From positions 27,727-91,726 of the forward strand of contig JAOAJY010000003.1 of assembly GCA_026413965.1 (NCBI GenBank): 64,000 bases of DNA, in the 5' to 3' direction. A program made the translations under genes and the position numbers. Source of the DNA: Candidatus Micrarchaeota archaeon (GTDB taxonomy: Archaea; Micrarchaeota; Micrarchaeia; Anstonellales; Anstonellaceae). This document shows positions 1 to 64,000 of the stretch, piece by piece; positions within the stretch are counted from its first letter, which is position 1, and each line of letters opens with the position of its first letter. The notes beneath the pieces are model-generated. The model was not told where the DNA came from. It searched no databases and worked only from the letters and a program-made list of their open reading frames with translations.

Positions 1-240
1 CTCTTCTTTGGCTTCGTCGATTATCTTTTTTGCGGAAAGCTTGGCAGAAGTCAAACGCTCGGAGGATTCCTGCTTTGAGTACTCTATGGCTTCTCTTTTT
101 GCAGCCTTGACCGCAAGCTCGGCTTTTTCCTTGGCTTCAGCCTCTATTTTCTCAGCATTCTTCTCAGCTGAGTGCACAATCTTGCGGGCTTCAGCCTCTG
201 CGCTTTTGTGAAGCTCGCTTGCCAAATCCTCAAATCCCAT
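1..240 (-). CDS. atpE: A-type ATP synthase subunit E, N-terminal part; gene runs off the left edge
   Basis: Absent from the ORF track because no stop lies in the window. Hand translation of the minus strand from the ATG at 240 gives MGFEDLASELHKSAEAEARKIVHSAEKNAEKIEAEAKEKAELAVKAAKREAIEYSKQ..., an Ala/Glu/Lys-rich helical N-terminus typical of subunit E. It follows atpK in the archaeal H-I-K-E order. Confidence 0.7.
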   Translation of the reverse strand, partial: MGFEDLASELHKSAEAEARKIVHSAEKNAEKIEAEAKEKAELAVKAAKREAIEYSKQESSERLTSAKLSAKKIIDEAKEE

Positions 241-288
241 GCAAACTCCTCCTTGCCTTCGCGCCAAGCTCGGCTTTCGGAACTGGGC

Positions 289-549
289 TTATGCATGGGC
301 AGCCGCTGCGGCAGCTCCGAGGTCGATTTTCCCAACCAGCAGGAAAGCGACCACAAAGCCAAGAAGCACTATCAGCTCAGGGAGAGCCATGTAGACAATC
401 AGCTTGAATGCCTCTTCGGGCTTCTCCGCAAGCACGCCCATCACTGAAGAGCCGATGGAGGCTTGCGCCCAAGCAGTGGCTATGGCTCCGCCAGCCATGG
501 CAACCGCGGCAGCAATCCCTATTGCACCTGCGTTCTCAAACCATACCAT
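289..549 (-). CDS. atpK: A-type ATP synthase subunit K (proteolipid c)
   Basis: 86 aa with two hydrophobic helices. Has a Gly/Ala-rich helix 1 (GAIGIAAAVAMAGGAIATAWAQ) and a carboxylate in helix 2 (ALPELIVLLGFVVAFLL). Lies between atpI and atpE. Confidence 0.85.
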   Translation of the reverse strand: MVWFENAGAIGIAAAVAMAGGAIATAWAQASIGSSVMGVLAEKPEEAFKLIVYMALPELIVLLGFVVAFLLVGKIDLGAAAAAAHA

Positions 550-583
550 ATTTCACACCTCTTGTCTTTAGGGCAAATGCCCA

Positions 584-2470
584 TTAGCGCGAATCGCTTG
601 CCTCCTGAGAATAAACCCTCTGCGCAGAAAAGGGGGAGAAGCGGATGCCGTTCCCCTTGTAAAACTTGCCGAAGAACTCCACCACATTGAGCCTTGCCCC
701 ATGCACAAATGACTCGAACATGGCAAGCAGGCAGGAGAAAAGGTGGGCGGCAAGATAAAGCGCGGATGTTATGAGGAACAAAAGCGCGCCCATAGGAGAA
801 AGCTCAAGCCTTGGAAGCAGAAGCTCGTTTATGGCTTCTGCCAGTATGACGCCTCCCACTCCGACTGCGGCAATACGTATGTAGGACATTATGTTGGACG
901 CAAGCCCTGGGATTTCCAGCGCCGCTATTGCGCCCTCAGTTGCGACCATGGCGGCAACAGACAAGGCAAAAAGCCCTGCGGCAGGCGCCAAAAATTCCGC
1001 AAAAGCCCCGAACATGCCGCCTGCAACCAGGAAAAATCCAGATATTTCCACTCCAAGCCAGCAGAGCTTGGCGATGGCGTGCTTCTTCGAATGCCCCCAC
1101 TCGTTTATTGCCCCCAGAACAAACCCCAAAGCCAGATGGACCATACCAACCAGGATGCATATGAGCATCAGGGTAGTGATGGAGGAAACCCTGTGCAAGC
1201 CGTGGTAAAGCTCAATATGGCCAAGCCCCAAAAGCTCAAATATGTGGCTGTGGGTGAAGCCGAAATACTCGTCAAAAATCAGCCCGGCAGCAAAAGCAGG
1301 CATGGCGGAGATTCTCCATATTTTTGAAATCTGGTTAAGAAGGGTCCCTGGCTTGCTTTTCTTGACAAGAAAATGCGCAAGGAAGAAAGACACAAGAGCA
1401 TATCCTGCATCCCCAAGGATGAGGGCATAAAGGACGGGTATGGTCACAAAAAGTATAGCAGAAGGGTCAATTTCGCGGTAGTTGGTGGTTGACAAGAACT
1501 CGACAAGGAACTGGAAGGGAGAGGCTGGCTTTGGATTGGAAAGCTTTGTTGGAGGAAGGTCCGCATGCTCATCTACAGGAGCCTCTGACAGATGGATTTT
1601 CTTGCCGAATTTCTCCTTGAGCATGTGCTGAATTGAGCGCCATTTGGATTTTTCCACCCAGCCTTCCATGTAGTAAAGCGAGGCAGAGGCTCCAAACAGC
1701 GTGGATATCCTGGAGCGCTCTGATTGGATAGCCAAATCTTCCTCAAGGGCGACAAGGCGATGGTAGAAAGACTCCACGAAGCGGTTTATCTTTTTCTCGA
1801 CTGAGGACAGCCTTTCGCGGATTGCCTCCTCTTCGCCTTTCAGGAAGGAGAGCTCCTCTGAAGGCTTCCGCTGGAGCTTAGGCAGAGGCATGATGGAGCC
1901 GTATTTCTCAAGGAATTTCGCATCATCTTGCTTTGGCAGAGCGGCAAGCAAAACCTTGCCTCCTGGCAAAAAGGCCGCATTTTTCCTCCTTGAAAGCGCC
2001 TCTTGCGCCTGCTTTATCTTCTCCTCTGAAGACTTGAGAAGAAAGAATTGCAGGTGGGCTGAGGAAAGCTTTGAGAAATCAATGTCCAATCCTTCAAGCT
2101 CAGAGGCGGCTTTTTGAGAAGCCAGGCAGGCCTCCAGCTCTTTTGCCAAAGCCTCTTTCTGGCGCAAAAGCTCAAAGTAGCCATCTGACGCTGAAATTAT
2201 CTCGTCTGCCTCCAAAATTGGATTCTCTACAGTTATCTTCCTCTTTGGCTGCCTTGCGGCTCTGCCTATTGAATCAAGAATGGACTTTATTTTCAGATGC
2301 CTGCTGGATATTTCCTCAAAAGACGGCATGGGCCCTGCGCGGCTGAAATTCGGAAGCTCTGCCTCTTTTAGATGGATGGCGGAGATGTTGTGCAGGAATC
2401 TGATTACCGAAGGCGCGATTGCCTTCATGCAGACTATCCTGATTTTTGACATTTCCACTGGCTTGAGCAT
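584..2470 (-). CDS. atpI: A-type ATP synthase subunit I (a-type stator subunit)
   Basis: 628 aa. Soluble coiled-coil N-terminal half and polytopic C-terminal half. Carries the conserved Arg motif MSYIRIAAVGVGG (compare SYLRLWALSLA of V/A-type a subunits). Confidence 0.85.
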   Translation of the reverse strand: MLKPVEMSKIRIVCMKAIAPSVIRFLHNISAIHLKEAELPNFSRAGPMPSFEEISSRHLKIKSILDSIGRAARQPKRKITVENPILEADEIISASDGYFELLRQKEALAKELEACLASQKAASELEGLDIDFSKLSSAHLQFFLLKSSEEKIKQAQEALSRRKNAAFLPGGKVLLAALPKQDDAKFLEKYGSIMPLPKLQRKPSEELSFLKGEEEAIRERLSSVEKKINRFVESFYHRLVALEEDLAIQSERSRISTLFGASASLYYMEGWVEKSKWRSIQHMLKEKFGKKIHLSEAPVDEHADLPPTKLSNPKPASPFQFLVEFLSTTNYREIDPSAILFVTIPVLYALILGDAGYALVSFFLAHFLVKKSKPGTLLNQISKIWRISAMPAFAAGLIFDEYFGFTHSHIFELLGLGHIELYHGLHRVSSITTLMLICILVGMVHLALGFVLGAINEWGHSKKHAIAKLCWLGVEISGFFLVAGGMFGAFAEFLAPAAGLFALSVAAMVATEGAIAALEIPGLASNIMSYIRIAAVGVGGVILAEAINELLLPRLELSPMGALLFLITSALYLAAHLFSCLLAMFESFVHGARLNVVEFFGKFYKGNGIRFSPFSAQRVYSQEASDSR

Positions 2471-2482
2471 ATACGCCTCTTT

Positions 2483-2845
2483 TCACAAAATCTTTTGCGC
2501 AAGAAGCTCTGCGTCCTTTTGGGAAAGAGACTTTGAGCGGATTTTTTCAGCCTGCCTCTTTGCCTCGCCTATTATTTTCCCAACCTGCTCGTCAGTTTCC
2601 TGGCGAGCCTTGGCAAGAGCCTCGTTTTTTGCCTCAACAGACTTTTCTGAAGCCTTGGCTGCTATCTGGACCGCCTTTTCCCTTGCTTCTGCTTCTATCT
2701 GCGCAGCTTTCTTTTTAGCCTCTTCAATGATGGACTGGGCATTTGCCTCAGCCTGCTTGAGCGCATTTATCTGAGAAAGGAAGTCGTCTGCATGCGCATG
2801 GCGGTGCGCGTTGGCTTTGGCTGAAGCATTGCTCACTTGACACAC
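2483..2845 (-). CDS. atpH: A-type ATP synthase subunit H
   Basis: 120 aa, a single long Ala/Glu/Lys helix (INALKQAEANAQSIIEEAKKKAAQIEAEAREKAVQIAAKA). First gene of the H-I-K-E block. GTG start with GGAGAGGTG upstream; an alternative GTG lies at 2836. Confidence 0.7.
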   Translation of the reverse strand: MCQVSNASAKANAHRHAHADDFLSQINALKQAEANAQSIIEEAKKKAAQIEAEAREKAVQIAAKASEKSVEAKNEALAKARQETDEQVGKIIGEAKRQAEKIRSKSLSQKDAELLAQKIL

Positions 2846-2916
2846 CTCTCCTGAAAAGATGCAAAAGTGCCACTAATACGATACATTTGTTTTTAAATCT
2901 GCCGTTCGGCGGCTTT

Positions 2917-4866
2917 TCACTGAGGCTGGGGAGGCGGATTGGGCGGAGGAGGCGGTGGTGGGAATTTTTCGTTTATCAGCTTCAGCACATTTTCCTCATT
3001 ATAAACAAAATCCTTTCGCTGGCTTGCCTCTTGCAAAATAGCATTCTGCTGGTCTGGAGTCAGCGCGAAAAATTTGGCGGCTGCATTATTCTGGTCGGAA
3101 GAGCTGTAAGTTCCAATAAGGAATGCGTCAAGGCTGACGTAGTTTGAACGGAGATTGATATTCACGATGTCCCTTATGTATTCAATGACTTTCTTGCCGT
3201 CAATTGATGTGAAAAGCTCAATCGCAGTTTGAGGGTCATCAGCATCCCTTGCCAAACAAGTATCTGTTAGTTCCTTCAATGCTGATGTTGAGTAAGATGG
3301 CAAGGAGATGTTGGAGAAGAGTTCTAAGTCCAGGTCGTCAGAGTCCGGAACGGTTATTTTTCCGAGCCCGAGCTTAACCATTTCCATTCTAATATGGTAG
3401 TTGATTAAATAATAAAGCGGCTTTTGGTCAGCCAAATCTTTAGGGACGATTGTGGCAAATTCCTGCGTCTCTTTGTTCCATTTGCTATTGATGAAAACAG
3501 CAAGATCGTTCAAATCATCTTCGCCAAAACTAACTTTTATAAAACCAAACCTCCACCACCAATATCCCTTAAGCACCCCATCTGCTTGGCCAGAAAGCGA
3601 CCAAGATTCAATTTTGCCATTTTCATCGAATTTGGGCACTATAAATCCGCTTTTGTAGAGGAAATCGCATATTTTTTCGTTTCCAATCAGGAAAAGGTTG
3701 CCAACAAAATCCTCCCCAACCCTAAGCGGATACTTTCGGGCATGCTCCATCAATTTTTCAACAGAATACAAGCCTGATTCGTCTTTTATGCCCTGTATGC
3801 CATTTATGAAGTTTTTGAATTTGCTTTTTTGGCTCTCATCTTCCAAATTAAAACCAAAAAATCTGGCAACCGCTTCCACTTTGGAATCCCCAAGAAAATC
3901 ATCGAGATTGGCGTATTTCCCTTTCTGTTTTTGGACATCCAAAGCATCCTGGCTGGAAAGAAAGCTGCGCATGGCAGCCAGCAGCTTGGAATTGTCAATG
4001 CTTCCGCTATCGCTGTGTATGTCCTGAGACTTTGCGTACTCCATAAATTTGTCTCTAAGCCCAAGCTCATCTATTTTTGCAAGTTCATCCTTGACCTCCT
4101 GCAAGCTTGGGTCTTGGCTGTTCTTCAATCCATCCAAATATGCCCCATCCAGGACCGCTTTTGAAGGGGCGCTTGATTTTTCAACAAAAAACTCCGATGC
4201 AGTATGTGAGATGCTGCTGAGCCACATCGAGTGAAACCGCTCTCCGTTTCGGCTGCTTGTTGTGGCTTGAGCAAGAAAGCCCTGCCTGATGAACTTGTCC
4301 ACGAAATTTTTCGCTTTTTCCTCAGGAGTGCTTCCTTGCAAATCTGAAGGGCTCACCATGCCAAGATATTTTTGCCCCCTATAAGCCTGCGGAAGCAGGG
4401 CATGAAAAACCGCTTTTTGATTGGCATCCATGGACTGGTGGTTCCAATCCGCATTCAGCACCCCAAGCTCCTTCATCTTAGAGAGCGCCATATTTGCATA
4501 CCGCTCTGCAATGTCCGCATTTATCCGCAGGTCTTTGAAGCGGAACTGCGAGCCTGAGCGCTCATCCATTGAAACTAGTGCAACAAGAAGCTCAGGGGAG
4601 TTTTGGAGCAAGTATTCCAGAGTTTTGTACTGCCCAGGGCGCCTCTCCATTTGATCTAGGATGCCCAAAACAAGATCTTTGTTTTTGTCGCTAAGCAGGC
4701 TTTGGATGTAATTGAGCCCTTTTATCTCAGACTCAAGGGCTCTTTTGCGCTCCTGGCTTGGAGGGGAAGCGGAATTATGAAGCTCCTGAAGCCGGATATT
4801 GATTTGGTGATTCAATTGCTGTTCAAGCTCGCTTATTTTTTGGGCATTCGCCTGAAAAGCCAGCAT
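2917..4866 (-). CDS. Hypothetical 649-aa protein with C-terminal polyproline tail
   Basis: Long ORF with no TM segment or signal peptide. N-terminal coiled-coil-like segment (ISELEQQLNHQINIRLQEL). Ends KFPPPPPPPNPPPQPQ. No family recognised. A hand-counted sample (3421-3520) is 40 % GC versus about 52 % in flanking genes. Confidence 0.75.
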   Translation of the reverse strand: MLAFQANAQKISELEQQLNHQINIRLQELHNSASPPSQERKRALESEIKGLNYIQSLLSDKNKDLVLGILDQMERRPGQYKTLEYLLQNSPELLVALVSMDERSGSQFRFKDLRINADIAERYANMALSKMKELGVLNADWNHQSMDANQKAVFHALLPQAYRGQKYLGMVSPSDLQGSTPEEKAKNFVDKFIRQGFLAQATTSSRNGERFHSMWLSSISHTASEFFVEKSSAPSKAVLDGAYLDGLKNSQDPSLQEVKDELAKIDELGLRDKFMEYAKSQDIHSDSGSIDNSKLLAAMRSFLSSQDALDVQKQKGKYANLDDFLGDSKVEAVARFFGFNLEDESQKSKFKNFINGIQGIKDESGLYSVEKLMEHARKYPLRVGEDFVGNLFLIGNEKICDFLYKSGFIVPKFDENGKIESWSLSGQADGVLKGYWWWRFGFIKVSFGEDDLNDLAVFINSKWNKETQEFATIVPKDLADQKPLYYLINYHIRMEMVKLGLGKITVPDSDDLDLELFSNISLPSYSTSALKELTDTCLARDADDPQTAIELFTSIDGKKVIEYIRDIVNINLRSNYVSLDAFLIGTYSSSDQNNAAAKFFALTPDQQNAILQEASQRKDFVYNEENVLKLINEKFPPPPPPPNPPPQPQ

Positions 4867-4989
4867 GCGGCACTCACCTTATTGAATTCTGAAGAAAAAA
4901 TATTTTAATTAGTGGCGTACAGTGGATTTGGAATTTGCCTAAGCGCAAAAAGGCAAGCAGATTAAAAGTGTTTATTTCCCAATCCTTGC

Positions 4990-6954
4990 ATGCAGGATTT
5001 TCAGAGCAAAGAAGGAAAGAACAAGGCTTCTGGAATGGCTTATGGCGAGGCCAAAAGGATTATTGATGGTGCCGGTTTTTTGCAAAGGCCCTCTTGCCCT
5101 GATGCGGTAATCCGCGAGGCAATCAAGGCGAAAAATCCAAGGGAAGCTGCCGGAAATGTGAGATCGGCTCTTGACAAAATAGCAAGGTTTTCAGGAGAAA
5201 GAGCAAAACATGCTTTTGGCGCCCTTGAAAATGAGGATATTGCAAGGCTGTTTGTTTCAAATCCTAATGCTTTTGCCGACATCGCAAATGCGGTTGGAGA
5301 GAATGCAGAAACTGTTTTTTACGCCCTTAACACCAAGGCAATAAAAGAGATGTTTGAGAAGAATCCTAAAGAATTAGCCTGGGCATTAAGCCAGATTGCA
5401 AAAGCTGGCGGAAAGGATGCTTTTCGCTTTTTCTATCTTCTTTTTGACGAAACATACGCTAATATGCTAAAAAATAATCCTGAGGCGATGGTTGAAACGT
5501 TTTTTGAAATTGCAAAGGCAGACCAGCAAGGTTTTGACACTCTGATTATTATGGGTGCTCTTAGAAATGAAAGAATTCAGGCTTTGTTTGAGAAGAAAAG
5601 GCGCAAAACGGTAAAAGCCCTCATTGATGTTGCAATGAAAATGGGGCAGGATGCCTGGCGCGCTTTTGACGCCCTTGCGAATGAAGCAGTTCCAGAGAAA
5701 TTTTTTGAGGACTACCTGGAAGGCAAAAAATCGTTTGAATGCTTAACCTTGGCAATAAAGAGCTCAGACACATATGCAATAGAGGTTGGAAGAATGCTTG
5801 ATGATCTGCACGACAACGAGCCTGCAAGAAGGAAATATCTTGCCTCTCTTTCAAAAGAAGATGTCCTTGCTTTGCTTCTTTCCAATCCAGAGTTTTTCTA
5901 CACTTCCACCAACCACATGCTTTTTGACCGCCTCAACAAAGATTTCAAGCCAGGAGAGCTTGCGGAATACTTGAAGAATATTGGGGTTGAAGGCACAGAA
6001 TTGCACAGGAACCTGATTTTCAGGGCGATAAACTATGACAGGCTATATGGAAAGAAGAACTCAATTTTCAATGGAGAGAGCCTTATCAGCATCTTGGACA
6101 GCCTGCTTGCCCCCCTGAATTCTGGATATGACGCAAGATATTACTATTTGCTTGCTAATGCTCTTGAAAGATTTGACGAGAAAAGCAAACGCTATATAGC
6201 AAAAAAAATAGTCCGGGAACAAGCCAGGATGATTTCTTCCTCTGAAGAGAAAGACGAAAGAAAATGGGTGGCCTTGAATTTCCTTATCCGGAATATGAAC
6301 CAGCAAGAGAAAAACGTGTTTGACGCAAGCAAGTATAAAGACAGAGACGGCAAGCTGCTTGTGGTCCAAATATTTGACAAGGACGACACTGGAAAGGACC
6401 ATTGGTTCCTTTCGCAGAAATGGTTCTCCAAATACGCAAAGCCAAAAAAAGGATCAGATGGCGAGCTGATATATGAAACGGCAGATGCAAGAATTGTGCT
6501 TTTCATGGGGGAGACGGAAAAGGACAACCAGGACTTTTTGAGGAAAATTCTTGACAGAGCCGATGGATTTATTTTGGCTTTCAGGGGGCACAGCTACAGC
6601 CTCAAGCGCAATATCCCTCCTGAGATTTTTGGAAACCTGAAAAAGGATGTGCTTTTTATTCCAGGAAGCTGCGGAAGCTCAGCAGCCATTCCTGAATACA
6701 TGGACACCAATCCGAACACGGCATTTGAGTTTATTGCGAATACCTCAACTGGAAGGGGGCAGGTGACTAACGCTCTTTTGGAAATTCTGATCAGACAAGC
6801 AGCAAATGGAAAGAAGATAACCGTTGAAGAAATAATAAGGAGCAACTCGATTGCTATCCAAAAGAACGGAGGAGACCCTGAAACCCTCTGGATAGGCACT
6901 TTGGGTGAGAAGCTCATAAAGCATGTCAATTCGGCAGGCTATTTTCCGGATTAG
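4990..6954 (+). CDS. Hypothetical 654-aa protein: NP-motif helical repeats plus alpha/beta-like C-terminal domain
   Basis: Contains 4-5 copies of a roughly 35-aa helical repeat (LFVSNPNAF, MFEKNPKEL, MLKNNPEAM, LLLSNPEFF). The C-terminal part has GFILAFRGHSY and VLFIPGSCGS. No family recognised. Sample 5401-5500 is 38 % GC. Confidence 0.75.
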   Translation: MQDFQSKEGKNKASGMAYGEAKRIIDGAGFLQRPSCPDAVIREAIKAKNPREAAGNVRSALDKIARFSGERAKHAFGALENEDIARLFVSNPNAFADIANAVGENAETVFYALNTKAIKEMFEKNPKELAWALSQIAKAGGKDAFRFFYLLFDETYANMLKNNPEAMVETFFEIAKADQQGFDTLIIMGALRNERIQALFEKKRRKTVKALIDVAMKMGQDAWRAFDALANEAVPEKFFEDYLEGKKSFECLTLAIKSSDTYAIEVGRMLDDLHDNEPARRKYLASLSKEDVLALLLSNPEFFYTSTNHMLFDRLNKDFKPGELAEYLKNIGVEGTELHRNLIFRAINYDRLYGKKNSIFNGESLISILDSLLAPLNSGYDARYYYLLANALERFDEKSKRYIAKKIVREQARMISSSEEKDERKWVALNFLIRNMNQQEKNVFDASKYKDRDGKLLVVQIFDKDDTGKDHWFLSQKWFSKYAKPKKGSDGELIYETADARIVLFMGETEKDNQDFLRKILDRADGFILAFRGHSYSLKRNIPPEIFGNLKKDVLFIPGSCGSSAAIPEYMDTNPNTAFEFIANTSTGRGQVTNALLEILIRQAANGKKITVEEIIRSNSIAIQKNGGDPETLWIGTLGEKLIKHVNSAGYFPD

Positions 6955-7499
6955 AGCCCAAGCTCCCTTATTATCCTTGAAGTCTTTGCCATGCGCTCGT
7001 CTGCCCTCACGCCAACAAGATGCACTGATTTGCATGGGGAGGGAAGTGGAAACGGCTTTTGGTCGTAGCCAAATGCCACTATGTCAGGGCCCACTCTCCA
7101 AAAAGTCTCCATGATGTCTTTTGAGCCTATTATCGCCAAATCCACAGGCTTGAGGCAGGAAACCATGGCGCGCCTGTATTCTGATGGGTGGATGGGCTTC
7201 TTGCCCTTCAATTTCTCCACGCGCTCATCGGTTGCGACCACCACCACAAGCAAGTCTGCAAGCTTCTTTGCCTCCTGCAAGGTGAGGATATGCCCAATAT
7301 GAAGGACATCAAAAACTCCGCCGGTGAGGCAGACCTTGAAGCCTTCGCGATGATGCTTGGCAAGCCAATATCTTCCGCCTTCGCGCCTCTCCAAAGCCTC
7401 CTTGTCTTCTCTGCTCAGCTTGGAGTATTCCTCTTGGCTTATGCCATTTTCTTTGACAGACAGAAGGTAAAGCTCCTTTGCGTCCATAAAACCACGCAA
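6951..7499 (-). CDS. ribL: Cytidylyltransferase-family protein, archaeal FAD synthase RibL-like
   Basis: Core GGVFDVLHIGHILTLQEAKKLADLLVVVVATDERVEKLKGKKPIHPSEYRRAMVSCLKPVD matches the RibL/TagD nucleotidyltransferase pattern (HxGH). About 55 extra N-terminal residues. Confidence 0.65.
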   Translation of the reverse strand: MRGFMDAKELYLLSVKENGISQEEYSKLSREDKEALERREGGRYWLAKHHREGFKVCLTGGVFDVLHIGHILTLQEAKKLADLLVVVVATDERVEKLKGKKPIHPSEYRRAMVSCLKPVDLAIIGSKDIMETFWRVGPDIVAFGYDQKPFPLPSPCKSVHLVGVRADERMAKTSRIIRELGL

Positions 7500-7501
7500 A
7501 T

Positions 7502-8812
7502 CTAAGGATAGACGCGGTTTATCGTGCGAGGAAATGGTATGGCGTCGCGGATGTGGTCAAGGTTCAGCATCCACTTCACAAGCCTCTCTATCCCAAGGCC
7601 GAAGCCAGAGTGGGGGAATGGGCCGTATCTTCGCAGATCTATGTACCACTCGTAATCCTTGGGGTTGAGGTTGTTCTCTTTCAGCCTGCGCATAAGCTCA
7701 TCATACTCCCAAATCCTCTCTGAGCCGCCGATTATCTCTCCGTGAGCCTCAGGCGCAAGCACATCGGCGTTCAGGACCGTCCCTGGATTGCTTGGGTCCT
7801 CGCGCATGTAGAAGGCTTTGATTTCTTTCGGGAAATTGGTGACAAAAACGGGCTTCTCCTCGTCTTTTGTGAGCAAAGCCTCCTCATCTGCGCCCAAATC
7901 CTGTCCCTTTTTGATGTTTGCCCCGCTTCTTGCGGCGATTTCCACCGCTTCCTCATAAGTCATCCGCTTGAAGGGAGCACGCACGGCTTTGAGCTTTTCA
8001 GGCTGCCTGCCTATAGCCAAAAGAAGGTCAGGATGGCTGTCTGCCATTTTTTGGCAAACGTACTCCAGCATGCGCTCCTGAAGGCGCATGTTCATCTTCT
8101 GGTCGTAGAACGCCATCTCAGGCTCCAAGTGCCAGTACTCGCACAAGTGCCTCACTGTCCTTGAAGGCTCTGCCCTGAAAGAGGGGGCAAGCACATAGAC
8201 GTTTTCAAGCGCGGTGGTGAAAACCTCAGCATAAAGCTGGCTTGACTGGGTAAGGTAGGCTTTTTCCCCAAAATAGCTTATCTCAAAAAGCGTGGAGCCG
8301 CCTTCGCAGGCTGCGCCCGTGATTATGGGCGGGGCAAGCTCCCAGAATCCCTCCTTCTCAAAAAACTCCCTAAGATAAAATATTATCTTGTGCCTAGCTT
8401 TCATTATGTTGGTGAGGCGCTGGCTGCGCAGCCATAGGTGGCGCGTGTCCAAAAGGAACTCTACTGACTGGTCCTTTGCGATTGGGAAAGGCTCGCCTTG
8501 AGCCACTAGCTTCACAGATGAGGCGGAAATTTCGTACCCGCCCGGAGCCCGCGCGTCCTGCTTCACAACCCCCTCCACCAATATGGTGGATTCTATGTAT
8601 GCCTGGGAGGCTGAAATGAACGAGCTTTCCCCTACTGCATCCTTTTTGATTGCGCACTGCACTACGCCTGTGGAGTCGCGCACCACCAAAAAGCAGATGC
8701 CTCCGCTGGTGCGGCTTCTGTGCACCCATCCGCGTATCCTGACTTTGCTATTCGTGAGGGAACCTGAGAGTATGCTCCCAATCTTCGCAAAATCGGTCCC
8801 CAGCGCGTCCAT
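7502..8812 (-). CDS. asnS: Asparaginyl-tRNA synthetase
   Basis: 436 aa, class IIb. Motif 2 is FRAEPSRTVRHLCEYWHLEPEMAF. The C-terminus HSGFGLGIERLVKWMLNLDHIRDAIPFPRT resembles the AsnRS ending (IPFPRT) rather than archaeal AspRS (FPRD). Confidence 0.85.
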   Translation of the reverse strand: MDALGTDFAKIGSILSGSLTNSKVRIRGWVHRSRTSGGICFLVVRDSTGVVQCAIKKDAVGESSFISASQAYIESTILVEGVVKQDARAPGGYEISASSVKLVAQGEPFPIAKDQSVEFLLDTRHLWLRSQRLTNIMKARHKIIFYLREFFEKEGFWELAPPIITGAACEGGSTLFEISYFGEKAYLTQSSQLYAEVFTTALENVYVLAPSFRAEPSRTVRHLCEYWHLEPEMAFYDQKMNMRLQERMLEYVCQKMADSHPDLLLAIGRQPEKLKAVRAPFKRMTYEEAVEIAARSGANIKKGQDLGADEEALLTKDEEKPVFVTNFPKEIKAFYMREDPSNPGTVLNADVLAPEAHGEIIGGSERIWEYDELMRRLKENNLNPKDYEWYIDLRRYGPFPHSGFGLGIERLVKWMLNLDHIRDAIPFPRTINRVYP

Positions 8813-8851
8813 GGCATTACCTCCGAATTGATAAGGAAGAATAATATAAAA

Positions 8852-10051
8852 TCACCATCCATAGTATTTTGCCCGAGACTTGCCAAGCGCCTCCATGGCA
8901 GGCACGAACCCTTTTGCGAAAAAGCCAGGGGCGTTCAGCAGGACATTCAGCCCGACTTTGAGCTTGCCTGCCCAGCTTATTGAGGTCAAGTTTTTTGGTA
9001 TCAATTGCCCTATCTTGCTCAGCTCTTCATCCGAAAAATTGTAGAATGCCTTCTTGCCAAAGACCAGCTTTGAGTAATCCGGGAACTCCGCCCTCCACAG
9101 CCTTTCATACTCTGACAGGGCGGCTTTGTCAGTCCTCCCCCTGTGCAAAGCCTTGGCTGCTACCTCGGATGCGAACTTTGCCGAAGACATGGCAAGGCTG
9201 GTCCCGCCCTCAAACATGGGAGAAGTGAAGCCTGCGGCATCGCCAACCAGAAGCAGGCCATCTGAGTAGGTGTTGGCGACAGGCCCTGAGGCAGGAATCA
9301 TGCCCCCGAATGCCACCTTTCCCACTTTTCTTTTCTCCCTAAGCCCGTATTCGTCAATGAATTGCTCCAAATATTTTCTGGTGCCAGGCGGGTCATTTGT
9401 GACCAATCCCACATTCGCCCGGCTGCCCTTTTTTGGTATCACCCAAAGGTAGCCGTGCGGAGCCAGCCTGGGCCAAAGGAAGAAGTCTATGAAGCCATCC
9501 GATTCGATTGGGGAAAGCTCATACTGCAGCCCGACCACTGTCTGCGGAGGCTGGTTTAGGCCAAGCAGCTTTGAGGCCACGCCTGCCACTCCTGATGCGT
9601 CAATTATTATCTTCGCCTTATATTCGCCTTGGGTAGTGGAGACTTGCCACTTGCCATCATTTCTGGCAAGCCCGCTGACTCTGTGCCTGGTCTTGTAAGC
9701 CGCTCCAGCCTCTTGACCAAGCTTTGCCAAAAAGCGCTCAAACTTCTCCTTTTCCAGCGTGAAGCCTGGCTCCTCAATGTAGGAATATGAGCGGTTGGGC
9801 CATATCACCCTGATGCCTTTTGCCCTCATGGAGATTGCCTCCTCTGGAAGCTCAATCCCCAGCCTTTGGACAGCAAGCAGGGAGAGGCACTCACCGCAGT
9901 GCACCGGCTCGCCTATGCGCTCATGCTCCTCGAAAACCACAGTGCGCAAGCCTGACTTTGCGGCAGAATATGCCGCGTATGTGCCTGCAGGGCCGGCGCC
10001 AATTATTGCGATGTCAAACTCTTCCATCATTTCCCGATTTGGCTGAATCAA
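8852..10051 (-). CDS. Geranylgeranyl reductase family flavoprotein
   Basis: 399 aa. N-terminal FAD fingerprint FDIAIIGAGPAGTYAA. Later LLVGDAAGFTSPMFEGG is typical of archaeal GGR. Confidence 0.8.
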   Translation of the reverse strand: MIQPNREMMEEFDIAIIGAGPAGTYAAYSAAKSGLRTVVFEEHERIGEPVHCGECLSLLAVQRLGIELPEEAISMRAKGIRVIWPNRSYSYIEEPGFTLEKEKFERFLAKLGQEAGAAYKTRHRVSGLARNDGKWQVSTTQGEYKAKIIIDASGVAGVASKLLGLNQPPQTVVGLQYELSPIESDGFIDFFLWPRLAPHGYLWVIPKKGSRANVGLVTNDPPGTRKYLEQFIDEYGLREKRKVGKVAFGGMIPASGPVANTYSDGLLLVGDAAGFTSPMFEGGTSLAMSSAKFASEVAAKALHRGRTDKAALSEYERLWRAEFPDYSKLVFGKKAFYNFSDEELSKIGQLIPKNLTSISWAGKLKVGLNVLLNAPGFFAKGFVPAMEALGKSRAKYYGW

Positions 10052-10082
10052 ATATAAAATTAGCTATTTGAAAGCGAAGTAG

Positions 10083-10355
10083 CTAATCCTCATGGGTGTT
10101 CCAAAGCTGCCTTTTCTGGTTCAAAAGCTCCTTTGCCACCGACAAAAGCTGGGTGCTGACCCTCAAAGCCTCATCAGGGGAAAGCCTTATTGCCTGCTGG
10201 GAAACGCTATTGGCTATCCTGATGGTTATCACGCCGTCTCTTGGGAATCCGTTTATCTCCGAGGCTGGCTCAGACTCAATCCGGAGGGCGTTTCTGTGGG
10301 ACTCGCCTTTCTCGTCTTTCCACCAATGGATTATTTCCTCCTCAACTGTCGCCAT
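10083..10355 (-). CDS. Hypothetical protein (90 aa)
   Basis: Isolated ORF that fills the gap after the GGR gene. No recognisable motif. Confidence 0.45.
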   Translation of the reverse strand: MATVEEEIIHWWKDEKGESHRNALRIESEPASEINGFPRDGVITIRIANSVSQQAIRLSPDEALRVSTQLLSVAKELLNQKRQLWNTHED

Positions 10356-10450
10356 GCTGGAAAGAAAGGAAGCCTTGATTTAAAAAGGAAAGCAGAGCTG
10401 CATGCCGGTGGCCGCAAAGGATTTTAACCTCTTTAGGCAAAACGATTGCT

Positions 10451-10699
10451 ATGAGGTTGGCGCAGGATTTGAAAAGCGACGCAATGAGAAGAAAGGCGAT
10501 AAAGGAGCTGGTCTGCTTCCTGAAGTGCGGCTCTCTATACAACGCATATGCCGTAATGCGGTCCTTTTGGATAACCAAAAAAGAAATAGCTGAGGAGAAT
10601 AGCAGGGTTGGAAAACCCCTGGCTGACAAGGCGATAGAAGAATTTTATAATTATTGCGGAAAGCAGAGGCAGCGCGAATTTTCAAGGAAAAAAAGCTGA
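10451..10699 (+). CDS. Hypothetical protein (82 aa)
   Basis: ORF with the TATA-like ATTTTAAC about 25 nt upstream. Basic C-terminus. No family recognised. Confidence 0.4.
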   Translation: MRLAQDLKSDAMRRKAIKELVCFLKCGSLYNAYAVMRSFWITKKEIAEENSRVGKPLADKAIEEFYNYCGKQRQREFSRKKS

Positions 10700-10721
10700 A
10701 AAACCAAAAAAGAAAGGGGAA

Positions 10722-10835
10722 TCATTCCTCCTCTTCCTCTTCCCAATCCTCATCAAAGTCGTCTTCCTCGTCTTCTTCCTCTTCCTCCTCATCCTCATCT
10801 GCCCGAAAGATTGGGAAACGATAAAGGTCGCGCAT
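10722..10835 (-). CDS. Hyperacidic 37-aa microprotein
   Basis: Internal ATG of the 97-aa track ORF gives MRDLYRFPIFRADEDEEEEEEDEEDDFDEDWEEEEEE. On the minus strand it is preceded by GAGGTGG (SD-like) directly upstream and by TTTTTATATTTTT (TATA-like) about 30 nt upstream. Confidence 0.5.
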   Translation of the reverse strand: MRDLYRFPIFRADEDEEEEEEDEEDDFDEDWEEEEEE

Positions 10836-10864
10836 GTTCCACCTCTTTGCGTCAATAAAGATGG

Positions 10865-10878
10865 AAAAATATAAAAAG
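10865..10878. promoter_or_regulatory. Putative shared TATA element for divergent small genes
   Basis: AAAAATATAAAAAG lies between the minus-strand ATG at 10835 and the plus-strand ATG at 10945. It reads as an A/T box on both strands. Confidence 0.35.
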
Positions 10879-10944
10879 CAAAGCCTGGAGCTTTTGGGCA
10901 TCAGGGTTTTAATTCTTGTTTGAAAACACAATTTGGTGGGAGGT

Positions 10945-11187
10945 ATGGGGCTTGTTGAGACCCTAAGCGGGATTGAAAGCCTTCTTTTGCAGCTTGGGCC
11001 TATAATCTCGGTCATACTTATTGTGCTTGGAGGAATAGTCTATGGGCTTGCCCAGACGCAGCCTTCGGACCAGCGCGGAAAGTACATAACGACAGCATAC
11101 GCGATGATTGCTGGGGGCATAGTGGTTGCGGCAATAAGCGGCGCAGCCACCTTGATTGCGCAGAATTCCGCCAATCTTCTCAAGTGA
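10945..11187 (+). CDS. Small two-TM membrane protein (VirB2/TrbC-like topology, speculative)
   Basis: ATG preceded by GGTGGGAGGT. 80 aa. TM1 is GPIISVILIVLGGIVYGLA, the polar loop is QTQPSDQRGKY and TM2 is ITTAYAMIAGGIVVAAISGAATLIA. Confidence 0.6.
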   Translation: MGLVETLSGIESLLLQLGPIISVILIVLGGIVYGLAQTQPSDQRGKYITTAYAMIAGGIVVAAISGAATLIAQNSANLLK

Positions 11188-11908
11188 GTATGGTGTATTT
11201 GCTGATGTATATCTGAGTCTGCAGCACTATAAGGAAAGGCACCAGCACAAGCGAATTTGCCAAAAGCACAGCCAGGGAGCCTATCTTGTATGGGAGCAGG
11301 GAGAGGAAAAGCCAGTCCAGGAAAGAAAGAAGCGCAAATGCTATTGCAATCCAGAGGATGAAATAGGGGAATTTGGAGAACACCATGCTGAATGATTTTT
11401 GGGCTGCCCGGAAGGGGCGAAGCTCATCTATCACCAGCCCGGCAGGGGCAAAAAATAGAGGCAGCCAGACAAGAAGCGAAAGCAGAGGCGAGAGCCATGA
11501 TTGCGAGCCCAGCTCAAATGTCAGCAGCTGGATTATGAGAAGGGCTATGGTGCCAAGCAGAAAGAGGATGAAGACATTGAATGTGTGCCCGGTTATGCCT
11601 TTGACGACCTCGTTTTTTATGTTTGTGGCTGTGCGCTGGCTCTTTATGACAATTGTTATATTCACTATCGCAAACGACATGAGGTAAAGGGATGCCAACA
11701 GGCTGGCTATTATAATCCCAAGCTCAGAAGGCTTCAGATCCGGGATGCTTCCTGTGCGAAGAAAAGTTGCCCCAAGCGCAGAAAAAACCGGCGTATTGAC
11801 AACAGCGGGTATGATGAAAGCAAGAAGCGCGGGGACAGCGAAAAGCGAAATCAGCTTCACATTCTTAAGATATGCATTGATGGAATGGGAGAGGATATTG
11901 TCTGCCAT
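11180..11908 (-). CDS. Polytopic membrane protein, unknown function
   Basis: 242 aa with about six hydrophobic segments. No family recognised. Confidence 0.65.
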   Translation of the reverse strand: MADNILSHSINAYLKNVKLISLFAVPALLAFIIPAVVNTPVFSALGATFLRTGSIPDLKPSELGIIIASLLASLYLMSFAIVNITIVIKSQRTATNIKNEVVKGITGHTFNVFILFLLGTIALLIIQLLTFELGSQSWLSPLLSLLVWLPLFFAPAGLVIDELRPFRAAQKSFSMVFSKFPYFILWIAIAFALLSFLDWLFLSLLPYKIGSLAVLLANSLVLVPFLIVLQTQIYISKYTILT

Positions 11909-11961
11909 GAATGGCTTTGGCAGTCAGACTATTATAAATCTAGCGCAAGAAAGCTGATGAT

Positions 11962-12777
11962 ATGAGGCATCCTGCGGTTGCAGGCGCGTTTTATACTTCT
12001 TCCCCCTCCCAGCTCCGCTTGGAGGTGCAGCGCTATCTTCAGGAGGCGGATGCAGCCAGAAAGAGCCGGCTTGCGATAGTCTCCCCCCACGCCGGCTACA
12101 TGTACTCGGGAAAATGCGCAGCATATTCTTTCGCCTCATGCTCCAACTGGAAAGAGGAAAGCTTGACTGCGGTTGTGATAGGCCCAAACCACACAGGAAT
12201 GGGTCAGCCAATCGCAGTATCGTTTGAGGACTGGCAGACTCCTCTTGGCGCTGTGGAATGCGACACCCAGCTTGCCCAGGAGATTGTGAACCATGGGAAA
12301 ATTGCCAGGAAAGACGAGCTGGCGCACCTGCGGGAGCATTCCTGCGAGGTGCAGCTCCCGTTCCTCAAAATCTGCGCCCCTAAGGCAAAGGCGGTGTGCA
12401 TCTGCATGGGATGGCAAGACTCAATCGCCGCAGAGGACTTGGGAAGGGCTGTGTTTGGAGCCGCAAAAAAAACAGGAAAGGGCATAATTGTGGTTGCCTC
12501 ATCGGATTTCACCCACTACGAAAGCGCCGAAGAAGCCAGAAGGAAGGACATGGAAGCCATAGACATGCTGCTGAGGCTTGATTGGGAGGGCTTTGAGGAG
12601 CTTGTGGAAAGCAAAAACCTGTCAATTTGCGGGCACGGCCCTATTGCTGCTGCCATGCATTACGCAAAGCTTGCAGGGGCAAAAAAATGCGAGCTTTTGA
12701 AATACACCAACTCCGGGGAGGCAAGCGGGGATTTTGGAAGCGTGGTGGCATACGCTGCGCTTGGGATAAGCAGATAG
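11962..12777 (+). CDS. amrB: MEMO1-family / AmmeMemoRadiSam system protein B
   Basis: N-terminus MRHPAVAGAFY followed by VSPHAGYMYSG. 271 aa, typical of the family. Confidence 0.85.
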   Translation: MRHPAVAGAFYTSSPSQLRLEVQRYLQEADAARKSRLAIVSPHAGYMYSGKCAAYSFASCSNWKEESLTAVVIGPNHTGMGQPIAVSFEDWQTPLGAVECDTQLAQEIVNHGKIARKDELAHLREHSCEVQLPFLKICAPKAKAVCICMGWQDSIAAEDLGRAVFGAAKKTGKGIIVVASSDFTHYESAEEARRKDMEAIDMLLRLDWEGFEELVESKNLSICGHGPIAAAMHYAKLAGAKKCELLKYTNSGEASGDFGSVVAYAALGISR

Positions 12778-12784
12778 CCGCGCC

Positions 12785-13423
12785 TTAAAACAGAACTTCG
12801 TCCTTTCTCCACGGATATTTGGCGGAGATGATCTTGCGGTGCTGGAAAAGAAAGCCATTTTTTTGCCGCAGGACTTCCTTTGTGAAATAAAGCTCGTATT
12901 TTCCGCCCGCCTCAGAGTGGTATGAGAAGCGCAGATGCATGGTTCCCTCCTGCTTTTTGCCCAAAGACTTGACTATGAAGCCTGCCAAATCCGCTTTCCT
13001 TTCGGCTTCTGGATGGGCTTCGGACACATCCAGGTGGCGCTCATCAATCCTGATAGACTTTCCGTTCAGGGATATTGTTGCCTGGAAATCATAGATGGGA
13101 TGCTTTATGGTCTTGTAGGACAGCGCCGCGCCTCCGTTTGAGCTTTGGAGCTCCCATATGAGTATGGGGCGGACCGCAAGCTCCAGCCTTGCGGTGTCCT
13201 CCTCGCGCTTTGACTCGACGTTGAAATATGCGTAATAAAGAAGCGCAAGGGTGGCTATGCCGGTCAGCGCCTGAAGATAAATCCTGGCCGACTCGGCGTC
13301 AATGCTTCCTGCTTGGAAAAGATATATCACCCAAAGAATCAGAAGAAGAAGGGAAACCACAACAGCGTATATGTACTTTTCGGCAATCCAGCTTGGAAAG
13401 TTGCGCATGCATCTGCTTTGCAA
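12785..13423 (-). CDS. Hypothetical membrane protein
   Basis: 212 aa. Two N-terminal TM helices (YIYAVVVSLLLLILWVIYLF, ALTGIATLALLYYAYF) followed by a soluble domain. Confidence 0.6.
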   Translation of the reverse strand: MQSRCMRNFPSWIAEKYIYAVVVSLLLLILWVIYLFQAGSIDAESARIYLQALTGIATLALLYYAYFNVESKREEDTARLELAVRPILIWELQSSNGGAALSYKTIKHPIYDFQATISLNGKSIRIDERHLDVSEAHPEAERKADLAGFIVKSLGKKQEGTMHLRFSYHSEAGGKYELYFTKEVLRQKNGFLFQHRKIISAKYPWRKDEVLF

Positions 13424-13462
13424 AGTAATTTAAAAAGGGTTTTCTTATTAAGGTGGGTTTGC

Positions 13463-14494
13463 ATGGACATCCGAAGCAGGAAAAAGGACCACGTTGATGC
13501 TGCCAGAAAAAAGCCTGTGGAATATGGCTTTGGAAGCGGGCTTGAGGACGTGCGGCTGGCGCACAATTCCCTTCCAGAGCTTGACTTTGAGGATATTGTA
13601 ACCTCGTGCGGATTTTTAGGAAAGAGGCTTGATGCCCCCATCATAATTTCAGGCATGACCGGAGGATATCCTGAGGCTGAAAAAATCAACCTAAGGCTGG
13701 CTGAAGCTGCCGAAGAGGAAAAGGTGGCGTTTGGGCTTGGCTCGCAGCGAGCCATGCTGGAAAAGCCGCAGCTTTCCTCAACATACAAAGTGCGCAAAGT
13801 TGCCCCCACCATTCCGATAATTGGAAACATCGGCGCTTGCCAGCTTGCAAAATACGGGGCGAAAAAAGCCAGGGAGATGCTGGATGAGATTGGCGCGGAT
13901 GCGCTTGCAATCCACCTCAACCCGCTGCAGGAGATGGTGCAGCCTGAGGGGGACAAAAAATTCGCAGGGATAATTTTCCAGATAGAAATCTTCGCAAAGG
14001 ATTTGGGGCTGCCGGTCATTGTGAAAGAGACAGGGGCAGGAATTTCAGGCTTTGCCGCTTCCCTTCTCAAAAAAGCAGGAGCGAAAATGGTGGATGTCTC
14101 TGGGGCAGGCGGAACTTCATGGAGCAAAGTGGAGTATTTGCGAAGCAGGCAAAGGCCAACATTTGCCGATTGGGGCAACCCCACAGCCATTTGCATTGCA
14201 GAATGCTGCAGGATTCTGCCAGTGATTGCAAGCGGCGGAATAAGAAATGGGCTGGATTGCGCAAAAGCAATTGCTTTGGGGGCATCGTATGCAGGCGCTG
14301 CGCTGCCATTCATCCGCTCAAAAGACCCTGCAAAAGAAATTGCGGCCTGGAAAAGCGAGCTTCGCACCGCAATGCTTCTTTGCGGCTCAAAAGATTTGGC
14401 AGCGCTTTCAAAAGCGCGCCTTTTTGTAACAGGAAAGACAGCAGAAGAGATGAGGCTGGCTGGCATCAACCCTTCAATTTATGCAGAAAGGTGA
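13463..14494 (+). CDS. fni: Isopentenyl-diphosphate delta-isomerase, type 2 (FMN-dependent)
   Basis: Start moved to the in-frame ATG at 13463 (MDIRSRKKDHV...), because the track start at 13313 overlaps the divergent gene. Motifs ISGMTGG, VKETGAGIS, VSGAGGTSW and GGIRNG. Confidence 0.85.
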   Translation: MDIRSRKKDHVDAARKKPVEYGFGSGLEDVRLAHNSLPELDFEDIVTSCGFLGKRLDAPIIISGMTGGYPEAEKINLRLAEAAEEEKVAFGLGSQRAMLEKPQLSSTYKVRKVAPTIPIIGNIGACQLAKYGAKKAREMLDEIGADALAIHLNPLQEMVQPEGDKKFAGIIFQIEIFAKDLGLPVIVKETGAGISGFAASLLKKAGAKMVDVSGAGGTSWSKVEYLRSRQRPTFADWGNPTAICIAECCRILPVIASGGIRNGLDCAKAIALGASYAGAALPFIRSKDPAKEIAAWKSELRTAMLLCGSKDLAALSKARLFVTGKTAEEMRLAGINPSIYAER

Positions 14495-14684
14495 TGCCGC
14501 TTCTTGGCAGAGTTTCACTAGCTGACAGCGCTGTTTTAGGGCAAGTGCATGCATTCGCAGTTGTGGCAATTTTGATGAAAAATGAAAGAACACAACAGCC
14601 ACCGCAAGGTTCGTGATGATGCGGAGGCTTCTGAAAACAGCGCTGCGCGTTAGCCTCTTAACCTTTCTTCTCTTAAATTAAGGC

Positions 14685-16388
14685 ATGGCTTCTTTGGAGG
14701 AAATCATCCGAAAGCACGTGCTCAAAAATGCGCATGACTACGGGCTTGCCATACCTGCCAAAGTGGTGGGGAAGGTGATTGGGGAGTGCCCAGAGGCGAA
14801 AGCGGATATGAAGGGCACCATGAAGCTCATCAGCGAGGAGGCAAAGCGCGTCAATTCTCTTTCAAAGCAAGAGGTGGAAAAGGAGCTTTCGCAATTCACA
14901 TTTGAGGAAAAGAAGGAGGAAAAGAAAGAGATAGAGCTGCCTGGGGCAGAACAGGGAAAAGTGGTCACCCGGTTTCCCCCTGAGCCATCAGGCTATCTTC
15001 ACATAGGGCATGCCAAAGCCGCATGGCTGGATTACGCCTCTGCAAAAAGGTATGGCGGAAAGCTTCTTCTCAGGTTTGATGACACCAATCCTGAGAAAGA
15101 AAAGCAGGAGTATGTGGATGCCATAAAAAAAGACTTGCTTTGGCTGGGGATAGATTGGCATGACGAGACTTACACTTCAGACAGGATGGATGAGCTTTAT
15201 CGCTTCTGCGAGGAGATGCTCATCAAGCATGCGGCTTATGTTTGCACCTGCCCTCCTGAAAAAATAAAGAAAGGGAGAGAGGAAAAGGTGGCCTGCGATT
15301 GCGCCGCCAGGGATGCGCAGGAGAGCATGGCGCTCTTCCGAAAAATGCGCGACGGGAAAATGGAGGAAGGGGAGGCGGTGGTGCGGTTTCACGGGAACAT
15401 GAAATCAGAAAACACTGTGATGCGCGACCCGACTCTGTTCAGGATAATAAAGGCGCCACACTACCGGCAAGGGAGCAAGTATTCCTGCTGGCCTTCATAC
15501 GATTTTGCTGCGCCCATAATGGACAGCCTTGATGGCGTGACGCACGCTATGAGGACAAAGGAGTACGAGCTTAGGAATGAGCTTTATTTCGGAATACTCA
15601 AGGCATTGGAGCTGCGGGCCCCTAAGCTGATAGAGTTTTCCCGCCTGTCCATAAAGAATGCTCCGCTTTCAAAAAGGCTGATAACGCCGCTTATTGAGCA
15701 GGGCAAGGTGGAAGGATGGGACGACCCGAGGCTTCCCACAATCTCAGCTCTGAGAAGGAGGGGAATATTGCCTGAGGCGATAAAGGAATTTGTCTTGTCA
15801 TTTGGAATCTCAAAGGTGGAATCCGAGCCTGGGTGGCAGAAGCTTTACCATGAGAACAGGAAGCTGTTGGATTCCAAAGCCCAGAGAAGGTATTTTGTTA
15901 GGAATCCGGTCAAGCTTGTGGTGGAAGGCGCTCCGGCAAAGGAGGTTGAGATAAGGAACCACCCTTCAAACATGGAGCTTGGCCAAAGGAGAATCCAGGC
16001 GCAAAGGGAATTTTACATATCAGGAGATGATGCAGAAGCCCTGCAGGCAGGCGAGCTTTTCAGGCTCAAGGAGCTTTACAACGCTACGCTTTTGGGAAAA
16101 AGGCAGGATGCGCTGGTGGCAAAATACGAGGCAGAAGAGGGCATAGCCGCAAAGAAAATACAGTGGGTTCCGTATGGCAAGCAAATAAGCTGCAAGGTCA
16201 AGATACCCAAAGACTTGGTGGACGAGCAGGGGAAGTTCATTGAAAACAGCATGTTGGTCGATTCTGGCTTCTGCGAGCCTTCGTGCGCACAGCTTCCGCA
16301 AGGAAGCATTGTCCAATTCGAAAGATACGGATATGCGAGGCTGGATGAGAAAGGCGAAGGCGGCCTTGTCTTCATCTTCTCTTGCTAA
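14685..16388 (+). CDS. gltX: Glutamyl-tRNA synthetase (archaeal type)
   Basis: 567 aa. RFPPEPSGYLHIGHAKAA carries the HIGH motif, followed by LRFDDTNPE. The KMSKS-like motif is APLSKRL. Confidence 0.9.
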   Translation: MASLEEIIRKHVLKNAHDYGLAIPAKVVGKVIGECPEAKADMKGTMKLISEEAKRVNSLSKQEVEKELSQFTFEEKKEEKKEIELPGAEQGKVVTRFPPEPSGYLHIGHAKAAWLDYASAKRYGGKLLLRFDDTNPEKEKQEYVDAIKKDLLWLGIDWHDETYTSDRMDELYRFCEEMLIKHAAYVCTCPPEKIKKGREEKVACDCAARDAQESMALFRKMRDGKMEEGEAVVRFHGNMKSENTVMRDPTLFRIIKAPHYRQGSKYSCWPSYDFAAPIMDSLDGVTHAMRTKEYELRNELYFGILKALELRAPKLIEFSRLSIKNAPLSKRLITPLIEQGKVEGWDDPRLPTISALRRRGILPEAIKEFVLSFGISKVESEPGWQKLYHENRKLLDSKAQRRYFVRNPVKLVVEGAPAKEVEIRNHPSNMELGQRRIQAQREFYISGDDAEALQAGELFRLKELYNATLLGKRQDALVAKYEAEEGIAAKKIQWVPYGKQISCKVKIPKDLVDEQGKFIENSMLVDSGFCEPSCAQLPQGSIVQFERYGYARLDEKGEGGLVFIFSC

Positions 16389-16446
16389 CCTGAAAAAGAG
16401 TAAACCTGCTTAATAGCGTTTTTGCAAGAAAGTAATTGGTGATGGC

Positions 16447-16884
16447 ATGGTGAATGAGATGGACGATGCGCCTGCTTTCATTCTGCCTGATGCGGATGGC
16501 AAGGAAAAGAAGCTTAGCGACTTTTATGGCAAGTGGCTGGTGCTTTACTTTTATCCAAAAGACGACACCCCGGGCTGCACCGTGGAGGCGTGCGGCTTTA
16601 GGGACATGGCTGGCCAATACGAAAAGATTGGCGCCCAGGTTGTGGGCATATCCCCAGACCCTCCAAGCTCGCACAAGGCTTTCTCAGGCAAATACAGGCT
16701 CCCATTCACCCTGCTTTCTGACTCCGGCGGCAAAGTGGCTGCAAAATACGGAGCGTGGGCAGGCAAGATGGAGAGGACCACCTTCATAATCTCGCCTGAT
16801 GGAAAAATAATGAAGATTTTCAGGAAAGTGAAGCCTGAAGGGCATGAGAAAGAAGTGCTGGATTGGCTCAAGAAAAACGCATGA
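16447..16884 (+). CDS. bcp: Thioredoxin-dependent peroxiredoxin Bcp
   Basis: PAFILPDADGKEKKLSDFYGKWLVLYFYPKDDTPGCTVEACGFRD, the classical Bcp active-site block. Confidence 0.85.
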   Translation: MVNEMDDAPAFILPDADGKEKKLSDFYGKWLVLYFYPKDDTPGCTVEACGFRDMAGQYEKIGAQVVGISPDPPSSHKAFSGKYRLPFTLLSDSGGKVAAKYGAWAGKMERTTFIISPDGKIMKIFRKVKPEGHEKEVLDWLKKNA

Positions 16885-17352
16885 CTATCTTTGCTCTGCC
16901 ATGACCACTATGTCTGCTGTGTTCCGCAAAGCCGTGGAGAAGCCAGGCTCGCTTCCAATCACTATGGTCTCCTTGCCAAGCTCCTTGGCTTTCACAAGGA
17001 CAGGGCGGAAGTCGATATCCCGAGTCATGAGAGCGATTGAGTGGATGTGCGGGTTGTAGACTTGCACCATCGCCTCAACCGCCATAGTCACATCCACGTC
17101 CCCTGTTGTGATTATTGGCTCAAAACCCTGGTTGGTCATCGCCTCAATCAGCTTGTCTGAGGCGTACTGGTCCAGAAATATCTTGGAGACCTTGATGGTC
17201 CCATGCTTCTCCACCATCTTTTTGACTGACACCAAATCCACCCTGACATCCTTGCGTATCACGTTGGGGCCGTCAATGAGGAGAGCTATGCATTTCTCTT
17301 TCCCCTTCTTTCCCAGGATAGAGGCGAACTTCTCGAGCATCCAACCACCCAT
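16885..17352 (-). CDS. NYN/LabA-like domain protein (TIGR00288-like)
   Basis: 155 aa. IALLIDGPNV...ITTGDVDVTMAVEAM...IALMTRDIDFRPVLVKAKELGKETIVIG matches the NYN acidic-residue pattern. Confidence 0.7.
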   Translation of the reverse strand: MGGWMLEKFASILGKKGKEKCIALLIDGPNVIRKDVRVDLVSVKKMVEKHGTIKVSKIFLDQYASDKLIEAMTNQGFEPIITTGDVDVTMAVEAMVQVYNPHIHSIALMTRDIDFRPVLVKAKELGKETIVIGSEPGFSTALRNTADIVVMAEQR

Positions 17353-17353
17353 T

Positions 17354-18085
17354 CTACCTTATCTTGAAAAACTGCGCGGTGTTAAGCAAGGTCTGGGCTT
17401 TGACCTTCTCCACGCTTTCTTGCTTTATCTCAGCAATCATTTTTATGGATGCCAGGGCATCCGACGGGCTTTTGCCTAGGTATGGCGCATCTGACTCTGC
17501 GACCAGGCGCTCAAGCGGCAAAGCCCTCACTACGCGCTTCCTCTCCTTGCTTTTGACAGGAGGCACAGACACCAATGCCCTTCCTGTCCCTGCCGCAGCC
17601 TCCGCAAGGCTGTGCTTGCCGGAGTAGCAGTGGAGCATGAAAGGCAGGCTGAAATTTTGCAGTATGTCAATGCACTCCTGCTCAGCGTCCCTGGAGTGGA
17701 TGACCACCGGAAGAGAAAGCCTCTCTGCAAGCTGAAGCTGGGACACGAAGCATTCATGCTGCAAGAACCTCTCCTCTTGGCTTTTCGCCCAGTGGTAGTC
17801 CAGCCCTATCTCCCCTATTGCCACAAGCTTTCCGCTGTCAGCTATTTTTGAGGCAATCGCCTCTTCCCACTCCGCAAGATACACCTTGATTTCCTTGTGC
17901 TTCATTGCCTCCTGCGGAGAAATGCCTGCGCAAAGGTAAACATTCTGGTGCTCTTGGGCAATCCGAAGGTTGAGCAGATTGGACTGGTGCGAGTAGCCTG
18001 AGGTTATGTGCAGTATGGATGGGTCAAGAATGCCTGCGCACGAATCAAGATGGCAATGCGCATCCGCAAATGAATAGACCGCCAT
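17354..18085 (-). CDS. tatD: TatD-family metal-dependent hydrolase
   Basis: N-terminal FADAHCHLD, followed by GEIGLDYH, VVIHSR, MLHCYSG and ESDAPYL. Confidence 0.85.
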   Translation of the reverse strand: MAVYSFADAHCHLDSCAGILDPSILHITSGYSHQSNLLNLRIAQEHQNVYLCAGISPQEAMKHKEIKVYLAEWEEAIASKIADSGKLVAIGEIGLDYHWAKSQEERFLQHECFVSQLQLAERLSLPVVIHSRDAEQECIDILQNFSLPFMLHCYSGKHSLAEAAAGTGRALVSVPPVKSKERKRVVRALPLERLVAESDAPYLGKSPSDALASIKMIAEIKQESVEKVKAQTLLNTAQFFKIR

Positions 18086-18096
18086 TTATTCGCCTT

Positions 18097-18447
18097 CTAC
18101 TCCACATCCCGCAGCTTGCCTTTGAGGAACTTCCTTTTCAGGAAATGCTCATTGACCTTCAGGCTTTTGCGCATGTCCATATACTGCTGGAGAAGAAGGA
18201 CCAGCAGGATGAAAACGAATATGGACTCTGATATGGCAAAAACCTGGAAATCAATGGCTTTCGCAAGGTAAAGCAGCTCAACGGCTATGAACAGCAACGC
18301 AACCAAAAGCCCAAGCCTGAGGGATTTGGCAAAGCCTGCGCCTTTGCCTGCAAAAACAAGCCCCCAGACCTCCTTTACGATGTACAAAGCGACCGCTATG
18401 TTGACCAAGTGGACGCAGAAAAGGAACCATTCGGCAATCTGGCTCAT
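18097..18447 (-). CDS. Small membrane protein, unknown function
   Basis: 116 aa with three hydrophobic helices and a basic C-terminus. Confidence 0.55.
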   Translation of the reverse strand: MSQIAEWFLFCVHLVNIAVALYIVKEVWGLVFAGKGAGFAKSLRLGLLVALLFIAVELLYLAKAIDFQVFAISESIFVFILLVLLLQQYMDMRKSLKVNEHFLKRKFLKGKLRDVE

Positions 18448-18473
18448 GCTAAAGATTCGCTTGTCCAGCTTAT

Positions 18474-19025
18474 ATGTTTATCGGTGGAAAAAAAGGCATG
18501 AGAGTCTTCGTGGCTATCCCGGTTCCGCCAAAGGCAAGAGAGGAAGTGCGCAAGGCGTGCGCATGCCTGCAGGATGCCTTGGGCGCAAGGATGGTTGACC
18601 CCAAGAACTACCATTTCACGCTGAAATTCATAGGAGAAGCAGGGGAAGAAGAGGCGAGGAGGATTGAGGCTGCGCTTGAAAAAATAGAATTTGAGCCATT
18701 TGAGATTGTGGTTGAGAATGCAGGGGCATTCCCAAGCGCAAGAGTCCCGCGCGCCATCTGGCTGGGAGGGCATTCAGACGGAGCAGCCCAGCTTGCGCAG
18801 AAAGTGGAGGAAGCCCTATCTTTCCTGAATTTGCCCAAGGAAAAATTCAGGCTGCACCTGACGGTTGCGCGCTCAAAAGGGATTGCGGATATTGAGGAAT
18901 TCCTCAAGACTGGGCGCGTGTGCAGCTTTGAGGCAGGCTCATTTGCGCTGATGAAAAGCACTCTTGCGGCGCATGGGGCAATATATGAGACTTTAAGAGA
19001 GTTCCCAGCGCAAAGGGAGGCGTGA
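18474..19025 (+). CDS. thpR: RNA 2',3'-cyclic phosphodiesterase (2H phosphoesterase, LigT/ThpR)
   Basis: Two HxT motifs (HFTLKF and HLTVAR) about 80 aa apart. The start may instead be the ATG at 18498 (MRVFVAIPVP). Confidence 0.8.
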   Translation: MFIGGKKGMRVFVAIPVPPKAREEVRKACACLQDALGARMVDPKNYHFTLKFIGEAGEEEARRIEAALEKIEFEPFEIVVENAGAFPSARVPRAIWLGGHSDGAAQLAQKVEEALSFLNLPKEKFRLHLTVARSKGIADIEEFLKTGRVCSFEAGSFALMKSTLAAHGAIYETLREFPAQREA

Positions 19026-19029
19026 TTTC

Positions 19030-19722
19030 TTGAGCAAGATAGAGATTGTGCCTGCGATACTTGCCAAAACCAAAGAAGAGTTCTACAGCAAGCTGTCCAA
19101 AGTAGCCCCTTATGTCTCGCGCGTGCAGGTTGATGTGATGGATGGGGAATTTGTGCCAAACAAGACCGTGGGGATTGGAGATATAGGCAAAATTCCTCCC
19201 CATATATTGCCTGAATACCACCTCATGGTTGAGGACCCTGTGGCATACGCTGAGGAAATAGGCAGAAGAGGGGCAGTATATGAAATCCACCTGGAAAGCT
19301 TCACCAAAGCAGGAAGAATGGGCGGCATCGGAAAAAACCCCAAGGCGCAGGATGAGCTGATGGAGGCAATCAGGAGGATAAGGAAGATGGGCGGCAGAGT
19401 GGGGCTGGCGCTCTCTCCAGACACCCCGGCAAGCCAGGCTTTCCCTTTCCTTGGCTATGTTGAGCTTGTGCTGGTGATGACCGTCTATCCAGGATTCTCA
19501 GGGCAGAAGTATATTGCGGAAATGGAGCCCAAGATGCGCCTGCTTGCAGGCAAGGGAGCGCTTGTTGAGGTTGACGGCGGAATCGAGGTTGGGACAGCAA
19601 GAAGGGCGGCTTCCTGCGGAGCGGCTCTGCTTGGCGCAGCATCGGCAATATTCTCAAAGCCTGACGCCAAGAAAGCCATAGATGAGCTTCAGGAGGATGC
19701 GCAGAAGGGGCTGCAAAGCTAA
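19030..19722 (+). CDS. rpe: Ribulose-phosphate 3-epimerase
   Basis: IVPAILA...VQVDVMDGEFVPNKT...HLMV...PGFSGQKYI...VDGGI. TTG start. Confidence 0.85.
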   Translation: MSKIEIVPAILAKTKEEFYSKLSKVAPYVSRVQVDVMDGEFVPNKTVGIGDIGKIPPHILPEYHLMVEDPVAYAEEIGRRGAVYEIHLESFTKAGRMGGIGKNPKAQDELMEAIRRIRKMGGRVGLALSPDTPASQAFPFLGYVELVLVMTVYPGFSGQKYIAEMEPKMRLLAGKGALVEVDGGIEVGTARRAASCGAALLGAASAIFSKPDAKKAIDELQEDAQKGLQS

Positions 19723-19776
19723 GCATGCTCGGATTTTAAACTTTCATGTAGGTAATTTGCTTTGGGAGGAGTGGGC

Positions 19777-20628
19777 ATGAAGCTTTCCAGCCAAAAGGAG
19801 CTTTCGCTGATGGCAAACACCATAAGGCAGGACATAATCCGCATGCTTGTCCCAGCAGCATCAGGGCACACCGCAGGGCCGCTGGGGCTTGCGGACATCT
19901 TCTCTGTGCTTTATTTCCATGAGATGAGCTACGACCCAAAAAATCCGCATTGGCCTGACAGGGACCGGCTGGTCCTCTCCAACGGGCATTGCGCCCCTGT
20001 GCTTTACGCCTCCATGGCCCGCGCAGGCTACTTTCCGATTGAAGAGACGCTGACTTTGAGAAAGCTTGGCTCGCGATTCCAAGGCCATCCAAGCAGGCAC
20101 TGGATGCCAGAGGTTGAGAATTCCTCAGGCCCTCTTGGAGAGGGGCTTGCCATAGCCTGCGGGATTGCGCTTGCAGGAAAGATGGATGGGAAAAGATGGA
20201 GAGTATATTGCGTGACTTCGGATGGCGAGCACCAGGAAGGCTCAACCTGGGAGGCTGCCATGTTTGCCGCAAAATACAAGCTTGACAATCTGGTGGCAAT
20301 ATGCGACAGGAACTACATACAGATAGACGGCAACACCGAGGATATCATGCCTCTTGGCGACCTTGCGGAAAAATACCGCGCATTCGGATGGCATGCGATA
20401 AGCATAGATGGCCATGACATTGGCGCTATAATTTCCGCTTTTGAGCAAGCCAGGGGCACAAAAGGAAAGCCAACCATGATAATTGCCTACACCACGCCAG
20501 GCAAAGGAGTGGCTGAGTTTGAGAGGAAATACGAATGGCATGGTGTTGCGCCCAACAAAGAGCAGGCGCAAAAAGCCCTTGCGCAGCTTTCTGAGGAGCG
20601 CAAGAGGATAGAAGAGGCGAAGGAATGA
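19777..20628 (+). CDS. tktN: Transketolase, N-terminal subunit
   Basis: ATG at 19777 is preceded by GGGAGGAGTGG. Motifs GHTAGPLGLADIF, SNGHCAPVLYA, GPLGEGL and TSDGEHQEGSTWEAA. Confidence 0.9.
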   Translation: MKLSSQKELSLMANTIRQDIIRMLVPAASGHTAGPLGLADIFSVLYFHEMSYDPKNPHWPDRDRLVLSNGHCAPVLYASMARAGYFPIEETLTLRKLGSRFQGHPSRHWMPEVENSSGPLGEGLAIACGIALAGKMDGKRWRVYCVTSDGEHQEGSTWEAAMFAAKYKLDNLVAICDRNYIQIDGNTEDIMPLGDLAEKYRAFGWHAISIDGHDIGAIISAFEQARGTKGKPTMIIAYTTPGKGVAEFERKYEWHGVAPNKEQAQKALAQLSEERKRIEEAKE

Positions 20629-21620
20629 GGCTGAATCCAAAAATGCATCTGCTTGACCCGCTCTCGCCTGACTTGAAAAAGGCGGCCACTCGCGAGGGCT
20701 TTGGGGCAGCGGTTGCGGAGATTGGGGACAAGGACCCTAATGTGGTCGCATTAAGCTCGGATGTGGCAGGCTCAGTGCAGCTCCATCATTTCATCAAAAA
20801 GCACCCTGGAAGATTCTTCAATGTAGGGGTTGCTGAGCAGAACCTTGCCTCGGTAGCAGCCGGGCTTGCCTACGCAGGCAAAACCCCGTTCATCGGGGCA
20901 TTCGCGGCATTCTCGCCTGGAAGAAACTGGGAGCAGATAAGGACCACAATATGCTATGGAGAGGCGAATGTGAAGATAGGGGGCTCGCACACTGGCTTGG
21001 ATGTGGGAGAAGACGGAGCCACACACCAGATGCTTGAGGACATCGCGCTCATGAGAAGCCTGCCGGGAATGCTGGTGCTCTCGCCTTGCGACTATCTTGA
21101 GGCAAAGAAGGCAACTGAGGCTGCATGGAAAACCAAAGGGCCTGCCTACATAAGATGCACGCGAGGGAAGCTGCCCATATTCACCACTGAAGAGACGCCT
21201 TTTGAGGTTGGCAAAATCAACCTATTGGTTGAAGGCGAGGATATCGCCATAGTGGCGACGGGAGACACTGTGTTTCCCTCCATTCTGGCTGCAGCCGAGC
21301 TTGAGAAGGAAGGGATATCCGCAGCTGTGGCAAACATGCACACCCTATCCCATCCTGACGAGCAGATGCTTGCAAAGCTGGCTCAAAGGTGCGGCACAAT
21401 AGTGACTGTTGAGGACCACCAGGTAAAAGGCGGGCTGGGAGGCGCAGTGTGCGAAACGCTTGCAGAGGCAAGCCCCGCAAGGGTCAGAAGGCACGGCATG
21501 CTTATGAAATTTGGGGAATCCGGCCCAGGGGCAGAGGTGATGAGAAAATATGGGCTGGACCCAAAAGGAATCGCAAATTTGGTGAGGCAGGAGCTTGGAG
21601 CCTGGAAAAAGGAGGGATAG
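20625..21620 (+). CDS. tktC: Transketolase, C-terminal subunit
   Basis: ATGA overlap with tktN. Motifs FNVGVAEQN and [26 protein letters not shown]. Confidence 0.9.
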
Positions 21621-21621
21621 C

Positions 21622-22266
21622 ATGAAAATTTTCCTGGACAGCGCTGAGGTGGAAAAGATAAGGCGGTTTGCCGCCATTGGCATGGTGGATGGAATAACCA
21701 CCAACCCCACGCTCATTTTGAAATCCGGAAGGAAGCAAAAGGAGGTTGTAAAGGAAATATGCAAAATCGTCCCAGGCCCTGTTTCTGTGGAAGGGGTGCA
21801 GGAGACTGCTGAGGGGATGGTGGAGGACGGCGAGGAGTTCGCCTCGTGGGCAAAAAATGTGGTCGTGAAGATACCGATGACCGAGGAGGGGCTGAAGGCG
21901 GTCAGAATCCTTTCAAAGAAAAAAATCAAGACCAACGTCACTTTGGTCTTTTCCCCAAGCCAGGCGCTTCTTGTGGCAAAAGCAGGAGCCACGTTCGTAT
22001 CCCCTTTTGTGGGTAGGCTGGACGACATAGGCCAGGACGGGATGGGGCTTGTTAGGCAGATTCTGCAAATCTACAGAAACTACGGATTTGGCACCCAGGT
22101 GATTGTGGCTTCGGTGAGAAGCGAGAAGCATGTTGTGCAAGCCGCAGAGGCAGGGGCGCATATTGCCACTGTCCCGCCGCAAGTTCTTGAAAGCATGTTC
22201 CGCCACCAGCTGACTGACGCTGGGATAAAGAAATTCAAGGAAGACTGGGAAGCCTCGCAAAGATAA
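21622..22266 (+). CDS. tal: Transaldolase / fructose-6-phosphate aldolase (short type)
   Basis: Start at the ATG one base after the tktC stop. [31 protein letters not shown], active-site context VVKIPMT, and SPFVGRLDD. Confidence 0.85.
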
Positions 22267-22282
22267 CGCTTTTTTAACTCAA

Positions 22283-23665
22283 ATGGTAATTTTGCTCATG
22301 AAGTGCTCAAATCCGGACAAAGCCGAGAAGATTTTCGCATATGCCCTGAAAAGAATCAAGCCTTCTGAAAAAGAGATGCAAAGGAGCTTTGGGGAGGCTG
22401 AAAAGCTCATCGGAAAGCTGCAAAGGGTGCTTCCTGAGGCTGTGGAGGTCCGACTTGCAGGCTCGCTTGCCAAAGGCACCAACCTGAAAGGCAAGAATGA
22501 ATTTGACATATTCCTCCTTTTCCCTCGCCACTACCAAAGGCACGAGCTTACGGTGATAGGCCTGTCCCATGCAAGAAGAGCATTCGCAGGAATGAGGGTG
22601 GAATCCAGGTATGCCGAGCACCCTTACCTTCAGGTCATAAGCGGAAGCTACCTGGCGGACATTGTGCCTGCATACAAGATAGAGGATGCATCAGGCAGGG
22701 GGACAGCAGTGGACCGCTCTCCCCTGCACACGGTTTTTGTGAATTCCCGCCTCAACCAGGCGCAAAAGGACCAGGTGAGGCTGCTTAAGCAATTCATGAA
22801 GAACTTCGGCATCTACGGAGCTGAGCTTAGGGTGGAGGGATTTTCTGGATACCTCTGCGAGCTTCTTGTCGCAAAATACGGCTCGCTTCTTTCTTTGATG
22901 GAAGCCGCTTCTGGCTGGAGCCATCCAGTCATCTTTGTGGACGGGGAGGGGGATGAGAAAGAGGCAAGAGAGAAGTTCACTTCTCCTTTGGTGGTGATTG
23001 ACCCGGTTGACCCAAGCAGGAATGTGGCTGCTGTGGTTGCCCAAACTTCCCTCTCAAGATTCATATTTGAGTGCAGAAGATTCCTAAAATCGCCTTCCTC
23101 CAGATTCTTCTTTTCAAAAAAGAGGATAATGGGGGCTGGTAAAATCAGAAGAGCGATAAAGGAGAGGGGCACTGAATGCCTTGCTGCCCTTTTCCCTGCC
23201 CCAAAAGCCATACCAGACATCCTCTGGCCTCAGCTTAAGAAGACCGCGCAGGCTCTTGTGCGCCTTTTGGAGGAGAATGGCTTTGGGGTGTTTGGCTATT
23301 ACCATTGGAGCGACGGGGAGGAGTGCGCCATCCTTTTTGAGCTTTCCTGCGGCAGGCTGCCATCGGTGAAAAAAGTGGTGGGCCCCTCAATCTCATTTGC
23401 GGCTGATGTGGAGGCTTTCGTCAAAAAGCACAATAGGGCGCTCAATATTCACCTTGAGCATGACAGGATAGTGGCGGTTGAGAGGAGAAAGGAATCCAGC
23501 GCAAAGCGCCTGCTTGCCGGCGCATGCAAAAACCCCAAGGGGCTGGGCGTGCCTGCATTGATGGGAAGCCAGCTTGGGTGCGCAAAAGTCCTGCCGGCAT
23601 CCTCAATCGCATCAGGAAAGAGGCTGGAATTCCTCTCGGACTACTTCTTCGCAAAAATCGCCTGA
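22283..23665 (+). CDS. cca: CCA-adding enzyme (archaeal class I tRNA nucleotidyltransferase)
   Basis: 460 aa. LAGSLAKGTNLKGKNEFDIFLLFP is the class I nucleotidyltransferase signature, followed by AEHPY and VDRSPLHT. Confidence 0.85.
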   Translation: MVILLMKCSNPDKAEKIFAYALKRIKPSEKEMQRSFGEAEKLIGKLQRVLPEAVEVRLAGSLAKGTNLKGKNEFDIFLLFPRHYQRHELTVIGLSHARRAFAGMRVESRYAEHPYLQVISGSYLADIVPAYKIEDASGRGTAVDRSPLHTVFVNSRLNQAQKDQVRLLKQFMKNFGIYGAELRVEGFSGYLCELLVAKYGSLLSLMEAASGWSHPVIFVDGEGDEKEAREKFTSPLVVIDPVDPSRNVAAVVAQTSLSRFIFECRRFLKSPSSRFFFSKKRIMGAGKIRRAIKERGTECLAALFPAPKAIPDILWPQLKKTAQALVRLLEENGFGVFGYYHWSDGEECAILFELSCGRLPSVKKVVGPSISFAADVEAFVKKHNRALNIHLEHDRIVAVERRKESSAKRLLAGACKNPKGLGVPALMGSQLGCAKVLPASSIASGKRLEFLSDYFFAKIA

Positions 23666-23731
23666 GAATGAAAGGTTTTTATAGTTTGAAATGGAAGCTG
23701 CAAGCGAGGCGATTGCGTGCAATTTGGGAAG

Positions 23732-24559
23732 ATGGCTTTTGCTTTTGTTTTGCTGGTTTCCGCATTTGGCTTGGGGCATGCGCTTGAGATGGGAAGCTGC
23801 GCGGACGGCACTCCTTATGGAAAATGCTCCACCAAAAATCCAGGGCACTATTGCACAGGAAGCCCTCCAGCCCTCCAGCTTTACACCAACCTTTGCAAAT
23901 GCGAAGCTGTGCCAGGCTGGATAACCCAAGGCACAGGTGAGCAGGCAAACTGCGTCCAGGCAAAATGCGATGATGGGACCATGAGCGGAAGCTGCACGCC
24001 CAACAAGCCCAAGGTCTGCATAGGCGGCTCTGTTTACGCAGACAACGCAAGCAAGTGCGGATGCCCGCCCAACAAGAAGGTGAGCGCCAACGGCATATTT
24101 TGCGAAAGCATCCCCTGCAAAGATGGGGAATTTACTGTTGAGGAAGGCACCTGCTCTCCAAAAAAGGCGAAAAAATGCGTGGATGGGGCCCTTGTGGACA
24201 AGGCATCGGAATGCGGCTGCCCTGCAGGGCAGACCAGAATTGGAGAAAGCTGCGCAGTGGTGTGCTCTGATGGGACAAAGGAGGGAGAATGCTCAGCCTC
24301 CAAGCCAAAAGAGTGCCTGAATGGATATCTGGTTGACAATGCGGCAAAATGCGGCTGCCCAGAGGGAAAGGCAGCCCATGGGAAATACTGTGCTGATTCA
24401 GCAGTCAGCGGCGCAGCTGGAAGCGAGCTTCTTGGCTCAGCAGGAAGCGCAGAAGGGGCTGATGAGGAGAGCAGGGGCATAAGCCCGATTTCCTGCTGCT
24501 GCCTTCCAACCGCACTGATTGGCATAGCAGGGGCATTTGCCCTCTCCAGGCGGGGATGA
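23732..24559 (+). CDS. Secreted cysteine-rich four-repeat protein with C-terminal TM anchor
   Basis: ATG at 23732 gives the signal peptide MAFAFVLLVSAFGLGHA. Four repeats of C-x-DG-T...G-x-C-[ST]-xx-[KN]-P-x-x-C...KCGCP. About 27 Cys by hand count. Ends ISCCCLPTALIGIAGAFALSRRG. Confidence 0.8.
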   Translation: MAFAFVLLVSAFGLGHALEMGSCADGTPYGKCSTKNPGHYCTGSPPALQLYTNLCKCEAVPGWITQGTGEQANCVQAKCDDGTMSGSCTPNKPKVCIGGSVYADNASKCGCPPNKKVSANGIFCESIPCKDGEFTVEEGTCSPKKAKKCVDGALVDKASECGCPAGQTRIGESCAVVCSDGTKEGECSASKPKECLNGYLVDNAAKCGCPEGKAAHGKYCADSAVSGAAGSELLGSAGSAEGADEESRGISPISCCCLPTALIGIAGAFALSRRG

Positions 24560-24763
24560 AGGAAAGCTTGGGAAAGCGCTGCCGAAAGAGATTGGGTTCA
24601 GCAATTAGGCAGAATTTTTTGAAAAAAAGCTTGCTGCTGGGCGCTTTGGTTTTAATTATTCTCCTTTAAGAATACAAGCGCTCAACAGAGGGCATGGGCT
24701 GGGCTTCCGCAGCCCGCAGATGCGCAGCAGTCGTGCCTGCAAAAAACAATTCGGAAGCCACGT

Positions 24764-24777
24764 GGTCGTGGCGTGAC
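24764..24777 (+). repeat. Copy of the 5' end of the downstream tRNA-Trp gene
   Basis: GGTCGTGGCGTGAC versus GGTCGTGGCGTAAC at 25670-25683. Extended to ACGnGGTCGTGGCGTnAC, 16 of 18 positions match. Confidence 0.45.
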
Positions 24778-24803
24778 GTTTGGCTCTTATAGGGGGTTCA
24801 GAC

Positions 24804-25622
24804 ATGGACAAGAGATGGCTGATTGGGATCGGCATCTTGGTTCTTCTTGCCATTGCAGTTACTGCAGTTCTATTCTTTTCCGGCATGGGGAATTATCATT
24901 CTGGAATGGCTGAAGCTTACGATAGATATTATGGGACTATGAGCCGTTACTCTGCAAAATACTCTGCTTATCTGTCAACTCTTACTCCTATCTACCAAGG
25001 TTCGGCATCTAAGGAACTCCAGTTATATGTTAACTATAGATCTGTCGCTAGCTTCAATGAGTCAGAATCAACCACCGTTTATCGCACTATCAATGTGACT
25101 CAGTTTAAACCAGATTTAATTACCAGAATTTTGCTCTTCTTCAATAAGACTGAAGCTCAAGGAAAAGATCAAAACCTTAACTATGTTCTTGGCGAGAAAA
25201 TAGTGGGCCACGGCACCAACCGAGCAGTTTTTGAAGAGCAAGACTACCAAGATATACGGGAGAAAGAAAGTACACCTACTGGCACACTCGAATTAAAACA
25301 GGTTACTGTCAGGGTTTATGATGATCCGCTTTTCAAAGAGGATTATAATGTGGTAGTGAACTTTGATTTTAACCATGAGATAATGATGGCCGGCAACGAT
25401 CCATACCTTCAAGTCTCTGGAAAAACCTTTGTGCCCCTGCGCCTGTCTCGCAATTCAACGTCATTTGCCTACATAGTACCAAAAAGCGATTGGACAAACA
25501 ATATCACCCTAAGCTTTAGGGTAAGGGATTTTGATGCTGAGGAAAAGAGTGGCGGATGGCAGATCACTCAGCGCGATGAGCTGAATGTAACTTTATCTGA
25601 GTTTTTGAGCCGAGCCTCCTAA
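24804..25622 (+). CDS. Hypothetical membrane-anchored protein, atypical composition
   Basis: ATG at 24804 after AGGGGG. N-terminal TM WLIGIGILVLLAIAVTAVLFF. No family recognised. Sample 24901-25000 is 42 % GC versus 52 % for 24301-24400. Confidence 0.7.
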   Translation: MDKRWLIGIGILVLLAIAVTAVLFFSGMGNYHSGMAEAYDRYYGTMSRYSAKYSAYLSTLTPIYQGSASKELQLYVNYRSVASFNESESTTVYRTINVTQFKPDLITRILLFFNKTEAQGKDQNLNYVLGEKIVGHGTNRAVFEEQDYQDIREKESTPTGTLELKQVTVRVYDDPLFKEDYNVVVNFDFNHEIMMAGNDPYLQVSGKTFVPLRLSRNSTSFAYIVPKSDWTNNITLSFRVRDFDAEEKSGGWQITQRDELNVTLSEFLSRAS

Positions 25623-25667
25623 AACCTATTTAAACAAATGCCGGCCATAACACGGTTCGTAATGAAC

Positions 25668-25775
25668 GGGGTCGTGGCGTAACCTGGTAGCGCGGCAGGC
25701 TCCAGATCTCACCTGCGCATGCGCGCAGGCAACAGAATACACCTGCATGTTAGGGTTCAAATCCCTACGATCCCA
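25668..25775 (+). tRNA. tRNA-Trp(CCA) with a 35-nt canonical 37/38 intron
   Basis: Hand fold: acceptor GGGGTCG/CGATCCC; D arm GCGT-AACCTGGTA-GCGC; anticodon arm GCAGG-CTCCAG[intron 25706-25740]A-CCTGC; T arm TAGGG-TTCAAAT-CCCTA; discriminator A. The intron contains the hairpin CCTGCGC/GCGCAGG. Confidence 0.85.
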
Positions 25776-25793
25776 ATTGCCTTTAGGGATGGC

Positions 25794-26318
25794 ATGAGCA
25801 AAATATCCTGCTCAATCAAGAATTCATGCAGGCACTGCACTGCCCGATGCTGCAGGGGTCTGGCAGTAGTGCTTACAATACCTGAGGCAAAAAGGATGGC
25901 TGCCCAGCTTGGGCTTGCTCCCCAAGAATTCCTTGAATTCACAAGCAGCATAGACTCAAAAAGCACGCCGCACTACCCGCTGCTTGTGCTCTCAAAAGGC
26001 AAGCTGCATGAATATTTCATAATATTGAAAAGAAGGCGGAAAAAGGACTGCATCTTCCTCATGGGGGATTTCAGATGCTCTGCTTATCCCCATCGGCCAG
26101 CCGTCTGCAGGCTTTATCCGTTTGAGCTGGACGGGAAAAAAGTGAAGAAGAATGCCTTGTGCCCTGTGGAGTTTGAGAAGGAAGAGGGGACAGAGGAGGC
26201 AGCAGAGCTTTTGAAGAAGGACTTGGAGGAGCACGGAAAGCTGGCGCGAAAGTGGCAGCGCAAGCATGGAAACAGGCCTCCAGACATGGCAAGATTTTGG
26301 GAGTATTTCGGAGTCTGA
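25794..26318 (+). CDS. YkgJ-family (UPF0153) cysteine-cluster protein
   Basis: Start moved to the ATG at 25794, because the track start overlaps the tRNA. CRHCTARCCRG matches the CxxCxxxCC motif of the family, and a later CSAYPHRPAVCRLYPF is present. Confidence 0.7.
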   Translation: MSKISCSIKNSCRHCTARCCRGLAVVLTIPEAKRMAAQLGLAPQEFLEFTSSIDSKSTPHYPLLVLSKGKLHEYFIILKRRRKKDCIFLMGDFRCSAYPHRPAVCRLYPFELDGKKVKKNALCPVEFEKEEGTEEAAELLKKDLEEHGKLARKWQRKHGNRPPDMARFWEYFGV

Positions 26319-26322
26319 TGGC

Positions 26323-27081
26323 TCATGTCCTGCCTGCTGGAGCCTCGGCGTCCCTGCGCACTTGCCCCTCTTTCATCGCCAAGATTCCAAAGATGTCCCA
26401 TGGCTTTTCTTTCCTGGATTCTCTTTCAAATCCGCCCTTTATTGTCATAAGCGAAGGGATTGCCAGGAGCTTGATGCTTTTGGCTATCCCAATCTGGCGC
26501 ACAGAATCAAAGGAGGCTTTTGCGAGATTTTTCGCCAATTTCAGCACTCCTGCAATATTCAGCCTTTTGACCAAGCCTTCCATCCTGTCTTTGACCATGT
26601 CTGAGAGGGTGTCAAGAAGCATCATTGCGACGGTTATGCTTCTCCAAAATTCCTGCTTGGCTTCCCCATTCACGCTTCTGATGAGGAGCTTGGAGACTTC
26701 CTCCCCCAGCCTCATGCGGACCTCCACAAGCTCGGATAGGTTGGAGGCGCGCACCTCTGACTCAAGGAGAGGCTTGAGCCTTTTGAATTCCTCTTCAGGC
26801 AAGCCCTTTGGGCGCTCTTTTGCCTTGCCATAAATCTCAGTTGCCCGGTCTGCCCTGGCTATTGAAAGCCAAAGCTCCATGGCTCCATCCCTGTCAGCCA
26901 GCCTATCTCCGCCCACCGCAAGGCTTATGCTCTCCACGCAAAGAAGGCAGTAGAGGTATTTGTAGTCCTTGTATGAAATAAACCGCAGGCTTTTCCTTTC
27001 CGCAAACTCCAAGATTGCCTTGTCTTTTGGGTCTTGCGATAGGGCAAGTTTGGGCATGCTGCTTGCCTTCAAAATTGCCAT
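26323..27081 (-). CDS. Hypothetical all-helical protein (252 aa)
   Basis: Long ORF with no TM segment and no motif recognised. Confidence 0.6.
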   Translation of the reverse strand: MAILKASSMPKLALSQDPKDKAILEFAERKSLRFISYKDYKYLYCLLCVESISLAVGGDRLADRDGAMELWLSIARADRATEIYGKAKERPKGLPEEEFKRLKPLLESEVRASNLSELVEVRMRLGEEVSKLLIRSVNGEAKQEFWRSITVAMMLLDTLSDMVKDRMEGLVKRLNIAGVLKLAKNLAKASFDSVRQIGIAKSIKLLAIPSLMTIKGGFERESRKEKPWDIFGILAMKEGQVRRDAEAPAGRT

Positions 27082-27129
27082 AAAGGTCAGGTTTATTGAT
27101 ATAATAAGTGGTTATAAATGTATCTATTT

Positions 27130-27738
27130 CTACTCCATCCTGACCAACAGGGTGGTCCTGTAGAGCCTTCTGCCGTCTTTTTGCCCCGCAAGCTTCTCGG
27201 TCCTCAAAAACCCAAGCCCAAAGCTGTTGAGGGAGGCGATGGCTTCGGCTCGGCTTCCGCAGTAGATGTCTATCCCCTCTTTAAGCTCCTCTATTTTCGG
27301 GATGAAGCTTCTGGCGGCTATCCTTTTCTGAAGCAGCGGCAGCAATTTCCTGACTTTTTGCTGCTCCCCTCTCAGCTGTATTATGGCCTCAAAATACTGC
27401 GTGCTTGCCTTGGCGCACTCCAAGCAAGTGTTTTGCCTCACTGAAACTTCAATCTGACGAGTTATCCTTCCATAAGCGCTGTCATATTCCACTGAGGCAA
27501 AGCCTGAAGAGAACTTGGGCCGAGCATTCTTCAGCTTGATTGCCCTGGCCACCTCCTCTTCCAAGCTGGCGTCTTTGCGGAAGCCTTTTTTGCCTGTGGT
27601 CCTGCCGCATTTTTTGCAAACCCAAACTTCTGCTTTTGGAAGCGGAGGCATCCGCAATTCCGCGCATTTTGCGCAAAGCTCTCCGTAAAACTGAGCCTGG
27701 GATTCGCTTTTTCCGCATATTGGGCAGAACCTTGCCAT
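27130..27738 (-). CDS. NMD3-family protein (ribosomal large-subunit associated)
   Basis: N-terminal CPICG...CAKC...CKKCG zinc knuckles, followed by CLECAKASTQYFEAIIQLRG. The C..C......YEAIIQLR pattern is characteristic of NMD3. Confidence 0.65.
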   Translation of the reverse strand: MARFCPICGKSESQAQFYGELCAKCAELRMPPLPKAEVWVCKKCGRTTGKKGFRKDASLEEEVARAIKLKNARPKFSSGFASVEYDSAYGRITRQIEVSVRQNTCLECAKASTQYFEAIIQLRGEQQKVRKLLPLLQKRIAARSFIPKIEELKEGIDIYCGSRAEAIASLNSFGLGFLRTEKLAGQKDGRRLYRTTLLVRME

Positions 27739-27755
27739 GCAAATCCACTGCCAGC

Positions 27756-27773
27756 ATATCTATATATATTAAT
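27756..27773. promoter_or_regulatory. Putative bidirectional TATA region
   Basis: ATATCTATATATATTAAT lies between the divergent starts at 27738 (minus) and 27792 (plus). Each start is about 20-35 nt away. Confidence 0.35.
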
Positions 27774-27791
27774 CTATGCGAAATAGGAAGC

Positions 27792-28007
27792 ATGGAGGAA
27801 GAAGACGGCCAGAATGCGGCAAATTCCGAGTTGCGCTTCATAACGCTGGAGCTGATGAAGCTTGCCCAAAAGTCAGGCAAAAGCTTTGAGGAAGTGGCGC
27901 TGGAGTATCTGCGCAACACATGCCTCTTGCAGGAGCTGATTGCAAACGGGCAAGAGAGCAGAGAAACCAAGATTGGACATACAGCAGCTGCCTCCAAGCG
28001 CAAGTGA
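27792..28007 (+). CDS. Small hypothetical protein (71 aa)
   Basis: Internal ATG of the track ORF 27540-28007 gives MEEEDGQNAANSELRFITLELMKLAQKSGKSFEEVALEYLRN.... The upstream part of that ORF is antisense to the NMD3-like gene. Confidence 0.5.
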   Translation: MEEEDGQNAANSELRFITLELMKLAQKSGKSFEEVALEYLRNTCLLQELIANGQESRETKIGHTAAASKRK

Positions 28008-28017
28008 AGGTTGTCCT

Positions 28018-29820
28018 ATGGGCAGCTCGCAGGTTAAGAAAGACGCCTTGGAGCTATCCAAATATTTCCTCTCCCTTCCGCATCCTGCAAAAACCCTAGC
28101 CGCGATTTTGGCATTGTCCTTTCTTTTCGGCATAGTGCTTGGGGCTTTCCGCAAACCCAGCCAAAGCTCATTTGAGGCGCTTGCCGCAGGCATTGACGGC
28201 CTTTTCCTTCTGGCTTTCCCTGCCATACTCTCAAGCGTCAGCCTTTTCCTTGTGCGCAGAAAGGCTCTTTTGCGCCGCTCTTTGTTCCTTGGGCTTCTTT
28301 CAACAATAGCCTATGGGGCATTCTACCTTCTTTCAGCCTCTCTTTCCGGCTTTTGGCCTGGCGCGGCGAACCTCGTCTATGTCGGCTTTGCGCTGGCGTT
28401 TGTCCTTTGGTATTTCGTGCTTCTCCTTGCCTTTGGCTTCAGAAAAAGCGCGCTTTTCCTTGCGGCAATCCAGGCAATGTTTTTCGCGATATTCTTCATG
28501 GCCGGATGGGAGTACAGCTCTTCCCAGCAGCTGCAGGACATAGTCCTCCGCATCTACCTTGCCTCATTCATCTTCCTTGCCGCCCTCTACGCCCTCTTCT
28601 ATTTCATCTCAGCGCCCATGAAAAAGAACCTTGGCATCTCCAGCCTGGATGCGCTTTCCATGTTTGCCTCTCAGTGGCTTTACAGGCAAAAGGATTTGGA
28701 AGAGGTGTTTGAGGAGTTTGGCGAGGAAGTTGAGACTATGGTGTGGGTGGGCGAATTCGCAGGCAGGAAAAACCATGCAATATTCGTCGTCCCATACATA
28801 CACTTCGGGCCTTTCGGCAACCTTGGAGGAAGCGAGTTCACCTGGATGATTGCCGAAAGGCTCTCCAAAATCTGGAGAAGGGAAAAGGCTCCTGCCCCTG
28901 AGGTCTTTGTCTTCCACGGCACAGTCACCCATGACTTCAACCCGGTTTCCTCAAGCGAGATTGACGCTGTGCTTTCGGCATGCACAAAAGCTCTGCGCAA
29001 GCTTCGGCTCTCCAACGCCAAAATGGCGCACTATTATTGCCGGGTTGGGACCGTGCGCGCGCAGGCTTACCACATAAACAGCTCAGCCTTTGTCTCATTC
29101 TCAAGGGCGCCCCGCACGACCGAGGATGTGAATCTTGGGCTGGGGCTGGCAATCATGGAGTCTGCCAGAAGAAAGTGCAAAAGCGTGGCGGTTGTGGATG
29201 AGCACAACGCAGAGACAGGGGACATAACCTCTGTTGAGGTTGGAAGCCCTATTGGCTTTGAGATGCTTGAGGCGGCTGGGAGGCTTTTTGAGAGTAGGAA
29301 AAAGCAGGAGAAGTTCCTTTTTGGCGTCTCCTCAGGAAGCCTGCAGCTGGATGCGCTTGGCAAGAACGGAATGAAGCTTGCGCTCTTCAAGCAGGCAGGC
29401 AGGCTTCGCGCCATCTTGCTTATTGATTCAAACGGCGTGGTTCCTGAGTTCCGGCAAGAGCTTGTGGGGCTTTTTGCCTCCCTTGGAAGGGAGATTGGGC
29501 TTGAATGCGCAGGGGAGGTAATGACAACTGACACGCACCAGATAAACACTGTGAAAGGAGTGCTCAACCCGATTGGAAGCGAAAGGAGAGGAGACATCAT
29601 GATGCTGGTCCGAAGGCTCTTCCACCAGGCGATGCAGAGGATGGAGGAAGTCCGATTTGACTCATCTGAGGAGAGATTCCGCATAAAGGTTTTTGGGGCA
29701 GGGCAGTCGGCAGAAATAGCATCCACCATAAACGGCGTGGTGGCGATGCTGAGGCTGGCTTTGCCAGTCATCCTTCTTGCAAGCGCGGCGGTGCTGCTTT
29801 GGGCTTTGGGGAAAATCTGA
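28018..29820 (+). CDS. Large polytopic membrane protein with soluble C-terminal domain (possibly DUF2070-type)
   Basis: ATG at 28018 lies just after the stop of the small ORF. About eight N-terminal TM helices are followed by a roughly 330-aa soluble domain and a final TM. The DUF2070 assignment is from memory of its architecture only. Confidence 0.65.
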   Translation: MGSSQVKKDALELSKYFLSLPHPAKTLAAILALSFLFGIVLGAFRKPSQSSFEALAAGIDGLFLLAFPAILSSVSLFLVRRKALLRRSLFLGLLSTIAYGAFYLLSASLSGFWPGAANLVYVGFALAFVLWYFVLLLAFGFRKSALFLAAIQAMFFAIFFMAGWEYSSSQQLQDIVLRIYLASFIFLAALYALFYFISAPMKKNLGISSLDALSMFASQWLYRQKDLEEVFEEFGEEVETMVWVGEFAGRKNHAIFVVPYIHFGPFGNLGGSEFTWMIAERLSKIWRREKAPAPEVFVFHGTVTHDFNPVSSSEIDAVLSACTKALRKLRLSNAKMAHYYCRVGTVRAQAYHINSSAFVSFSRAPRTTEDVNLGLGLAIMESARRKCKSVAVVDEHNAETGDITSVEVGSPIGFEMLEAAGRLFESRKKQEKFLFGVSSGSLQLDALGKNGMKLALFKQAGRLRAILLIDSNGVVPEFRQELVGLFASLGREIGLECAGEVMTTDTHQINTVKGVLNPIGSERRGDIMMLVRRLFHQAMQRMEEVRFDSSEERFRIKVFGAGQSAEIASTINGVVAMLRLALPVILLASAAVLLWALGKI

Positions 29821-29821
29821 T

Positions 29822-31228
29822 TCAGCCAACCTCGCTTCCGCCGCTTTCTTTCTTCATTCCATAGTCTGCAAGGCTTGCCTTGAACCACGAGCCGTATTTC
29901 TCGCGGGCTTGCTCCTCAATTGGCCGGGAGTTGGCAATGGCGAATCGGACCTCATCCTTGCCTATCATCTCTTTGCCCTCGGTTATCGCCAAATCCCCTG
30001 CCATCTTTATGGCGCCTGAAAGCAGGCGCAGGCGCAAAGTCAAGCCAGAAACGCCTTCTATCTCCTTGGCTTTCCTTCTTGCGAAATCCAGCATCTCCTC
30101 AATTGCGCCGCCATCCATATGCGGTATCCTGCCGTCGCGCACAATCTCCTGCGCAAAAAATTGGACCATCTTCATCCTGTTGGCTTCGTTGTCTTCCATG
30201 TGCGTGTTCATGAGTATTTCATACCCGTTTCCGATTATTCTGCTGCGCAACGGAGGCAGTATGTGGGACAAATCGTTTATGTTTGCCGCAGCCACCAAGA
30301 TGAAATCAGCAGGCACTCCATCCACCCTCACAGAGGAGCCGGTGGAGGTCTGGTTCCTCCCTGAAATTGGGTATTTTTTCTCCTGCATGGCTGTGAGAAG
30401 ATACCTCTGCAGCCTGCCAAGGGAAGAAAGCTCGTCTATGAACAGCACTCCCTCATGGGCTTCATGCACAGCCCCTGGGACCACGCGCGTGTAAGGCAGG
30501 GAGCCTATGGCAGGATGGGAGCCGTATGGGTCGTGCCGCACATCCCCCAAAAGCTCGGTCTCGGATGCGCCCGTGGCTTGGACAAAATTTGGCCTTGAGA
30601 GAGGCAGCAAAACTTTGAACTGCGCCTTCTGCTGCATTTCTGCCATCTTGGCAAGCTCTTTTTGGGTAAGCAGGGCTATTTTGTCCCCTCTCCTTTCAAA
30701 CACGATAAGCTCTTCTCTCCCGTCGCGGAAGCGGGTGGTGTGCACGCGCTCTTCCCTGTCAGGCACCCCCACGCCTACAAGCAGGTCCTCGAAAGGTCCG
30801 CGCACCTTGCGGTATTTGTCAGCCCCGCAAAAAAAGCAAGTGGAAGCATCCGGGCTTGAAATCTTGGCGCATCTTCTGCACCTGAAGCCAAGCTTCTCGG
30901 CGACAAATGCCGGCACCATGTTGGGATCCAGAAGCTCAGCCACAGGCTTCTTTTCTATCCTCCTGGAAGTTGAGGTGTTTATCTGTATGAGAGGGCGCTC
31001 TGGCTTCTCTGGATTGTGGAGGACAAGGACTTCTTGCTTTGGCTTGGGCAGCGTGGAGGCTATTGCCTGCGCAAGCATGGACTTTCCAGTCCCTGGCGGC
31101 CCAACCAGAAGGAGATTGCGCCGCTGCTTGCCAACCAGCCTCCCTATCTTCACAGCTTCGTCTTGCCCAATGACTTGCAGCATGGGGTCTGAGGGTATCC
31201 TCACCTCTGCTGTTGATGAAATGTCCAT
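29822..31228 (-). CDS. LonB-like AAA+ ATPase lacking a protease domain
   Basis: VIGQDEAVKIGRLVGKQRRNLLLVGPPGTGKSMLAQAIA (Walker A, LonB-like N-terminus). Walker B is GVLFIDEL. A CRRCAKISSPDASTCFFCG zinc-ribbon insert is present. 468 aa, with no Ser-Lys protease domain. Confidence 0.7.
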   Translation of the reverse strand: MDISSTAEVRIPSDPMLQVIGQDEAVKIGRLVGKQRRNLLLVGPPGTGKSMLAQAIASTLPKPKQEVLVLHNPEKPERPLIQINTSTSRRIEKKPVAELLDPNMVPAFVAEKLGFRCRRCAKISSPDASTCFFCGADKYRKVRGPFEDLLVGVGVPDREERVHTTRFRDGREELIVFERRGDKIALLTQKELAKMAEMQQKAQFKVLLPLSRPNFVQATGASETELLGDVRHDPYGSHPAIGSLPYTRVVPGAVHEAHEGVLFIDELSSLGRLQRYLLTAMQEKKYPISGRNQTSTGSSVRVDGVPADFILVAAANINDLSHILPPLRSRIIGNGYEILMNTHMEDNEANRMKMVQFFAQEIVRDGRIPHMDGGAIEEMLDFARRKAKEIEGVSGLTLRLRLLSGAIKMAGDLAITEGKEMIGKDEVRFAIANSRPIEEQAREKYGSWFKASLADYGMKKESGGSEVG

Positions 31229-31295
31229 GTTATCCGCTCTCTATTTTTTCACGAGCATATATAAGGCTATTTTCAGAATCTTGGTTGGTGGTTGG

Positions 31296-31586
31296 ATGGT
31301 GAGCCTGAAAAAATACGTGTTGTGCAAATGCGGAGCCTCAAACTCGTTTGAATTCTTATCACAGATGCCGATTGAGGACATATCCGTTTCTGCAAGGTGC
31401 GCCTCGTGCGGAGCAAGCATCCACATCAGCATATCTTCCCTGCTTTCCAGCCCGGCTTCCTCTCCTGCCTCTGCGCAGGGGACAAGCATAGGGCAAGCAG
31501 ACAGCCGCCAAAAATCGCTTATGGATTCTGCTGAGCAGGAAACAAAAGAAAATGTGGAGCAAGCCCTGAGGGACTTGTTCCGCTAA
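31296..31586 (+). CDS. Small zinc-ribbon protein (96 aa)
   Basis: Internal ATG of the track ORF 30507-31586; the rest of that ORF is antisense to the AAA+ gene. CKCG...CASCG is followed by a Ser-rich tail. Confidence 0.45.
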   Translation: MVSLKKYVLCKCGASNSFEFLSQMPIEDISVSARCASCGASIHISISSLLSSPASSPASAQGTSIGQADSRQKSLMDSAEQETKENVEQALRDLFR

Positions 31587-31592
31587 GCCTTT

Positions 31593-32849
31593 TCAGTGGT
31601 GATGGCTGCTTTCCCCTTTCTTCTTGATTATGTTTCTGATTATGCTTGTTGCCGCTACTGCCGCAGCTGCCATCGCCATTGCGACTAACGGGTTGGCAGC
31701 CACAAGGTTGACCAGCCATCCGGCGACAGCAACAAAGTCATTCCAAGCATTCGAGGCGGTTTGCGACACCACTGTGGCAATGTTGTTCCCATGGCCAATC
31801 CAGCTGTTTAGCGGTTCGGCGACAAGCCGGTATATTGCGTAGCCTGGAATCAGCCATTTTGCGGTCTCCCAGGCTGCTGAAAGGAAATCTTTTGCCGCGA
31901 CTTTCTCTCCTGACCTGAATTTCTGGAACACGTTCTTTATTGCGTCTTTGGCTTTCCAGAGCGCAAAGCCGGGTATGAATATGTACGGATGCGCCACGAC
32001 AAGCCCAGCAGTAAGCTCATTCACCCTGAACAATGTATTGCTTATTGCTATCTTGGCTGCATCCAGTATTCCCATTCCCCAAATCCCAACTTCCTCTGCA
32101 AACCTGAAGATGAGGTGGTATGCCAGATAGGCTTTTGCAAGAGGCCATGCCATTATCTTCGCAACTTTTGCTATCTTTGAGCCAGCCTTCAATTCTTGAT
32201 TCTTTATCACCGGCACAGCATCATCATAGAATTTCCAGCCCAGATATGCTGCCAGAATTGGAATGGACAGGTTGCTTGCTGCCCCCATGACATCTGTAAC
32301 TCCCCCCCAGAAGCTTTTGGCAGTCTCAGCCAACGCGCTTCCGAAGCTTTGCCCTTGCGCCATTTTGCTTATCACAGGAACCGCAGTCACTGCTGCCAAG
32401 CCGGTTGCGCCTGCGGCAATTGCAGATTTGACCGCCACCTCTCTTCCTTCCTTGCCAAATATTTTGCCTGCAAGCTCCTTTGTTTTCTGCCACATTCCAG
32501 CCTTCTCAGCATGCACAGCCGCTGCCTCTTCCACGGAAGATTTTGAGGATTCTTTGGCGTTTGCCATTCCAGAAATTTCCTCGGCTGCGATTTCTTTCTT
32601 TTTTGATTTGGCTGAAGCCTTCTTGGCTTTCTCCTCGTCAAGGTGCTTTTCAAAAAACTCCTTGCTTGCCTTCTTGCTTTTCTTTTCGTCTTTGGCTGAT
32701 TTGCCTGCTGCCTCGGCTATGCCTTTCGCCGATTTTTTCTTTGAGCTTTTCCCCTCTTCAAGGTGCTTTTCAAAAAACTCCTTGCTTGCATTCTTGCTTT
32801 TACTTGAAGAATCTTCCTTATGGGATTTGCTATAGGATTGTTTTTTCAT
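31593..32849 (-). CDS. Membrane protein with Lys-rich repeated N-terminus
   Basis: 418 aa. The N-terminus repeats SK[NK]ASKEFFEKHL[ED]E. The C-terminal two-thirds is hydrophobic. Ends GESSHHH. Confidence 0.7.
   Translation of the reverse strand: MKKQSYSKSHKEDSSSKSKNASKEFFEKHLEEGKSSKKKSAKGIAEAAGKSAKDEKKSKKASKEFFEKHLDEEKAKKASAKSKKKEIAAEEISGMANAKESSKSSVEEAAAVHAEKAGMWQKTKELAGKIFGKEGREVAVKSAIAAGATGLAAVTAVPVISKMAQGQSFGSALAETAKSFWGGVTDVMGAASNLSIPILAAYLGWKFYDDAVPVIKNQELKAGSKIAKVAKIMAWPLAKAYLAYHLIFRFAEEVGIWGMGILDAAKIAISNTLFRVNELTAGLVVAHPYIFIPGFALWKAKDAIKNVFQKFRSGEKVAAKDFLSAAWETAKWLIPGYAIYRLVAEPLNSWIGHGNNIATVVSQTASNAWNDFVAVAGWLVNLVAANPLVAMAMAAAAVAATSIIRNIIKKKGESSHHH
32634..32801. repeat. Intragenic direct repeat (two roughly 46-nt copies, 120-nt period)
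   Basis: TCAAGGTGCTTTTCAAAAAACTCCTTGCTTGC[C/A]TTCTTGCTTTT occurs at about 32636-32681 and again at 32756-32801. Confidence 0.8.
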
Positions 32850-32924
32850 ATAAGCATCACCCCTGCATTAATTATGGATGTTATCCTTTTTAAATGTTCA
32901 TGTTTATTTACCAAAAACAACAAT

Positions 32925-33710
32925 CTATATGCCAAGAGCCTTTCCCACTCCTGCTGCGCTTTCAAGAACAATCTGGGGCTTGTCTGAGGCAGGCGCAGCC
33001 TCAACATCCTCCTTTTTTGAAATCCCAGTTAGAACCAGCACCGACGTCATGCCAACCGAATTTGCCATGCGGATGTCTATATCCAGCCTGTCGCCCACAA
33101 ATGCTGATTGGGAGGGCAGGATGGAATGCATCCCCAAGAGCTTCTCTATCAGGTATTTGGAAGGCTTTCCTGCCACAAAGTCAGGCTGCCTGCCTGAAGC
33201 AAAAATCAGCGGGGCTGCAATTGCCCCGCTTCCAGGCGCCACCCCGCTTTTTTTTGGCCAGGTGGGGTCAGCGTTGGCAAGTATGAATGCCGCGCCTGCA
33301 AGAAGATGGGAAAGCGCGCGCTCGTATTTCTCATAGCTTATCTGCCTGTCAAGCCCGCACACCACCGCATCTGCTTCTCCCTCCTCAGCCAAGACTGCTT
33401 TTCCTTCAAGGGCAAGCTCGTCTTTGAGCCCCTGCTCTCCTATCACAAAAACCCGTTTCCCTTCCCCATATTTCTCCCTCAAATAATGCGCTGCCCCAAA
33501 CGAGGAAGTCATTATCTCCTCCTTCCTGGCGCTTATCCCGAACTTCTCAAGGTGCCTCACGTAGTCCGCGCGGCTCTTGGTGGCGTTGTTGGTGAGGAAA
33601 AGCACCTTGACTTTCTTTTGCAGCCTCGCAATTTCCTCAGCGACGCCGGGTATGGCGTAATTTGCCTTATAGACCACCCCGTCCAAGTCAAAAACTATGC
33701 CAGAAACCAT
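32925..33710 (-). CDS. HAD-IIA family phosphatase (NagD/PNPase-like)
   Basis: IVFDLDGVVY (motif I), LTNNATKS, and GDRLDIDI (motif IV). 261 aa. Confidence 0.8.
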   Translation of the reverse strand: MVSGIVFDLDGVVYKANYAIPGVAEEIARLQKKVKVLFLTNNATKSRADYVRHLEKFGISARKEEIMTSSFGAAHYLREKYGEGKRVFVIGEQGLKDELALEGKAVLAEEGEADAVVCGLDRQISYEKYERALSHLLAGAAFILANADPTWPKKSGVAPGSGAIAAPLIFASGRQPDFVAGKPSKYLIEKLLGMHSILPSQSAFVGDRLDIDIRMANSVGMTSVLVLTGISKKEDVEAAPASDKPQIVLESAAGVGKALGI

Positions 33711-33767
33711 GCCTTGCGTTAGCTTGCGAAAAATAATAAAACAGCAGCCGCCAAACGAAGCGGAATT

Positions 33768-33781
33768 GAATATTTAAACAT
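33768..33781 (+). promoter_or_regulatory. Putative TATA box for the tRNA-Tyr/Asp unit
   Basis: GAATATTTAAACAT ends about 29 nt upstream of tRNA-Tyr position 1 (33810). Confidence 0.4.
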
Positions 33782-33809
33782 TTTGCAGGTTAATCTGTTC
33801 GGCAGAAAA

Positions 33810-33962
33810 CCCGCCATAGCTCAACCTGGTAGAGCGCCTGGCTGTAGAAAAACAGGTCGGCAGTCAGCAATTGGGCTGGCAGTCATCAGGATGTTGTGTG
33901 TTCAAAGCCGGGCAGGTGGAAAATTTAAATTTCCTCTGGCTGAACAAATCACACTGGCGGGA
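33810..33962 (+). tRNA. tRNA-Tyr(GUA) with two introns (37/38 and T-loop)
   Basis: Hand fold: acceptor CCCGCCA/TGGCGGG (C1-G72); D arm GCTC-AACCTGGTA-GAGC; anticodon arm CCTGG-CTGTAG[33848-33884]A-TCAGG; T stem GTGTG/CACAC enclosing 49 nt (33901-33949) instead of 7; discriminator A. Confidence 0.8.
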
Positions 33963-33974
33963 CTCTGCCCTCGC

Positions 33975-34132
33975 GCCTCGATGGTGTAGTGGTCAGCATT
34001 CGAGATTGTCGGCATGCCTTTGCTTGCCCATGCGGCAGGAAGGCAGAGCAAAAATCTCGCGACCCGGGTTCGAAAGCTTTCGGCTGGCGCCAAAAATTTG
34101 CCTGCCAAAAGCCGCAAATCCCGGTCGGGGCG
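33975..34132 (+). tRNA. tRNA-Asp(GUC) with two introns (37/38 and T-loop)
   Basis: Hand fold: acceptor GCCTCGA/TCGGGGC (one U-G pair); D arm GTGT-AGTGGTCA-GCAT; anticodon arm CGAGA-TTGTCG[34012-34053]A-TCTCG; variable CGAC; T stem CCGGG/CCCGG enclosing 51 nt (34069-34119); discriminator G. Confidence 0.8.
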
Positions 34133-34163
34133 CTTTCTGTCTTTTGGGAGCGGCGCGAAAGGA

Positions 34164-34691
34164 TTATGAAAGCGATTTCCAAAACAGGATTAGGGTGAAG
34201 AATTTCGCAAGAAATACGGCAAGCCAGAGCTTTAGAGGCTCAATCGTGGTCATCCCCATGAGCGCAAGCCCAAGCTCATCAGGCAGCGGGAGCCCGAAAA
34301 CAAAAAAGCCGACGATCGGATAGGCTGCCTTTGCGCGACTGAACTTTCTGTCTATGCTCTCCAATATGCCCCTCGCGTTTTTCTCAAGGCTTTTTCGCAC
34401 CGCAAGAAAAAGAAGCAGGTTGGCGGTTGCGGCTGAAAGGGCAGCAAGAAAAGCAGAGGCAAATGGGCTGTTGAGCTTCATTAGCTCAAGTATAACCACC
34501 ATGGAAAGAGGGGTTGTTATGCCCAGGGTGTAAAAAACGCCTGCCAAAAGCGCCCCATAATCGCCGAACTCGAAAAGGCGAAGCGAAATGTCCCTGTCAA
34601 CACCTGCCAGCACCAGCATGAAGGTGAGGAGTATGAAAGAGATTGCTATCTTGAGCCTCATGTCAAGGTTGAGAATGCCTGCGAAAAGCAT
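34164..34691 (-). CDS. Polytopic membrane protein, unknown function
   Basis: 175 aa with four or five hydrophobic helices. Confidence 0.6.
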   Translation of the reverse strand: MLFAGILNLDMRLKIAISFILLTFMLVLAGVDRDISLRLFEFGDYGALLAGVFYTLGITTPLSMVVILELMKLNSPFASAFLAALSAATANLLLFLAVRKSLEKNARGILESIDRKFSRAKAAYPIVGFFVFGLPLPDELGLALMGMTTIEPLKLWLAVFLAKFFTLILFWKSLS

Positions 34692-34797
34692 GGTCCCACG
34701 CTGCTTGCTTTAATCAAAGCAAATAAAAATCAAGTGGAGAAACAGCTGAAATGTTTAAATTGCCTTTGAAAAAGAAAAACCAGTTGAGGCTGATTTT

Positions 34798-36153
34798 GTG
34801 AAATTTGCTCAAAAGCAACCCTTAAAGCCAACCCAGAATGGGAATGGAAACCGAATGAGAGTTTTTCCGCCCGAGCCGGAGATAGAGAATTTCAGGAAAG
34901 ACATGCAGGAATGCATGCATGAAATGGCTGTTGCGCACAAGCAAACAAAGGGCATGGTGGCGGTTTTCGGCTCCTCGAGATGCAAGCCAACCGACAAGAA
35001 CTACCAGATTGCGCAGGAGACCTGCTTTGAGCTTGGAAAAGCAGGATACGGGATAATAACAGGAGGCGGACCAGGAATCATGGAGGCTGCAAACAAAGGG
35101 GCTATTGAGGCAAAAGCCCCATCAGTTGGCGTGCAGCCGAAATTCTTAAGCGAAAAAGAGCAGGCGATGGAGATTGAAGGGAAAACTCAGTATTATGTAT
35201 ACTCCATGCACTCGCGGAAGGTGTCAATATCAGCCAACAGCTCTGCCATGCTTTATTTTCCTGGCGGATTGGGGACGATGGATGAGCTTTTTGAAAACCT
35301 CACTCTTTCGCAGATTGGCAAGATGAAAGGAGTGCAGCACATACTTGTAGGAAGCATTGACTATTGGAAATCCCTATTGAAATGGCTGGAAGAGCAGCCA
35401 TTGAGAAGGAAATACCTGAGCCATTCGGATTTTGGCTTGATTAAGCTTGCCGAAAGCCCAAAGCAGGTGGCGGAGCTTGTCAAGCAAAGCCAGGCAAAAA
35501 AGGTTCTCCACAGCGCGCAGCAGCTTGCGGAATGGTTCGCAGAAGACCTGAAAAAATGTAGCCAGCAGCTTGGGATGGTCTTTCACCCATCTGTGAGCAT
35601 ATTTGGCTCGTCAAAAATAAAAAGCGCAGACAGAATTTATGGCGCTGCCAAAAATCTTGTCAGCAAGCTTGCCCAGATGGGATTTGCCATTTACAGCGGA
35701 GGAGGAAGCGGCATAATGGAAGCGGCCGCAAAAGGAGCCTTGGAAGCAGGAAAGAAAGCTTATGGCTTGATACCTTTCTTTTTCTTTGAAAGAGAAAAGC
35801 CAAATCCGCATGAGTGCAACCATATCCAGCTCAACATGATGGCTTCCAGAAAGCTTGTCCTTGGCTCAAGCGATGCCCTTATTTTCTACCCTGGAGGATA
35901 TGGAACATTGGACGAGATGTTTGAGTTCGCAGTGAGGCAGCAGATAGGGGATATGAGGCAGGTGCCTATAGTCGCTTTTGAAAGCCGGTTTTGGGGAGGG
36001 CTTTACAGCTGGCTGGAGAGGTATCCTGTGGAGATGAGCCTCATGCCCAAAGAAAGCCTGGATCTCATAAAAATTGTCAATAGCCCAAAGAAGGCTGTCG
36101 AAATCATCTTAAGCTGGGAGGAATCTGGCGGCGAGCAGAGTAGAAAGGAATAA
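34798..36153 (+). CDS. Tandem LOG/TIGR00730-family protein (two Rossmann LOG domains fused)
   Basis: Domain 1 has VAVFGSSR...GIITGGGPGIMEAANKGA...PGGLGTMDELFE. Domain 2 has VSIFGSSK...AIYSGGGSGIMEAAAKGA...PGGYGTLDEMFE. GTG start; an alternative ATG lies at 34855. Confidence 0.8.
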   Translation: MKFAQKQPLKPTQNGNGNRMRVFPPEPEIENFRKDMQECMHEMAVAHKQTKGMVAVFGSSRCKPTDKNYQIAQETCFELGKAGYGIITGGGPGIMEAANKGAIEAKAPSVGVQPKFLSEKEQAMEIEGKTQYYVYSMHSRKVSISANSSAMLYFPGGLGTMDELFENLTLSQIGKMKGVQHILVGSIDYWKSLLKWLEEQPLRRKYLSHSDFGLIKLAESPKQVAELVKQSQAKKVLHSAQQLAEWFAEDLKKCSQQLGMVFHPSVSIFGSSKIKSADRIYGAAKNLVSKLAQMGFAIYSGGGSGIMEAAAKGALEAGKKAYGLIPFFFFEREKPNPHECNHIQLNMMASRKLVLGSSDALIFYPGGYGTLDEMFEFAVRQQIGDMRQVPIVAFESRFWGGLYSWLERYPVEMSLMPKESLDLIKIVNSPKKAVEIILSWEESGGEQSRKE

Positions 36154-36187
36154 AAGATTATGCCATGCCCTCTTTTGAGGTGATAGC

Positions 36188-37645
36188 TTGAGGGCTGGGC
36201 TTGCTTTTGCAGCTTTGCTTTGTTTTGCAGGCTTTGGATTCGCAGGATTGCTTGAAGACTTCATGGCAAAAAGCTTTGAGCCTGGCATGGAGGTTGAGGC
36301 AAAGCAAATTGCTTCTGGCAGCCATTACATAATAATTCTGGATGGGAAAGAGGCCTATTTGTTTGACAATTCGGAGGGCAAGCCTGTTTATGACCGCAAA
36401 AGAATCATAGGCATCCTTGAGGAAGGCGAGAAAAAGGCTGCAGGCTATGAGGACAAGAAAAAATTGGCCATGAGCCTGCCTGCCGCAATCAATGCCGCCA
36501 AAAACAAGACTGAAGCCCAATGCATGCTTTTGACTGGCACAGACATGCACGAATGCAAAGACAAGCAGACCTGCGTGCTTGCCTGCATGTCCAACCCAAA
36601 CTGCGCAACGCCGCTTTATTCTGATGGATTCTGGGAGGCTTTGCTTGACTGGAGCAGCGCAAGGAAAAGATATGCGGAGCTTTTGGCAAAGTACCAAGAG
36701 GGGCTTGAGGATGCATTGGGGAAGCCTGAGGCGATTGATGAGAAGACGGCGATAGTTTCAGAGCTTCAAAAAATTGCCCAAAACATTTCCCAAAACCCGC
36801 TTTTTTTGAACAGGACGGATGAGGGATGCAGCGGCGCAAAAGTGGCAAGAAGGTGCTATGAGTACTGCCCAAAAATAGACTATTCTGCTTCAAGGCTGCA
36901 GGAAGGGAAAAAGAGCTTGGAGGCAATCAAGGAAATTTTGCTTTCTGCCCAAAAGCAGGCAGAAAGGGCAGATGCCATCCTCAGCCAGAGCGCCAAGCAT
37001 GACGAATACCTAGCAAGGCGCATGAAAGATTTTGCTGAGCTTAGGGTGAAGCTGGCAAACAGTGTAAGAAAAGCCAATATGACATCAAAAGAGCTTGCTT
37101 TGAAGGTGAAAGATGAGGAAGTGGCTCCTGCTTTGAAGGACCTTGAAAATTACACAGCCAAAGTCATTGAAGCTGGGGATTCTGGGAGATACCGCCAGGC
37201 TTTCAGGATGGCTGAGGAGCAGCAGAGAAAATATGACGAGCTTAGCCGAAAGATGCAAGCCGGCTTGGAGAAGCACCAGCAGGCAATTGAGAGGATAGAT
37301 AAGGCGTCTGAAAAAATCAAAAAGAGCAGCTGGCTGCTTGGGAATGAAACTTCCTCTGAGCAGCTGGCAAAGCTTGAAGCCATGAGGCAAGAGCTTCTTT
37401 CTGCCCCTGCAACCTTGCAGAAGATAGCCGAGCTTGATGCGAAAGCAGCGCAGATAGAAAATGAAGTGAACTTGGCCATTTCCCAGAAGGCAACTGAGAT
37501 AGCTTCAGGAAACGAGTCCCTGCCGCCAGAGGCATTGAAAGAAGTTGCCTCAAGGCAGTTGGCAAAAGGCGGCGGGCTTCCCTGCCTTCCTGCAATCGCG
37601 CTGGCCGCAGTGGCCCTTGTGGCTTTTGCTTCAAGAAAGGATTAG
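36188..37645 (+). CDS. Secreted coiled-coil protein with C-terminal TM anchor
   Basis: TTG start after GAGGTGA gives the signal peptide MRAGLAFAALLCFAGFGFAG. A Cys-containing N-domain is followed by a long coiled coil. Ends GGGLPCLPAIALAAVALVAFASRKD. Confidence 0.7.
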   Translation: MRAGLAFAALLCFAGFGFAGLLEDFMAKSFEPGMEVEAKQIASGSHYIIILDGKEAYLFDNSEGKPVYDRKRIIGILEEGEKKAAGYEDKKKLAMSLPAAINAAKNKTEAQCMLLTGTDMHECKDKQTCVLACMSNPNCATPLYSDGFWEALLDWSSARKRYAELLAKYQEGLEDALGKPEAIDEKTAIVSELQKIAQNISQNPLFLNRTDEGCSGAKVARRCYEYCPKIDYSASRLQEGKKSLEAIKEILLSAQKQAERADAILSQSAKHDEYLARRMKDFAELRVKLANSVRKANMTSKELALKVKDEEVAPALKDLENYTAKVIEAGDSGRYRQAFRMAEEQQRKYDELSRKMQAGLEKHQQAIERIDKASEKIKKSSWLLGNETSSEQLAKLEAMRQELLSAPATLQKIAELDAKAAQIENEVNLAISQKATEIASGNESLPPEALKEVASRQLAKGGGLPCLPAIALAAVALVAFASRKD

Positions 37646-37699
37646 CTGAAGGCAAGCGTTTAAATAAAGTTGCCCCAATACGAATTGGAGGTAATTTTG

Positions 37700-37957
37700 A
37701 TGAAGGGAAGGCTCGCCAGCTACCGCAGAGGAGTGCACACAGAATACACTAACCAGTACATAGTGCAGGTTGATGGGGTCAAAGACAGAAGCAGCGCGAA
37801 TGGGATAATCGGGAAAAGGGTTGTTTGGAAAACGCCCACCGGCAAGGAGATAGTGGGGAAGGTTTCAAAAGCCCACGGAAATTCCGGGGCAGTGCTGGTC
37901 AGGTTTGAGAAAGGGCTTCCAGGGCAGGCTATAGGGACTGAGGTGGAGATAGCCTAA
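37700..37957 (+). CDS. rpl35ae: Ribosomal protein L35Ae
   Basis: ATG at 37700 after GGAGGT. MKGRLASYRRGVHTEYTNQYIVQVDGV...GKRVVWKTPTGKEIVGKVSKAHGNSGAVLVRFEKGLPGQAIG. Confidence 0.85.
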   Translation: MKGRLASYRRGVHTEYTNQYIVQVDGVKDRSSANGIIGKRVVWKTPTGKEIVGKVSKAHGNSGAVLVRFEKGLPGQAIGTEVEIA

Positions 37958-37972
37958 GCTTGGGCGAAAAGA

Positions 37973-38368
37973 ATGGAATACCGCTTCATTGAGCATACTG
38001 CTGACTTGATGTTTGAGGCTTATGGAAAGGATTACCCTGAGGCTTTGGAGAATGCCGCCAAGGCTCTGTTTTCGGTGATTGGAAGCGCAAAAGCCTCTGA
38101 GAAGGCGGAAATCACGGTCTCTGCGCACAGCCTTGAGGAGCTCACTGTGCAAATCCTTGCGGACCTGCTTGCCTATTCAGACATACATGAGATGGTTTTC
38201 TCAAAGTTCAAAGTGGCAGAGTTTGACGAGAAAGAAAACAGGGCCACAATTTTTGCTTGGGGAGAAAAAAGAAGGCCCAAAGACTCAGTCAAGGCTGTGA
38301 CTTATCACGAGCTTCTTGTGAAAAAAGACTCCAAGGGCTGGGTGATAAGGGTGCTTTTGGACGTCTAG
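37973..38368 (+). CDS. Archease
   Basis: MEYRFIEHTADLMFEAYG...VKAVTYHELLV. 131 aa, matching the archease pattern. Confidence 0.85.
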   Translation: MEYRFIEHTADLMFEAYGKDYPEALENAAKALFSVIGSAKASEKAEITVSAHSLEELTVQILADLLAYSDIHEMVFSKFKVAEFDEKENRATIFAWGEKRRPKDSVKAVTYHELLVKKDSKGWVIRVLLDV

Positions 38369-38745
38369 CGCTTGTTTTTGCCTTTCCCGTCATCCTCAAA
38401 AGGCAGCTTGACATAATAGACTCCCTCCTCGTCTTTGAGGACCACGGGATTTTTTGACAGGCTGTTGACATCCACGCAAAAGATGCCTTCCGAGACTATC
38501 TTTATGTTCTCAACATCCTCGCTTGAAAAAACTGCCCTGGCAAAATACGACTCCGGAGGCTTCCCCTTGAAGCTTATTTCGTAGGAAGAGCCTGGCTGGC
38601 CTTGGCTTTCTTCCTCCTGCCCGCCTATTTGCGAAGCTGCCTTTTCCTTATTGAAGACAAATACTTTTGAGCCGCATGGGCAGCCTTCGTGTATCTCTTG
38701 GATGCTTTTGGCTTGCTTTCCGCAGCGGACGCATGTGTGCACCAT
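38365..38745 (-). CDS. Zinc-ribbon protein (archaeal, GTPase-associated type)
   Basis: MVHTCVRCGKQAKSIQEIHEGCPCGSKVFVF. Immediately downstream of, and co-oriented with, the small GTPase. Confidence 0.6.
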   Translation of the reverse strand: MVHTCVRCGKQAKSIQEIHEGCPCGSKVFVFNKEKAASQIGGQEEESQGQPGSSYEISFKGKPPESYFARAVFSSEDVENIKIVSEGIFCVDVNSLSKNPVVLKDEEGVYYVKLPFEDDGKGKNKR

Positions 38746-38752
38746 CCCACCT

Positions 38753-39379
38753 TCAGGAGAGCTTTTTGGCTATTTCCTTATACAGGCTTTCTATGTTCTC
38801 GCCGGTCATGGCAGAAACCTGCACAAAATCATATCCTGGGAATGCCTCTTTGACCCTTCGGATGTTCGCAGTGGGAAGGTCTATTTTGTTTGCGACAAGG
38901 ATTATGGGTATTTGCCTGGCTTCTATATTCCCAAGGATTGTTATGTTGACTTGGGTATATGGGTCTTCTGTGGCATCCACCATGAAAAGGGCAGCGTCAA
39001 TCTTGTCCAAATTCCGGACTGCCTCCACCACTCCGCGAGTTGCCTCGCGTGCGCGCTTTTGCGCCTCCTCTTTTGACAGCCCATACTCCAGGAAATCGCG
39101 GTAATCAACCTTGACTGCGATTCCAGGCATGTCAAGGAGGCTCATGGTTAGCTTGCAGCCATGCAGATTCAAAACAAGGTTTTCCTTTTTCTGCACATTC
39201 CTGGTCTCATGCGGCACTGGGCTGACTGCGCCCATCGGCTCCCCCACCAAATCAACGCATATCCTGTTTGCAAGCGTAGTTTTGCCGACGTTTGGGCTTC
39301 CGTAAATGCCTATGCGGACCTCCTTTCTTTTTGAGAATATGCCCTTAAGCCAGCTTATTATCTTTTTGAGCATACGCAT
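38753..39379 (-). CDS. Small GTP-binding protein (Era/EngB-like)
   Basis: G1 is GSPNVGKTT, G3 is DMPG and G4 is NKID. 208 aa. Confidence 0.8.
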   Translation of the reverse strand: MRMLKKIISWLKGIFSKRKEVRIGIYGSPNVGKTTLANRICVDLVGEPMGAVSPVPHETRNVQKKENLVLNLHGCKLTMSLLDMPGIAVKVDYRDFLEYGLSKEEAQKRAREATRGVVEAVRNLDKIDAALFMVDATEDPYTQVNITILGNIEARQIPIILVANKIDLPTANIRRVKEAFPGYDFVQVSAMTGENIESLYKEIAKKLS

Positions 39380-39397
39380 GCGATTGCCTCTTAAAAA

Positions 39398-40573
39398 TTA
39401 TAAAGCAGATTGCATGCCTGGCTTGATTTCTCCTCTTGCAAACATCCCGACCACTTTTGGCAGCCCGACATGCTCTCTCTGCAGTATCTTGGAGGCGACC
39501 TCCTCAGCGGACTTGCAGTCCGATATATCCACTTTCTCCTGGTAAATTATCGGGCCGCCATCAAGCGTCTCATCCACAAAATGTATGGTGTAGCCTGAAA
39601 CTTTTTCGCCTGCCTCAAAAGCGTCCCTTTGGGCATGCGCTCCAGGATATTTTGGAAGAAGGGATGGGTGGATGTTTATGATTTTGCCCCTGTAGGCAGA
39701 AAGCAGCTCTCGGCTTTTTATTATCTTCATATACCCTGCAAGGACCACAAGGTCGGGCTTGAGGGAATCCAGAGTGGCTTTTATCTTATCATCCAGCTCC
39801 TCCCGCGAGGAATAGCTGATGGCAAAATAGGGTATGCCTGCATCCTGCGCCCTCTTTATTGCCATGGCCGCAGGGTTGTCGGTTATCAGCCCCACTATCT
39901 CCACTCCCGCAAGCTCGCCTCTTGCTTTTGCGTCAATTATTGACTGGAAATCCGAGCCCCTGCCTGAAGCCAAGACTGCCACGCGGAACGGCATGCTCTC
40001 CTTTTTTTCGCCAGAGCAAAAAATGGTTTCGCTTTCTGTGACAATCAAGTCAACAGCAATATCGTGCGGCTCGTTTGGGATTTGCCGAACTATCTGCATC
40101 TGGTAAGCCAACCCGACTTTGACCGCCTTCATCTTGGAGAGCAAGGAATCGTAGTAGCCCATCCCATATCCTATCCTGTGCCCTCTCCTGTCAAAGGATA
40201 TTCCAGGCACGACGGCCAAATCCACTTGGGAGGGCATTATGCGCCTGTCAGCAGCCCGCGGAGGCTCAAGAATGCCAAATGCCCCTTCAGAAAGCTCCTC
40301 AATTGATTTCAGCTCGTATATCTCAAGCTCCTTTTTTTCCTTTATGGTGACTGGAAGCCCCACTTTTTTCCCAAGCGACAAGGCGCTTTGTATTATTCCG
40401 TCGGTGTGGACCTCGCTTCCTTTTGAGGCATAAAGAAGGACGCATTTTGCTGAGATGAATTCAGGAAGGCGCAGGAACCTGTCCATTATCGCAATGCAGT
40501 GCACGTGCCCACCGCTGGAATGGTGGCGCTCCCTCAAAGAAAGCATCTGGTTGCGCAGTTTCTCCTTCATCAA
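39398..40573 (-). CDS. purN: Fusion protein: 5-formyltetrahydrofolate cyclo-ligase + phosphoribosylglycinamide formyltransferase
   Basis: The N-terminal half has the MTHFS motifs (LRNQMLSLRER, GILEP, VPGISFDRRGHRIGYGMGYYD). The C-terminal half has the PurN motifs (VAVLASGRGSDFQ, INIHPSLLPKYPG, HFVDETLDGGPII). Confidence 0.8.
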   Translation of the reverse strand: MMKEKLRNQMLSLRERHHSSGGHVHCIAIMDRFLRLPEFISAKCVLLYASKGSEVHTDGIIQSALSLGKKVGLPVTIKEKKELEIYELKSIEELSEGAFGILEPPRAADRRIMPSQVDLAVVPGISFDRRGHRIGYGMGYYDSLLSKMKAVKVGLAYQMQIVRQIPNEPHDIAVDLIVTESETIFCSGEKKESMPFRVAVLASGRGSDFQSIIDAKARGELAGVEIVGLITDNPAAMAIKRAQDAGIPYFAISYSSREELDDKIKATLDSLKPDLVVLAGYMKIIKSRELLSAYRGKIINIHPSLLPKYPGAHAQRDAFEAGEKVSGYTIHFVDETLDGGPIIYQEKVDISDCKSAEEVASKILQREHVGLPKVVGMFARGEIKPGMQSAL

Positions 40574-40580
40574 ATCACCA

Positions 40581-41858
40581 TCATTGCGACAGCCTTATCT
40601 TCTCTTTCCCAAAAAGCTCGCCCAAAAGATATATGGAGCCTGCCACAACCACCAAGCCCTGCTTTCCTGCGATTTTTTTGGCTTGGGAGAATGCAAGCCG
40701 AGCTTGGCGAATCATCCTTATTGAAGAGAAGTGCGGCTGGGCTTTGGAAAAAAGGGATGGCAGGCTCGCGGAGCGGGCAACCGAGACTTCGCATAAGACA
40801 AGGCTGGAGAAATGCGGGGAGAGAATCCGCAAGGCTTCCCCATAGTCCTTGTCAGACATTGCGGAAAAAAGAAGCACTTTTTTTCCAAAAGGCAGCTTTT
40901 GCACCTCTTTCGCAAGCGCAGAGGCAGCCTCTGGATTGTGCGCGCAGTCTGCAATCACAAAGGGATTTTTGGAGACTTCCTGAAGCCTGAACTTAGGGCG
41001 GCATTTCGACAAGCCTTCCTCTATTGCCCTCTTTGGCGCGCCCAACAAGGCGGCAGCGGCAAGCGCAGCGCACGCGTTGCTTATCTGGAAATCCCCAGGC
41101 GCGGAAAGAGAAATCCTGTAGGCCTTGCCTCTGAATGATGCGGAAAATGAGCTTTGCAGGCCTTTTTTGGAAAGGCTGAGCAATTCGACTTCTTGGTCAG
41201 CAAACAAAGGGAGCGCGCCAATCTTTGCGCATTCTTTGCGAACCGCCTCTTTTGCCTCATCTGAGAGAAACCCGCACACCAGGGGCTTGCCTTTCCTTGC
41301 CACTCCGCATTTTTCATGCGCAATAGAGCCGATGGTCTTGCCCAAAATATCAGTGTGCTCAAGGGAAATTGAGGTTAGAGCCGAAAGGCAAGGCTCGCAG
41401 GCATTTGTGGCATCCAGCCTGCCTCCAAGCCCAACCTCCAAAACAGCATAGTCCACCTTCCTGCTTTTGAAAATCAGGAAAGCCATGGCTGTCACCACCT
41501 CGAAGAAAGTGGCATGGATGCCGTTTTTCCTGCACGCCTCCTCAACTTTGGCGTAGGCGAAAGCGATTTCCCTTTTTGAGGCGTTTTTCCCATTTATCCT
41601 GAACCTTTCTTGGAACTGCTGGATTTGCGGGGAGAAGTAAGTCCCCACTCTCAGCCCGCTTGAAGAGAGGCATGAGCCTATAAATTCCGTGGTTGAGCCT
41701 TTCCCATTGCTCCCTGCCACAAGGACACATCGGTAGCTTTTTTGAGGGTCTCCAAGAGCTGAAAGCAATGCTGAGATTCTCTCAAGCCCAAGCCTCATCC
41801 CGAATTTCTCAAGCGAATAGATTCGCCTGATGGCTTTTGCGTAAGGAATAGTCCCCAA
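40581..41858 (-). CDS. folC: Folylpolyglutamate synthase / dihydrofolate synthase
   Basis: 425 aa. VLVAGSNGKGST P-loop with a Mur-ligase-like layout. Confidence 0.8.
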   Translation of the reverse strand: MGTIPYAKAIRRIYSLEKFGMRLGLERISALLSALGDPQKSYRCVLVAGSNGKGSTTEFIGSCLSSSGLRVGTYFSPQIQQFQERFRINGKNASKREIAFAYAKVEEACRKNGIHATFFEVVTAMAFLIFKSRKVDYAVLEVGLGGRLDATNACEPCLSALTSISLEHTDILGKTIGSIAHEKCGVARKGKPLVCGFLSDEAKEAVRKECAKIGALPLFADQEVELLSLSKKGLQSSFSASFRGKAYRISLSAPGDFQISNACAALAAAALLGAPKRAIEEGLSKCRPKFRLQEVSKNPFVIADCAHNPEAASALAKEVQKLPFGKKVLLFSAMSDKDYGEALRILSPHFSSLVLCEVSVARSASLPSLFSKAQPHFSSIRMIRQARLAFSQAKKIAGKQGLVVVAGSIYLLGELFGKEKIRLSQ

Positions 41859-41862
41859 GCCC

Positions 41863-42714
41863 TCACCTGCGGCGCATTAGGTAGCACTTTATGGTGTTTT
41901 GGATGAGCATGGCGCGAGTCATGGGCCCCACTCCCCCCGGGACAGGAGTTATGAGCGAAGCCTTTTTTGACACAGGCCCAAAATCCACATCTCCCACCAG
42001 CTTTTCGCCCTCGCGGTTTATGCCTATGTCCACCACCACAGCGCCCTTCTTGACCATGTCTGCTGTGAGAGTTTTTGGCTTGCCCACTGCAACGCAAATT
42101 ATGTCAGCTCTTTTTGTGTGGGAAGGCAGATCGCGTGTCTTGCTGTGGCAAATAGTCACGGTGCAGCTCTCATTGAGGAGAAGGAAAGCAAGCGGCTTTC
42201 CCACTATCCTGCTTCTTCCCACCACCACTGCGTGCTTTCCTGCAAGAGAAATGCCGCTTTCCTTAAGGAGGCGGACAACGCCGGCAGGGGTGCAGGGGAG
42301 CAGCTGCCCGATGCCAAGCGCAGCCTGCCCGAAATTTTGAGGATGGAACCCGTCCACGTCTTTTTCTGGGGAGATTGCGCCCAAAATCTCCTCTTCGTCA
42401 ATTGAGGCTGGAAGGGGAAGCTGGACCAATATTGCGTCAACTGAGCCATCTTCGTTCAGCTTTTTCAGCTCGCCCAATATTCTATCTTTTGAGGATGAGG
42501 CAGGGAGCCTTGCGACCCTTGACAAGATGCCCACTTTCGCGCAGTCCTCAATCTTCTTGTTCGTGTAAAGCACTGAGGCAGGATTGTCGCCCACCAATAG
42601 TATGGCAAGGCATGGCTTGGGGGAAAAACCTTCAACCTGCCGCTTTGCCTCCGCAAGAATCTTTCCTGCAATCCTGCTCCCGTCTATTATTTCGCACCCC
42701 ATCGCATCATCCAA
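41863..42714 (-). CDS. folD: Bifunctional methylene-THF dehydrogenase / methenyl-THF cyclohydrolase
   Basis: [38 protein letters not shown] and [11 protein letters not shown]. Confidence 0.9.
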
Positions 42715-43957
42715 GCTCCGGATAGAGAGGAAACTGCGAAGCCAGCTGCCGCACCTCCTCTTTTATTTTCTCTTTGAGCCGCAAGTCTGTTGGATTTGCG
42801 CAGATTGCCTTTATCATTTTGCCTATATGCCTCATTTCCGACTTGCCCATGCCCCTTGTGGTCAAGGCAGGAGTCCCCAGCCTTATGCCAGAAGTCACGA
42901 ATGGAGACTGGGTGTCATAGGGTATGGTGTTTTTGTTCACCGTTATGCCGACCTCATCAAGCGCAAGCTGCGCCTCCTTTCCTGTGATTTTCATGCCTGA
43001 CAAATCCACAAGGACAAGATGGGTGTCTGTGCCTCCTGAGACCAGCGCCATGCCCTCTGAAAGAAGCGAGTCTGCCAAAGCCTTTGCGTTCTCCACGACC
43101 TTTTTGGCGTATTCTGAAAACTCAGGCTGCAGCGCTTCTTTGAAGCAGACTGCTTTTGCCGCAATCACATGGTCAAATGGTCCCCCCTGCATCCCAGGAA
43201 AGACAGACTTGTCAATCATCTGCTGGTATTCCTGCTTGCACAAGATTATCGCTCCGCGCGGCCCCCTCAGCGTCTTGTGGGTGGTGGAGGTCACAACATC
43301 AGCATGTGGGAATGGCTGCGGATGGGCTCCGCCTGCAATCAGCCCGGCTATGTGCGCCATGTCCACCATAAGATATGAATCAGAAGCCTCCGCTATCTCG
43401 GCAAAGCGCTTGAAATCCACCTGGCGGGGATAGGCGGTGAAGCCTGCCACGATAAGCTGGGGCTTTTCCTCTTTCGCCTGCTTCTCAATCGCGTCATAAT
43501 CGATAAGGTGGGTTTTTGGATGGACGTTGTAGGGGACCACTTTGAAAAGCCGTCCTGAAAAATTCACCGGGCTTCCGTGCGTCAGATGCCCTCCGTGGGA
43601 GAGGTTCAGCCCCATTATTTTGTCGCCTGGCTGAAGAAGGGCGAAGTAAGCCGCCATGTTTGCCTGCGAGCCTGAATGGGGCTGCACATTGGCATGCTCA
43701 GCGTGGAAAAGCTTCTTTGCCCTCTCAATCGCAAGCTCCTCGCAGCCGTCAATGAACTGGTTGCCCCCATAGTAGCGCTTCCCAGGATATCCTTCCGAGT
43801 ATTTGTTGGTGAGCACGCTCCCTTGCGCCTCCATCACAGCGAGGGAGGCGAAATTTTCAGATGGGATGAGCTCCAGCCCTTGCCTTTGCCGCTCAAGCTC
43901 CTTTCTGGCAAGCGCGTAAATTTCCGGGTCTGTGGCCTCAAGATATCCCACATCCAC
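42707..43957 (-). CDS. glyA: Serine hydroxymethyltransferase
   Basis: [22 protein letters not shown] and the PLP-lysine context [15 protein letters not shown]. Confidence 0.95.
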
Positions 43958-43960
43958 ACC

Positions 43961-45283
43961 TCATTCGGCTCCCACTGCCCTCTCCACTATCTCCACTGCC
44001 TCGCCTATGTAATTTTTTGGCTGGAAGAGAGAGGCGAGCTCCTCTTTGGAAATCAGGCGGGCAACCTCTGGCTTGGAAAGCAGGACATCAAAAAGCTTGC
44101 TTTTGTCCCGGAAAGCCTCCATGCTGCAGTTGCGTATCAGCTCATGGGCCTCCTGCCTCCCCATCCCTTTCTCAGTGAGGGCAATCATCACCCTTTCAGC
44201 CATTATCGCGCCGCTTGTGAGCTCCAGGTTGCGCTCTATGTTCTCAGGGAAAAACTGCAGGCCTGCGAGTATTTTGTTCATCTCCAAAAGCATATAGTCA
44301 GTCACAATGAAAGATTCCGCGAAGATGAACCTCTCGTTTGCGGAGTTGGTCAGGTCCCGCTCATGCTCAAGCGGGATGTTCTCCAACGCCACCTGAAGGT
44401 TGGAGCGGACAATTCGCGCAAGCGAGCAAACCCTTTCGCACTTGTGCGGATTTCTTTTCTGGGGCATGGTGGAGGAGCCGACCTGCTTTGAGGCGAACGG
44501 CTCTGCCACCTCCATTATCTCAGTCCTCTGCAGGTTGCGTATCTCCTTGGCTATTTTCTCAAGCGTGCAGGCTATCAGCGCAAGCGCAAAGAGGACTTGG
44601 GCATGCCTGTCCCGCTGGACCACTTGGTTGGTGACTTTGTCAGGCTTCAAGCCCAGGCTTTCCATGACTATTGACTGGATTTCGTAGCCTTTTCCCTGAA
44701 AAGTCGCCATTGTTCCTGCTGCGCCTGACATTTTCCCGACAGATATCGCCTCCTCAGCGGAATCCAGCCTCTCAAGGTGCCTCTCCACCTCGGCGAACCA
44801 CAGCGCAAACTTCATGCCATAAGTCGTGGGAACAGCATGCTGCCCGTGCGTGCGGGCAACGCAAACCAATGATTTCCTTTGCAGAGCATGCTGCTTGAGG
44901 ATGGCTTTCGCCGCAAGCAGCCTTTTTCTTATGATCTGTATGGCGCGCTTGAGGGTGAGGGCAGCGGCGGTGTCCTCTATGTCATAGGAGGTTGCCCCCA
45001 AGTGCACATATCCTCCATGCTTTCTGCATTTTTCAGAAAGCGCTCGGACCATCGCCATAAGGTCATGGTGGATTTCGGCTTCTATCTCCTCAACCCTGGC
45101 AAGCTCCACCTTGCCTGCCGCCTGCTCAATCTCCTTGGCGGCTTCAATAGGGATATTCCCAAGCTTTGCGTGGGCATACGCCAGGGCAACTTCCACTTCC
45201 AGCCACGACTTGAGCTTTGCCTGCTCATCAAAAAGCGCATTCATCTCGGTTTTGTAACGAGACTCAAGAGGCGAGACTGCCAT
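43961..45283 (-). CDS. purB: Adenylosuccinate lyase
   Basis: 440 aa. SPLESRY and HLGATSYDI are present, and the fumarate-lyase signature is GSSTMPQKRNP. Confidence 0.9.
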   Translation of the reverse strand: MAVSPLESRYKTEMNALFDEQAKLKSWLEVEVALAYAHAKLGNIPIEAAKEIEQAAGKVELARVEEIEAEIHHDLMAMVRALSEKCRKHGGYVHLGATSYDIEDTAAALTLKRAIQIIRKRLLAAKAILKQHALQRKSLVCVARTHGQHAVPTTYGMKFALWFAEVERHLERLDSAEEAISVGKMSGAAGTMATFQGKGYEIQSIVMESLGLKPDKVTNQVVQRDRHAQVLFALALIACTLEKIAKEIRNLQRTEIMEVAEPFASKQVGSSTMPQKRNPHKCERVCSLARIVRSNLQVALENIPLEHERDLTNSANERFIFAESFIVTDYMLLEMNKILAGLQFFPENIERNLELTSGAIMAERVMIALTEKGMGRQEAHELIRNCSMEAFRDKSKLFDVLLSKPEVARLISKEELASLFQPKNYIGEAVEIVERAVGAE

Positions 45284-45398
45284 GCCAACACCCTTTGCGG
45301 GAAGACTTTATAGGCTAAGGCTTTCTGACCTTTTGGCCTCCCGCAGCCTTCATTGGGCAGGAGAGGTTTAAAATAGTGGCTGGTTTGCCGCAAAAAAG

Positions 45399-45501
45399 TG
45401 CGGATGCCGGGATTTCCACTTTCCCGAAACATGCGCCTTGATTTGAACCCGGACCTTTGACTTGGAAGGCCAAGATACTAGCCAGGTTATACTACATCCG
45501 C
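45399..45501 (-). tRNA. tRNA-Gly(UCC) with a 29-nt T-loop intron
   Basis: Reverse-complement fold: acceptor GCGGATG/CATCCGC; D arm GTAT-AACCTGGCTA-GTAT; anticodon arm TTGGC-CTTCCAA-GTCAA; T stem CCGGG/CCCGG enclosing 36 nt (45412-45447) instead of 7; discriminator A. An oligo-T run follows the 3' end. Confidence 0.75.
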
Positions 45502-45595
45502 ACAGATAAATAAGATGGCAGAAGGCTTTTTATTTGTACAAGCTCGGCGATGGATTATAATGTTTGCTTGCAAATTCATGGGCATGGCTTGGAAA

Positions 45596-46009
45596 ATGGA
45601 TGAGATTGACCGCAAGATAATAGAGCTTCTGCGCGAAAATTCCGCCCAAGCCAACGCAAAGATAGGGAAAAAGGTTGGGCTTTCAGAGCCTGCCACAAGA
45701 AGAAGGATAGGGAACCTTGTCAAGCACGGAATCATACAGCGCTTCACCATAGATGTCAATGAAAGCGGCGGGGTGCAGGCGCTCGTGTTCATCTCCACCT
45801 CATCCCACACCCCATCAGAAAAAGTCGCAAGGCAGCTTGCGAAGGAGGCAGGCGTCGGATTCATTTGGGAAACTTCTGGGGACATGGACATTGCCATAAC
45901 TTTGTCTGCGCCGGACATGGGAACGCTGAACCAAAGGCTGGACAAAATAAGGCTGATTGAGGCCATCAAAAAAACCAAGACCTTTCTTGTGATGAAAAAA
46001 TGGCGCTAG
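45596..46009 (+). CDS. lrp: Lrp/AsnC-family transcriptional regulator
   Basis: MDEIDRKIIELLRENSAQANAKIGKKVGLSEPATRRRIGNLVKHGIIQRF (HTH) plus a C-terminal RAM-like domain. The start could be an upstream ATG at 45578 or 45584. The track start at 45515 abuts the tRNA. Confidence 0.8.
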   Translation: MDEIDRKIIELLRENSAQANAKIGKKVGLSEPATRRRIGNLVKHGIIQRFTIDVNESGGVQALVFISTSSHTPSEKVARQLAKEAGVGFIWETSGDMDIAITLSAPDMGTLNQRLDKIRLIEAIKKTKTFLVMKKWR

Positions 46010-46243
46010 TCAAATGGAGTGCGAATCCGGCTGCCGTTCCTTGATTGGATTTTCAGCCAAGACTTTTTCTTTGACCATCCGCCTTATTTGGTAATCCACT
46101 GCGCCAGCAGACCAGCCTTTCTTCAAGCCTATGCGCTCCGCTATTTGAGAGTCTGCAGCCCTGCCTTGCAGGAAACTCCTTGCCCTGGCTATGAACTCCA
46201 AATCCTCCCTTGTGAATTTTCCGCTTGTTGCCTGAGCAGGCAT
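46010..46243 (-). CDS. Small putative HTH protein (77 aa)
   Basis: Internal ATG (MPAQATSGKFTREDLEFIARARSFLQG...IAERIGLKKGWSAGAVDYQIRRM). The longer track ORF overlaps the upstream M20 gene. Confidence 0.45.
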   Translation of the reverse strand: MPAQATSGKFTREDLEFIARARSFLQGRAADSQIAERIGLKKGWSAGAVDYQIRRMVKEKVLAENPIKERQPDSHSI

Positions 46244-46247
46244 CAGC

Positions 46248-47396
46248 TCACCTCCCAAGAATCTCTTGCAGAATCTTTGGCATCTTGCCAAACATGAGCA
46301 GGTAGTCTTTTTTTGAGACCCACTCCCCAAAGCTGTGCGCCCCTCCTCCCTTTATGCCCACTGTCACCACCGGGACTCCGCTAAGCGAGATTATGTTCTC
46401 ATCAGCGACTGTCAGGCCAAAAGACAGCCGATAGCTTCCTGCGTGCTTTTCATAGGCTGAAAGGAAGCGGATGACCTCTGGGCTGCGCCTGTCGGTCTTG
46501 TAGGCAGGAAGATAGGGCGTTTTTCTTTCCGGTATTTCTACTTCCCATCTGCACCGAGGAGGGAAAGGCAGGCTGGAAAGCCTGCTTTTTAGGTAGGCAA
46601 GAAAGGATTCTGAGGAGAATGGAGGGGCAAAGTGCGCATCCGCCTCAAAAGCCGCCTCTGTAGGGACAGAAAGAGAGGAGGACTCTGAATGGAAGGAGCG
46701 TATGAAAACCCTGCATTCCCCTGCGGGCAAGCGAGGCATTTTGATTTTTTGGATTGCCGCAGCAAGCCTGAATGCGAGGCTGATTGCGCTCTCGCCTCCT
46801 CCTGAAGCCCCATGCGCGCCTATGCCGAAAACCCTGAAGCGATAGACGCACCGCCCTCTCCTGCCCAAAATTATTGGAGGGCGGGAAAGCCTGCTTTTTT
46901 GGGCGCTGTCAGGTATCTCATGAGATATTGCCAGAGAGCAGCCGCGGAATTCGCCGGAACGGTGGGCTGCCCATGTCCCCTCAGATATGTTCTCCTCATC
47001 AGAAGTCAGGACTACCCGTATTCCCCTTTTGGATACTTTGCAGGCTCTTGCGCACTCAAGCAGAACCGCAAGCCCTGCCTTCATGTCCCATGCGCCAAGT
47101 CCGTATATCCTGCCGCCTTTGATTAGCATGCGGAAAGGGTCTTTGCCTGCATAATTGTAAGGCGGAACGGTGTCAAGATGGGCTGAGAGGAGGACTGAGC
47201 CTGCCCTTGGGCCCTTTTGCGCAATAACATTGAATCGCCCTTTGGAGTATTCCTGAAGCTTTACCTCAAAGCCGCAATCGGAAAGATAGCCGGCGCAGAA
47301 CTTTGCGAGGGAGGCTTCGTTGGGGAATACTGAGTTGATGGAAACCAGCTTCCTCAAAATCCAAATCGGGCGGCTTTTATCCACAGCAATCACCAA
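46248..47396 (-). CDS. M20-family metallohydrolase (ArgE/DapE/CPG2-like)
   Basis: LLSAHLDTVPP, GAWDMKAG and TSDEENISEG. 382 aa. Confidence 0.75.
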   Translation of the reverse strand: MVIAVDKSRPIWILRKLVSINSVFPNEASLAKFCAGYLSDCGFEVKLQEYSKGRFNVIAQKGPRAGSVLLSAHLDTVPPYNYAGKDPFRMLIKGGRIYGLGAWDMKAGLAVLLECARACKVSKRGIRVVLTSDEENISEGTWAAHRSGEFRGCSLAISHEIPDSAQKSRLSRPPIILGRRGRCVYRFRVFGIGAHGASGGGESAISLAFRLAAAIQKIKMPRLPAGECRVFIRSFHSESSSLSVPTEAAFEADAHFAPPFSSESFLAYLKSRLSSLPFPPRCRWEVEIPERKTPYLPAYKTDRRSPEVIRFLSAYEKHAGSYRLSFGLTVADENIISLSGVPVVTVGIKGGGAHSFGEWVSKKDYLLMFGKMPKILQEILGR

Positions 47397-48460
47397 ATTG
47401 CGCGCCTTAAGGTTGGCTGGGCAGCCTCCTGGCGAATTGGAGGCTTGCGCAAAAGAGGAAGGCTGTCTCCTGAGAATGCCCGGTTTCTTATCCTGTTTTC
47501 CTCAATCAGCCTGATGGTCTCTGGCTGGCGCAAAAACAAAGCCAGCCCCCTCATGACCACGTTGTTTTTGGTCCTGTAATTCCTCACCCTCAGCTCCTGC
47601 TCTGTGTCGGACTTGAGAATAGGGGTGCCTGAGGAAAAGAGTATGGTTGGCCCATGGTCAATCTGCTCATCCACCACATGAAGGGTCGCGCCTGTGGTTG
47701 AGCGGAAGATGTTTCTTTGGCTTTGCAGCAGGACTTCGCCCTCCTTGAACTCGGCAGGAATGCCCATCCTCTGGAAGATGTTCTTTATGCTGGAGTCATA
47801 TCCGTTTCTTCTGATGGATATTTTTTCGCGGTTTTCCCAAAGCTGCTTTCTTGCCTCATGCCTGTCCTGGCGCAAGCCCGAGAAGAATTTGGCTCTTGCC
47901 AAAGCATCTCTGGTGGGGAAAATGCCCGGCACCTCGCTTGCTATGCCTGGGTGGATGTTTAATATAAGGCCCCGGTAGCCTATGGATGGGTCAAGCATTA
48001 TTGAGTTGAAAAGGACAGCATAGGAGTCTGAGAGGATGATGTCTATGCTGTTTTGCCGCATGAAGGAAAGCATCCTTTCCTCGTATTCCATCTTTGCCTT
48101 CTGCTTTTGGGGATTCATGATCCGCCCACTTGGGCTGTCCACATGCGCAGGAAGAGACCTCCAAAAAGAGGAGCCTTCCACATGGAAAACTATATTGTGC
48201 CTTCTGCAGAATTCTCTGAGGAAAACAAACGCCTCGTTTTCTTTCTCAAGCCTCCTTTTTTGGTATTCTTTGCCGTCATCATCGACAAAAACAGCCGCTA
48301 TTTGCAGGCTGGAATGAAGCGGGTGGGAATTTGCCAGGCTGTGGAGGAACTCCAAAGTGGGCACAATCCTTGCATCACGCCCCACCCCTTCGCTGTGAAG
48401 CTCGCGGGGAGAGGTCACATATGCCAGCCTGATTTTTTTGCTTGCTTCCATGCCATGCAT
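47390..48460 (-). CDS. Divergent formyltransferase-domain protein
   Basis: LILNIHPG and LHVVDEQIDHGP match the N/H/D catalytic pattern of PurN/Fmt/PurU. A roughly 70-aa insert separates them, and there is a roughly 150-aa N-terminal extension. Confidence 0.6.
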   Translation of the reverse strand: MHGMEASKKIRLAYVTSPRELHSEGVGRDARIVPTLEFLHSLANSHPLHSSLQIAAVFVDDDGKEYQKRRLEKENEAFVFLREFCRRHNIVFHVEGSSFWRSLPAHVDSPSGRIMNPQKQKAKMEYEERMLSFMRQNSIDIILSDSYAVLFNSIMLDPSIGYRGLILNIHPGIASEVPGIFPTRDALARAKFFSGLRQDRHEARKQLWENREKISIRRNGYDSSIKNIFQRMGIPAEFKEGEVLLQSQRNIFRSTTGATLHVVDEQIDHGPTILFSSGTPILKSDTEQELRVRNYRTKNNVVMRGLALFLRQPETIRLIEENRIRNRAFSGDSLPLLRKPPIRQEAAQPTLRRAIW

Positions 48461-48479
48461 TCTGGAGGCATGGGTTTAA

Positions 48480-48570
48480 AAACAAATCGTTAATTTTTGG
48501 CTAAATAAATTATATAAAAAATAAAAAAAGACGAAAAACGTTATTTATTCAAAAATATTGGCGAAATCAG
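48480..48570. promoter_or_regulatory. AT-rich divergent promoter region
   Basis: TAAATAAATTATATAAAAAATAAAAAAAGACGAAAAACGTTATTTATTCAAAAATATT lies between the divergent starts at 48460 and 48632. This is the most A/T-rich stretch in the window. Confidence 0.4.
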
Positions 48571-48631
48571 AAAACAGCCTTGCGCGGCAAACTGATTAAT
48601 ATCTTAGCGCAGCAGAGTTGGTGGTTTTTGC

Positions 48632-49861
48632 ATGGCAGAAAATATTGGCAGAAAAGCGGTTGAGCTGCATAGGAAAAGCAGAGGGAAGCTGCAAGTTTGC
48701 CCCAAAGTGGATTGCAAAAGCAGCAGGGGGCTTTCCCTGGCATACACGCCCGGAGTTGCAGAGGTTTGCAGGGAGATAAAAAAAGACCCAAAGCAGGCAT
48801 ATGAGCTGACAATGAAATGGAACAGCGTGGCTGTGGTTTCGGACGGAAGCAGGGTGCTTGGGCTTGGGAATGTCGGCCCGCTGGCTGCCTTGCCTGTGAT
48901 GGAAGGAAAGGCCGCTCTTTTCAAATCCTATGCAAATATTGACGCCTTCCCCATATGCCTCTCTTGCCAAAAAGAGGAGGAGATTGCCTTTGCGGTGGAG
49001 GCAATTTCCCCATCATTTGGAGGCATAAACTTGGAGGATATAGAGTCCCCCAAGTGCTTTGAGGTTGAGCGCAGGCTTATGCAGAAGCTGGACATCCCTG
49101 TTTTCCACGACGACCAGCACGGCACGGCGGTGGTTGTGCTTGCGGGCTTGATGAACGCCTTGAAGCTTGTTGGGAAGAGCAAGAAGCAGGCGCGGGTGGT
49201 GGTGTTGGGCGCAGGGGCAGCAGGCTCGGCGATAGCCAAGCTGCTGAGCAAAGACGGATTTGGGGAAATCCTTGTCTGCGACAGCAGGGGAATAATCAGC
49301 CAAAGGGAAGATTTGCCTGGCCACAAGCTTGAGCTTGCGAAGCTGAACAGGAAGAATGAAAGCGGCACGCTTGCGGATGCGCTGAAGGGGGCTGATGTTT
49401 TGGTGGGGGCCTCTGCCCCAAACATATTGGGGGAAAGGGAAATCAAAAGCATGGCAGGCTCGCCTATAGTGTTTGCCCTCTCCAACCCTGACCCAGAGAT
49501 ATCTCCTCAAAAAGCCAAAAGGGCAAATGTCGCAGTCTTTGGCACTGCTCGCGCGGATTTGCCAAACCAGATAAACAATGTGCTTGGATTTCCGGGCATA
49601 TTCAGGGGAGCGCTGATGGCAAGAAGCAGAAGGATAAGCGAGGGGATGATGCTTGCCGCATCGCGCGCAATTGCAGGCGTGCTTGGGGAGGATGAGATTT
49701 CAAAGGAGAGGGTGGTGCCGCTGGCTTTTGATGCGAGGGTGGTGCCGGCTGTGGCATTGTCGGTGGCGCAAGCATCCATGCAAGAAGGCTACGCAAGGCA
49801 AAAGCTCAGCGAAAAGGAGCTGAAAGCTGAGCTTGAGCGCTTAGGTCTGCTGAATTTATAA
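48632..49861 (+). CDS. NAD(P)-dependent malic enzyme
   Basis: SLAYTPGVA, AVVSDGSRVLGLGNVGPLAALPVMEGKAALFK, FHDDQHGTAVV and GAGAAGSAI. Confidence 0.9.
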   Translation: MAENIGRKAVELHRKSRGKLQVCPKVDCKSSRGLSLAYTPGVAEVCREIKKDPKQAYELTMKWNSVAVVSDGSRVLGLGNVGPLAALPVMEGKAALFKSYANIDAFPICLSCQKEEEIAFAVEAISPSFGGINLEDIESPKCFEVERRLMQKLDIPVFHDDQHGTAVVVLAGLMNALKLVGKSKKQARVVVLGAGAAGSAIAKLLSKDGFGEILVCDSRGIISQREDLPGHKLELAKLNRKNESGTLADALKGADVLVGASAPNILGEREIKSMAGSPIVFALSNPDPEISPQKAKRANVAVFGTARADLPNQINNVLGFPGIFRGALMARSRRISEGMMLAASRAIAGVLGEDEISKERVVPLAFDARVVPAVALSVAQASMQEGYARQKLSEKELKAELERLGLLNL

Positions 49862-49880
49862 TTGCTGGCTGGAAAAACTC

Positions 49881-51824
49881 ATGGGTGAGAGAATGCGCCT
49901 GGGGATTTTTGCCTTGCTGGCTTTGGTTTTTTCCGGAAGCATTTGGGCTGGCTTCACATTTTTGTATGAGCTGAACGGAAGCAGCCAGGAGAATCCGTCT
50001 GACGAGAGCCTGCTTTTCGCCACCCCAAGCGGAGTTTTCCATTCTGGCGGAAAGCTTTATGTCTCAGATTCAGGAAAAGGGGCTTTGTATGTCTTCAACG
50101 GGACAAAGCGCGTCAATGTTATGGTTTCCTTGGGGGGATCGGCGCTGACAGGGCCTCTGAGAATGGGGCAAGACCCGCAGGATGCCCAGCAAACTATATA
50201 CATAGCGGATGGCAACTCTGGCAGGATAAAGACTTATGCAGGCAGCGGCTCTGAGATTGATGTGTGGAACCCAAGCTCCAACATGGAGCGCCCAAGCGGG
50301 ATTGCCTTTGACAGCCAAAACGCATACATCGCAGACATGGTGGGCGGAAGAGTGTATGCCTACTCAAAAAGCACCAAGGCATTCTCAAAAATAGCGGTTG
50401 AAAGGGGAGAGTCTGACGGCCTGCTTTCCTCTCCTGCGGATATAGAGAAATACGGAGACTTGTTTTTCGTGTCAGATTCAGGCAAAGGGCTGGTGTTTGT
50501 GTATGACTCCAACTTCACCTACAAATATGCCATAGGGAGAGGGAAAGGGGGAGTGGTTCTCAAATCCCCAAGAGGCATCCATGCCCATGACGGGATGCTT
50601 TTTGTGGCTGACGCCACAGGCAACAGGATTGTGGTTTACACGCTCACCGGCTATCCGATTGACTCTTTGGGCTCTGCGAACCTTTCTTATCCGGAAGACG
50701 TATTTGTCTCAGGAAGCACTGCATATGTGGCAGACAGCTTCAACCGGAAGGTGAGAATATACAACTTCAGCAAGCCTGAAGGGAACCAAGAGACCTTGGG
50801 CTTGATAAAAGCCGCCAACCAGTCGGTGCAGGAGCTTTACGAGCTGCGCAAAATAGCCCAAAAGCTTGGCTTGGCTGAGGCAGGCTCCTCTCACGAAGGG
50901 AAGCTTGAGGAGGCTCTTGAGGAATACAGAAACTACCAATTCACTGCTGCCTCAAAAATAGCTGAGAGGGCAAAGGAGGAGGCCGAGAATGAAAAGAAAG
51001 AGATTCGCCAGTCCGCAAGCGTCCGCATAAAGCAGCTGGTCAAGCAGGCAAAGGATTACCTTGCGCCTGCCAGGAAAAAGGCTGAAAATGAGCCTTCCCT
51101 TGCTGCTCTCCTTTCGGATTTTGACAGGAAAAGCGCTGATGCCGAAGCAAAGCTTTCTGCTGGAAATTACATGCAATCTGCAGAGCTTGCGCTGTCCCTT
51201 TCGCCCATGGCAGAAAGCATAAGGAAAAAAGCGGAGGAGCTTGAAAGCAGTCAGGCGTCTGCCTTGCGCAACCAGACGCAAGCTTCATTGCTGATGGAGC
51301 TTGAGGGCATGAGCGCAAGAATATCTGCCTTGCAGGCGAAAGCCGAAAAATACCGCCAGGACATCAACCTCACAAATGCGCAAAGGCTTGTCCGGCTCGC
51401 CAACTCCTCAATTCTGGCAGGGGATAGCGAGGCTGCAGGCTCCTCTTTGAGGCTTGCGGAAGTGGATGTGCGGGTCAATGAGGGGATGCTGGAGAAGAGG
51501 GTTTTGGAGATTGAGTCCGCGCTTGCCAACTTGACTGCTTTTGAGACTATGCTGAATGCATCCGCAGCAAAGCCTGTGCTTTTGCCGCCTGACTTCAAGC
51601 AGGAAAGGGAGCTGATTGCGCAGGCAAGAGAAAGCGTCTATGGCAACCCGCAAATGGCAGTGCAGATGGGCAAAAAGGCAGCGGAGGATGCTGAGGGGAA
51701 AGCAAAAGATGCGCAAAGGATCTCGGTTGCCGCTGCGGCTTTGCTGGTGATGTTTGGCATGATAGCTGCGCTTTTCATTGCTTTTTTCCTCCATATTCGC
51801 GGAAAGAGGAGAGGTAGGCTTTAG
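49881..51824 (+). CDS. Surface protein: NHL-repeat beta-propeller + coiled coil + C-terminal TM
   Basis: Signal peptide MRLGIFALLALVFSGSIWA. Six NHL-like blades (LYVSDSGKGALYVF, IYIADGNSGRIKTY, AYIADMVGGRVYAY, FFVSDSGKGLVFVY, LFVADATGNRIVVY, AYVADSFNRKVRIY). Then about 300 aa of coiled coil, then the TM VAAAALLVMFGMIAALFIAFFL followed by RGKRRGRL. Confidence 0.8.
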   Translation: MGERMRLGIFALLALVFSGSIWAGFTFLYELNGSSQENPSDESLLFATPSGVFHSGGKLYVSDSGKGALYVFNGTKRVNVMVSLGGSALTGPLRMGQDPQDAQQTIYIADGNSGRIKTYAGSGSEIDVWNPSSNMERPSGIAFDSQNAYIADMVGGRVYAYSKSTKAFSKIAVERGESDGLLSSPADIEKYGDLFFVSDSGKGLVFVYDSNFTYKYAIGRGKGGVVLKSPRGIHAHDGMLFVADATGNRIVVYTLTGYPIDSLGSANLSYPEDVFVSGSTAYVADSFNRKVRIYNFSKPEGNQETLGLIKAANQSVQELYELRKIAQKLGLAEAGSSHEGKLEEALEEYRNYQFTAASKIAERAKEEAENEKKEIRQSASVRIKQLVKQAKDYLAPARKKAENEPSLAALLSDFDRKSADAEAKLSAGNYMQSAELALSLSPMAESIRKKAEELESSQASALRNQTQASLLMELEGMSARISALQAKAEKYRQDINLTNAQRLVRLANSSILAGDSEAAGSSLRLAEVDVRVNEGMLEKRVLEIESALANLTAFETMLNASAAKPVLLPPDFKQERELIAQARESVYGNPQMAVQMGKKAAEDAEGKAKDAQRISVAAAALLVMFGMIAALFIAFFLHIRGKRRGRL

Positions 51825-52478
51825 ATGGTTCTTCCTGAAGGCATCCTCAAAAAAAGCAAAAGCGCTTTGGCAGTTTTGTCAGCCCTGTTTGGAATTGCAG
51901 GCATATTAATCTGCGCAGCTTCCCTTTTTGCGCTGCTTTCCGCAACTGCTGCCTTGGAGAAGATTTTGGCTGGGCAGCTTGATGCTGCCATAGCATCCGC
52001 CTCTGATTTGGAGAAATCCATCATCCAGGCATCGGAGGGGGCAGGGCATGGCGCTGATGCGGCTTACAGCCTGTCAAGCTCGCTTTCGCAATACTCCAGC
52101 TCCAGCAAAAGCCTGGCTGATTCGCTTTTGGCAATAAGCTCCATCCCAATAATAGGCTCGGATGGCAAAATATCCTCTGCAGCCTCATCGGCAAAGAAAG
52201 CAGCAGAATCATTCTCCAACTCCTCCTATTCCCTCAATTCGACTGCCCAATCCCTCTCCGAGCTTTCGGCTTCCTTGCGGAAAATCGGGGAGGATGTGCG
52301 CAAGGAGAGGAAGCTTCTGCTGGATGCAAAAGAGAAAGCCAAGGGCATTTTCTTTTGGCTTTATGCAGCAGAGATTTTGGCGGCATCAGGGCTTTGCCTG
52401 CTCTTCTCATCAGTCTGCTTTGTTTCATTCTCGGTGCTTTTGCACTACCGCAAAGATGAGGGAAAAGGCGGGCAATAG
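51825..52478 (+). CDS. Membrane protein with TM helices at both ends
   Basis: The ATG directly abuts the stop of the NHL gene. 217 aa with a Ser/Ala-rich helical middle. Confidence 0.6.
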   Translation: MVLPEGILKKSKSALAVLSALFGIAGILICAASLFALLSATAALEKILAGQLDAAIASASDLEKSIIQASEGAGHGADAAYSLSSSLSQYSSSSKSLADSLLAISSIPIIGSDGKISSAASSAKKAAESFSNSSYSLNSTAQSLSELSASLRKIGEDVRKERKLLLDAKEKAKGIFFWLYAAEILAASGLCLLFSSVCFVSFSVLLHYRKDEGKGGQ

Positions 52479-53249
52479 CTACTCGTTCAGGATGCCAAGG
52501 ATGCGCTTGTGTTGCCTTCCATTTGAGACAAGGAAAGATTTGGTGGAAAGGCTCCACTTCTGCCCCAGCAAATCCGTGGCTTTCGCCCCTGCCTGCTGGG
52601 CTATGAAAATCCCTGCCGCAAAATCATAAGGCTTGAGCTTGAAATCCATCTCTGCGTCAACCGTCCCGTCAGCAACATAGCACATCTCATGCACCGCTGT
52701 CCCAAGGAACCTGGTGTGCTGGCTCATCCGCTCAATCCTCAAAAGCCCGCGCAAAATCCCCATGTCCTCAGCAAGATGGATGCGGCTGTCGCAAAGCAGG
52801 AAAAAATCCTCCAATTTTTTGGTTTTTGAGACGGATATTGGCTTTCCGTTGAGAGTGGATTGCTTTCCTTTCTCTGCGTAATAAAGCCTTCTTTGGTTGG
52901 GTAGATACACCCCTCCTGCTTGCGGCTTGCCGCCTGAATAATGGGCGATTGAGATTCCGTAAAGCGGGATGCCTTGGATGAAATTGTGCGTGCCGTCAAT
53001 CGGATCCACCACAAAAAGCGAGTCTGCCACCAAATCTTCCGGATGGTAGGACTCCTCTGACAAAATAAGAGAGCCCGGGTATTCTTTCTTTATCCTGCCT
53101 GCGATGAATTGCTCGGATGCGAAATCAGCGGAGGTTGCCCGGTCGTTCCTTCCTTTCACGGTTATCTTAAGCCCGGATTTTCTCGCCTCCTCTATCCTGC
53201 GAGCAGCCCCTATGAGGCAGGACTTTATGAAAATCTCCATGTCAGACAT
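52479..53249 (-). CDS. suhB: Inositol monophosphatase family protein (archaeal IMPase/FBPase type)
   Basis: LSEES, VVDPIDGTHNF and YDFAAGIFIAQQAG. Confidence 0.85.
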   Translation of the reverse strand: MSDMEIFIKSCLIGAARRIEEARKSGLKITVKGRNDRATSADFASEQFIAGRIKKEYPGSLILSEESYHPEDLVADSLFVVDPIDGTHNFIQGIPLYGISIAHYSGGKPQAGGVYLPNQRRLYYAEKGKQSTLNGKPISVSKTKKLEDFFLLCDSRIHLAEDMGILRGLLRIERMSQHTRFLGTAVHEMCYVADGTVDAEMDFKLKPYDFAAGIFIAQQAGAKATDLLGQKWSLSTKSFLVSNGRQHKRILGILNE

Positions 53250-53293
53250 GCGAAAAAAATCGGAAGAAAAAATAAAAAGAGCGTATGGTCTGC

Positions 53294-54154
53294 TCAGTTG
53301 AAGGCTTTCATGACCTCGTCAAAGTTGGAGTATGGGAGCGCGCCTGCGAACACTATCCCAAATCCTGCTCCCTCAACCTCAACCACTGAAGCATCCACCC
53401 CAAGCCCAGAAAGCTTGGAGGCTATGGTTGAGAGCCTGGACTGGAGAGCCTCGCTTCTGTCTTTGGTGGAATAAGCCAAAAAGCCAGGGGTTCCCCTTAT
53501 TCCTATGCTTTCACCCTCATCCATCTGGCTTTGGACAGCTGACGCCATCTTTCCGCTGTCAAGGCAGCTGTTGAATTTTGCTGTGTCAAGCCCAATCGCA
53601 GCTGCCTTTGCCTTCAAGTCTGGCACGGACAGCTTGTTTTGCTCTGCGAACATGGCATCGTGCATCTCAAAGAACTTCCCCTGCTCTCCAGCGCACTCCG
53701 CAGCCTCGGCTGCCTTTTGGGCGTTCGGATGGAATGGAAGTGGGAAGTGCCTGAAAACGTATTTTGCTTCAGGATAGGACTTCTTAAGCTGAGCAAGTGT
53801 GGGATTGACCCTGTTGCAGAAGGGGCACTCAAAATCAGAGTATTCCACCAGCACCACTTTAGCATCAGCTTTGCCTTTGAAATAGGAATTGCTGTAATCC
53901 AGCCCTGAAACCTTTGGAGAGCCTTGCTTTGGCTCCGGCTGAGGCTGCGCCTGGGGCGAAGGCTGCGCCTGGCTTCCTCCGCTTGGGGCTGATGGAGCAG
54001 TTAGCTTCACCTTCCCTATTGCCTCCTGTATCCCAGAAGAGCCGATGTAAATGGTGGCTGAAACAAGAAGGGCTGCAAGTATGATTGCGATGCCAATTAC
54101 ATATTCCCCTTGCTCTAAGCCACGAACCGCTTTGTCTGCCTTTTCAGTCATCAT
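53294..54154 (-). CDS. Membrane-anchored DsbA/thioredoxin-like thiol:disulfide oxidoreductase
   Basis: N-terminal TM, a Pro/Gln-rich linker (QAQPSPQAQPQPEPKQ), then EYSDFECPFCNRV (CPFC active site), FRHFPL and GTPGF. Confidence 0.8.
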   Translation of the reverse strand: MMTEKADKAVRGLEQGEYVIGIAIILAALLVSATIYIGSSGIQEAIGKVKLTAPSAPSGGSQAQPSPQAQPQPEPKQGSPKVSGLDYSNSYFKGKADAKVVLVEYSDFECPFCNRVNPTLAQLKKSYPEAKYVFRHFPLPFHPNAQKAAEAAECAGEQGKFFEMHDAMFAEQNKLSVPDLKAKAAAIGLDTAKFNSCLDSGKMASAVQSQMDEGESIGIRGTPGFLAYSTKDRSEALQSRLSTIASKLSGLGVDASVVEVEGAGFGIVFAGALPYSNFDEVMKAFN

Positions 54155-54270
54155 TCCACCTCCTAACTTTGCAGTTTTTGGACCAATATTTTTAAACCAA
54201 CCTGCTTGCCTTTGGCGCTGATGCCAAAGAGGAAAGCAAGGCTTTTATTTGATTTTGCAGATGAGCAATC

Positions 54271-56256
54271 ATGCTGGCTCTTTCTGCTTTTGAACTCACC
54301 CCTGCGAAGGCAGGCGCCAGAGAGTGGCTTATTGCCAACGGGCTGGGAGGATACTCCTCATCCACAGCCATAGGGATGAACACCAGGAAATACCATGGCC
54401 TTTTGGTTGCCTCATTGCCGCAAGGGAGGATGGTTATGCTTTCCAAGCTGGAGGAGCATGCGGTTGTTGCAGGAGAGCAGCTCCCTCTTTCCACCAACCA
54501 ATACCCAGGAAAAGTCTATCCTGAAGGCTACAGGAGGCAGATTGGGTTCAGCTTCGCAGAATTCCCAGAATTCCATTATTCAGTTGAAGGCATGAGGCTG
54601 GCAAAGTCGGTGAGGATGGTCTATGGCAAGAACACTTCGCTTATATCATACAGGATGGAAGGCTCAGGAGAGATTGGGCTTTCAATAAGGCCTCTTCTGG
54701 CCATGAGGAAAATACACCAAGACCCCTCTGCCCAAGACAAAAGCATGGAATTCCGCTCAGACAGGTTTGGCTTTTGGACAGCAAACCCCCAAATGAGAAT
54801 GAGTTGCTCCAATGGCAGCTTCGTTCCCTCTCCTGACAATTACAGGAACATGCTTTATCCTGCAGAGCAGGAGAGAGGATACCCCCACTGCGAAACGTTG
54901 TTTTCTCCAGGCGTTTTTTCCTGCAGGCTGCAGCAGGGCGAAGAGCTGCACCTGTCCGCCTCAGTTGAGGGGATTGCGCCATCCGAAGCGCTTGAGCTTT
55001 TGGATAGGCAGCAGATGCGCAGGATGCACCTGATTCGTGGCTACGAGGAGAGCAGCGGCATAGCCGCCACTGATTTTTCCCAAGCTTTGCTGAAAGCCGC
55101 CGACTCATTCATCGCAAGCAGGAAAGGGAGAAGGCTTATTGTCGCAGGCTATCCTTGGTTTTTTGAATGGGGCAGGGACACTATGGTTTCGCTTCCTGGG
55201 CTGCTTGTGTACACAGGCAGGCACGCTCTTGCGCGCGAAATCCTTTTCGGCTACAGCGGAAAAATAGAGGACGGCTTAATCCCGAACTTCATCACAGAGG
55301 AAGGGGAGATGAGCTACACCTCATCTGACGCTTCGCTTTGGTACCTTAATGCCATAAGGCATTATGCGGAATGGACAGGGGACTACAGCTTTGTCCAGCG
55401 CAGGCTTTGGAAGCCGATGAAGCAAATAATATCAGGATACATACAAGGCAACAGCCTTGCCAGGATGGATGGGGATTGCCTTCTGCGGGTGCTTTCTGCC
55501 TCATCAACCTGGATGGATGCGCAGATTGGAGGAAGCCCGGTGACCCCAAGGAAAGGCAAGCCTGTTGAGATAAACGCGCTTTGGTACTCCAACCTGAATT
55601 TCATGCAGGAGCTTGCTGAAAAGTTTGAGGACAAAAGAATGCTGTCAATTGTTTCGCCTATAATAGAGGCATGCGCCGAATCATTCCAGAAGTTCCTGTC
55701 TTTGCATGAAGCCCAGCTTTTTGACGTGATTGAGCCAAATGACGCGACTCTTAGGCCCAACCAGATATTTGCGGTCGCGCTTCCGCACTCGCCCCTCAAC
55801 AGCCTCCAGAAGAAGCTTGTTTTCAACCTGGTGCGCTCCAAGCTATACACGCCCCTTGGGCTCCGAACCCTTCCCCATGAGGACAGCAGATGCCATGAGG
55901 CTTACAGGGGGAACCAGCAGCAGAGGGACGAGGCATACCATCAGGGCATGATTTGGCCATGGCTGCTTGGCGCGTTTTACGACGCCCAGCTTGAGGTGTA
56001 TCCTTCAACGCAAAAGCAAATCCTCAATTCCCTGCGGCCTTTGTGGGAGAGCATGAAAAGCGGGGAGGGCTGCGCAGGCACCCTCCCAGAAATGTACGAG
56101 CCTGCCACAGGAAAGCCGGCAGGGGCAATCTCGCAGGCTTGGAGCATCGCGGAAATAATCAGGATTTATACAAAAGCCAAAGCCCAAAGAATGAGCCAGA
56201 CTGCATGGCAAGCCGCATCCGCAAAGGAGGCCTCAAAGCAGCTTGAGGTTCCCTAA
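54271..56256 (+). CDS. Glycogen debranching enzyme (archaeal type, amylo-alpha-1,6-glucosidase family)
   Basis: N-terminal REWLIANGLGGYSSSTAIGMNTRKYHGLL, then GYPWFFEWGRDTM, and a C-terminal (alpha/alpha)6-like region containing AYHQGMIWPW. Confidence 0.8.
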   Translation: MLALSAFELTPAKAGAREWLIANGLGGYSSSTAIGMNTRKYHGLLVASLPQGRMVMLSKLEEHAVVAGEQLPLSTNQYPGKVYPEGYRRQIGFSFAEFPEFHYSVEGMRLAKSVRMVYGKNTSLISYRMEGSGEIGLSIRPLLAMRKIHQDPSAQDKSMEFRSDRFGFWTANPQMRMSCSNGSFVPSPDNYRNMLYPAEQERGYPHCETLFSPGVFSCRLQQGEELHLSASVEGIAPSEALELLDRQQMRRMHLIRGYEESSGIAATDFSQALLKAADSFIASRKGRRLIVAGYPWFFEWGRDTMVSLPGLLVYTGRHALAREILFGYSGKIEDGLIPNFITEEGEMSYTSSDASLWYLNAIRHYAEWTGDYSFVQRRLWKPMKQIISGYIQGNSLARMDGDCLLRVLSASSTWMDAQIGGSPVTPRKGKPVEINALWYSNLNFMQELAEKFEDKRMLSIVSPIIEACAESFQKFLSLHEAQLFDVIEPNDATLRPNQIFAVALPHSPLNSLQKKLVFNLVRSKLYTPLGLRTLPHEDSRCHEAYRGNQQQRDEAYHQGMIWPWLLGAFYDAQLEVYPSTQKQILNSLRPLWESMKSGEGCAGTLPEMYEPATGKPAGAISQAWSIAEIIRIYTKAKAQRMSQTAWQAASAKEASKQLEVP

Positions 56257-56583
56257 GTGCTTGTCAATCTTTTTCTCATCAGCAGGGCCTGCGCCAAAGC
56301 AGGTTATGCTCCCAGGCTCAAGCTGCGTCAGCCCTGCGTCGCTGACAAGCGCGCATGGCACTTCTTTCCTCATGGCATCATACAAAGCCAGAAGCTCCTC
56401 TTGGCTTTTGACTTTTAGCACCACTTTTTTTTGCCCTTCTTGCAGCCACTTGGCGCAAAGCTCAGGATTGCGCTTCAGCGACTGAAGGTACGCCAAAATG
56501 GAGGCGTGGGCAGCCTGCGCTGCCGCTTTCCCTTTCCCCATCCTCAAGTCTGCTCGCATGACAATTGCCTGCTTGGCTGCCAT
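56233..56583 (-). CDS. pth2: Peptidyl-tRNA hydrolase, archaeal Pth2
   Basis: Start at the internal ATG (MAAKQAIVMRADLRMGKGKAAAQAAHAS...). Later DAGLTQLEPGSITCFGAGP. 116 aa. Confidence 0.85.
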   Translation of the reverse strand: MAAKQAIVMRADLRMGKGKAAAQAAHASILAYLQSLKRNPELCAKWLQEGQKKVVLKVKSQEELLALYDAMRKEVPCALVSDAGLTQLEPGSITCFGAGPADEKKIDKHLGNLKLL

Positions 56584-56610
56584 GGAGAATAAAAACAATT
56601 TTGTTTTAAT

Positions 56611-57666
56611 ATGCTTATGCTTGATTGGCTGAAAAGCTTCGCTGAAAAAATAGAGCAAAGCGAGTCTGCAAAAATCAGGGCTGCAAAAAAGCTAAGGCAA
56701 GAGGGCTCCGCAGGCAGGCTTCATGGGGCTCTTGAGGAAAAGCTGGTCTACCCGGTGAGCCAGCAGGAGATAAGCGGCAAGATTGCGGCTGTTGACGGCG
56801 GAATTGCCGGAGAGGAGCTTCACGGGTTTGACCTTCTTTTGATGCGCAGCGTGGGAGTGGTATTTGAATACGGCAAATCCCGCATAATTTCCCATTCATA
56901 TTTTCCTTCTTCCCGCCCGCCGATTGAATATGACATGAGAAGCGGGCTGGACAGCCACGAGGTTATTTGGCACAAATCCCTCTTCAGGCTCAAAGGCGAG
57001 CTGGGCTGCGCAGCCTCGCTTATAGAAAAGCATTCCCCAGCCGCTCTTCTTCTTGACGGCTCAATAGCCCCGCTGCTTTCAGACAAGCCCTCAGAGGAAT
57101 CGGAGATGCGGCAGCTTTACCAGGAAGTTTTGCATTCTTACACCAGGCTTTACCAGACCGCATGGTCGCGCCAATGCCTGCTTTTGGGCATAATAAAGGA
57201 CAGCAGAAGCAAAAGGTTCATGGAGCTTTTGAGCAAAAGCCTGGATGGAGAGGAAGGGCTGCGCCACACCACAGACACCTCTTTCCTTTTCTTTCTGCTT
57301 GAGGCTGGGGAGAGGACATGCGCATTCACCTATTCCTCTTCCCCCTCAAGCCACCAGATACTCAAAGATTTGGGTGGGTGGTCAGAGAAGATACTTTCCT
57401 TTTACCTTAAGCCTGTTGAGGAAGACCGGCCTTTGCGGGTTGAGTTTCTTGCTGGGCAAAAGGCATTTGGAGAGGTGGCAAGCCTGGTGCATTCCCTTTC
57501 ATGCATGCACAAGGCTTACGCTTATCCTGCAGCGCTGATAGAGGCAGACCTCAGAGCTGCGCTGCGGGAGGAGGAGGCGGATGGGGCTTATGCCAAGCTT
57601 TTCTTCCGGCTTGGGAAAAGAGCCTCGCTTTACAGGCTCAGAAGGAACAGCCGCCCCTTCAGGTGA
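56611..57666 (+). CDS. NurA-domain nuclease (putative)
   Basis: 351 aa. IAAVDGGIAGEE and ALLLDGSIAPLL fit the NurA acidic-motif layout (D-G-[GS]). Confidence 0.5.
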   Translation: MLMLDWLKSFAEKIEQSESAKIRAAKKLRQEGSAGRLHGALEEKLVYPVSQQEISGKIAAVDGGIAGEELHGFDLLLMRSVGVVFEYGKSRIISHSYFPSSRPPIEYDMRSGLDSHEVIWHKSLFRLKGELGCAASLIEKHSPAALLLDGSIAPLLSDKPSEESEMRQLYQEVLHSYTRLYQTAWSRQCLLLGIIKDSRSKRFMELLSKSLDGEEGLRHTTDTSFLFFLLEAGERTCAFTYSSSPSSHQILKDLGGWSEKILSFYLKPVEEDRPLRVEFLAGQKAFGEVASLVHSLSCMHKAYAYPAALIEADLRAALREEEADGAYAKLFFRLGKRASLYRLRRNSRPFR

Positions 57667-57706
57667 TTGATAACAAATAAAAACAGCGCCTGCAAGAAGG
57701 GAAAGC

Positions 57707-57901
57707 ATGGACTGGATAGGAAGACCTGTGGAAGAAGGCAAGGTGTATGAGGTAGTTGTTGAAGCCAAGGGCGCGCGCGGGGACGGAATTGCCCATGTGG
57801 AAGGCTTTGTGGTGTTTGTCCCCAACGCAATTGTGGGCGAAAAAATCAAGGTGAAAATAACTTCTGTCAAAAGGACTTTTGCAGTAGGGGAGAAGGTTTG
57901 A
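57707..57901 (+). CDS. TRAM-domain protein
   Basis: 64 aa. GKVYEVVVEAKGARGDGIAHVEGFVVFVPNAIVGEKIKVKITSVKRTFAVGE. Confidence 0.8.
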   Translation: MDWIGRPVEEGKVYEVVVEAKGARGDGIAHVEGFVVFVPNAIVGEKIKVKITSVKRTFAVGEKV

Positions 57902-57911
57902 GGAAAGGCAA

Positions 57912-59663
57912 ATGTGCGGCATAATCGGATACATTGGCTACAGGAAAGCTTCTGAGGTCATTTTGGAGGGCTTGCGCAAGCTGGAATACCGAGGGTATGA
58001 CTCAGCAGGCATTGCGACTCTGAGCGGCAAGATACAGCTGATAAAGGATGCAGGCAGGCTGGATGAGATTCACCGGAGAAGGAATTTCCTTCAGCTTGAA
58101 GGCACAATAGGCATAGGGCACACCAGGTGGGCAACGCATGGAGGGGTGAGCCAAAAGAATGCGCATCCGCATTCTGATTCTCATGGGAAGATTTTCCTTG
58201 TGCACAACGGCGTGATTGAGAACTTTGAGGAGCTTAGGGCAAGCCTTTCCAAGAAAGGGCACAGGTTTTCCTCTGAGACTGACACTGAGGCGATAGCCCA
58301 TCTTGTAGAGGAGGAGCTGAAGAAAGAGAAGGACTTTGGGAAAGCCTTCTCAAATGCCATTTCCATGCTCAAAGGCACATGGTCTGTGGTCTGCATAAGC
58401 GAGGGAGAGGAGGCAATACACGCATCAAGGAATGGTCCGCCGCTGGTGATAGGGATAGGGGAAGGAGAGATGTTTTGCGCCTCGGATGTGCCTGCCTTGC
58501 TTGCATACACAAAAAAAGTGGTTTTCCTGGAGGACGGCGACCGGGCAGTCATAAAAAAAGGCGGCTTTGAGATTTTCAGCGGCTCAAAAAGAGTTCGAAG
58601 GAAAATCCACAGCATAAATTGGAGCGCGCAGATGGCAGAGAAAGGAGGATACCCCCACTTCATGCTCAAGGAGATAAGCGAGCAGCCTGCCAAAATACGC
58701 GAGGCTCTGTCCGCAGATGTGGATGAGGCAGCAGCCATCCTTGGCGGGCAGGAGCATTTCACTGTGGTTGCCTGCGGAAGCTCCTATTATGCAGGCCTGG
58801 TGTTCAAAAGCATAGCGCAAAGCATCTTGGGGGTGCCATGCGAGGTCATCCTTGGCTCTGAATTCCAATACGCCCGGACCGGCAAGGAAAAGGTGGTCAT
58901 AGCCATAAGCCAGTCTGGAGAGACTGCGGACACCCTTTCTGCAGCCAGGCTTGCCAAATCAAGCGGAGCCAAAGTGGTGGCGATAACCAATGTGCTGGGA
59001 AGCTCGCTTTACCGTGAGGCAGATGCCTCTGTGATGATAGGCGCAGGCCCTGAGCTTTCGGTGGTGGCAACCAAGTCATTCACATGCCAGGTGGCAGTGC
59101 TGGCAAAAATCGCGCTGGCTTTGGGCAAAAGAGAAAAAGAGCTTGAAAGGCTGCAGGGGGTTTCGGAGAAGATTGAGAAGGTGCTTGAAAGCCAATCCAA
59201 GATAAAAAAGCTTGCGGACAGGCTCAGCCGGTTCAAAGATTTCTTCTACATAGGCAGAGGCATGGCATTCCCTTCAGCCCTTGAGGGAGCTCTTAAGCTC
59301 AAGGAGATAACTTATCTGCATGCCGAGGCTTATGCAGCAGGCGAGCTGAAGCATGGGCCGCTTTCGCTTCTGGACAAAAATGTGGTGGTCGTCGCGCTTG
59401 CGCCAGCAGACAGCTCTTTCCCAAAAACAATGTCCAATGTGCAGGAGTGCCTAGCCAGGAATGCCAACCTGGTGGTTTTGTCAGACAGCAAGCAGGCTCT
59501 TGGGAAAGCCAAGCTCAGCCTGGCTGTACCAAAGGCAGAAGGCGCAGAGATACCCTTGGTTTATTCTGTGCCCTTGCAGCTTCTTGCTTACTATCTTGCT
59601 GTCAAGCTCAAACGCGACCCGGACAAGCCGCGCAACCTTGCAAAATCAGTCACTGTGGAGTAG
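57912..59663 (+). CDS. glmS: Glutamine--fructose-6-phosphate aminotransferase
   Basis: MCGIIGYIG is followed by two SIS domains, and the protein ends KSVTVE. Confidence 0.95.
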   Translation: MCGIIGYIGYRKASEVILEGLRKLEYRGYDSAGIATLSGKIQLIKDAGRLDEIHRRRNFLQLEGTIGIGHTRWATHGGVSQKNAHPHSDSHGKIFLVHNGVIENFEELRASLSKKGHRFSSETDTEAIAHLVEEELKKEKDFGKAFSNAISMLKGTWSVVCISEGEEAIHASRNGPPLVIGIGEGEMFCASDVPALLAYTKKVVFLEDGDRAVIKKGGFEIFSGSKRVRRKIHSINWSAQMAEKGGYPHFMLKEISEQPAKIREALSADVDEAAAILGGQEHFTVVACGSSYYAGLVFKSIAQSILGVPCEVILGSEFQYARTGKEKVVIAISQSGETADTLSAARLAKSSGAKVVAITNVLGSSLYREADASVMIGAGPELSVVATKSFTCQVAVLAKIALALGKREKELERLQGVSEKIEKVLESQSKIKKLADRLSRFKDFFYIGRGMAFPSALEGALKLKEITYLHAEAYAAGELKHGPLSLLDKNVVVVALAPADSSFPKTMSNVQECLARNANLVVLSDSKQALGKAKLSLAVPKAEGAEIPLVYSVPLQLLAYYLAVKLKRDPDKPRNLAKSVTVE

Positions 59664-59664
59664 G

Positions 59665-60171
59665 TCATCTCCAAACAAACACGCGCATCCTGGCAGGCCG
59701 CATCTTGCCAGAAGAATCTTGGATGGACACCCCTCTGTGCGCCACTGCAACCTCCCTTCCGGAATCATATGTGCAGTTCCCCATGCGCTTTATTGGGAGG
59801 TTGTCCTCTGTGTATTCCAAAAGGATGCAATACTCTGCCGGAGCCCTCATTATTTTGCCTGAGCCAGCATAATTGTTGGCTATCCAATAATCCAGCTTGT
59901 CCAGCTTTGACCGGTTGATCTGGTTTGAGAATCCGGAAGCTATCCCAAACTGCTTCACATCATTCAAGGAAGAGGCGGACTGCCATCCAGAAGGAACTCC
60001 CGGAGAAAGCAAAGACTCTGCCATCCGCATGGCGCCTGGATGGAGAGGCAGCATTCGCGATTCTGCTGCTTGCTGCGCTCCATACCAGTAGCCCATAAGG
60101 GAAGCCATTGCGACTGCCATTATGACTGTGGCAACCACAGCGTCAAATGAAAAATACTGGCCTTTCAGCAT
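59665..60171 (-). CDS. Type IV prepilin-like protein (class III signal peptide)
   Basis: N-terminus MLKGQYFSFDAVVATVIMAVAMASLMGYWY. Fifth gene of an overlapping operon. Confidence 0.6.
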   Translation of the reverse strand: MLKGQYFSFDAVVATVIMAVAMASLMGYWYGAQQAAESRMLPLHPGAMRMAESLLSPGVPSGWQSASSLNDVKQFGIASGFSNQINRSKLDKLDYWIANNYAGSGKIMRAPAEYCILLEYTEDNLPIKRMGNCTYDSGREVAVAHRGVSIQDSSGKMRPARMRVFVWR

Positions 60172-60683
60172 GATGCTGCCCTCCCGAAAGTGATGTTCCC
60201 TGCCTGGTTTGAGATATTAAGGCAGGAAACTGTGCTGTTTATCTCTATGAAATCCCCGCTATAGCCTATTCCTGAGCCTAAGGAAGATATCCCGAAAGAT
60301 GCTGTTATGGCTGGGGCTGAGACTGAGGATTTTCCGCTGTTCCAATTCACATAGACAAACCCTGTCTCATTCTGCGCCTGCTGCCCGTATGCGCGGCTCA
60401 CCATAAACTGGTAGTTTTTCCCAAGCAAATCCGGAGGGATCCGAACGGTGTGCCAAAAACCGTCCCCTGCCACAAATGCCACGTTTATTTGGTCGGAAAG
60501 CTGGTATGCGATTTGCTGAGCATAAGCATTCTCGGCTTTGGCAATCTCTTGGGATTGCAGATAGAAAAAAATCGCTATTGAAAGCAGAAGCATCAGCAAA
60601 AACAGCACAGAATAGGATATGACCTCCACTGCAGCCTGCCCTATGCTGCATCTGGAAGCTGCTGGAATGGAAGCATCACCCAT
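60165..60683 (-). CDS. Type IV prepilin-like protein (class III signal peptide)
   Basis: N-terminus ...SRCSIGQAAVEVISYSVLFLLMLLLSIAIFFYL. Overlaps each neighbour by 7-8 nt. Confidence 0.6.
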   Translation of the reverse strand: MGDASIPAASRCSIGQAAVEVISYSVLFLLMLLLSIAIFFYLQSQEIAKAENAYAQQIAYQLSDQINVAFVAGDGFWHTVRIPPDLLGKNYQFMVSRAYGQQAQNETGFVYVNWNSGKSSVSAPAITASFGISSLGSGIGYSGDFIEINSTVSCLNISNQAGNITFGRAASC

Positions 60684-61116
60684 ATCTCACCACGACCGCG
60701 CCAAGCGAATGATTGTAGAACAAGTCTATCCTTTGCGGGCCGGCGTTCCTCCTTCCAGAGAGATTGCCGGTTATGTTGGCAAATGCCGGGCTTGCCACAT
60801 CTGTCCTTCTTCCGCCCACATCCATCGTCAAGACCACCAATCCTCCTTCCACAGCCCCATCCGCCACTCCGCTTGGGTAATTGACTGTGATTGACTTTTT
60901 GGAGCCAGGACCCTGAAGATACACTTCTCCTGCCTCATCAGATATTATCCTTGCGGCTATTCTTGCCTGCTCAAGCGAGGATTTGCCAGCCTCTTCTCCT
61001 GACATGGAAAGGAAAAGCAAAGCCAAAGGGATGATGAAAAGCAGCACGAATGCCACAAAGACCAGCATCTCCACAGCCGCCTGCCCTGAAACATGTGATC
61101 TTTCCATCTGCACCAC
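60676..61116 (-). CDS. Type IV prepilin-like protein (class III signal peptide)
   Basis: N-terminus MVQMERSHVSGQAAVEMLVFVAFVLLFIIPLALLFL, a GQAAVE motif resembling that of TadE/archaeal pilins. Confidence 0.65.
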   Translation of the reverse strand: MVQMERSHVSGQAAVEMLVFVAFVLLFIIPLALLFLSMSGEEAGKSSLEQARIAARIISDEAGEVYLQGPGSKKSITVNYPSGVADGAVEGGLVVLTMDVGGRRTDVASPAFANITGNLSGRRNAGPQRIDLFYNHSLGAVVVRYG

Positions 61117-62784
61117 TCAGCTGCACGGAGCCATCCTGGGGAACCTGCTGTCCACATTGCAGGCAGTCAGGTTCAGCCCATACCTTGCGACATCCTCGTT
61201 CCTAAGCCTGAAAAATCCTACCCCTATTTGGTTGGGGTCATTTGAGCTGCACATGTCTTTGCTTTTGCACCCCATCATGCCTTTTATCCTCGGGGTTAAT
61301 GCTTCCGTCTGGGGAGGATAGGTGGAGTAGAAAACCCAGTCCAGCTTGGTGAGCCTCTGGTGCTGGCCGCCATTTGAGGCGTCATCTGAGCCTCCTGCCC
61401 ATCTGCCGACCAAAAATGACTCTATGCCGTAATCGCTTCGCAGCGAGCCTGCATCGCTTGACACCCCTGCCTGAGCAAGCATGCGCTGGAAGAAAGAAGG
61501 CGCAAGGGGAGATTCCACGTAAAATCCGCATATGGAAGCATCCCTTATTGCGCTCATGTCCCAGATATGATGGTGGTCTGCGTCATCAAGAGCCTCTTCT
61601 GGAGTCTCCTTTGGATTGTCAATAAGGATATACCTTTGGCTTCTGAGCCCTTGGCGCGCAACTTGGGGAATGCGGGAAAGCCAGGCTGAGCCGTCGGTTG
61701 CCATATACGGGGAAGAGGTTTTGTTGCGCACTTCAGGCGCCTTTGCGCACCCAGGCTGGCTGGAGAAATAGCGAGTGACGCAGTTGAGGCATTTGGTCTC
61801 GCTTCGGGCTGTGAACTGGCATCCTGTGTCCGGGTCGGTGTAGTTGTAATACTCATATTCTGGAAGATTGGTGATGACCACTGCTCCGAAAAGCGGAGCA
61901 TATGAGCTTATGTTTTCGTCCCAATTCTTCACCAGTATCATCTGGGATAGGGGCTGTTCCAAATCATCTGGCGAGCTGGGATAGTCGGTCATCACTGCGC
62001 CATAGAACCACCCGAATCCGCGGGTCCCGTTGAAGGCATTTTTCGGAGCCAAATCAGAGGGGAAGCGGTAAAGAGGATTCCTGAAAATCTGCTTGGAGGC
62101 TGCAAGCCCGGAGGGCACCCCTCTTCTTGCCATGTCGTTCCTGTGTACGAACGGGTCGGGCATTCCGACAATTGAGAAGCTTGAATTGGCCTTCAGCTTT
62201 TTGCTCTGCCTAAGGGTGTTCTCAAAATCAGATATGTTCAAGTCCATCTCAAAAGAAACCCCTACGGTCCAGGCATCTTTTTGGGAAATTTTCATGTTGT
62301 AAGGCTCAGAGAAAGACACTGAAAAGCCTGTTGCCGCCGCGGCTGAGCGCATTTTTTGCTTCCATGACTCTATTGTGTATGCCTCAAACTCCTCTTGCGA
62401 GTAATTGAGGGGAGGAGCCAGCGCGGTGGTGCCGTTTCTCATAAGCGAAAGGATGGCTTTCTCCACCTCGCCTGTCTGCGGATTTTTTGGGTCTGACGAT
62501 TGGGAAGATGCCAAGCCCGCTCCTGCTTGGGAGGAGTAATTGGCTAGCTTGAACGTGGCATAAAAGGCAGAGGCGTTCGCGAAATCCGAAATGGACTTGT
62601 CGGATATGGAGGAGAGCGCCAGCCTGGTGGCCTCTCCCTTGAAGCGCTGGGCTTGCCTTTGGTCAGACTGCTCCAAAGCCCGAACCCAAATCTGCACTGT
62701 GAAAAGCATGAAAGACAAAATCACAAGCGCCATCACTGTGAAGAAAAACCCTTTGGAAAATCTCTGCGCCATCGCATCACGCAT
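61117..62784 (-). CDS. Large prepilin-like protein (555 aa), possible adhesin or minor pilin
   Basis: N-terminus MRDAMAQRFSKGFFFTVMALVILSFMLFTVQIWV, followed by a roughly 520-aa soluble domain with several Cys. Confidence 0.6.
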   Translation of the reverse strand: MRDAMAQRFSKGFFFTVMALVILSFMLFTVQIWVRALEQSDQRQAQRFKGEATRLALSSISDKSISDFANASAFYATFKLANYSSQAGAGLASSQSSDPKNPQTGEVEKAILSLMRNGTTALAPPLNYSQEEFEAYTIESWKQKMRSAAAATGFSVSFSEPYNMKISQKDAWTVGVSFEMDLNISDFENTLRQSKKLKANSSFSIVGMPDPFVHRNDMARRGVPSGLAASKQIFRNPLYRFPSDLAPKNAFNGTRGFGWFYGAVMTDYPSSPDDLEQPLSQMILVKNWDENISSYAPLFGAVVITNLPEYEYYNYTDPDTGCQFTARSETKCLNCVTRYFSSQPGCAKAPEVRNKTSSPYMATDGSAWLSRIPQVARQGLRSQRYILIDNPKETPEEALDDADHHHIWDMSAIRDASICGFYVESPLAPSFFQRMLAQAGVSSDAGSLRSDYGIESFLVGRWAGGSDDASNGGQHQRLTKLDWVFYSTYPPQTEALTPRIKGMMGCKSKDMCSSNDPNQIGVGFFRLRNEDVARYGLNLTACNVDSRFPRMAPCS

Positions 62785-63400
62785 ATACCACCAAGCGTAT
62801 CAGCTGGATGGTGTTCTTTCCTTGCTGGAAATTTGAGGTTGGCGAATCGCAAGGCGTTGTGTTGCAAGGATATGCCGGCCCTGCGGGAGTGTAGCCGAAG
62901 CAGCTTATGTAGCAGAATGGAGAGGCTCCAGGATTCGGAGGCACATCATAAAGGGAGGCAAAAACTGTGGCGGATGCCTGGACTTTGGAGAAGGATTTTC
63001 CGTACCTGTCTGAAAGCGGGTCCCTGCCAGAGTCATACGCGGTGAAGACAGGATTTGCCGGGTCGTTGAAGTTGTAGAACTGCAGCTTGTAGGCATAGCC
63101 TTGCGGTATTATGCCGCGATGCGAAGAATTGCCGCCTGCGACTTTGAACATTATCTGGCGCAAGGCAGAAGGGTTGTTCCTGTTGGCTACTGCGCTTTCA
63201 AGATAAGTTGGGCCGCCTTGCGATTCTGATGTTGTGGCCATGACCTGCAGAGTGTCATGCGCAAGCTGGCGGGCTTGCTCAAGATAGGGGAAGTATGGCT
63301 TGGGCGTTCCAAGGCTGAACATAAGGACGCTTATGGAAAGCATGATGAGGGTGAATGCCACGAAAGCGTCAAGGGAAAATATGAAGCCAAGCAGGCGCAT
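62777..63400 (-). CDS. Type IV prepilin-like protein (class III signal peptide)
   Basis: Start moved to the ATG at 63400 (MRLLGFIFSLDAFVAFTLIMLSISVLMF). The track start at 63466 abuts the tRNA. Confidence 0.6.
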   Translation of the reverse strand: MRLLGFIFSLDAFVAFTLIMLSISVLMFSLGTPKPYFPYLEQARQLAHDTLQVMATTSESQGGPTYLESAVANRNNPSALRQIMFKVAGGNSSHRGIIPQGYAYKLQFYNFNDPANPVFTAYDSGRDPLSDRYGKSFSKVQASATVFASLYDVPPNPGASPFCYISCFGYTPAGPAYPCNTTPCDSPTSNFQQGKNTIQLIRLVVYA

Positions 63401-63468
63401 GCAGTTAGATTGGCTCAAAGGATATAAAATGGTTGAGGAGCCGTCGCTTGCCGGCAGAAAAGGCAAAA

Positions 63469-63557
63469 TGCGACCGCCGGGATTTCCATCATGCGATTTT
63501 GAACCCGGCCCGCGAGATTGGCAATCTCGAATCCTAACCAGGCTAGACTACGGTCGC
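63469..63557 (-). tRNA. tRNA-Gly(GCC) with a 15-nt T-loop insert
   Basis: Reverse-complement fold: acceptor GCGACCG/CGGTCGC; D arm GTCT-AGCCTGGTTA-GGAT; anticodon arm CGAGA-TTGCCAA-TCTCG; T stem CCGGG/CCCGG enclosing 22 nt (63482-63503); discriminator A. Confidence 0.75.
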
Positions 63558-63591
63558 AGCCTACAACAAATAATGAAATGAGTTTAAAAGA

Positions 63592-63667
<76 letters not shown>

Positions 63668-63723
63668 TTGCTTTAGGCTTTATGCAGCCTTGCTTTAATA
63701 AAATTTTCCAGCTGAAAGCCACC

Positions 63724-64000
63724 ATGAAGCATTTGCATGCTGCTGGGCTGGAGCTTAGCCCTGATTTTGCGGCCAGGCTGGGCAAAAAAGCCTCTGAGGC
63801 TGACTTCTCAACCTACAGCAGAAAGCAAGGAGACGAAGTGCTGTGCGTGTATCATCCGGCAAAATACCCTGGCAAAATACAGCCGCTTTTGTATTGCCTT
63901 TCGCTTTGCGATGTGGCATACATTCGGCCAGAAGCGATTGGCAAGACTGCTGGCGAAATGCTTGTCGCAGCCGCGCATTTTCCAGCAAAGCTTATTGTGG
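63724..64000 (+). CDS. Hypothetical protein, N-terminal part; runs off the right edge
   Basis: Absent from the ORF track because no stop lies in the window. Hand translation gives MKHLHAAGLELSPDFAARLGKKASEADFSTYSRKQGDEVLCVYHPAKYPGKIQPLLYCLSLCDVAYIRPEAIGKTAGEMLVAAAHFPAKLIV... with no in-frame stop. Confidence 0.45.
   Translation, partial: MKHLHAAGLELSPDFAARLGKKASEADFSTYSRKQGDEVLCVYHPAKYPGKIQPLLYCLSLCDVAYIRPEAIGKTAGEMLVAAAHFPAKLIV

Follow-up and report, generated by a model that had tools for sequence, protein, structure and literature searches.

Two head-to-head genes beside the A-type ATP synthase operon of a Candidatus Micrarchaeota archaeon: a probable lineage-specific insertion with one copy of a DPANN protein family

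Two long open reading frames, here called gene A and gene B, stand head to head between the A-type ATP synthase operon and a cytidylyltransferase-like gene in the window, by which we mean the whole 64,000-nt stretch of DNA that was analysed. The locus is built up as follows:

289-549: c-subunit gene of the ATP synthase (Pfam PF00137), left of gene A
584-2470: AtpI gene (Pfam PF01496), left of gene A
2483-2845, minus strand: conserved 120-aa gene, the first of the A-type ATPase operon, without a Pfam match
2861-2898, minus strand: conserved promoter of the A-type ATPase operon (ATTTAAAAA, 12 nt, ATTAGTGGCAC), 18 nt downstream of the stop of gene A
2917-4866, minus strand: gene A, 649 aa (MCX8197964.1, N3F07_02090, 'hypothetical protein' at NCBI)
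4867-4989: divergent A-B spacer, 123 nt, 37.4% GC, with two back-to-back putative promoters of archaeal type
4895-4911: A/T-rich box for gene A, its centre ~36 nt upstream of the ATG of A
4960-4977: A/T-rich box for gene B, with TTAAAAGT at 4962-4969, its centre ~25 nt upstream of the ATG of B
4990-6954, plus strand: gene B, 654 aa (MCX8197965.1, N3F07_02095)
6951-7499, minus strand: cytidylyltransferase-like gene (PF01467), right of gene B and convergent with it
7502-8812: AsnRS gene, right of gene B

The initial annotation had described a head-to-head pair next to the ATP synthase operon, and both parts of the description hold: the ORF list and the translations give exactly the same coordinates for the pair, and Pfam identifies AtpI and the c-subunit on its left. 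The 120-aa gene is located directly upstream of AtpI in 16 loci, and by its position it probably encodes subunit H of the ATPase. Transmembrane helices and signal peptides are absent from both A and B, as had been stated (no 19-residue window exceeds a KD value of 1.13 and no N-terminal segment is signal-like), and neither protein could be assigned to a known family, since searches of Pfam, NCBIfam, PHROGs, PADLOC and PDB sequences gave nothing significant. A remote paralogy between A and B was considered and rejected (BLASTP E 0.66, hhalign probability 0.5%). The GC content is 45.2% in gene A and 43.3% in gene B as compared to 51.4% (SD 2.7) in the 51 long ORFs of the window, corresponding to z-scores of about -2.3 and -3.0, and GC3 is 49.8% and 45.5% as compared to 58.4 ± 4.7%. 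Both genes are below the mean of the window, as first claimed, but not at the 40% and 38% that were given then.

The spacer has the length, the A/T-rich composition and both of the TATA-like boxes that had been ascribed to it. Judged from their position alone, the boxes would be promoters. The B-side box is so close to the ATG that a leaderless mRNA is implied for B; gene A has a GGTGA 9-13 nt upstream of its ATG. In most B homologues a TATA-like box precedes the ATG by 24-32 nt (typically ~27 nt), and since these homologues have a TATA box of their own in other places, gene B appears to be a self-contained transcription unit. The promoter element of the ATPase operon is likewise seen elsewhere, preceding the 120-aa gene in L004, the closest genome, and in the related loci L007-L018. 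A scan for sigma-70 promoters and terminators was uninformative, the host being an archaeon.

The gene order GGR, AsnRS, cytidylyltransferase, 120-aa gene, AtpI is colinear in L007-L018, and the cytidylyltransferase gene stands immediately next to the promoter of the ATPase operon in 10 or more related genomes of Micrarchaeota. The distance from the cytidylyltransferase stop to the 120-aa gene is 60-330 nt in L007-L018, except for ~1.1 kb in L015, and in L014, L016 and L018 the stop codon is found directly before the promoter element. Neither A nor B is present within 10 kb of the junction in any of these loci. As the cytidylyltransferase gene abuts the ATPase promoter in the relatives, gene A, the spacer and gene B appear to form a compact lineage-specific insertion. 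At its left edge 18 nt separate the stop of A from the conserved TATA box of the ATPase operon, and at its right edge the stop codons of B and the cytidylyltransferase gene overlap and have 4 nt in common. It is probable, with some room for doubt, that the ~4.05 kb at ~2899-6950 are a lineage-specific insertion of two unrelated genes which are transcribed independently, and not a conserved two-component system.

The pair had been seen as a compositionally deviant islet, which agrees with its low GC and with its absence at the same junction in L007-L018. A single acquisition event would fit, the insertion consisting of exactly genes A and B. The segment is similar to the lineage-specific 'ORFan' islets of reduced DPANN genomes, where a small GC-poor insert of hypothetical genes breaks a conserved synteny, and gene A, fast-evolving and almost without homologues, is similar to the genes of such islets. 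Gene B is different, it belongs to a well-conserved, phylum-wide family with a confident predicted fold.

Protein A is acidic (pI 5.2) and mostly helical, with a coiled-coil-like helix in the N-terminal and a Pro-rich tail in the C-terminal end, from which one might guess at a structural or adaptor role. Among 1.84 billion representatives only one homologue was found with HMMER, P0040, which is 42% identical over residues 446-633 (E 9e-32). This search was exhaustive; the 90% cluster of A has an unrelated 35-aa peptide as its representative, and a word-seeded search, which HMMER replaced, missed even A itself. GTDB genomes, JGI metagenomes and IMG/VR contained no relatives of A. P0040 is encoded in the closest genome (L004) and in the same place, upstream of a 116-aa gene, AtpI and AtpK, and the contig ends inside the A homologue, so that the far side of the homologue lies beyond it. 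Between these two genomes A is 39-42% identical, as compared to 73.7% for AtpI and 67.5% for the 120-aa protein. The GC content of the P0040 gene is the same as that of its neighbours. The AF2 model of A, made from an alignment of two sequences, is poor (pLDDT 58), and the Foldseek matches to such a model are meaningless. Gene A would be young and rapidly diverging, present only here and in the closest relative with a sequenced genome, and always placed just upstream of the ATPase promoter.

Both genes had been called orphans. The term suits gene A with its one partial homologue, but not gene B, for which we found 39 full-length homologues (E 1e-49 to 1e-206), 16 further fragments and 29 metagenome loci. 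Gene A is present in two genomes only, and the B family, with at least 80 proteins, is confined to Micrarchaeota and other DPANN archaea, the sole member outside DPANN being a 117-aa fragment binned as Pseudomonadota. The search with B ended in a sharp cliff, the weakest member having an E-value of 4e-34 and nothing following before 0.01, and an iterated profile search with the C-terminal domain returned family members only and no annotated distant relatives. The family is without annotation in Pfam, NCBIfam and the PDB, and titles and abstracts of the literature on protein families of DPANN or Micrarchaeota, and on annotation from structure, contained no description of it. Homologues in more distant contexts have an identity of 53-55% to B. 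The 36 B-family loci in other genomes and metagenomes are unrelated contexts with mostly housekeeping genes as neighbours, there is no recurrent partner, and no neighbour family is found in more than 4 of the 36. Paralogues occur in tandem or nearby in L098, L096 and L101, and some genomes have two copies. In 16 of 17 loci the B-family gene is poorer in GC than its own neighbours (mean -5.2 points, Wilcoxon p = 3e-5), irrespective of the GC of the host, which suggests that the low GC is a trait of the B family more than a sign of co-acquisition. Gene B appears to be one member of a family whose genes stand alone, are usually leaderless and lie scattered between housekeeping genes. DPANN genomes are very small, and a 650-aa protein that is kept across Micrarchaeota, sometimes in two copies, is therefore probably important.

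The initial annotation took A and B for a co-acquired two-component module; in its full form this would also mean a shared regulation and cooperating products. The insertion does consist of A and B alone, head to head with a common 123-nt spacer, and both genes are GC-poor. However, neither an A homologue nor a common large divergent partner is present in any of the 36 B-family loci, a putative promoter of its own accompanies B across the family, and A evolves much faster (42% identity in the closest genome) than B (53-55% in more distant contexts). The shared low GC is confounded, as it belongs to the B family. As far as the data reach A and B do not co-occur in other genomes, an outcome that the initial annotation itself had named as refuting. 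The contigs of the two closest homologues of B (L003 and L005, on the upstream side) and of the A homologue (L004) break at or near the junction, which means that in the closest lineage a pairing is unobserved rather than refuted. A head-to-head layout and a shared low GC are insufficient to call two genes a functional module; in this case the GC signal is that of a single gene family, and none of the other loci examined shows the pairing. We find such a module improbable.

Two other explanations are less probable still. The A-B segment could be the remnant of a mobile element, a virus or a defence islet beside the ATPase operon, as it interrupts a conserved synteny with an atypical GC at a junction that is variable (L015 has a different insert of 1.1 kb), and as B has AAA_14/DUF4143 ATPases next to it in 4 loci and, in L116, a ParE toxin nearby. 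This is very unlikely considering that A and B contain no integrase or mobility domain and match no PHROG or PADLOC entry, that the nearest tRNA in the window is at 63593, and that the flanks show no direct or inverted repeats other than short ones at chance level. Relatives are also absent from the viral contigs of IMG/VR and the plasmids of PLSDB, and the neighbours of B elsewhere are mostly housekeeping genes. It is also conceivable that A serves the ATP synthase operon as a lineage-specific accessory gene, for instance as an assembly or regulatory factor, since it is co-directional with the operon, directly upstream of it, and keeps this position in the only other genome where A exists. 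The operon, however, retains its own conserved promoter downstream of the stop of A, at least 12 related ATPase loci do without A, and the ATPase subunits diverge far more slowly than A, all of which leaves an accessory role with very little probability. The insertion of two independent genes remains our preferred explanation.

The AF2 model of B is confident (pLDDT 89.4, pTM 0.83), and together with alignment A1 it divides the protein, which would be soluble and cytoplasmic, into three parts, the last one with the invariant His534 and Cys561:

5137-5709, plus strand: about 5 helical-hairpin repeats of ~37 residues each (residues ~50-240; consensus in A1, DSSP of the model)
5737-6294, plus strand: conserved, all-helical middle domain (residues ~250-435; A1 and the model)
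6325-6939, plus strand: Rossmann-like α/β domain (residues ~446-650; alignment and model)
6589-6591, plus strand: codon of His534
6670-6672, plus strand: codon of Cys561

The repeats have the consensus xNPxxFxxIAxxxGxxxxxAFxxL in A1 and vary in copy number, the family members being 550-1087 aa long. Their only PDB sequence matches are to designed helical-repeat proteins, and we infer that they would serve as a binding scaffold. At the DNA level they are reflected in repeat family D1. Matches to XPC-binding/STI1-like (PF09280) and HP1451_C in longer homologues are artefacts that arise when short matches to the repeats are added up: B itself has no PF09280 match, and in 3 longer members no single stretch is above the Pfam threshold. 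The middle domain has the invariant residues S298, P300, F303, S306, N308, L311, D313, N341, F344, R345, Y349, R351 and N390. In the model, the α/β domain has the order β1-α1-β2/β3 hairpin-α2-β4-α3-β5-α4-β6-α5, and the strands lead, at their C-terminal ends, into invariant loops: D466-T, M506-G, F-R-G-H534-S, P-G-S-C561-G-S and S-T-G-R-G-Q-V-T-N (586-594). The invariant H534 follows a predicted strand at 526-532 and the invariant C561 another at 553-557.

The arrangement around Cys561, strand-turn-helix, resembles a nucleophile elbow, and B may be a thiol-dependent enzyme in which His534 would be the general base for Cys561. The glycine-rich loops would hold the substrate, either a peptide or a ligand that bears a phosphate, and the helical repeats would present it. 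Of the possible mechanisms this one seems the likeliest, though the catalytic roles of His534 and Cys561, read from sequence and model, are put forward tentatively. It is a somewhat bolder suggestion, and a speculative one, that the B family represents a class of cysteine-dependent enzymes not recognised before and confined to Micrarchaeota and other DPANN archaea, with a new α/β catalytic domain, the His534/Cys561 pair and an expandable helical-repeat module for recognition. The confident predicted fold, the invariant His534 and Cys561 and the STGRG loop make the hypothesis for B directly testable. If a new enzyme class is indeed at hand, the fact that minimal symbiont genomes keep it, often as several copies, would suggest a role that defines the lineage, for instance in the processing or modification of proteins.

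Comparisons with known folds gave no significant link between the α/β domain and any enzyme family, neither in sequence nor in structure (Foldseek, profile-to-PDB, hhalign), so that also for the confident model of B, AlphaFold and Foldseek revealed no significant known resemblance; the model of A was too poor for the purpose. The best Foldseek matches of B are Arf/Arl GTPases (E 0.04-0.3, target-normalised TM 0.42-0.51), and in BFVD Ran and Rab lead with E-values of 0.23 or higher. A profile of the C-terminal domain found zero matches among PDB sequences at E <= 10. The motifs of HAD (DxDxT), vWA-MIDAS, receiver-domain, LOG/SLOG (PGGxGT) and PTP (Cx5R) proteins were compared by eye and do not fit the conserved positions of B.

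The domain could instead be a degenerate small-GTPase-like one (TRAFAC-type), with a nucleotide-binding or a regulatory or scaffolding role and no thiol chemistry. Arf, Arl, Ran and Rab are the top Foldseek matches in both libraries, with probabilities up to 1.00 and TM 0.44-0.51, the order of strands and helices is that of a Ras-like G domain, and two invariant glycine-rich loops precede helices in B. Every Foldseek E-value is nevertheless 0.04 or higher, and the profile of the B domain matches Arf1 with an hhalign probability of only 0.2% (0.09% for caspase-3). A P-loop, GxxxxGK[ST], is found in 1 of 28 family members and [NT]KxD in 3 of 28, not at conserved positions. B thus differs from Ras/Arf-like GTPases in having neither the G1 and G4 motifs nor a profile similarity to them, and its invariant RGHS, GSCGS and STGRG include a His and a Cys that have no counterpart in G domains. 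We regard a GTPase-like domain as rather unlikely.

A thiol-dependent B would be reminiscent of the clan CD cysteine peptidases (separase, CHAT-domain proteins, caspases), which it resembles in having long helical repeats followed by a C-terminal α/β domain, and, as far as the predicted strands show, in having an invariant His after one β-strand and an invariant Cys after the next, 27 residues on. It differs from them in that the motif is GHS and not HG, and the topology with the β2/β3 hairpin looks more Ras-like. Peptidase_C14, CHAT and Peptidase_C50 of Pfam are absent from 29 B-family members even at E <= 10, and caspase-6 is found at rank 47 among the Foldseek matches (E 0.35, TM 0.39). In the hhalign comparison with caspase-3, ILFIPGSCGS of B is aligned, non-significantly, with KLFIIQACRG.

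Genes A and B lie head to head beside the operon of an A-type ATPase, and both ORFs, the 123-nt spacer between them and both A/T-rich boxes quoted in the initial annotation are present in the window.

Features around genes A and B
289-549, left of A: c-subunit (PF00137)
584-2470, left of A: AtpI (PF01496)
2483-2845, left of A: conserved 120-aa gene, the first of the ATPase operon
2917-4866, minus strand: gene A, ORF of 649 aa
A-B spacer: 123 nt, 37.4 % GC, A/T-rich boxes at 4895-4911 and 4960-4977
4990-6954, plus strand: gene B, ORF of 654 aa
6951-7499, right of B: cytidylyltransferase-like gene
7502-8812, right of B: AsnRS
8852-10051, right of B: geranylgeranyl-reductase-like flavoprotein (GGR)

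The products are 100 % identical to MCX8197964.1 (A, N3F07_02090) and MCX8197965.1 (B, N3F07_02095), both named 'hypothetical protein' in a Candidatus Micrarchaeota MAG, where they are on a contig of 101 kb. Compared with each other they are unrelated, and neither gave a significant match in Pfam, NCBIfam, PHROGs, PADLOC or PDB sequences. No hydrophobic 19-residue window above 1.13 (Kyte-Doolittle) and no signal-like N-terminus was found in A or B, in agreement with the earlier statement that they have no signal peptide or TM helix. The GC content is 45.2 % for A and 43.3 % for B as compared to a mean of 51.4 % (SD 2.7) for the 51 long ORFs of the window, and GC3 is 49.8 % and 45.5 % as compared to 58.4 ± 4.7 %. 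The dip is thus real, but weaker than the hand-counted 40 % and 38 %. The lowest GC in the window (42.3 %, GC3 42.0 %) belongs to another gene, 24780-25622 on the plus strand, encoding 280 aa without a Pfam match.

The gene order at this place is conserved, and the A and B segment is an insertion into it. We took ATPase loci from GTDB genomes with AtpI as query and placed the window's flanking genes there by tblastn. In L007-L018, GGR, AsnRS, the cytidylyltransferase, the 120-aa gene and AtpI are colinear on one strand, and in the three with longer flanks (L014, L015, L018) a Memo-like gene and more window genes are colinear too. Between the stop of the cytidylyltransferase and the 120-aa gene there are 60-330 nt, apart from a 1.1-kb insert in L015, and neither A nor B was found within 10 kb. 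The short spacer of these relatives carries the ATPase promoter, TTTAAAAA and, 11-12 nt further on, GAATTAGTGGCAC, which is conserved upstream of the 120-aa gene in L007-L018, in L004 (the contig with the homologue of A) and in the window (2861-2898, minus strand). It is kept across Micrarchaeota that share only 52-74 % AtpI identity and extends well past the TATA box, which suggests that an initiator, 5'-UTR or regulator site is conserved there as well. Since this promoter is retained 18 nt downstream of the stop codon of A, and the stop codon of B overlaps that of the cytidylyltransferase, both edges are defined, and the insertion is A, the spacer and B, nothing more, about 4.05 kb. No tRNA, integrase or flanking repeats were seen at the segment. 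The insert of L015 (8545-9628), the next-closest genome (AtpI 64 %), holds two small opposite-strand ORFs of 132 and 136 aa, unrelated to A and B, so the junction is a variable site, where genes seem to have been gained repeatedly.

Gene A is nearly the orphan that it was called. HMMER, run exhaustively over 1.84 billion cluster representatives, gave one homologue, P0040 (42 % identity over residues 446-633, E 9e-32), and no further relatives came from GTDB species genomes, JGI metagenomes, IMG/VR or PLSDB. The P0040 sequence is incomplete, cut off by the end of the 3.3-kb contig L004 (GCA_038895505.1); a 116-aa gene, AtpI and AtpK come after it, all on its strand, as in the window. This is the closest genome available, with 73.7 % identity to the window's AtpI and 67.5 % to its 120-aa protein, which implies that A diverges much faster than its neighbours. 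The GC content of the P0040 gene, 41.6 %, is about that of its neighbours, 42 %. We regard A as a soluble, helical, coiled-coil and Pro-rich protein of recent origin; its AF2 model was unusable (pLDDT 58). The 90 %-identity cluster of A (P0057/P0058; L117) has as its representative an unrelated 35-aa peptide from a 34 %-GC Logan contig without similarity to the window. Because of this mis-clustering, a database artefact possibly due to the poly-proline tail, A is missing from representative-based searches even as a self match.

For B the word orphan did not hold. A word-seeded search gave 39 homologues (E 1e-49 to 1e-206, 32-55 % identity), nearly all labelled Micrarchaeota, Anstonellales or Burarchaeum, and one Diapherotrites. 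A metagenome scan added 29 loci, and a profile of the C-terminal domain 16 fragments, among them one from Iainarchaeota and one of 117 aa binned as Pseudomonadota. In the profile search the weakest member scored 4e-34 and nothing followed up to 0.01, so the family is sharply bounded, without detectable distant relatives.

The genomic setting of the family was compared in 36 loci (L001-L003, L005, L006, L086-L114, L115, L116). None of them has a homologue of A, and all-against-all clustering of the neighbours gave no partner recurring in more than 4 of the 36. P-type ATPases occur in four loci, and an AAA_14/DUF4143 ATPase directly adjoins the B-family gene in four (L096 909-2174; L099 1701-3041; L101 7635-8900; L116 4537-5757), a weak link that may only mark variable genome regions. 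Other recurring neighbours are housekeeping genes (such as GluRS, DnaJ, SOD, RibD and the Suf operon). Two paralogues can share a contig, with the AAA_14 gene in between in L096 and L101, and as a tandem of long members (1033 and 941 aa) at 1242-7308 of L098. The B-family genes are GC-poorer than other long ORFs of their own contig in 16 of the 17 testable loci, by 5.2 points on average and 7.8 at third codon positions (Wilcoxon p = 3e-5 and 8e-5), while following host GC (48 to 62 %). The deficit of the window's B, 8 points, is within this range. Being GC-poor is thus a trait of the B family, possibly caused by weak codon selection or low expression, amino-acid make-up or repeated transfer. 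The island of the initial annotation is real as an insertion, but its low GC is no evidence for a joint arrival of A and B. That observation was largely correct; the co-acquired two-component module is not supported.

The interest lies in the B family, which is conserved, unannotated and phylum-restricted, with a confident predicted fold and a few invariant candidate catalytic residues. The AlphaFold2 model of B, made from a 29-sequence alignment of the family, has a mean pLDDT of 89.4 and a pTM of 0.83.

Features of protein B from the model and alignment
Residues 18-435: all-helical in the model, with about five hairpin repeats of about 37 residues, xNPxxFxxIAxxxGxxxxxAFxxL
Helical middle domain, strongly conserved: invariant S298, P300, F303, S306, N308, L311, D313, N341, F344, R345, Y349, R351, N390
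Residues 446-650: α/β domain, six strands in the model
After β1: invariant Q460, D466, T467
After β3: invariant M506-G507
After β4: invariant F-R-G-H534-S
After β5: invariant P-G-S-C561-G-S, with a helix immediately next
After β6: invariant S-T-G-(R)-G-Q-V-T-N

The number of N-terminal repeats varies across the family, whose members are 550-1087 aa long. Pfam scores to XPC-binding and HP1451_C in three long members were rejected as short repeat matches summed.

In the α/β domain the invariant residues follow the strands, at their C-terminal ends, and ligand binding and catalysis in Rossmann-like domains take place there. With an invariant His and an invariant Cys after consecutive strands, the simplest interpretation would be that B is a thiol-dependent enzyme, a mechanism that we infer tentatively. 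The Cys would then be held in a Gly/Ser-rich strand-turn-helix with a second invariant glycine-rich loop nearby, and the helical repeats would bind a substrate or partner. Helical repeats joined to a His/Cys α/β domain recall separase and CHAT proteins, although the membership tests were negative or without significant match: hhalign of the C-terminal domain showed no signal with caspase-3 or Arf1, its profile had no match among PDB sequences at E <= 10, and in Pfam at E <= 10 the 29 members had no match to a catalytic family, peptidases and GTPases included.

The main alternative to a thiol-dependent enzyme is that the α/β domain is a degenerate GTPase-like binding domain. Its secondary-structure elements come in the same order as in Ras-like G domains, and the best Foldseek matches, none of them significant, were Arf/Arl GTPases in PDB (E 0.04-0.3, TM 0.42-0.51) and Ran and Rab in BFVD (E at least 0.23), with caspase-6 at rank 47 in PDB (E 0.35). 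Nearly all members, however, lack the P-loop (present in 1 of 28) and NKxD (3 of 28), and we consider such a domain rather unlikely.

Among B homologues whose start is clear, most carry a TATA-like box 24-32 nt 5' of the ATG, and B is thus a self-contained gene. The window's B has its box, TTAAAAGT at 4962-4969, in the same position, and is probably leaderless. The first box of the spacer has its centre about 36 nt before the ATG of A, with GGTGA in between. As the first box fits A and the second fits B, the spacer would, judged only by position, hold two ordinary back-to-back putative promoters.

In other parts of the window, the 451-aa product of a gene at 34798-36153 (plus strand) has two SLOG-type regions: its N-terminal half matches Lysine_decarbox/LOG and SLOG cluster 4 (residues ~53-226), and residues 264-354 give a DprA-like match; a 485-aa ORF without a Pfam match comes after this gene (36188-37645). 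It was also possible to observe an exact 9-mer, ATTAGTGGC, with only two copies in the 64 kb, one in the ATPase promoter (2869-2877, minus strand) and one in the A-B spacer facing B (4908-4916, plus strand). Chance alone would give about 0.5 exact matches, and the spacing to the TATA-like box is unequal at the two sites; the pair may be due to chance or be a shared regulator site.

Follow-up and report, generated by a model that had tools for sequence, protein, structure and literature searches.

A predicted cell-envelope protein of four six-cysteine modules in a Micrarchaeota genome

The locus and its four-module protein

The window (the whole stretch of DNA that was analysed, 64,000 nucleotides) comes from a Micrarchaeota archaeon of the Anstonellaceae type, whose genome is 87% complete. 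One of its genes encodes a protein with an N-terminal signal peptide, four tandem modules of 44–53 aa, a Gly/Ser/Ala tether and a C-terminus made of CCC-LP, a transmembrane helix and RRG. The features on which the analysis draws are given below; residues are numbered throughout with the ATG at 23732 as residue 1.

19030–23665, forward strand: upstream neighbours rpe, tktN, tktC, tal and cca (Pfam matches), on the same strand as the gene
23676–23683, forward strand: TATA-box-like TTTTTATA, read from the sequence, within the 51-nt spacer between cca and the gene
23717–24559, forward strand: whole gene including the TGA stop (predicted protein P0002, 100% identical, 280 aa)
23732–23782, forward strand: signal peptide MAFAFVLLVSAFGLGHA, with MQFGK in front if the GTG is the start; hydropathy 2.26 over the first 15 residues
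23795–23953, forward strand: module 1, residues 22–74; Cys 23, 32, 41, 55, 57 and 74
23963–24103, forward strand: module 2, residues 78–124; Cys 79, 88, 96, 109, 111 and 124
24113–24253, forward strand: module 3, residues 128–174; Cys 129, 141, 149, 161, 163 and 174
24260–24391, forward strand: module 4, residues 177–220; Cys 178, 187, 195, 207, 209 and 220
24392–24487, forward strand: Gly/Ser/Ala low-complexity tether, residues 221–252, predicted disordered
24488–24556, forward strand: C-terminal element IS-CCC-LP-TALIGIAGAFALS-RRG, with its three Cys at 24494–24502
36188–37645, forward strand: P0270, an unrelated signal-peptide and coiled-coil protein with the tail GGLP-C-LP-AIALAAVALVAFAS-RKD
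53294–54154, reverse strand: membrane-anchored DsbA-like thiol:disulfide oxidoreductase (Pfam Thioredoxin_4, 6e-25; DSBA, 8.6e-18; CPFC motif; N-terminal transmembrane segment)

The reading frame 23732–24559 on the forward strand yields 275 aa from ATG 23732 and 280 aa from GTG 23717. The GTG, where the database gene call P0002 begins, is more likely to be the true start, because it adds a Lys to the n-region of the signal peptide, as in the MR or MK starts of orthologs, and because a GAGG lies 7 nt upstream of it (23706–23709). The TATA-box-like TTTTTATA may serve as the promoter. Orthologs follow cca after spacers of 30–55 nt, so co-transcription with cca is possible.

The order rpe-tkt-tal-cca-gene is conserved in genomes that carry orthologs at 57% and 48% identity. 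An ortholog is present in six of the seven genomes of the genus and diverged forms occur in the three other genera of the family; ~100 ortholog clusters were found for the protein. The gene is single-copy, with no paralog detected in its own genome. Between genomes, the four-module protein was 52–57% identical, compared with 60–61% for cca and 58–59% for rpe. Judged by these identities, the gene evolves about as slowly as cca, and the comparisons indicate that it is a real gene under purifying selection. A viral origin was rejected, since no relative was found in viral contigs and the gene stands within housekeeping synteny.

The sequence-only reading had described this frame as four copies of a five/six-cysteine module, and all four repeat strings that it gave recur letter for letter in the translation. 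Of the two counts, six is correct and five is not: the sixth Cys lies just past the end of each of those strings (C74, C124, C174 and C220). Its estimate of about 27 Cys in 275 aa was exact (27, ~10% Cys), with six in each of the four modules and three in the CCC at 255–257. All 24 module Cys were invariant in an alignment of 38 orthologs. The spacing in modules 2–4 is C-x8-C-x7-C-x11/12-C-x-C-x10-12-C, and the family consensus is xCxDGTxxGxCSxxKPKxCxxGxLxxNAxxCGCPxGxxxxxxxC.

We compared local alignment scores between modules with those of 500 composition-preserving shuffles. Modules 2, 3 and 4 matched each other with z=11.8–17.0, so the repeat is far beyond chance. Module 1 reached z=6.5 with module 4 and z=4.0 with module 2, and its score against module 3 was not significant in the same shuffles. 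This divergent, membrane-distal bead carries an inserted segment (PGxYCTG...L..Y), and its VPGW is conserved. Module 4, the membrane-proximal one, is the most conserved of the four and departs least from the family consensus. Conservation thus climbs towards the membrane (modules 1–4: 0.61, 0.66, 0.69 and 0.72) and peaks in the C-terminal element (0.79, Cys excluded).

Module 2 contains the N-glycosylation sequon N105-A-S (24044–24052), which is kept in 36 of the 38 orthologs, and the genome encodes an STT3/AglB homologue. The tether of the orthologs is rich in Gly (23%), Ser (16%) and Ala (13%); in 34 of 38 it holds at least one N-x-S/T sequon, and the window's copy has none.

The two ends of the protein bear out the signal peptide and C-terminal anchor proposed earlier: the N-terminus is hydrophobic, and at the C-terminus a hydrophobic stretch is followed by RRG. 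The signal peptide is probably cleaved after G-H-A, before LEMGSC; orthologs have the motif ...G(M/L)A(H/F)A ahead of the first module. The succession of signal peptide, modules, tether and C-terminal transmembrane helix with a basic end suggests a type I topology, in which the modules lie outside the cell.

Fold, disulfides and distribution of the module

Structure prediction gave the ectodomain a pLDDT of ~90 and residues 226–262 one below 50; for module 4 alone, AlphaFold reached a pLDDT of 95.4 and a pTM of 0.69. The predicted module has a two-stranded hairpin around and after the third Cys, a small hairpin at its C-terminus and a short helix ahead of the C-x-C. The modules are thus predicted with high confidence to be small β-hairpin beads. 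We infer three disulfides per module and hence 12 in the ectodomain. Some terminal modules (P0188, P0143) lack both C5 and C6, a joint absence that is expected if these two pair with each other, and the sequences are compatible with C5–C6 pairing. All six Cys were aligned in 795 of 1,028 distinct module instances, and most apparent losses of a Cys pair were misalignments of module 1. The earlier description of a small disulfide-knotted surface repeat agrees with the layout of signal peptide, Cys modules and anchor; the word 'knotted' found no support.

A membrane-anchored DsbA-like gene had also been reported in the window, and the gene at 53294–54154 has both Pfam matches, the CPFC motif and the N-terminal transmembrane segment. 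The genome holds three DsbA-like genes. The module and the homologue of this gene co-occur across 151 Micrarchaeota genomes with an odds ratio of 11.3 (2×2 table 32/13/19/87, kinship ignored; the 13 are module-positive genomes without a detectable homologue of the 53294–54154 gene). This co-occurrence points to a functional link, and the DsbA-like protein is likely to be the oxidant for the 12 predicted disulfides.

Neither Pfam-A nor NCBIfam gave anything at threshold with the protein, with 52 single modules or with relatives that carry 16 copies. The sequence-only reading, which had not recognised the module as a named domain and had taken a Pfam match as the finding that would speak against it, therefore stands on this point. 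Sequence searches of the PDB with two module profiles gave no significant match. The fold comparison with Foldseek returned no relative from the PDB, which is weak evidence because a domain of 44 residues gives the method little power. The repeat treated in 'Cysteine-rich repeats trace past HGT in eukaryotes' is another one.

The module was found in 1,951 representative proteins (~2,000 clusters), mostly in three or four copies and in up to 38. It occurs in 45 of 151 Micrarchaeota genomes, in 33 of 201 genomes of a second DPANN phylum and in one of 301 Patescibacteria genomes; the last count rules out a CPR-wide distribution. The only clear copy from a bacterium (L031) appears to have been acquired laterally, and a contig labelled 'Patescibacteria' that holds the Micrarchaeota ortholog itself (L005) is probably misbinned.

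Among 90 module proteins that were scanned, the partner domains included CAP (22 proteins), transglutaminase-like (8–10) and zf-AN1 (5), with one or two cases each of peptidases C1 and M60, Laminin_G_3, CBM9, PA14 and PKD. From these architectures, three or four copies of the module would usually build a stalk that rises from a membrane anchor and holds CAP, transglutaminase-like, peptidase or lectin domains at a distance from the membrane. We conclude that the module is, on sequence grounds, an uncatalogued building block mostly of DPANN surface proteins. DPANN archaea live by cell-to-cell contact and their surface proteins are almost uncharted; with a named model for the module, thousands of hypothetical proteins would gain an annotation and be marked as extracellular. 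The protein described here consists of a four-bead stalk only, and its small size (~200 structured residues) makes structure determination and disulfide mapping practicable.

The C-terminal element and the role of the protein

At the C-terminus, an invariant Pro (P259) abuts a transmembrane helix with a small-xxx-small motif, which is followed by a basic end; among the 38 orthologs, conservation reaches at least 90% at C255–257 and L258. The consensus of the ortholog tails is CCCLP[TAS]A...GGFAFFRK. The tail of the coiled-coil protein P0270 aligns with that of the four-module protein as C-L-P ... G-F-A-F ... R-K. PC[LAM]P[AG], the helix and the basic end are kept in 27 of 28 P0270 homologues, in which the preceding linker varies freely. 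A joint tail HMM found two ORFs only in the genome, the four-module protein and P0270 (E values 1.9e-9 and 1.1e-5); a third ORF ends in FCPVAF...ARR. In sister genera, acidic residues follow the basic end (RRKKEE, KGRRKEEEE).

These features can be read in two ways. Tentatively, and with some doubt, CCC-LP could be a Cys-bearing tripartite sorting signal like CGP-CTERM and MYXO-CTERM, in which case the Cys would be lipid-modified, the transmembrane helix cleaved and the rod anchored by lipid. CGP-CTERM and MYXO-CTERM are Cys-containing signals processed by CPBP-family enzymes, namely myxosortase and MrtA (Haft 2023, bioRxiv 10.1101/2023.06.07.544157). The tripartite layout, with the motif against the helix and basic residues clustered at the extreme C-terminus, argues for this possibility, as do the low-complexity, sequon-rich linker ahead of it, the length of the element (21 aa, near the 20 aa of CGP-CTERM; bioRxiv 10.1101/2023.06.07.544157) and its conservation, the highest in the protein. 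Moreover, the unrelated coiled-coil family shares PC[LAM]P and ...GFA.F-RK in those 27 homologues, and the genome encodes one CPBP/Rce1-like protease (PF02517; EExxxR and FxxxH motifs). Against it, no NCBIfam CTERM model, including TIGR04288, was matched; with five tails and E values up to 10, the search gave only Rumino_NPXTG, which scored 14.1 bits (cut-off 23.5) with one tail. There are only two or three candidate substrates per genome, and the acidic ends in sister genera look like an ordinary cytoplasmic stop-transfer tail.

The candidate enzymes did not hold up either. The CPBP protease does not discriminate, since it is present in 106 of the 151 genomes of the phylum irrespective of the tail, and it was rejected as the cognate enzyme because co-occurrence fails in four genomes of the family (89–97% completeness), which have CCCLP orthologs and no PF02517 match. 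MrtA was discarded in the absence of an NF040590 match in the genome. An archaeosortase with a PGF-CTERM anchor was rejected as well: the tail has no PGF motif, and no PF09721 match was found in this genome (87% complete) at E values up to 1, with M. jannaschii as the positive control. The 'LPTAL' of the tail was not accepted as an LPXTG-sortase motif, since the T-G is missing and the motif abuts the helix without a spacer. The sorting-signal reading bears on the anchor alone and does not conflict with an envelope rod. In either case, a Cys-Leu-Pro tail common to two unrelated proteins offers a lead on how these wall-less cells attach proteins to their membrane.

For the protein as a whole, we favour with moderate confidence a disulfide-stapled, glycosylated and, as predicted, constitutive rod of the cell envelope. 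After Sec export, the signal peptide would be cleaved, and the membrane-anchored DsbA-like oxidoreductases would staple each bead with three disulfides, resulting in a stiff four-bead rod. AglB would attach N-glycans at the N105 sequon and, in most orthologs, to the tether. The conserved CCC-LP-TM-RK element would hold the rod at the membrane, either by oligomerising as a transmembrane anchor that interchain disulfides lock together, or by serving as a sorting signal modified at Cys. In this stalk-only protein, the divergent distal module 1 may be the contact surface, and the rod would most likely serve a structural role, as spacer or anchor between the membrane and an S-layer or glycocalyx. 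[quoted passage not shown]

The same rod might instead project from an episymbiont and bind a host protein or glycan through its distal module, which we consider rather unlikely. DPANN archaea in culture, Micrarchaeota among them, live as episymbionts that depend on contact, and module 1, the most divergent bead, keeps the aromatic residues Y29 and W63. In other Micrarchaeota families, module genes form tandem paralog arrays (on three contigs), as is often the case in adhesin families, and in some proteins the module stands beside lectin-like and PA14/GLEYA domains. The ortholog studied here, however, is single-copy, evolves about as slowly as its housekeeping neighbours and has neither a variable tip region nor a head domain. 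A spacer or anchor is therefore the more likely role than a fast-evolving host adhesin, a preference that is due solely to the slow evolution, the single copy and the missing head domain.

That the Cys bind Zn, Fe or Cu, or make the protein redox-active at the surface, instead of forming disulfides, is very improbable: the 10% Cys, the CxC in every module, the CCC cluster at the membrane and the frequent reading of small dark Cys-rich archaeal domains as metal binders (PMC13607799) are outweighed by predicted export, an even number of invariant Cys per module, modules without CxxC pairs or conserved His, a β-hairpin fold predicted confidently without ligands, co-occurrence with DsbA-like oxidoreductases and the joint absence of C5 and C6 in some terminal modules (P0188, P0143).

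Extending the envelope-rod reading, one may speculate, at long odds, on two things at once. The module would be a DPANN-wide extracellular family that either forms an archaeal branch of the EGF-like three-disulfide beads or arrived at the same design independently. The CCC-LP/PC-LP tail would be a new Cys-based anchoring signal, handled by an enzyme that is neither archaeosortase nor CPBP, which anchors the rod and its coiled-coil partner by lipid as membrane-side stalks of the Micrarchaeota S-layer.

Comparison with known systems

EGF-like domains have the spacing C-x7-C-x4-5-C-x10-13-C-x-C-x8-C. The module, with C-x8-C-x7-C-x11-C-x-C-x10-C, is similar: it has six Cys in ~40 aa at EGF-like spacing, and members of Pfam clan CL0001 (EGF, PF00008; FXa_inhibition, PF14670; epiregulin, PDB 1K36) have the same length of ~40–45 aa, six Cys and a C-x-C formed by the fourth and fifth Cys. 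Both occur as tandem extracellular rods or stalks, and the hairpin around and after the third Cys and the small C-terminal hairpin predicted for the module are a further likeness. The weak Pfam and PDB matches of the module concentrate on this clan. However, no curated EGF-family Pfam model was reached at its gathering threshold by the whole protein or the 52 single modules. The best sub-threshold single-module match was FXa_inhibition (7.5e-5; seven modules), and EGF PF00008 gave 0.0024 with one module.

Aligned by hhalign with a hand-typed EGF alignment, and in a shifted Cys register, the module gave a probability of 60% (score 21.6, E value 8.5e-5, 28 columns); none of 200 column shuffles reached 21.6 (maximum 18.7). 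In this register, module C2, C3, C4 and C5 fall on EGF C1, C2, C4 and C5, which conflicts with the predicted strands. The best PDB profile match was epiregulin (E value 0.66), and the structure comparison, which has little power with a 44-residue query, did not return the EGF fold. The module differs from EGF in its DGT, KPK and CGCP motifs, in the short helix before the C-x-C and in its occurrence in DPANN archaea, whereas EGF belongs to eukaryotes. We conclude that the sequences point to a weak EGF-like resemblance.

TNF-receptor-type and furin-like repeats are likewise tandem six-Cys beads of ~40 aa arranged as a rod. TNFR_nem (PF25314) was the best Pfam match of the whole protein (E value 0.01) and was weakly matched by nine of the 52 modules; the whole-protein score of 16.2 bits falls short of the cut-off, 27. 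RSPO and TNFR chains were among the insignificant Foldseek matches.

With CGP-CTERM and MYXO-CTERM, the tail shares an invariant Cys and then Pro against the transmembrane helix, a terminal basic cluster, a low-complexity and probably glycosylated linker, and its occurrence on unrelated proteins of one genome. It differs in that the motif is C-L-P (CCCLP or PCLP) and not C-G-P, and in having only two or three carriers per genome.

Unlike the SlaB-type S-layer stalks of Sulfolobales, the four-module protein has no coiled coil or β-sandwich domains, and SlaB is not Cys-rich. The neighbouring coiled-coil protein P0270 looks more SlaB-like than the four-module protein. What the latter shares with SlaB-type stalks is a Sec signal, an elongated ectodomain with sequons, a single C-terminal transmembrane helix and one conserved copy per genome.

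A conserved gene for a four-module protein

The Cys-rich ORF encodes 275 aa from the ATG at 23732, from which residues are counted here. An in-frame GTG at 23717 extends it to 280 aa and is the start in the contig's database gene call (protein P0002). This start adds a lysine to the n-region, similar to the MR or MK starts of the orthologs, and GAGG lies 7 nt upstream of it. The GTG is the more likely true start.

23676-23683 (+): TTTTTATA box upstream of the Cys-rich gene
23732-24559 (+): Cys-rich ORF, 275 aa
residues 23, 32, 41, 55, 57, 74: Cys of module 1
residues 79, 88, 96, 109, 111, 124: Cys of module 2
residues 129, 141, 149, 161, 163, 174: Cys of module 3
residues 178, 187, 195, 207, 209, 220: Cys of module 4
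residues 221-252: Gly/Ser/Ala tether
residues 255-257: CCC triplet, outside the four modules
last 23 residues: C-terminal element IS-CCC-LP-TALIGIAGAFALS-RRG

The four module strings of the sequence-only reading match the translation exactly, and its estimate of about 27 Cys in 275 aa agrees with our count of 27. It had left the module at five or six Cys, with quoted strings that ended just short of the sixth. Since the Cys positions form four sets of six (plus the CCC triplet), the module is a six-Cys one, and the five-Cys version does not hold. We judged module-versus-module local alignment scores against 500 composition-preserving shuffles. Modules 2, 3 and 4 gave z = 11.8-17.0 among themselves, and module 1 gave z = 6.5 with module 4 and z = 4.0 with module 2. 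Cys richness alone is not the source of the repeat signal.

The hydrophobic N-terminus ends in G-H-A, which is followed by module 1. In an AlphaFold model based on a 38-sequence alignment, pLDDT stood at ~90 or above across residues 21-220 and fell below 50 across residues 226-262. Module 4 modelled singly (52-module alignment; pLDDT 95.4, pTM 0.69) contained a beta-hairpin (17-20/23-26), a short helix (28-31) and a small C-terminal hairpin. The protein is predicted to have a type I topology with extracellular modules.

The gene encoding this four-module protein is real and conserved. Full-length relatives form ~100 clusters at 90% identity, nearly all of 273-307 aa, and the named ones come from MAGs of Micrarchaeota, Micrarchaeia or Anstonellaceae. 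All 24 module Cys are invariant across 38 orthologs. Full-length orthologs (E <1e-100) occur in six of the seven genomes of the genus, and diverged ones (287-309 aa, 27-29 Cys), which retain the LSCCCLP tail, in the family's three other genera. In the 770-kb, 87%-complete genome, the module HMM matched no second ORF besides the Cys-rich gene. The gene order was also retained, on one strand, in orthologous loci at 57% and 48% identity:

19030-24559 (+): thpR/LigT-rpe-tktN-tktC-tal-cca, then the Cys-rich gene, in the same order as in the ortholog loci

This order persists between genomes whose proteins are just 48-60% identical. Between genomes, the Cys-rich protein was 52-57% identical; the corresponding values were 60-61% (cca), 58-59% (rpe) and 71-75% (tkt and tal). 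By this measure its evolution is about as slow as that of housekeeping genes. Conservation excluding Cys climbs towards the membrane from module 1 (0.61) through modules 2 (0.66), 3 (0.69) and 4 (0.72) to the tail (0.79), with the tether at 0.51.

The adjacent downstream gene, 24780-25622 (+), specifies 280 aa, including an N-terminal TM segment, and its product matches no Pfam family. Orthologous loci do not keep it in this place and have a PAS histidine kinase or purD instead. Locus L005 (JBAZMO010000062.1), a 5-kb contig filed as 'Patescibacteria group bacterium', carries the Micrarchaeota ortholog (62% identity over the full length) and is probably a misbinned archaeal contig.

The module and its distribution

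The module had not been recognised as a named domain, and our searches bear this out: above-threshold matches were absent from Pfam-A, where the whole protein returned only TNFR_nem (16.2 bits; cut-off 27), and from NCBIfam, with zero matches. The module regions of relatives with up to 16 modules had no Pfam model either. Against PDB sequences, whole-protein and module profiles gave nothing at E <0.6, and the top match of the module was epiregulin (E 0.66). The majority of sub-threshold Pfam matches of single modules were EGF-clan models, and an EGF-like character is the sole consistent, if weak, signal. Using hhalign against a hand-typed EGF alignment, we obtained a probability of 60% and a score of 21.6, which none of 200 column shuffles attained. 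Because the aligned Cys register was shifted and at odds with the predicted strands, we regard the module as EGF-like by Cys spacing and use, outside the EGF family proper. Foldseek has little power for 44-residue domains.

With a 45-position module profile, 1.84 billion representative proteins yielded 1,951 matches at E <=1e-3, 605 at 1e-10 and 116 at 1e-30. Among the best 150, 75 proteins had three copies and 41 had four; the most module-rich protein (7,312 aa) had up to 38.

Partner domains in a Pfam scan of 90 module-bearing proteins
CAP: 22
transglutaminase-like: 8, plus 2 DUF553
zf-AN1: 5
CBS: 3
Laminin_G_3, DUF4352, papain-like peptidase, M60 peptidase: 1-2 each
CBM9, PA14, PKD, CARDB: 1-2 each

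A frequent layout is an N-terminal TM segment, then modules, then an effector domain, suggesting that the module acts as a generic extracellular stalk. In P0130, P0139, P0161, P0182, P0187 and other proteins, a cytoplasmic AN1-type zinc finger is followed by a TM segment, a set of three modules and a C-terminal domain (CAP or ...W..LV.KYGI); they look like a DPANN transmembrane family with an intracellular Zn finger.

The whole-protein profile was positive in 45 of 151 Micrarchaeota genomes, and the module profile in 33 of the 201 belonging to the phylum with an Aenigmatarchaeota-labelled genome. No relative was found in the viral contigs searched. In Patescibacteria (CPR) just one of 301 genomes was positive, so its copy is probably a lateral acquisition from an archaeon. 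This gene (locus L031, 2710-4590, +) lies on a 205-kb Saccharibacteria-labelled contig between alaS and rpsM-rpsK-rpsD; its 626-aa product pairs a single module with an M60-like HEIGH peptidase domain. A different family within this order has tandem module-gene arrays (G044:C20:1700-4560; G062:C1:698300-701100; G069:C23:24500-26100), with three or four paralogs of ~335-460 aa; in the window's lineage the gene is single-copy.

The C-terminal Cys-Leu-Pro tail

Strong constraint clearly acts on the tail. A joint tail HMM matched only the Cys-rich ORF and P0270 in the genome.

36188-37645 (+): P0270, 485 aa, with signal peptide and coiled coil; its end is GGLPCLPAIALAAVALVAFASRKD (LPCLP, TM, SRKD end)
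contig C23:22478-24643 (+), outside the window: third C-terminally anchored ORF, 722 aa, end ...SSRFCPVAFAVFASALAIAIARR
contig C11:73679-74434 (-), outside the window: CPBP/Rce1-like intramembrane protease with both motifs (EExxxR, FxxxH) intact

P0270 had no Pfam or NCBIfam match. Of its 28 homologues, 27 carry PC[LAM]P[AG], a TM segment and a basic end after a freely variable linker, and the two tail consensuses align as C-L-P ... G-F-A-F ... R-K. The third ORF ends in FCPVAF...ARR, and its TM helix starts with Cys-Pro.

Cys-bearing tripartite sorting signals are known as CGP-CTERM in Thermococcales and as MYXO-CTERM, for which CPBP/Rce1-like proteases are the proposed enzymes (Haft, bioRxiv 10.1101/2023.06.07.544157). 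The tails matched none of the NCBIfam CTERM models, and both MrtA and an archaeosortase were looked for in the genome and found absent. The protease on C11, directly upstream of a Kae1/TsaD-like gene, is the genome's sole clear CPBP gene; a second PF02517 match (C23:4792-4959) is sub-threshold and broken by a stop codon.

In one reading the tail would be a plain TM anchor, oligomerising via its small-xxx-small motif, with interchain CCC disulfides as a lock. It could also be a signal for an enzyme outside the known class. CPBP itself fails as an explanation: PF02517 matches are missing from four family genomes that carry CCCLP orthologs, and homologues occur in 106 of 151 Micrarchaeota genomes (70%) whether the tail is present or not. 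They are absent in the family's three sister genera.

Proposed role and comparison with known systems

A membrane-anchored DsbA-like protein had been reported at 53294-54154 (-), and we confirmed the ORF as such; the genome has three DsbA-like genes. Among 151 Micrarchaeota genomes, 32 had module and DsbA-like protein, 13 the module alone, 19 DsbA-like alone and 87 neither (odds ratio 11.3, Fisher p 7e-10, phylogeny not corrected for). An N105-A-S/T sequon is conserved in 36 of 38 orthologs and a tether sequon in 34 of 38, the window's copy having none; the genome encodes an STT3/AglB homologue. We infer that the protein carries disulfides and glycans.

We propose that the gene encodes a constitutive envelope glycoprotein, in which four disulfide-stapled beads would form a stiff rod; a flexible tether would join it to the conserved Cys-Leu-Pro element, which would hold it in the membrane. 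The rod likely has a structural role, as a spacer or an anchor in the gap separating the membrane from the S-layer or glycocalyx. The Micrarchaeum S-layer protein has no clear anchor, and a second stalk protein has been proposed (bioRxiv 10.1101/2021.04.28.441871). The main rival is that the rod is a host adhesin; metal binding is unlikely.

Literature on cysteine-rich Micrarchaeota or DPANN surface proteins, judged largely by titles, gave no description of the module, and nothing was found on EGF-like domains in DPANN. Tandem disulfide-rich extracellular repeats are well known as a kind. New are this module family, its size and DPANN-restricted distribution, its consistent deployment as a three- or four-copy stalk, and the Cys-Leu-Pro C-terminal element common to unrelated proteins. 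The module resembles EGF domains in Cys spacing and usage but differs in the aligned Cys register. P0270 resembles SlaB in layout, with a globular Cys-containing head, a long coiled coil and a C-terminal TM segment, and the tails of both proteins share the tripartite layout of CGP-CTERM and MYXO-CTERM.

Follow-up and report, generated by a model that had tools for sequence, protein, structure and literature searches.

Do unrelated surface proteins of a Micrarchaeota archaeon share a C-terminal signal and, if so, what kind of signal is it? The question is raised by a window of 64,000 nucleotides from Candidatus Micrarchaeota archaeon (assembly GCA_026413965.1, contig JAOAJY010000003.1), the whole stretch of DNA analyzed here, in which two genes (families A and B) encode secreted proteins that end in a Cys, a transmembrane helix and a basic end. 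These ends had been described in an earlier note on this DNA, and translation confirms them (Table 1).

Table 1. Tail-bearing genes, parts of their tails, the comparison protein and the candidate protease gene. Positions are those of the window unless preceded by C11 or C23.
Feature	Position	Strand	Basis or remark
Family A gene, 280-aa Cys-rich protein with signal peptide	23717..24559	+	ORF
Family A disordered linker rich in Ser, Gly, Thr and Asn, residues 231-259, before the Cys	24407..24493	+	pLDDT <50
Family A C-terminal end, PISCCCLPTALIGIAGAFALSRRG and stop	24485-24559	+	translation
Cys260-Cys261-Cys262, signature cysteines at the outer helix edge	24494..24502	+	translation
Pro264, helix-breaking, two positions past the last Cys	24506..24508	+	invariant in alignments A1 and A3
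Family A hydrophobic segment TALIGIAGAFALS, 13 residues	24509..24547	+	translation
Family A basic end, Arg-Arg-Gly and stop codon	24548..24559	+	ORF, translation
Family B gene, 485-aa secreted protein	36188..37645	+	ORF
Family B C-terminal end, GGGLPCLPAIALAAVALVAFASRKD and stop	37568-37645	+	translation
Cys466, family B signature cysteine	37583..37585	+	translation
Pro468, family B	37589..37591	+	translation
Family B hydrophobic segment AIALAAVALVAFAS, 14 residues	37592..37633	+	translation
Family B basic end, Arg-Lys-Asp and stop codon	37634..37645	+	ORF, translation
NHL-type 647-aa protein, conventional anchor (comparison case)	49881..51824	+	translation
Family C gene, 714-aa transglutaminase-like protein	C23:22502-24646		third tail gene, outside the window
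CPBP (PF02517) gene	C11:73676-74434		outside the window

Three unrelated exported proteins with one tail

Our own assembly (G000) is a 770-kb genome that is 87% complete. In this genome the tail is found on three unrelated exported proteins, all with an N-terminal signal peptide. Family A is built of four disulfide-rich modules, followed by a disordered linker and then the tail. In family B, an N-terminal domain that contains Cys is followed by a long helical region and the tail; no Pfam or NCBIfam family matched it at or above cut-off. Family C contains the PF01841 transglutaminase core and ends in ...FCPVAFAVFASALAIAIARR, that is, in Cys-Pro, a helix and Arg-Arg. The separation between the Cys (the last one in family A) and the first Arg is exactly 16 residues in each of the three, giving tails of 19-20 residues (Cys + 16 + 2-3). 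As the earlier note had remarked, the NHL-type protein in the window is built differently: it ends in a plain helix, of 26 residues, followed by RGKRRGRL, and has no Cys there.

The note had suggested a genome-wide scan for more such tails. Scanning all 770 kb for C-[LIVMF]-P followed by a helix and a basic end returned only two real genes, those of families A and B; the scan thus yielded no further C-L-P proteins, and the additional Cys-tail protein was that of family C. A cruder tail rule adds 25 other ORFs in the genome, all but one of them of at most 160 aa, which are probably spurious.

Two other accounts of the tail were considered and rejected. Only 31 of 81 nucleotides are identical between the tail DNA of families A and B, so these tails are not recent copies of each other. 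Tail-anchored (Get3-type) insertion does not apply to any of the three proteins, since each carries a signal peptide at its N-terminus and domains of an extracellular type.

Conservation of the Cys and its spacing

Three proteins in a single genome are by themselves statistically weak evidence for a common element. By a rough estimate, the chance that 3 of about 12 anchored secreted proteins share a Cys at one position is ~0.006. Conservation of the tail among orthologues is strong evidence. Family A has orthologues in 48 and family B in 46 of the 61 relatives, and we compared the 77 orthologues of families A, B and C that end in a membrane helix. The Cys is present at the outer edge of the helix in 68 of these 77, and it is kept although the linker ahead of it cannot be aligned. 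In 64 of the 68 Cys-bearing orthologues the first charged residue lies 14-18 residues beyond the Cys, most often 16. In family B, the edge Cys is found in 22 of 28 helix-ending orthologues, and the remaining six have long cytoplasmic tails.

It could be argued that two ordinary membrane anchors simply happen to bear a Cys, given that the genome has only three tail proteins and that the crude rule picks up 25 other ORFs. Such a coincidence is scarcely credible in view of the retention of the Cys in three families beside unalignable sequence and of the fixed spacing and end length. In addition, in this genome and in a relative from another family of the order (G060), the Cys residues of C-terminal anchors are concentrated 13-19 residues ahead of the first charged one, but this is not so in a second member of that other family (G058). 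The tail is a tripartite element that is both real and conserved, and unrelated exported proteins have it in common, as the earlier note had supposed.

The residue that defines this element is the Cys, which the note had rightly taken to be invariant; its proposed C-L-P signature does not hold. Tail variants include LPCLPA, PPCAPA, GCALPI, YCPLPI, SCPVSV, CCPAA and CGAAF, among which Leu varies freely, and the only recurring features are the Cys, its fixed spacing and, frequently, a Pro or Gly close by. All 22 full-length family A orthologues carry SCCCLP[TA]A or CxCCP[AS]A, and C260, C262 and P264 are invariant in two family A alignments (A1 and A3). A Pro lies at +1 to +3 from the Cys in 22/22 tails of family A and 21/22 of family B, and no orthologue of families A, B and C has Gly at +1.

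Ser, Gly, Thr, Asn and Pro are abundant in the linker ahead of the Cys, where N-glycosylation sequons are enriched 3- to 9-fold. In the 30 residues that precede the Cys in family A, Ser accounts for 18.5% and Gly for 20%, and N-x-S/T sequons occur at 3.0 per 100 aa compared to 0.34 in the proteome. The family A linker is probably a glycosylated stalk.

The anatomy of the tail bears on whether it is a permanent anchor or a signal to be removed. Past the helix, 0-9 residues remain in the 68 Cys-bearing orthologues and 11-42 in the nine Cys-less ones. The two ranges are disjoint, which would be expected of a disposable signal in the first group and of permanent anchors in the second. Likewise, the segment after the Cys/Pro that contains no Pro, charged or polar residue has a median length of 13 residues, compared to mostly 19-25 in the Cys-less orthologues. 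An alternative interpretation is that the tail is a permanent, uncleaved single-pass anchor whose Cys serves in a disulfide cross-link, in metal binding or as a site of reinforcing lipidation; the disulfides could join surface proteins to each other or to an S-layer or host partner. The difference in end length argues against this alternative, as do the unusually short hydrophobic stretch and the Pro or Gly directly at the start of the helix. Moreover, a Cys used for cross-linking would need no fixed distance to the basic residues in the cytoplasm. In its favor, family A has two or three adjacent Cys residues in a protein that is already disulfide-rich.

Comparison with catalogued signals

None of the catalogued C-terminal models in the NCBIfam and Pfam releases searched reaches its cut-off on the tails. 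The model for CGP-CTERM (TIGR04288) gave no match at E<=10 in an hmmscan of tails and whole proteins; in six-frame searches it reached its 21-bit cut-off in 0/61 relatives and gave no match at E<=1 in our own genome. Its top score on a family A orthologue was 15.4 bits (G019). The VPXXXP-CTERM (13.5 bits, cut-off 30) and NPXTG (14.5-16 bits, cut-off 23.5) models covered the helix only. The tails contain no LPXTG motif and no PGF, PEF, PEP or Gly-Gly motif.

The earlier note had read the tail as a possible novel signal of the archaeosortase, exosortase or rhombosortase type. The tripartite layout fits such substrates, and the helix-only matches to VPXXXP-CTERM and NPXTG could be seen in the same light. 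The motifs of these systems are missing, however, and so are the enzymes: PF09721 and TIGR04178 have no match at E<=1 in the genome, TIGR04178 reaches its cut-off in only 1/61 relatives, and the rhomboid family PF01694 occurs neither in our assembly nor in any of the 23 genomes of the genus, yet is present in the tail-free G058. We consider these enzymes very improbable partners of the tail, and for this genome the reading is refuted, barring a very divergent enzyme encoded in the missing 13%. The idea of a novel signal fares better to the extent that no catalogued model detects the tail, but Cys-bearing tripartite architecture has already been published. The tail matches the layout class of those Cys-bearing signals and not that of archaeosortase substrates. 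MYXO-, JDVT-, Synerg- and CGP-CTERM are each paired with a CPBP protease, and CPBP/Rce1-like "myxosortases" process signals of this kind (Haft, bioRxiv 10.1101/2023.06.07.544157). Cleavage of MYXO-CTERM by MrtX has been observed experimentally, depends on the Cys and also functions in E. coli (PMC11980579). That the tail has the same layout as signals known to be cleaved argues further against a permanent anchor.

Among named systems, CGP-CTERM and its archaeomyxosortase MrtA offer many points of likeness. Both CGP-CTERM and the tail described here are archaeal, are ~20 residues long, have a basic end, and place an invariant Cys directly against a short hydrophobic helix without a spacer, with a Pro nearby. 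Both occur on several unrelated secreted proteins per genome, in genomes with a CPBP-family gene, and both follow a Ser/Thr-rich linker; Thr/Ser-rich linkers ahead of CGP-CTERM were reported by Haft (bioRxiv 10.1101/2023.06.07.544157). Unlike Cys-Gly-Pro of CGP-CTERM, the tails here have no Gly-Pro straight after the Cys, and their signatures are C-L-P, C-P and C-x-L-P, with C-[GAS]-G in other relatives. CGP-CTERM has been reported from Thermococcales only, whereas the present tail comes from Micrarchaeota (DPANN). The CPBP protein of our genome is not an orthologue of MrtA (NF040590), and here relatives that lack CPBP retain some tails.

MYXO-CTERM of Myxococcus xanthus, the substrate of MrtX (PMC11980579), is also tripartite with an invariant Cys, which is sometimes doubled (GCGC in MYXO-CTERM, CCC or CC here). 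The model proposed for the two is alike: lipidation of the Cys, then a cut C-terminal to it by a glutamic intramembrane protease of the CPBP family. MYXO-CTERM differs in being bacterial and longer, with a Gly-Cys motif, in having dozens of substrates per genome compared to three here, and in needing type II secretion to reach the outer membrane, which the present archaeon does not have. PGF-CTERM, processed by archaeosortase A in Haloferax volcanii, is an archaeal tripartite signal of surface proteins behind a glycosylated linker, as predicted here, and its proteins are left on a lipid anchor once the helix has been removed, as we propose for the tail. Its Pro-Gly-Phe signature is Cys-free, and its enzyme is an archaeosortase of the Cys-protease type, which is absent from our genome. 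Archaeal lipoproteins with an N-terminal lipobox likewise have, as proposed lipidation site, an outer-face Cys beside a hydrophobic helix (PMC12462473). The tail inverts their topology, the helix following the Cys at the C-terminus, and lacks the L-[AS]-G-C lipobox.

Candidate enzymes and the distribution of tails

The earlier note had also proposed a search for a sortase-like gene. No sortase-type gene was found with PF09721, TIGR04178 and PF01694; what the genome does contain is a single CPBP (Rce1-like) protease gene, which scores 77 bits with PF02517. With the third Cys-tail protein also counted, the refuting condition named in the note has a mixed outcome. The CPBP protein has the motifs EExxxR, FxxxH and HxxxN, which are invariant in 12 orthologues of the genus, and it matches 13 NCBIfam CPBP models, all below cut-off, the myxosortase core model being among its best specific matches. 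It has no match to NF040590 (MrtA) at E<=1, and a sequence search against PDB chains returned nothing at E<=1, so its assignment to the CPBP family rests on the Pfam match and the catalytic motifs. PF02517 is present in all 23 genomes of the genus.

Several observations connect the tail with CPBP. In family C, orthologues from g1, g4 and g6, which are CPBP-positive genera, carry the Cys tail, and those from g2, g3 and g7, which lack CPBP, end in a plain anchor. Outside the family, in another family of the same order (f9), the CPBP-positive G060 has about 10 further tail-bearing secreted proteins and the CPBP-negative G058 has no tails, a contrast between single genomes. One of the G060 proteins, of 746 aa, has no orthologues in its family. 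The link is suggestive only. Genes present in both our assembly and G060 and missing from G058 number more than 50, among them that of CPBP and those of two MarC-family proteins; a phyletic profile with a single negative genome cannot pinpoint the enzyme. A profile HMM of 64 orthologue tails recovered family A alone in a six-frame search and missed the family B tail of our own genome, and is thus powerless for a census of tails in other genomes. Two further tail-bearing proteins were seen in the flanks of the loci examined. G059 (family f8) also has a tail-bearing protein.

Other observations fit a permanent anchor. PF02517 is absent from all 11 genomes of genera g2, g3, g5 and g7 (confirmed locally for G028), and at least 5 of these 11 (G024, G026, G028, G033 and G034) still have the tail on orthologues of family A, family B or both. 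G028 has two tails and neither CPBP nor PrsW. In our own genome, the CPBP gene is not adjacent to any tail-bearing gene, and processing of the tail is something that we infer. Taking these points together with the anatomy of the tail, we regard a permanent anchor as unlikely, though deserving real weight.

Alternatively, the tail may be a Cys-dependent cleaved signal whose enzyme is not CPBP but a ~500-aa PrsW-family protease, or another enzyme. PrsW is near-universal in this Micrarchaeota family and may simply be missing from an assembly that is 87% complete: PF13367 is found in 33/37 genomes of the family (our own assembly counted) and in 10/11 of those without CPBP, including four of the five in which tails were seen. 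Pei et al. reportedly placed PrsW and CPBP in the same Rce1/APH-1 clan in 2011. Against a role for PrsW, neither the Pfam model nor a local profile finds it in our genome, where the genes that adjoin PrsW in relatives are separated by 28 kb that contain no PrsW. Furthermore, families f8 and f9 are without PrsW, yet tails occur both in G060, with about 10, and in G059. We judge this alternative improbable.

Our genome encodes 12-14 canonical N-terminal lipobox proteins, and each of four genomes (81-100% of assembly covered) encodes 8-14, which suggests that lipidation of a Cys at the outer face of the membrane is available in all of them. AliA/AliB have been reported in DPANN (PMC12462473).

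Proposed mechanism

We propose that the tail is a Cys-type tripartite C-terminal sorting/anchoring signal of the same functional class as MYXO-CTERM and archaeal CGP-CTERM, a reading whose chances we judge to be about even. The protein would pass through Sec by means of its N-terminal signal peptide and would be retained in the membrane by the short C-terminal helix, with the basic end inside the cell. The Cys would thereby be placed at the outer face of the membrane, below the probably glycosylated linker. There its side chain would be lipidated, perhaps by the machinery that serves the lipobox proteins. An intramembrane protease of the glutamic type, belonging to the Rce1 clan, would then cut after the Cys and remove the helix and basic end, leaving the protein held on the cell by the lipid alone. 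The only candidate for this protease found in the genome is the product of the single CPBP gene.

A wider interpretation, which we put forward tentatively and hold to be rather unlikely, is that Micrarchaeota and perhaps other DPANN archaea have a lineage-wide pathway for anchoring surface proteins, which combines AliA/AliB-like lipidation of a C-terminal Cys with interchangeable proteases of the Rce1 clan. General archaeal lipoprotein machinery would in this case lipidate a Cys presented in inverted topology, and the helix would be stripped by CPBP in some genera and by a large PrsW-type enzyme in others. The myxosortase-type system would then have a second archaeal branch, of independent origin, with a relaxed signature made up of a Cys, a helix breaker and a fixed helix length. 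If so, this branch would be the main means by which adhesin-like proteins are fastened to the single membrane of these wall-less symbionts.

Implications

The tail is likely to represent an archaeal relative, so far uncatalogued, of the Cys-containing sorting signals that direct lipid anchoring and tail removal of surface proteins. The catalogue of Cys-bearing C-terminal sorting signals is recent, and its one archaeal entry was reported from Thermococcales alone; with a separate version spread across Micrarchaeota, the class would come to include DPANN archaea. Given that no NCBIfam or Pfam model searched detects the tail, the mature forms of many surface proteins are probably misannotated, as membrane-spanning instead of lipid-anchored. 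Since these organisms depend on contact with host cells, the way in which surface proteins are attached bears directly on their interaction with the host. The patchy presence of the protease makes the lineage useful for asking whether CPBP is obligatory and which enzyme lipidates the Cys.

Structure and start of the family A protein

AlphaFold2 models family A with pLDDT ~90 at residues 30-225 and <50 at residues 231-267. A fold search of the PDB with this model gave no match at E<=0.001, and only a vague likeness to Cys-rich repeats of the EGF/TNFR type was seen. The ATG at 23732 may be the true start of the family A gene.

A Cys-type C-terminal signal on unrelated surface proteins

Several unrelated surface proteins across Micrarchaeota carry a conserved Cys-type C-terminal signal that belongs to no catalogued family; the tail is real and goes beyond two look-alike anchors. 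An earlier note on this DNA had described the endings of two window proteins, here called families A and B, and proposed a novel sorting or anchoring signal with the signature "CLP", placed in an archaeosortase or rhombosortase frame. The idea of a signal common to unrelated proteins holds, but neither the signature nor the enzyme frame finds support. Translation confirmed the two endings, as well as the plain anchor and RGKRRGRL, without CLP, noted for the NHL protein. Both window proteins have a hydrophobic N-terminal signal peptide and end in a Cys, a short membrane helix and basic residues (hereafter the Cys tail). Their tails have 31/81 nucleotides in common, and are therefore not recent copies of each other.

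Positions of the features discussed. Bare positions refer to the window (C22:27727-91726 of the 770-kb, 28-contig, 87% complete assembly); C11 to C28 are contigs of that assembly, and G060 is a genome of another family of the order.
Feature	Position	Length	Description
Family A	23717-24559	280 aa	translated ORF, ending ...SPISCCCLPTALIGIAGAFALSRRG
Family A ectodomain	23717-24406		four modules, roughly 45 aa each: C.DGT..G.CS..KPK.C..G.LVD.A..CGCP.G
Family B	36188-37645	485 aa	translated ORF, ending ...GGGLPCLPAIALAAVALVAFASRKD
NHL protein	49881-51824		conventional 26-residue anchor, then RGKRRGRL; Cys absent
Family C	C23:22502-24646	714 aa	secreted; transglutaminase core (PF01841, E=6e-31); ending ...SSRFCPVAFAVFASALAIAIARR
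CPBP protease	C11:73676-74434	252 aa	sole PF02517 gene of the assembly, 77 bits
CPBP neighborhood	C11:72049-74434		outside the window; one strand
HEMAH membrane protein	C21:51797-52429	210 aa	outside the window; immediately 3' of a CDC48-like AAA ATPase
Lipobox proteins (examples)	C22:2277-3185; C28:11348-12439; C26:3435-4757
Tandem Cys-rich genes	G060:C1:416338-417365	91-121 aa	three genes, secreted proteins
Fourth paralogue	G060:C1:49533-49796		adjoins a metalloprotease-like gene

The genome-wide scan for C-L-P tails that the note proposed gave a mixed answer. A scan of all ORFs of the assembly for C-[LIVMF]-P, a helix and a basic end returned no real gene beyond families A and B; a looser scan for C-terminal anchors brought up a third Cys-tail protein, family C. 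The loose rule also passes 25 other ORFs, all but one of 160 aa or less, which with one exception are probably spurious. Exactly 16 residues lead from the Cys to the first Arg in all three proteins, with the stop 2-3 residues on. The chance of this common Cys position is, by a rough estimate, about 0.006, and three proteins on their own are weak statistics.

We turn to orthologues: families A, B and C each served as a query against 60 related genomes (own genus, family and order), and the endings of the best-matching proteins were read. All family A orthologues end in [LIF]-S-C-C-C-L-P-[TA]-A... or S-C-x-C-C-P-[AS]-A, an ending that persists in other genera and at overall identities as low as 30%. 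Signatures vary in family B (LPCLPA, PPCAPA, VCLPAA, GCALPI, SCAPAA, YCPLPI, LPCPAA, SCPVSV, KCTLPF, SCPFSI) and family C (PPCPLA, EGCILA, QGCPLA, GTCPVS, SLCATS, PFCLSG, SICMPL, PKCMTG), so the Leu of "CLP" is not conserved. The Cys is the constant residue, located at the outer helix edge in 68 of the 77 orthologues with a terminal membrane helix, with a Pro no more than 3 residues away in 59/68. The first charged residue follows the Cys by 14-18 residues in 64/68 tails (most often 16; in the remaining four by 13, 19, 21 and 22), and 0-9 residues lie beyond it. The nine Cys-less orthologues have post-helix tails of 11-42 residues, entirely outside the range of the Cys-bearing group, and their hydrophobic segments are mostly longer. 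Family B orthologues of three own-genus genomes (G022, G017 and G021; loci L011, L012 and L014) have a 19-residue helix and a Pro-rich cytoplasmic tail (RSARRAPPSAPSPPSPTQ) in place of the Cys tail, apparently a recent change of anchor type inside one genus.

Three relatives were assembled from fetched pieces and the same tail rule was applied to each. G060, from another family (f9) of the order, encodes about 10 secreted tail proteins (e.g. TSCCSGFALLAALILVSSKIS, SPACGAAFILLGALYGAFRRSI and LCGILFVFPLALAGSFIFARVVR), G058, also of f9, has none, and G028, from a sister genus in the own family, has two such proteins, its orthologues of families A and B. The flanks of fetched loci yielded two more tail-bearing proteins, including one from family f8. 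The Cys of anchored secreted proteins clusters 13-19 residues ahead of the first charged residue in our genome and G060, with no clustering in G058. Outside families A, B and C the Cys is often followed by Gly, Ala or Ser instead of Pro. In general terms, then, the tail consists of a Cys, one residue that is small or breaks helices, about 13-15 hydrophobic residues and a basic end. The three tandem G060 genes all encode CC-[SPG]-G-[FS]-A-(L/A)-LL... tails, and their fourth paralogue adjoins a 746-aa metalloprotease-like protein that is itself tail-bearing.

Comparison with catalogued signals

No C-terminal sorting-domain model of Pfam or NCBIfam reached its cut-off on the tails or whole proteins; weak matches covered the helix only (VPXXXP-CTERM, 13.5 bits against a cut-off of 30; NPXTG, 16 against 23.5). 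The closest published counterparts of the tail are four tripartite signals that contain a Cys (MYXO-, JDVT-, Synerg- and CGP-CTERM); for each, Haft describes a partner among the CPBP/Rce1-like glutamic intramembrane proteases (bioRxiv 10.1101/2023.06.07.544157). CGP-CTERM is archaeal, 20 residues long with an invariant C-G-P, and reported from Thermococcales only (same source). Its model, TIGR04288, reached cut-off in 0/61 genomes, although G019's family A tail scored 15.4 bits and a different protein 18.8 bits; the tails thus resemble CGP-CTERM yet fall outside the model. MYXO-CTERM is cut by MrtX in a Cys-dependent manner, including in E. coli, and in the working model its Cys is lipidated before cleavage on the C-terminal side (PMC11980579). 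The Micrarchaeota tail most likely acts like CGP-CTERM and MYXO-CTERM: the Cys would be lipidated first, and an Rce1-clan protease would then remove the helix.

Candidate processing enzymes

Archaeosortase/exosortase models had no match in our genome and reached cut-off in 1/61 relatives; rhomboid is absent from all 23 own-genus genomes and present in tail-free G058. The CPBP protease is a candidate for the processing enzyme. Its motifs EExxxR, FxxxH and HxxxN are invariant in 12 own-genus orthologues, while the remaining protein diverges. In NCBIfam it gives below-cut-off matches to the myxosortase core model and to several of the Mrt models, MrtA not among them. CPBP occurs in 23/23 own-genus genomes and in G060 but not in G058, and family C has a Cys tail in CPBP-positive genera, whereas its anchor is plain in CPBP-negative ones. 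However, CPBP is absent from 11/11 genomes of four sister genera, and at least five of these genomes retain the tail on family A, family B or both.

PrsW-family proteases share a structural clan with CPBP. One of roughly 500 aa is encoded by 10/11 of the CPBP-less sister-genus genomes and 20/23 of the own genus; it was not found in our 87% complete assembly and is absent from G060. G028 has neither protease, yet two tails, and no protease gene lies beside a tail-bearing gene. We therefore treat the enzyme assignment as inferred; the data argue against PrsW as a universal tail-processing enzyme.

CPBP and rhomboid are nearly complementary in the family: beyond the own genus, genera g2, g3, g5 and g7 have CPBP in 0/11 and rhomboid in 10/11 genomes, and g4 and g6 have CPBP in 3/3 and rhomboid in 2/3. 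The CPBP gene and the start of kae1 share 4 nt, and 66 nt downstream lies a gene for a MarC-family membrane protein; tail-bearing G060 and G028 both have MarC homologues, tail-free G058 has none. The slot after the CDC48-like ATPase, occupied here by the HEMAH protein, holds the PrsW-family protease in g2-g4 relatives.

Lipidation capacity, linker and ectodomain

Canonical N-terminal lipoboxes (L-[AS]-G-C) mark 8-14 proteins per genome in the four genomes of which 81-100% of the assembly was scanned. Our genome has 12-14, so N-terminal lipoproteins are a sizeable part of its small secretome. The archaeal lipoprotein lipidation factors AliA/AliB have been reported in DPANN (PMC12462473).

The linker ahead of the Cys cannot be aligned between orthologues; Ser, Gly, Thr, Asn and Pro abound in it, and N-glycosylation sequons reach 3-9 times background density. 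AlphaFold2 predicts for family A confident disulfide-rich modules (pLDDT about 90), a disordered linker (residues 231-267) and a terminal helix. The ectodomain model matched no solved structure at E<=0.001, with a vague likeness to EGF/TNFR/furin-type repeats. Public records encoding close family A relatives are labeled Candidatus Micrarchaeota or Micrarchaeia. Close relatives (one at 62% identity) also occur on JBAZMO010000062.1 and JBAZPI010000071.1 (loci L230 and L245), filed as 'Patescibacteria group bacterium' and 'Gracilibacteria bacterium' MAGs; these are probably mis-binned Micrarchaeota contigs.
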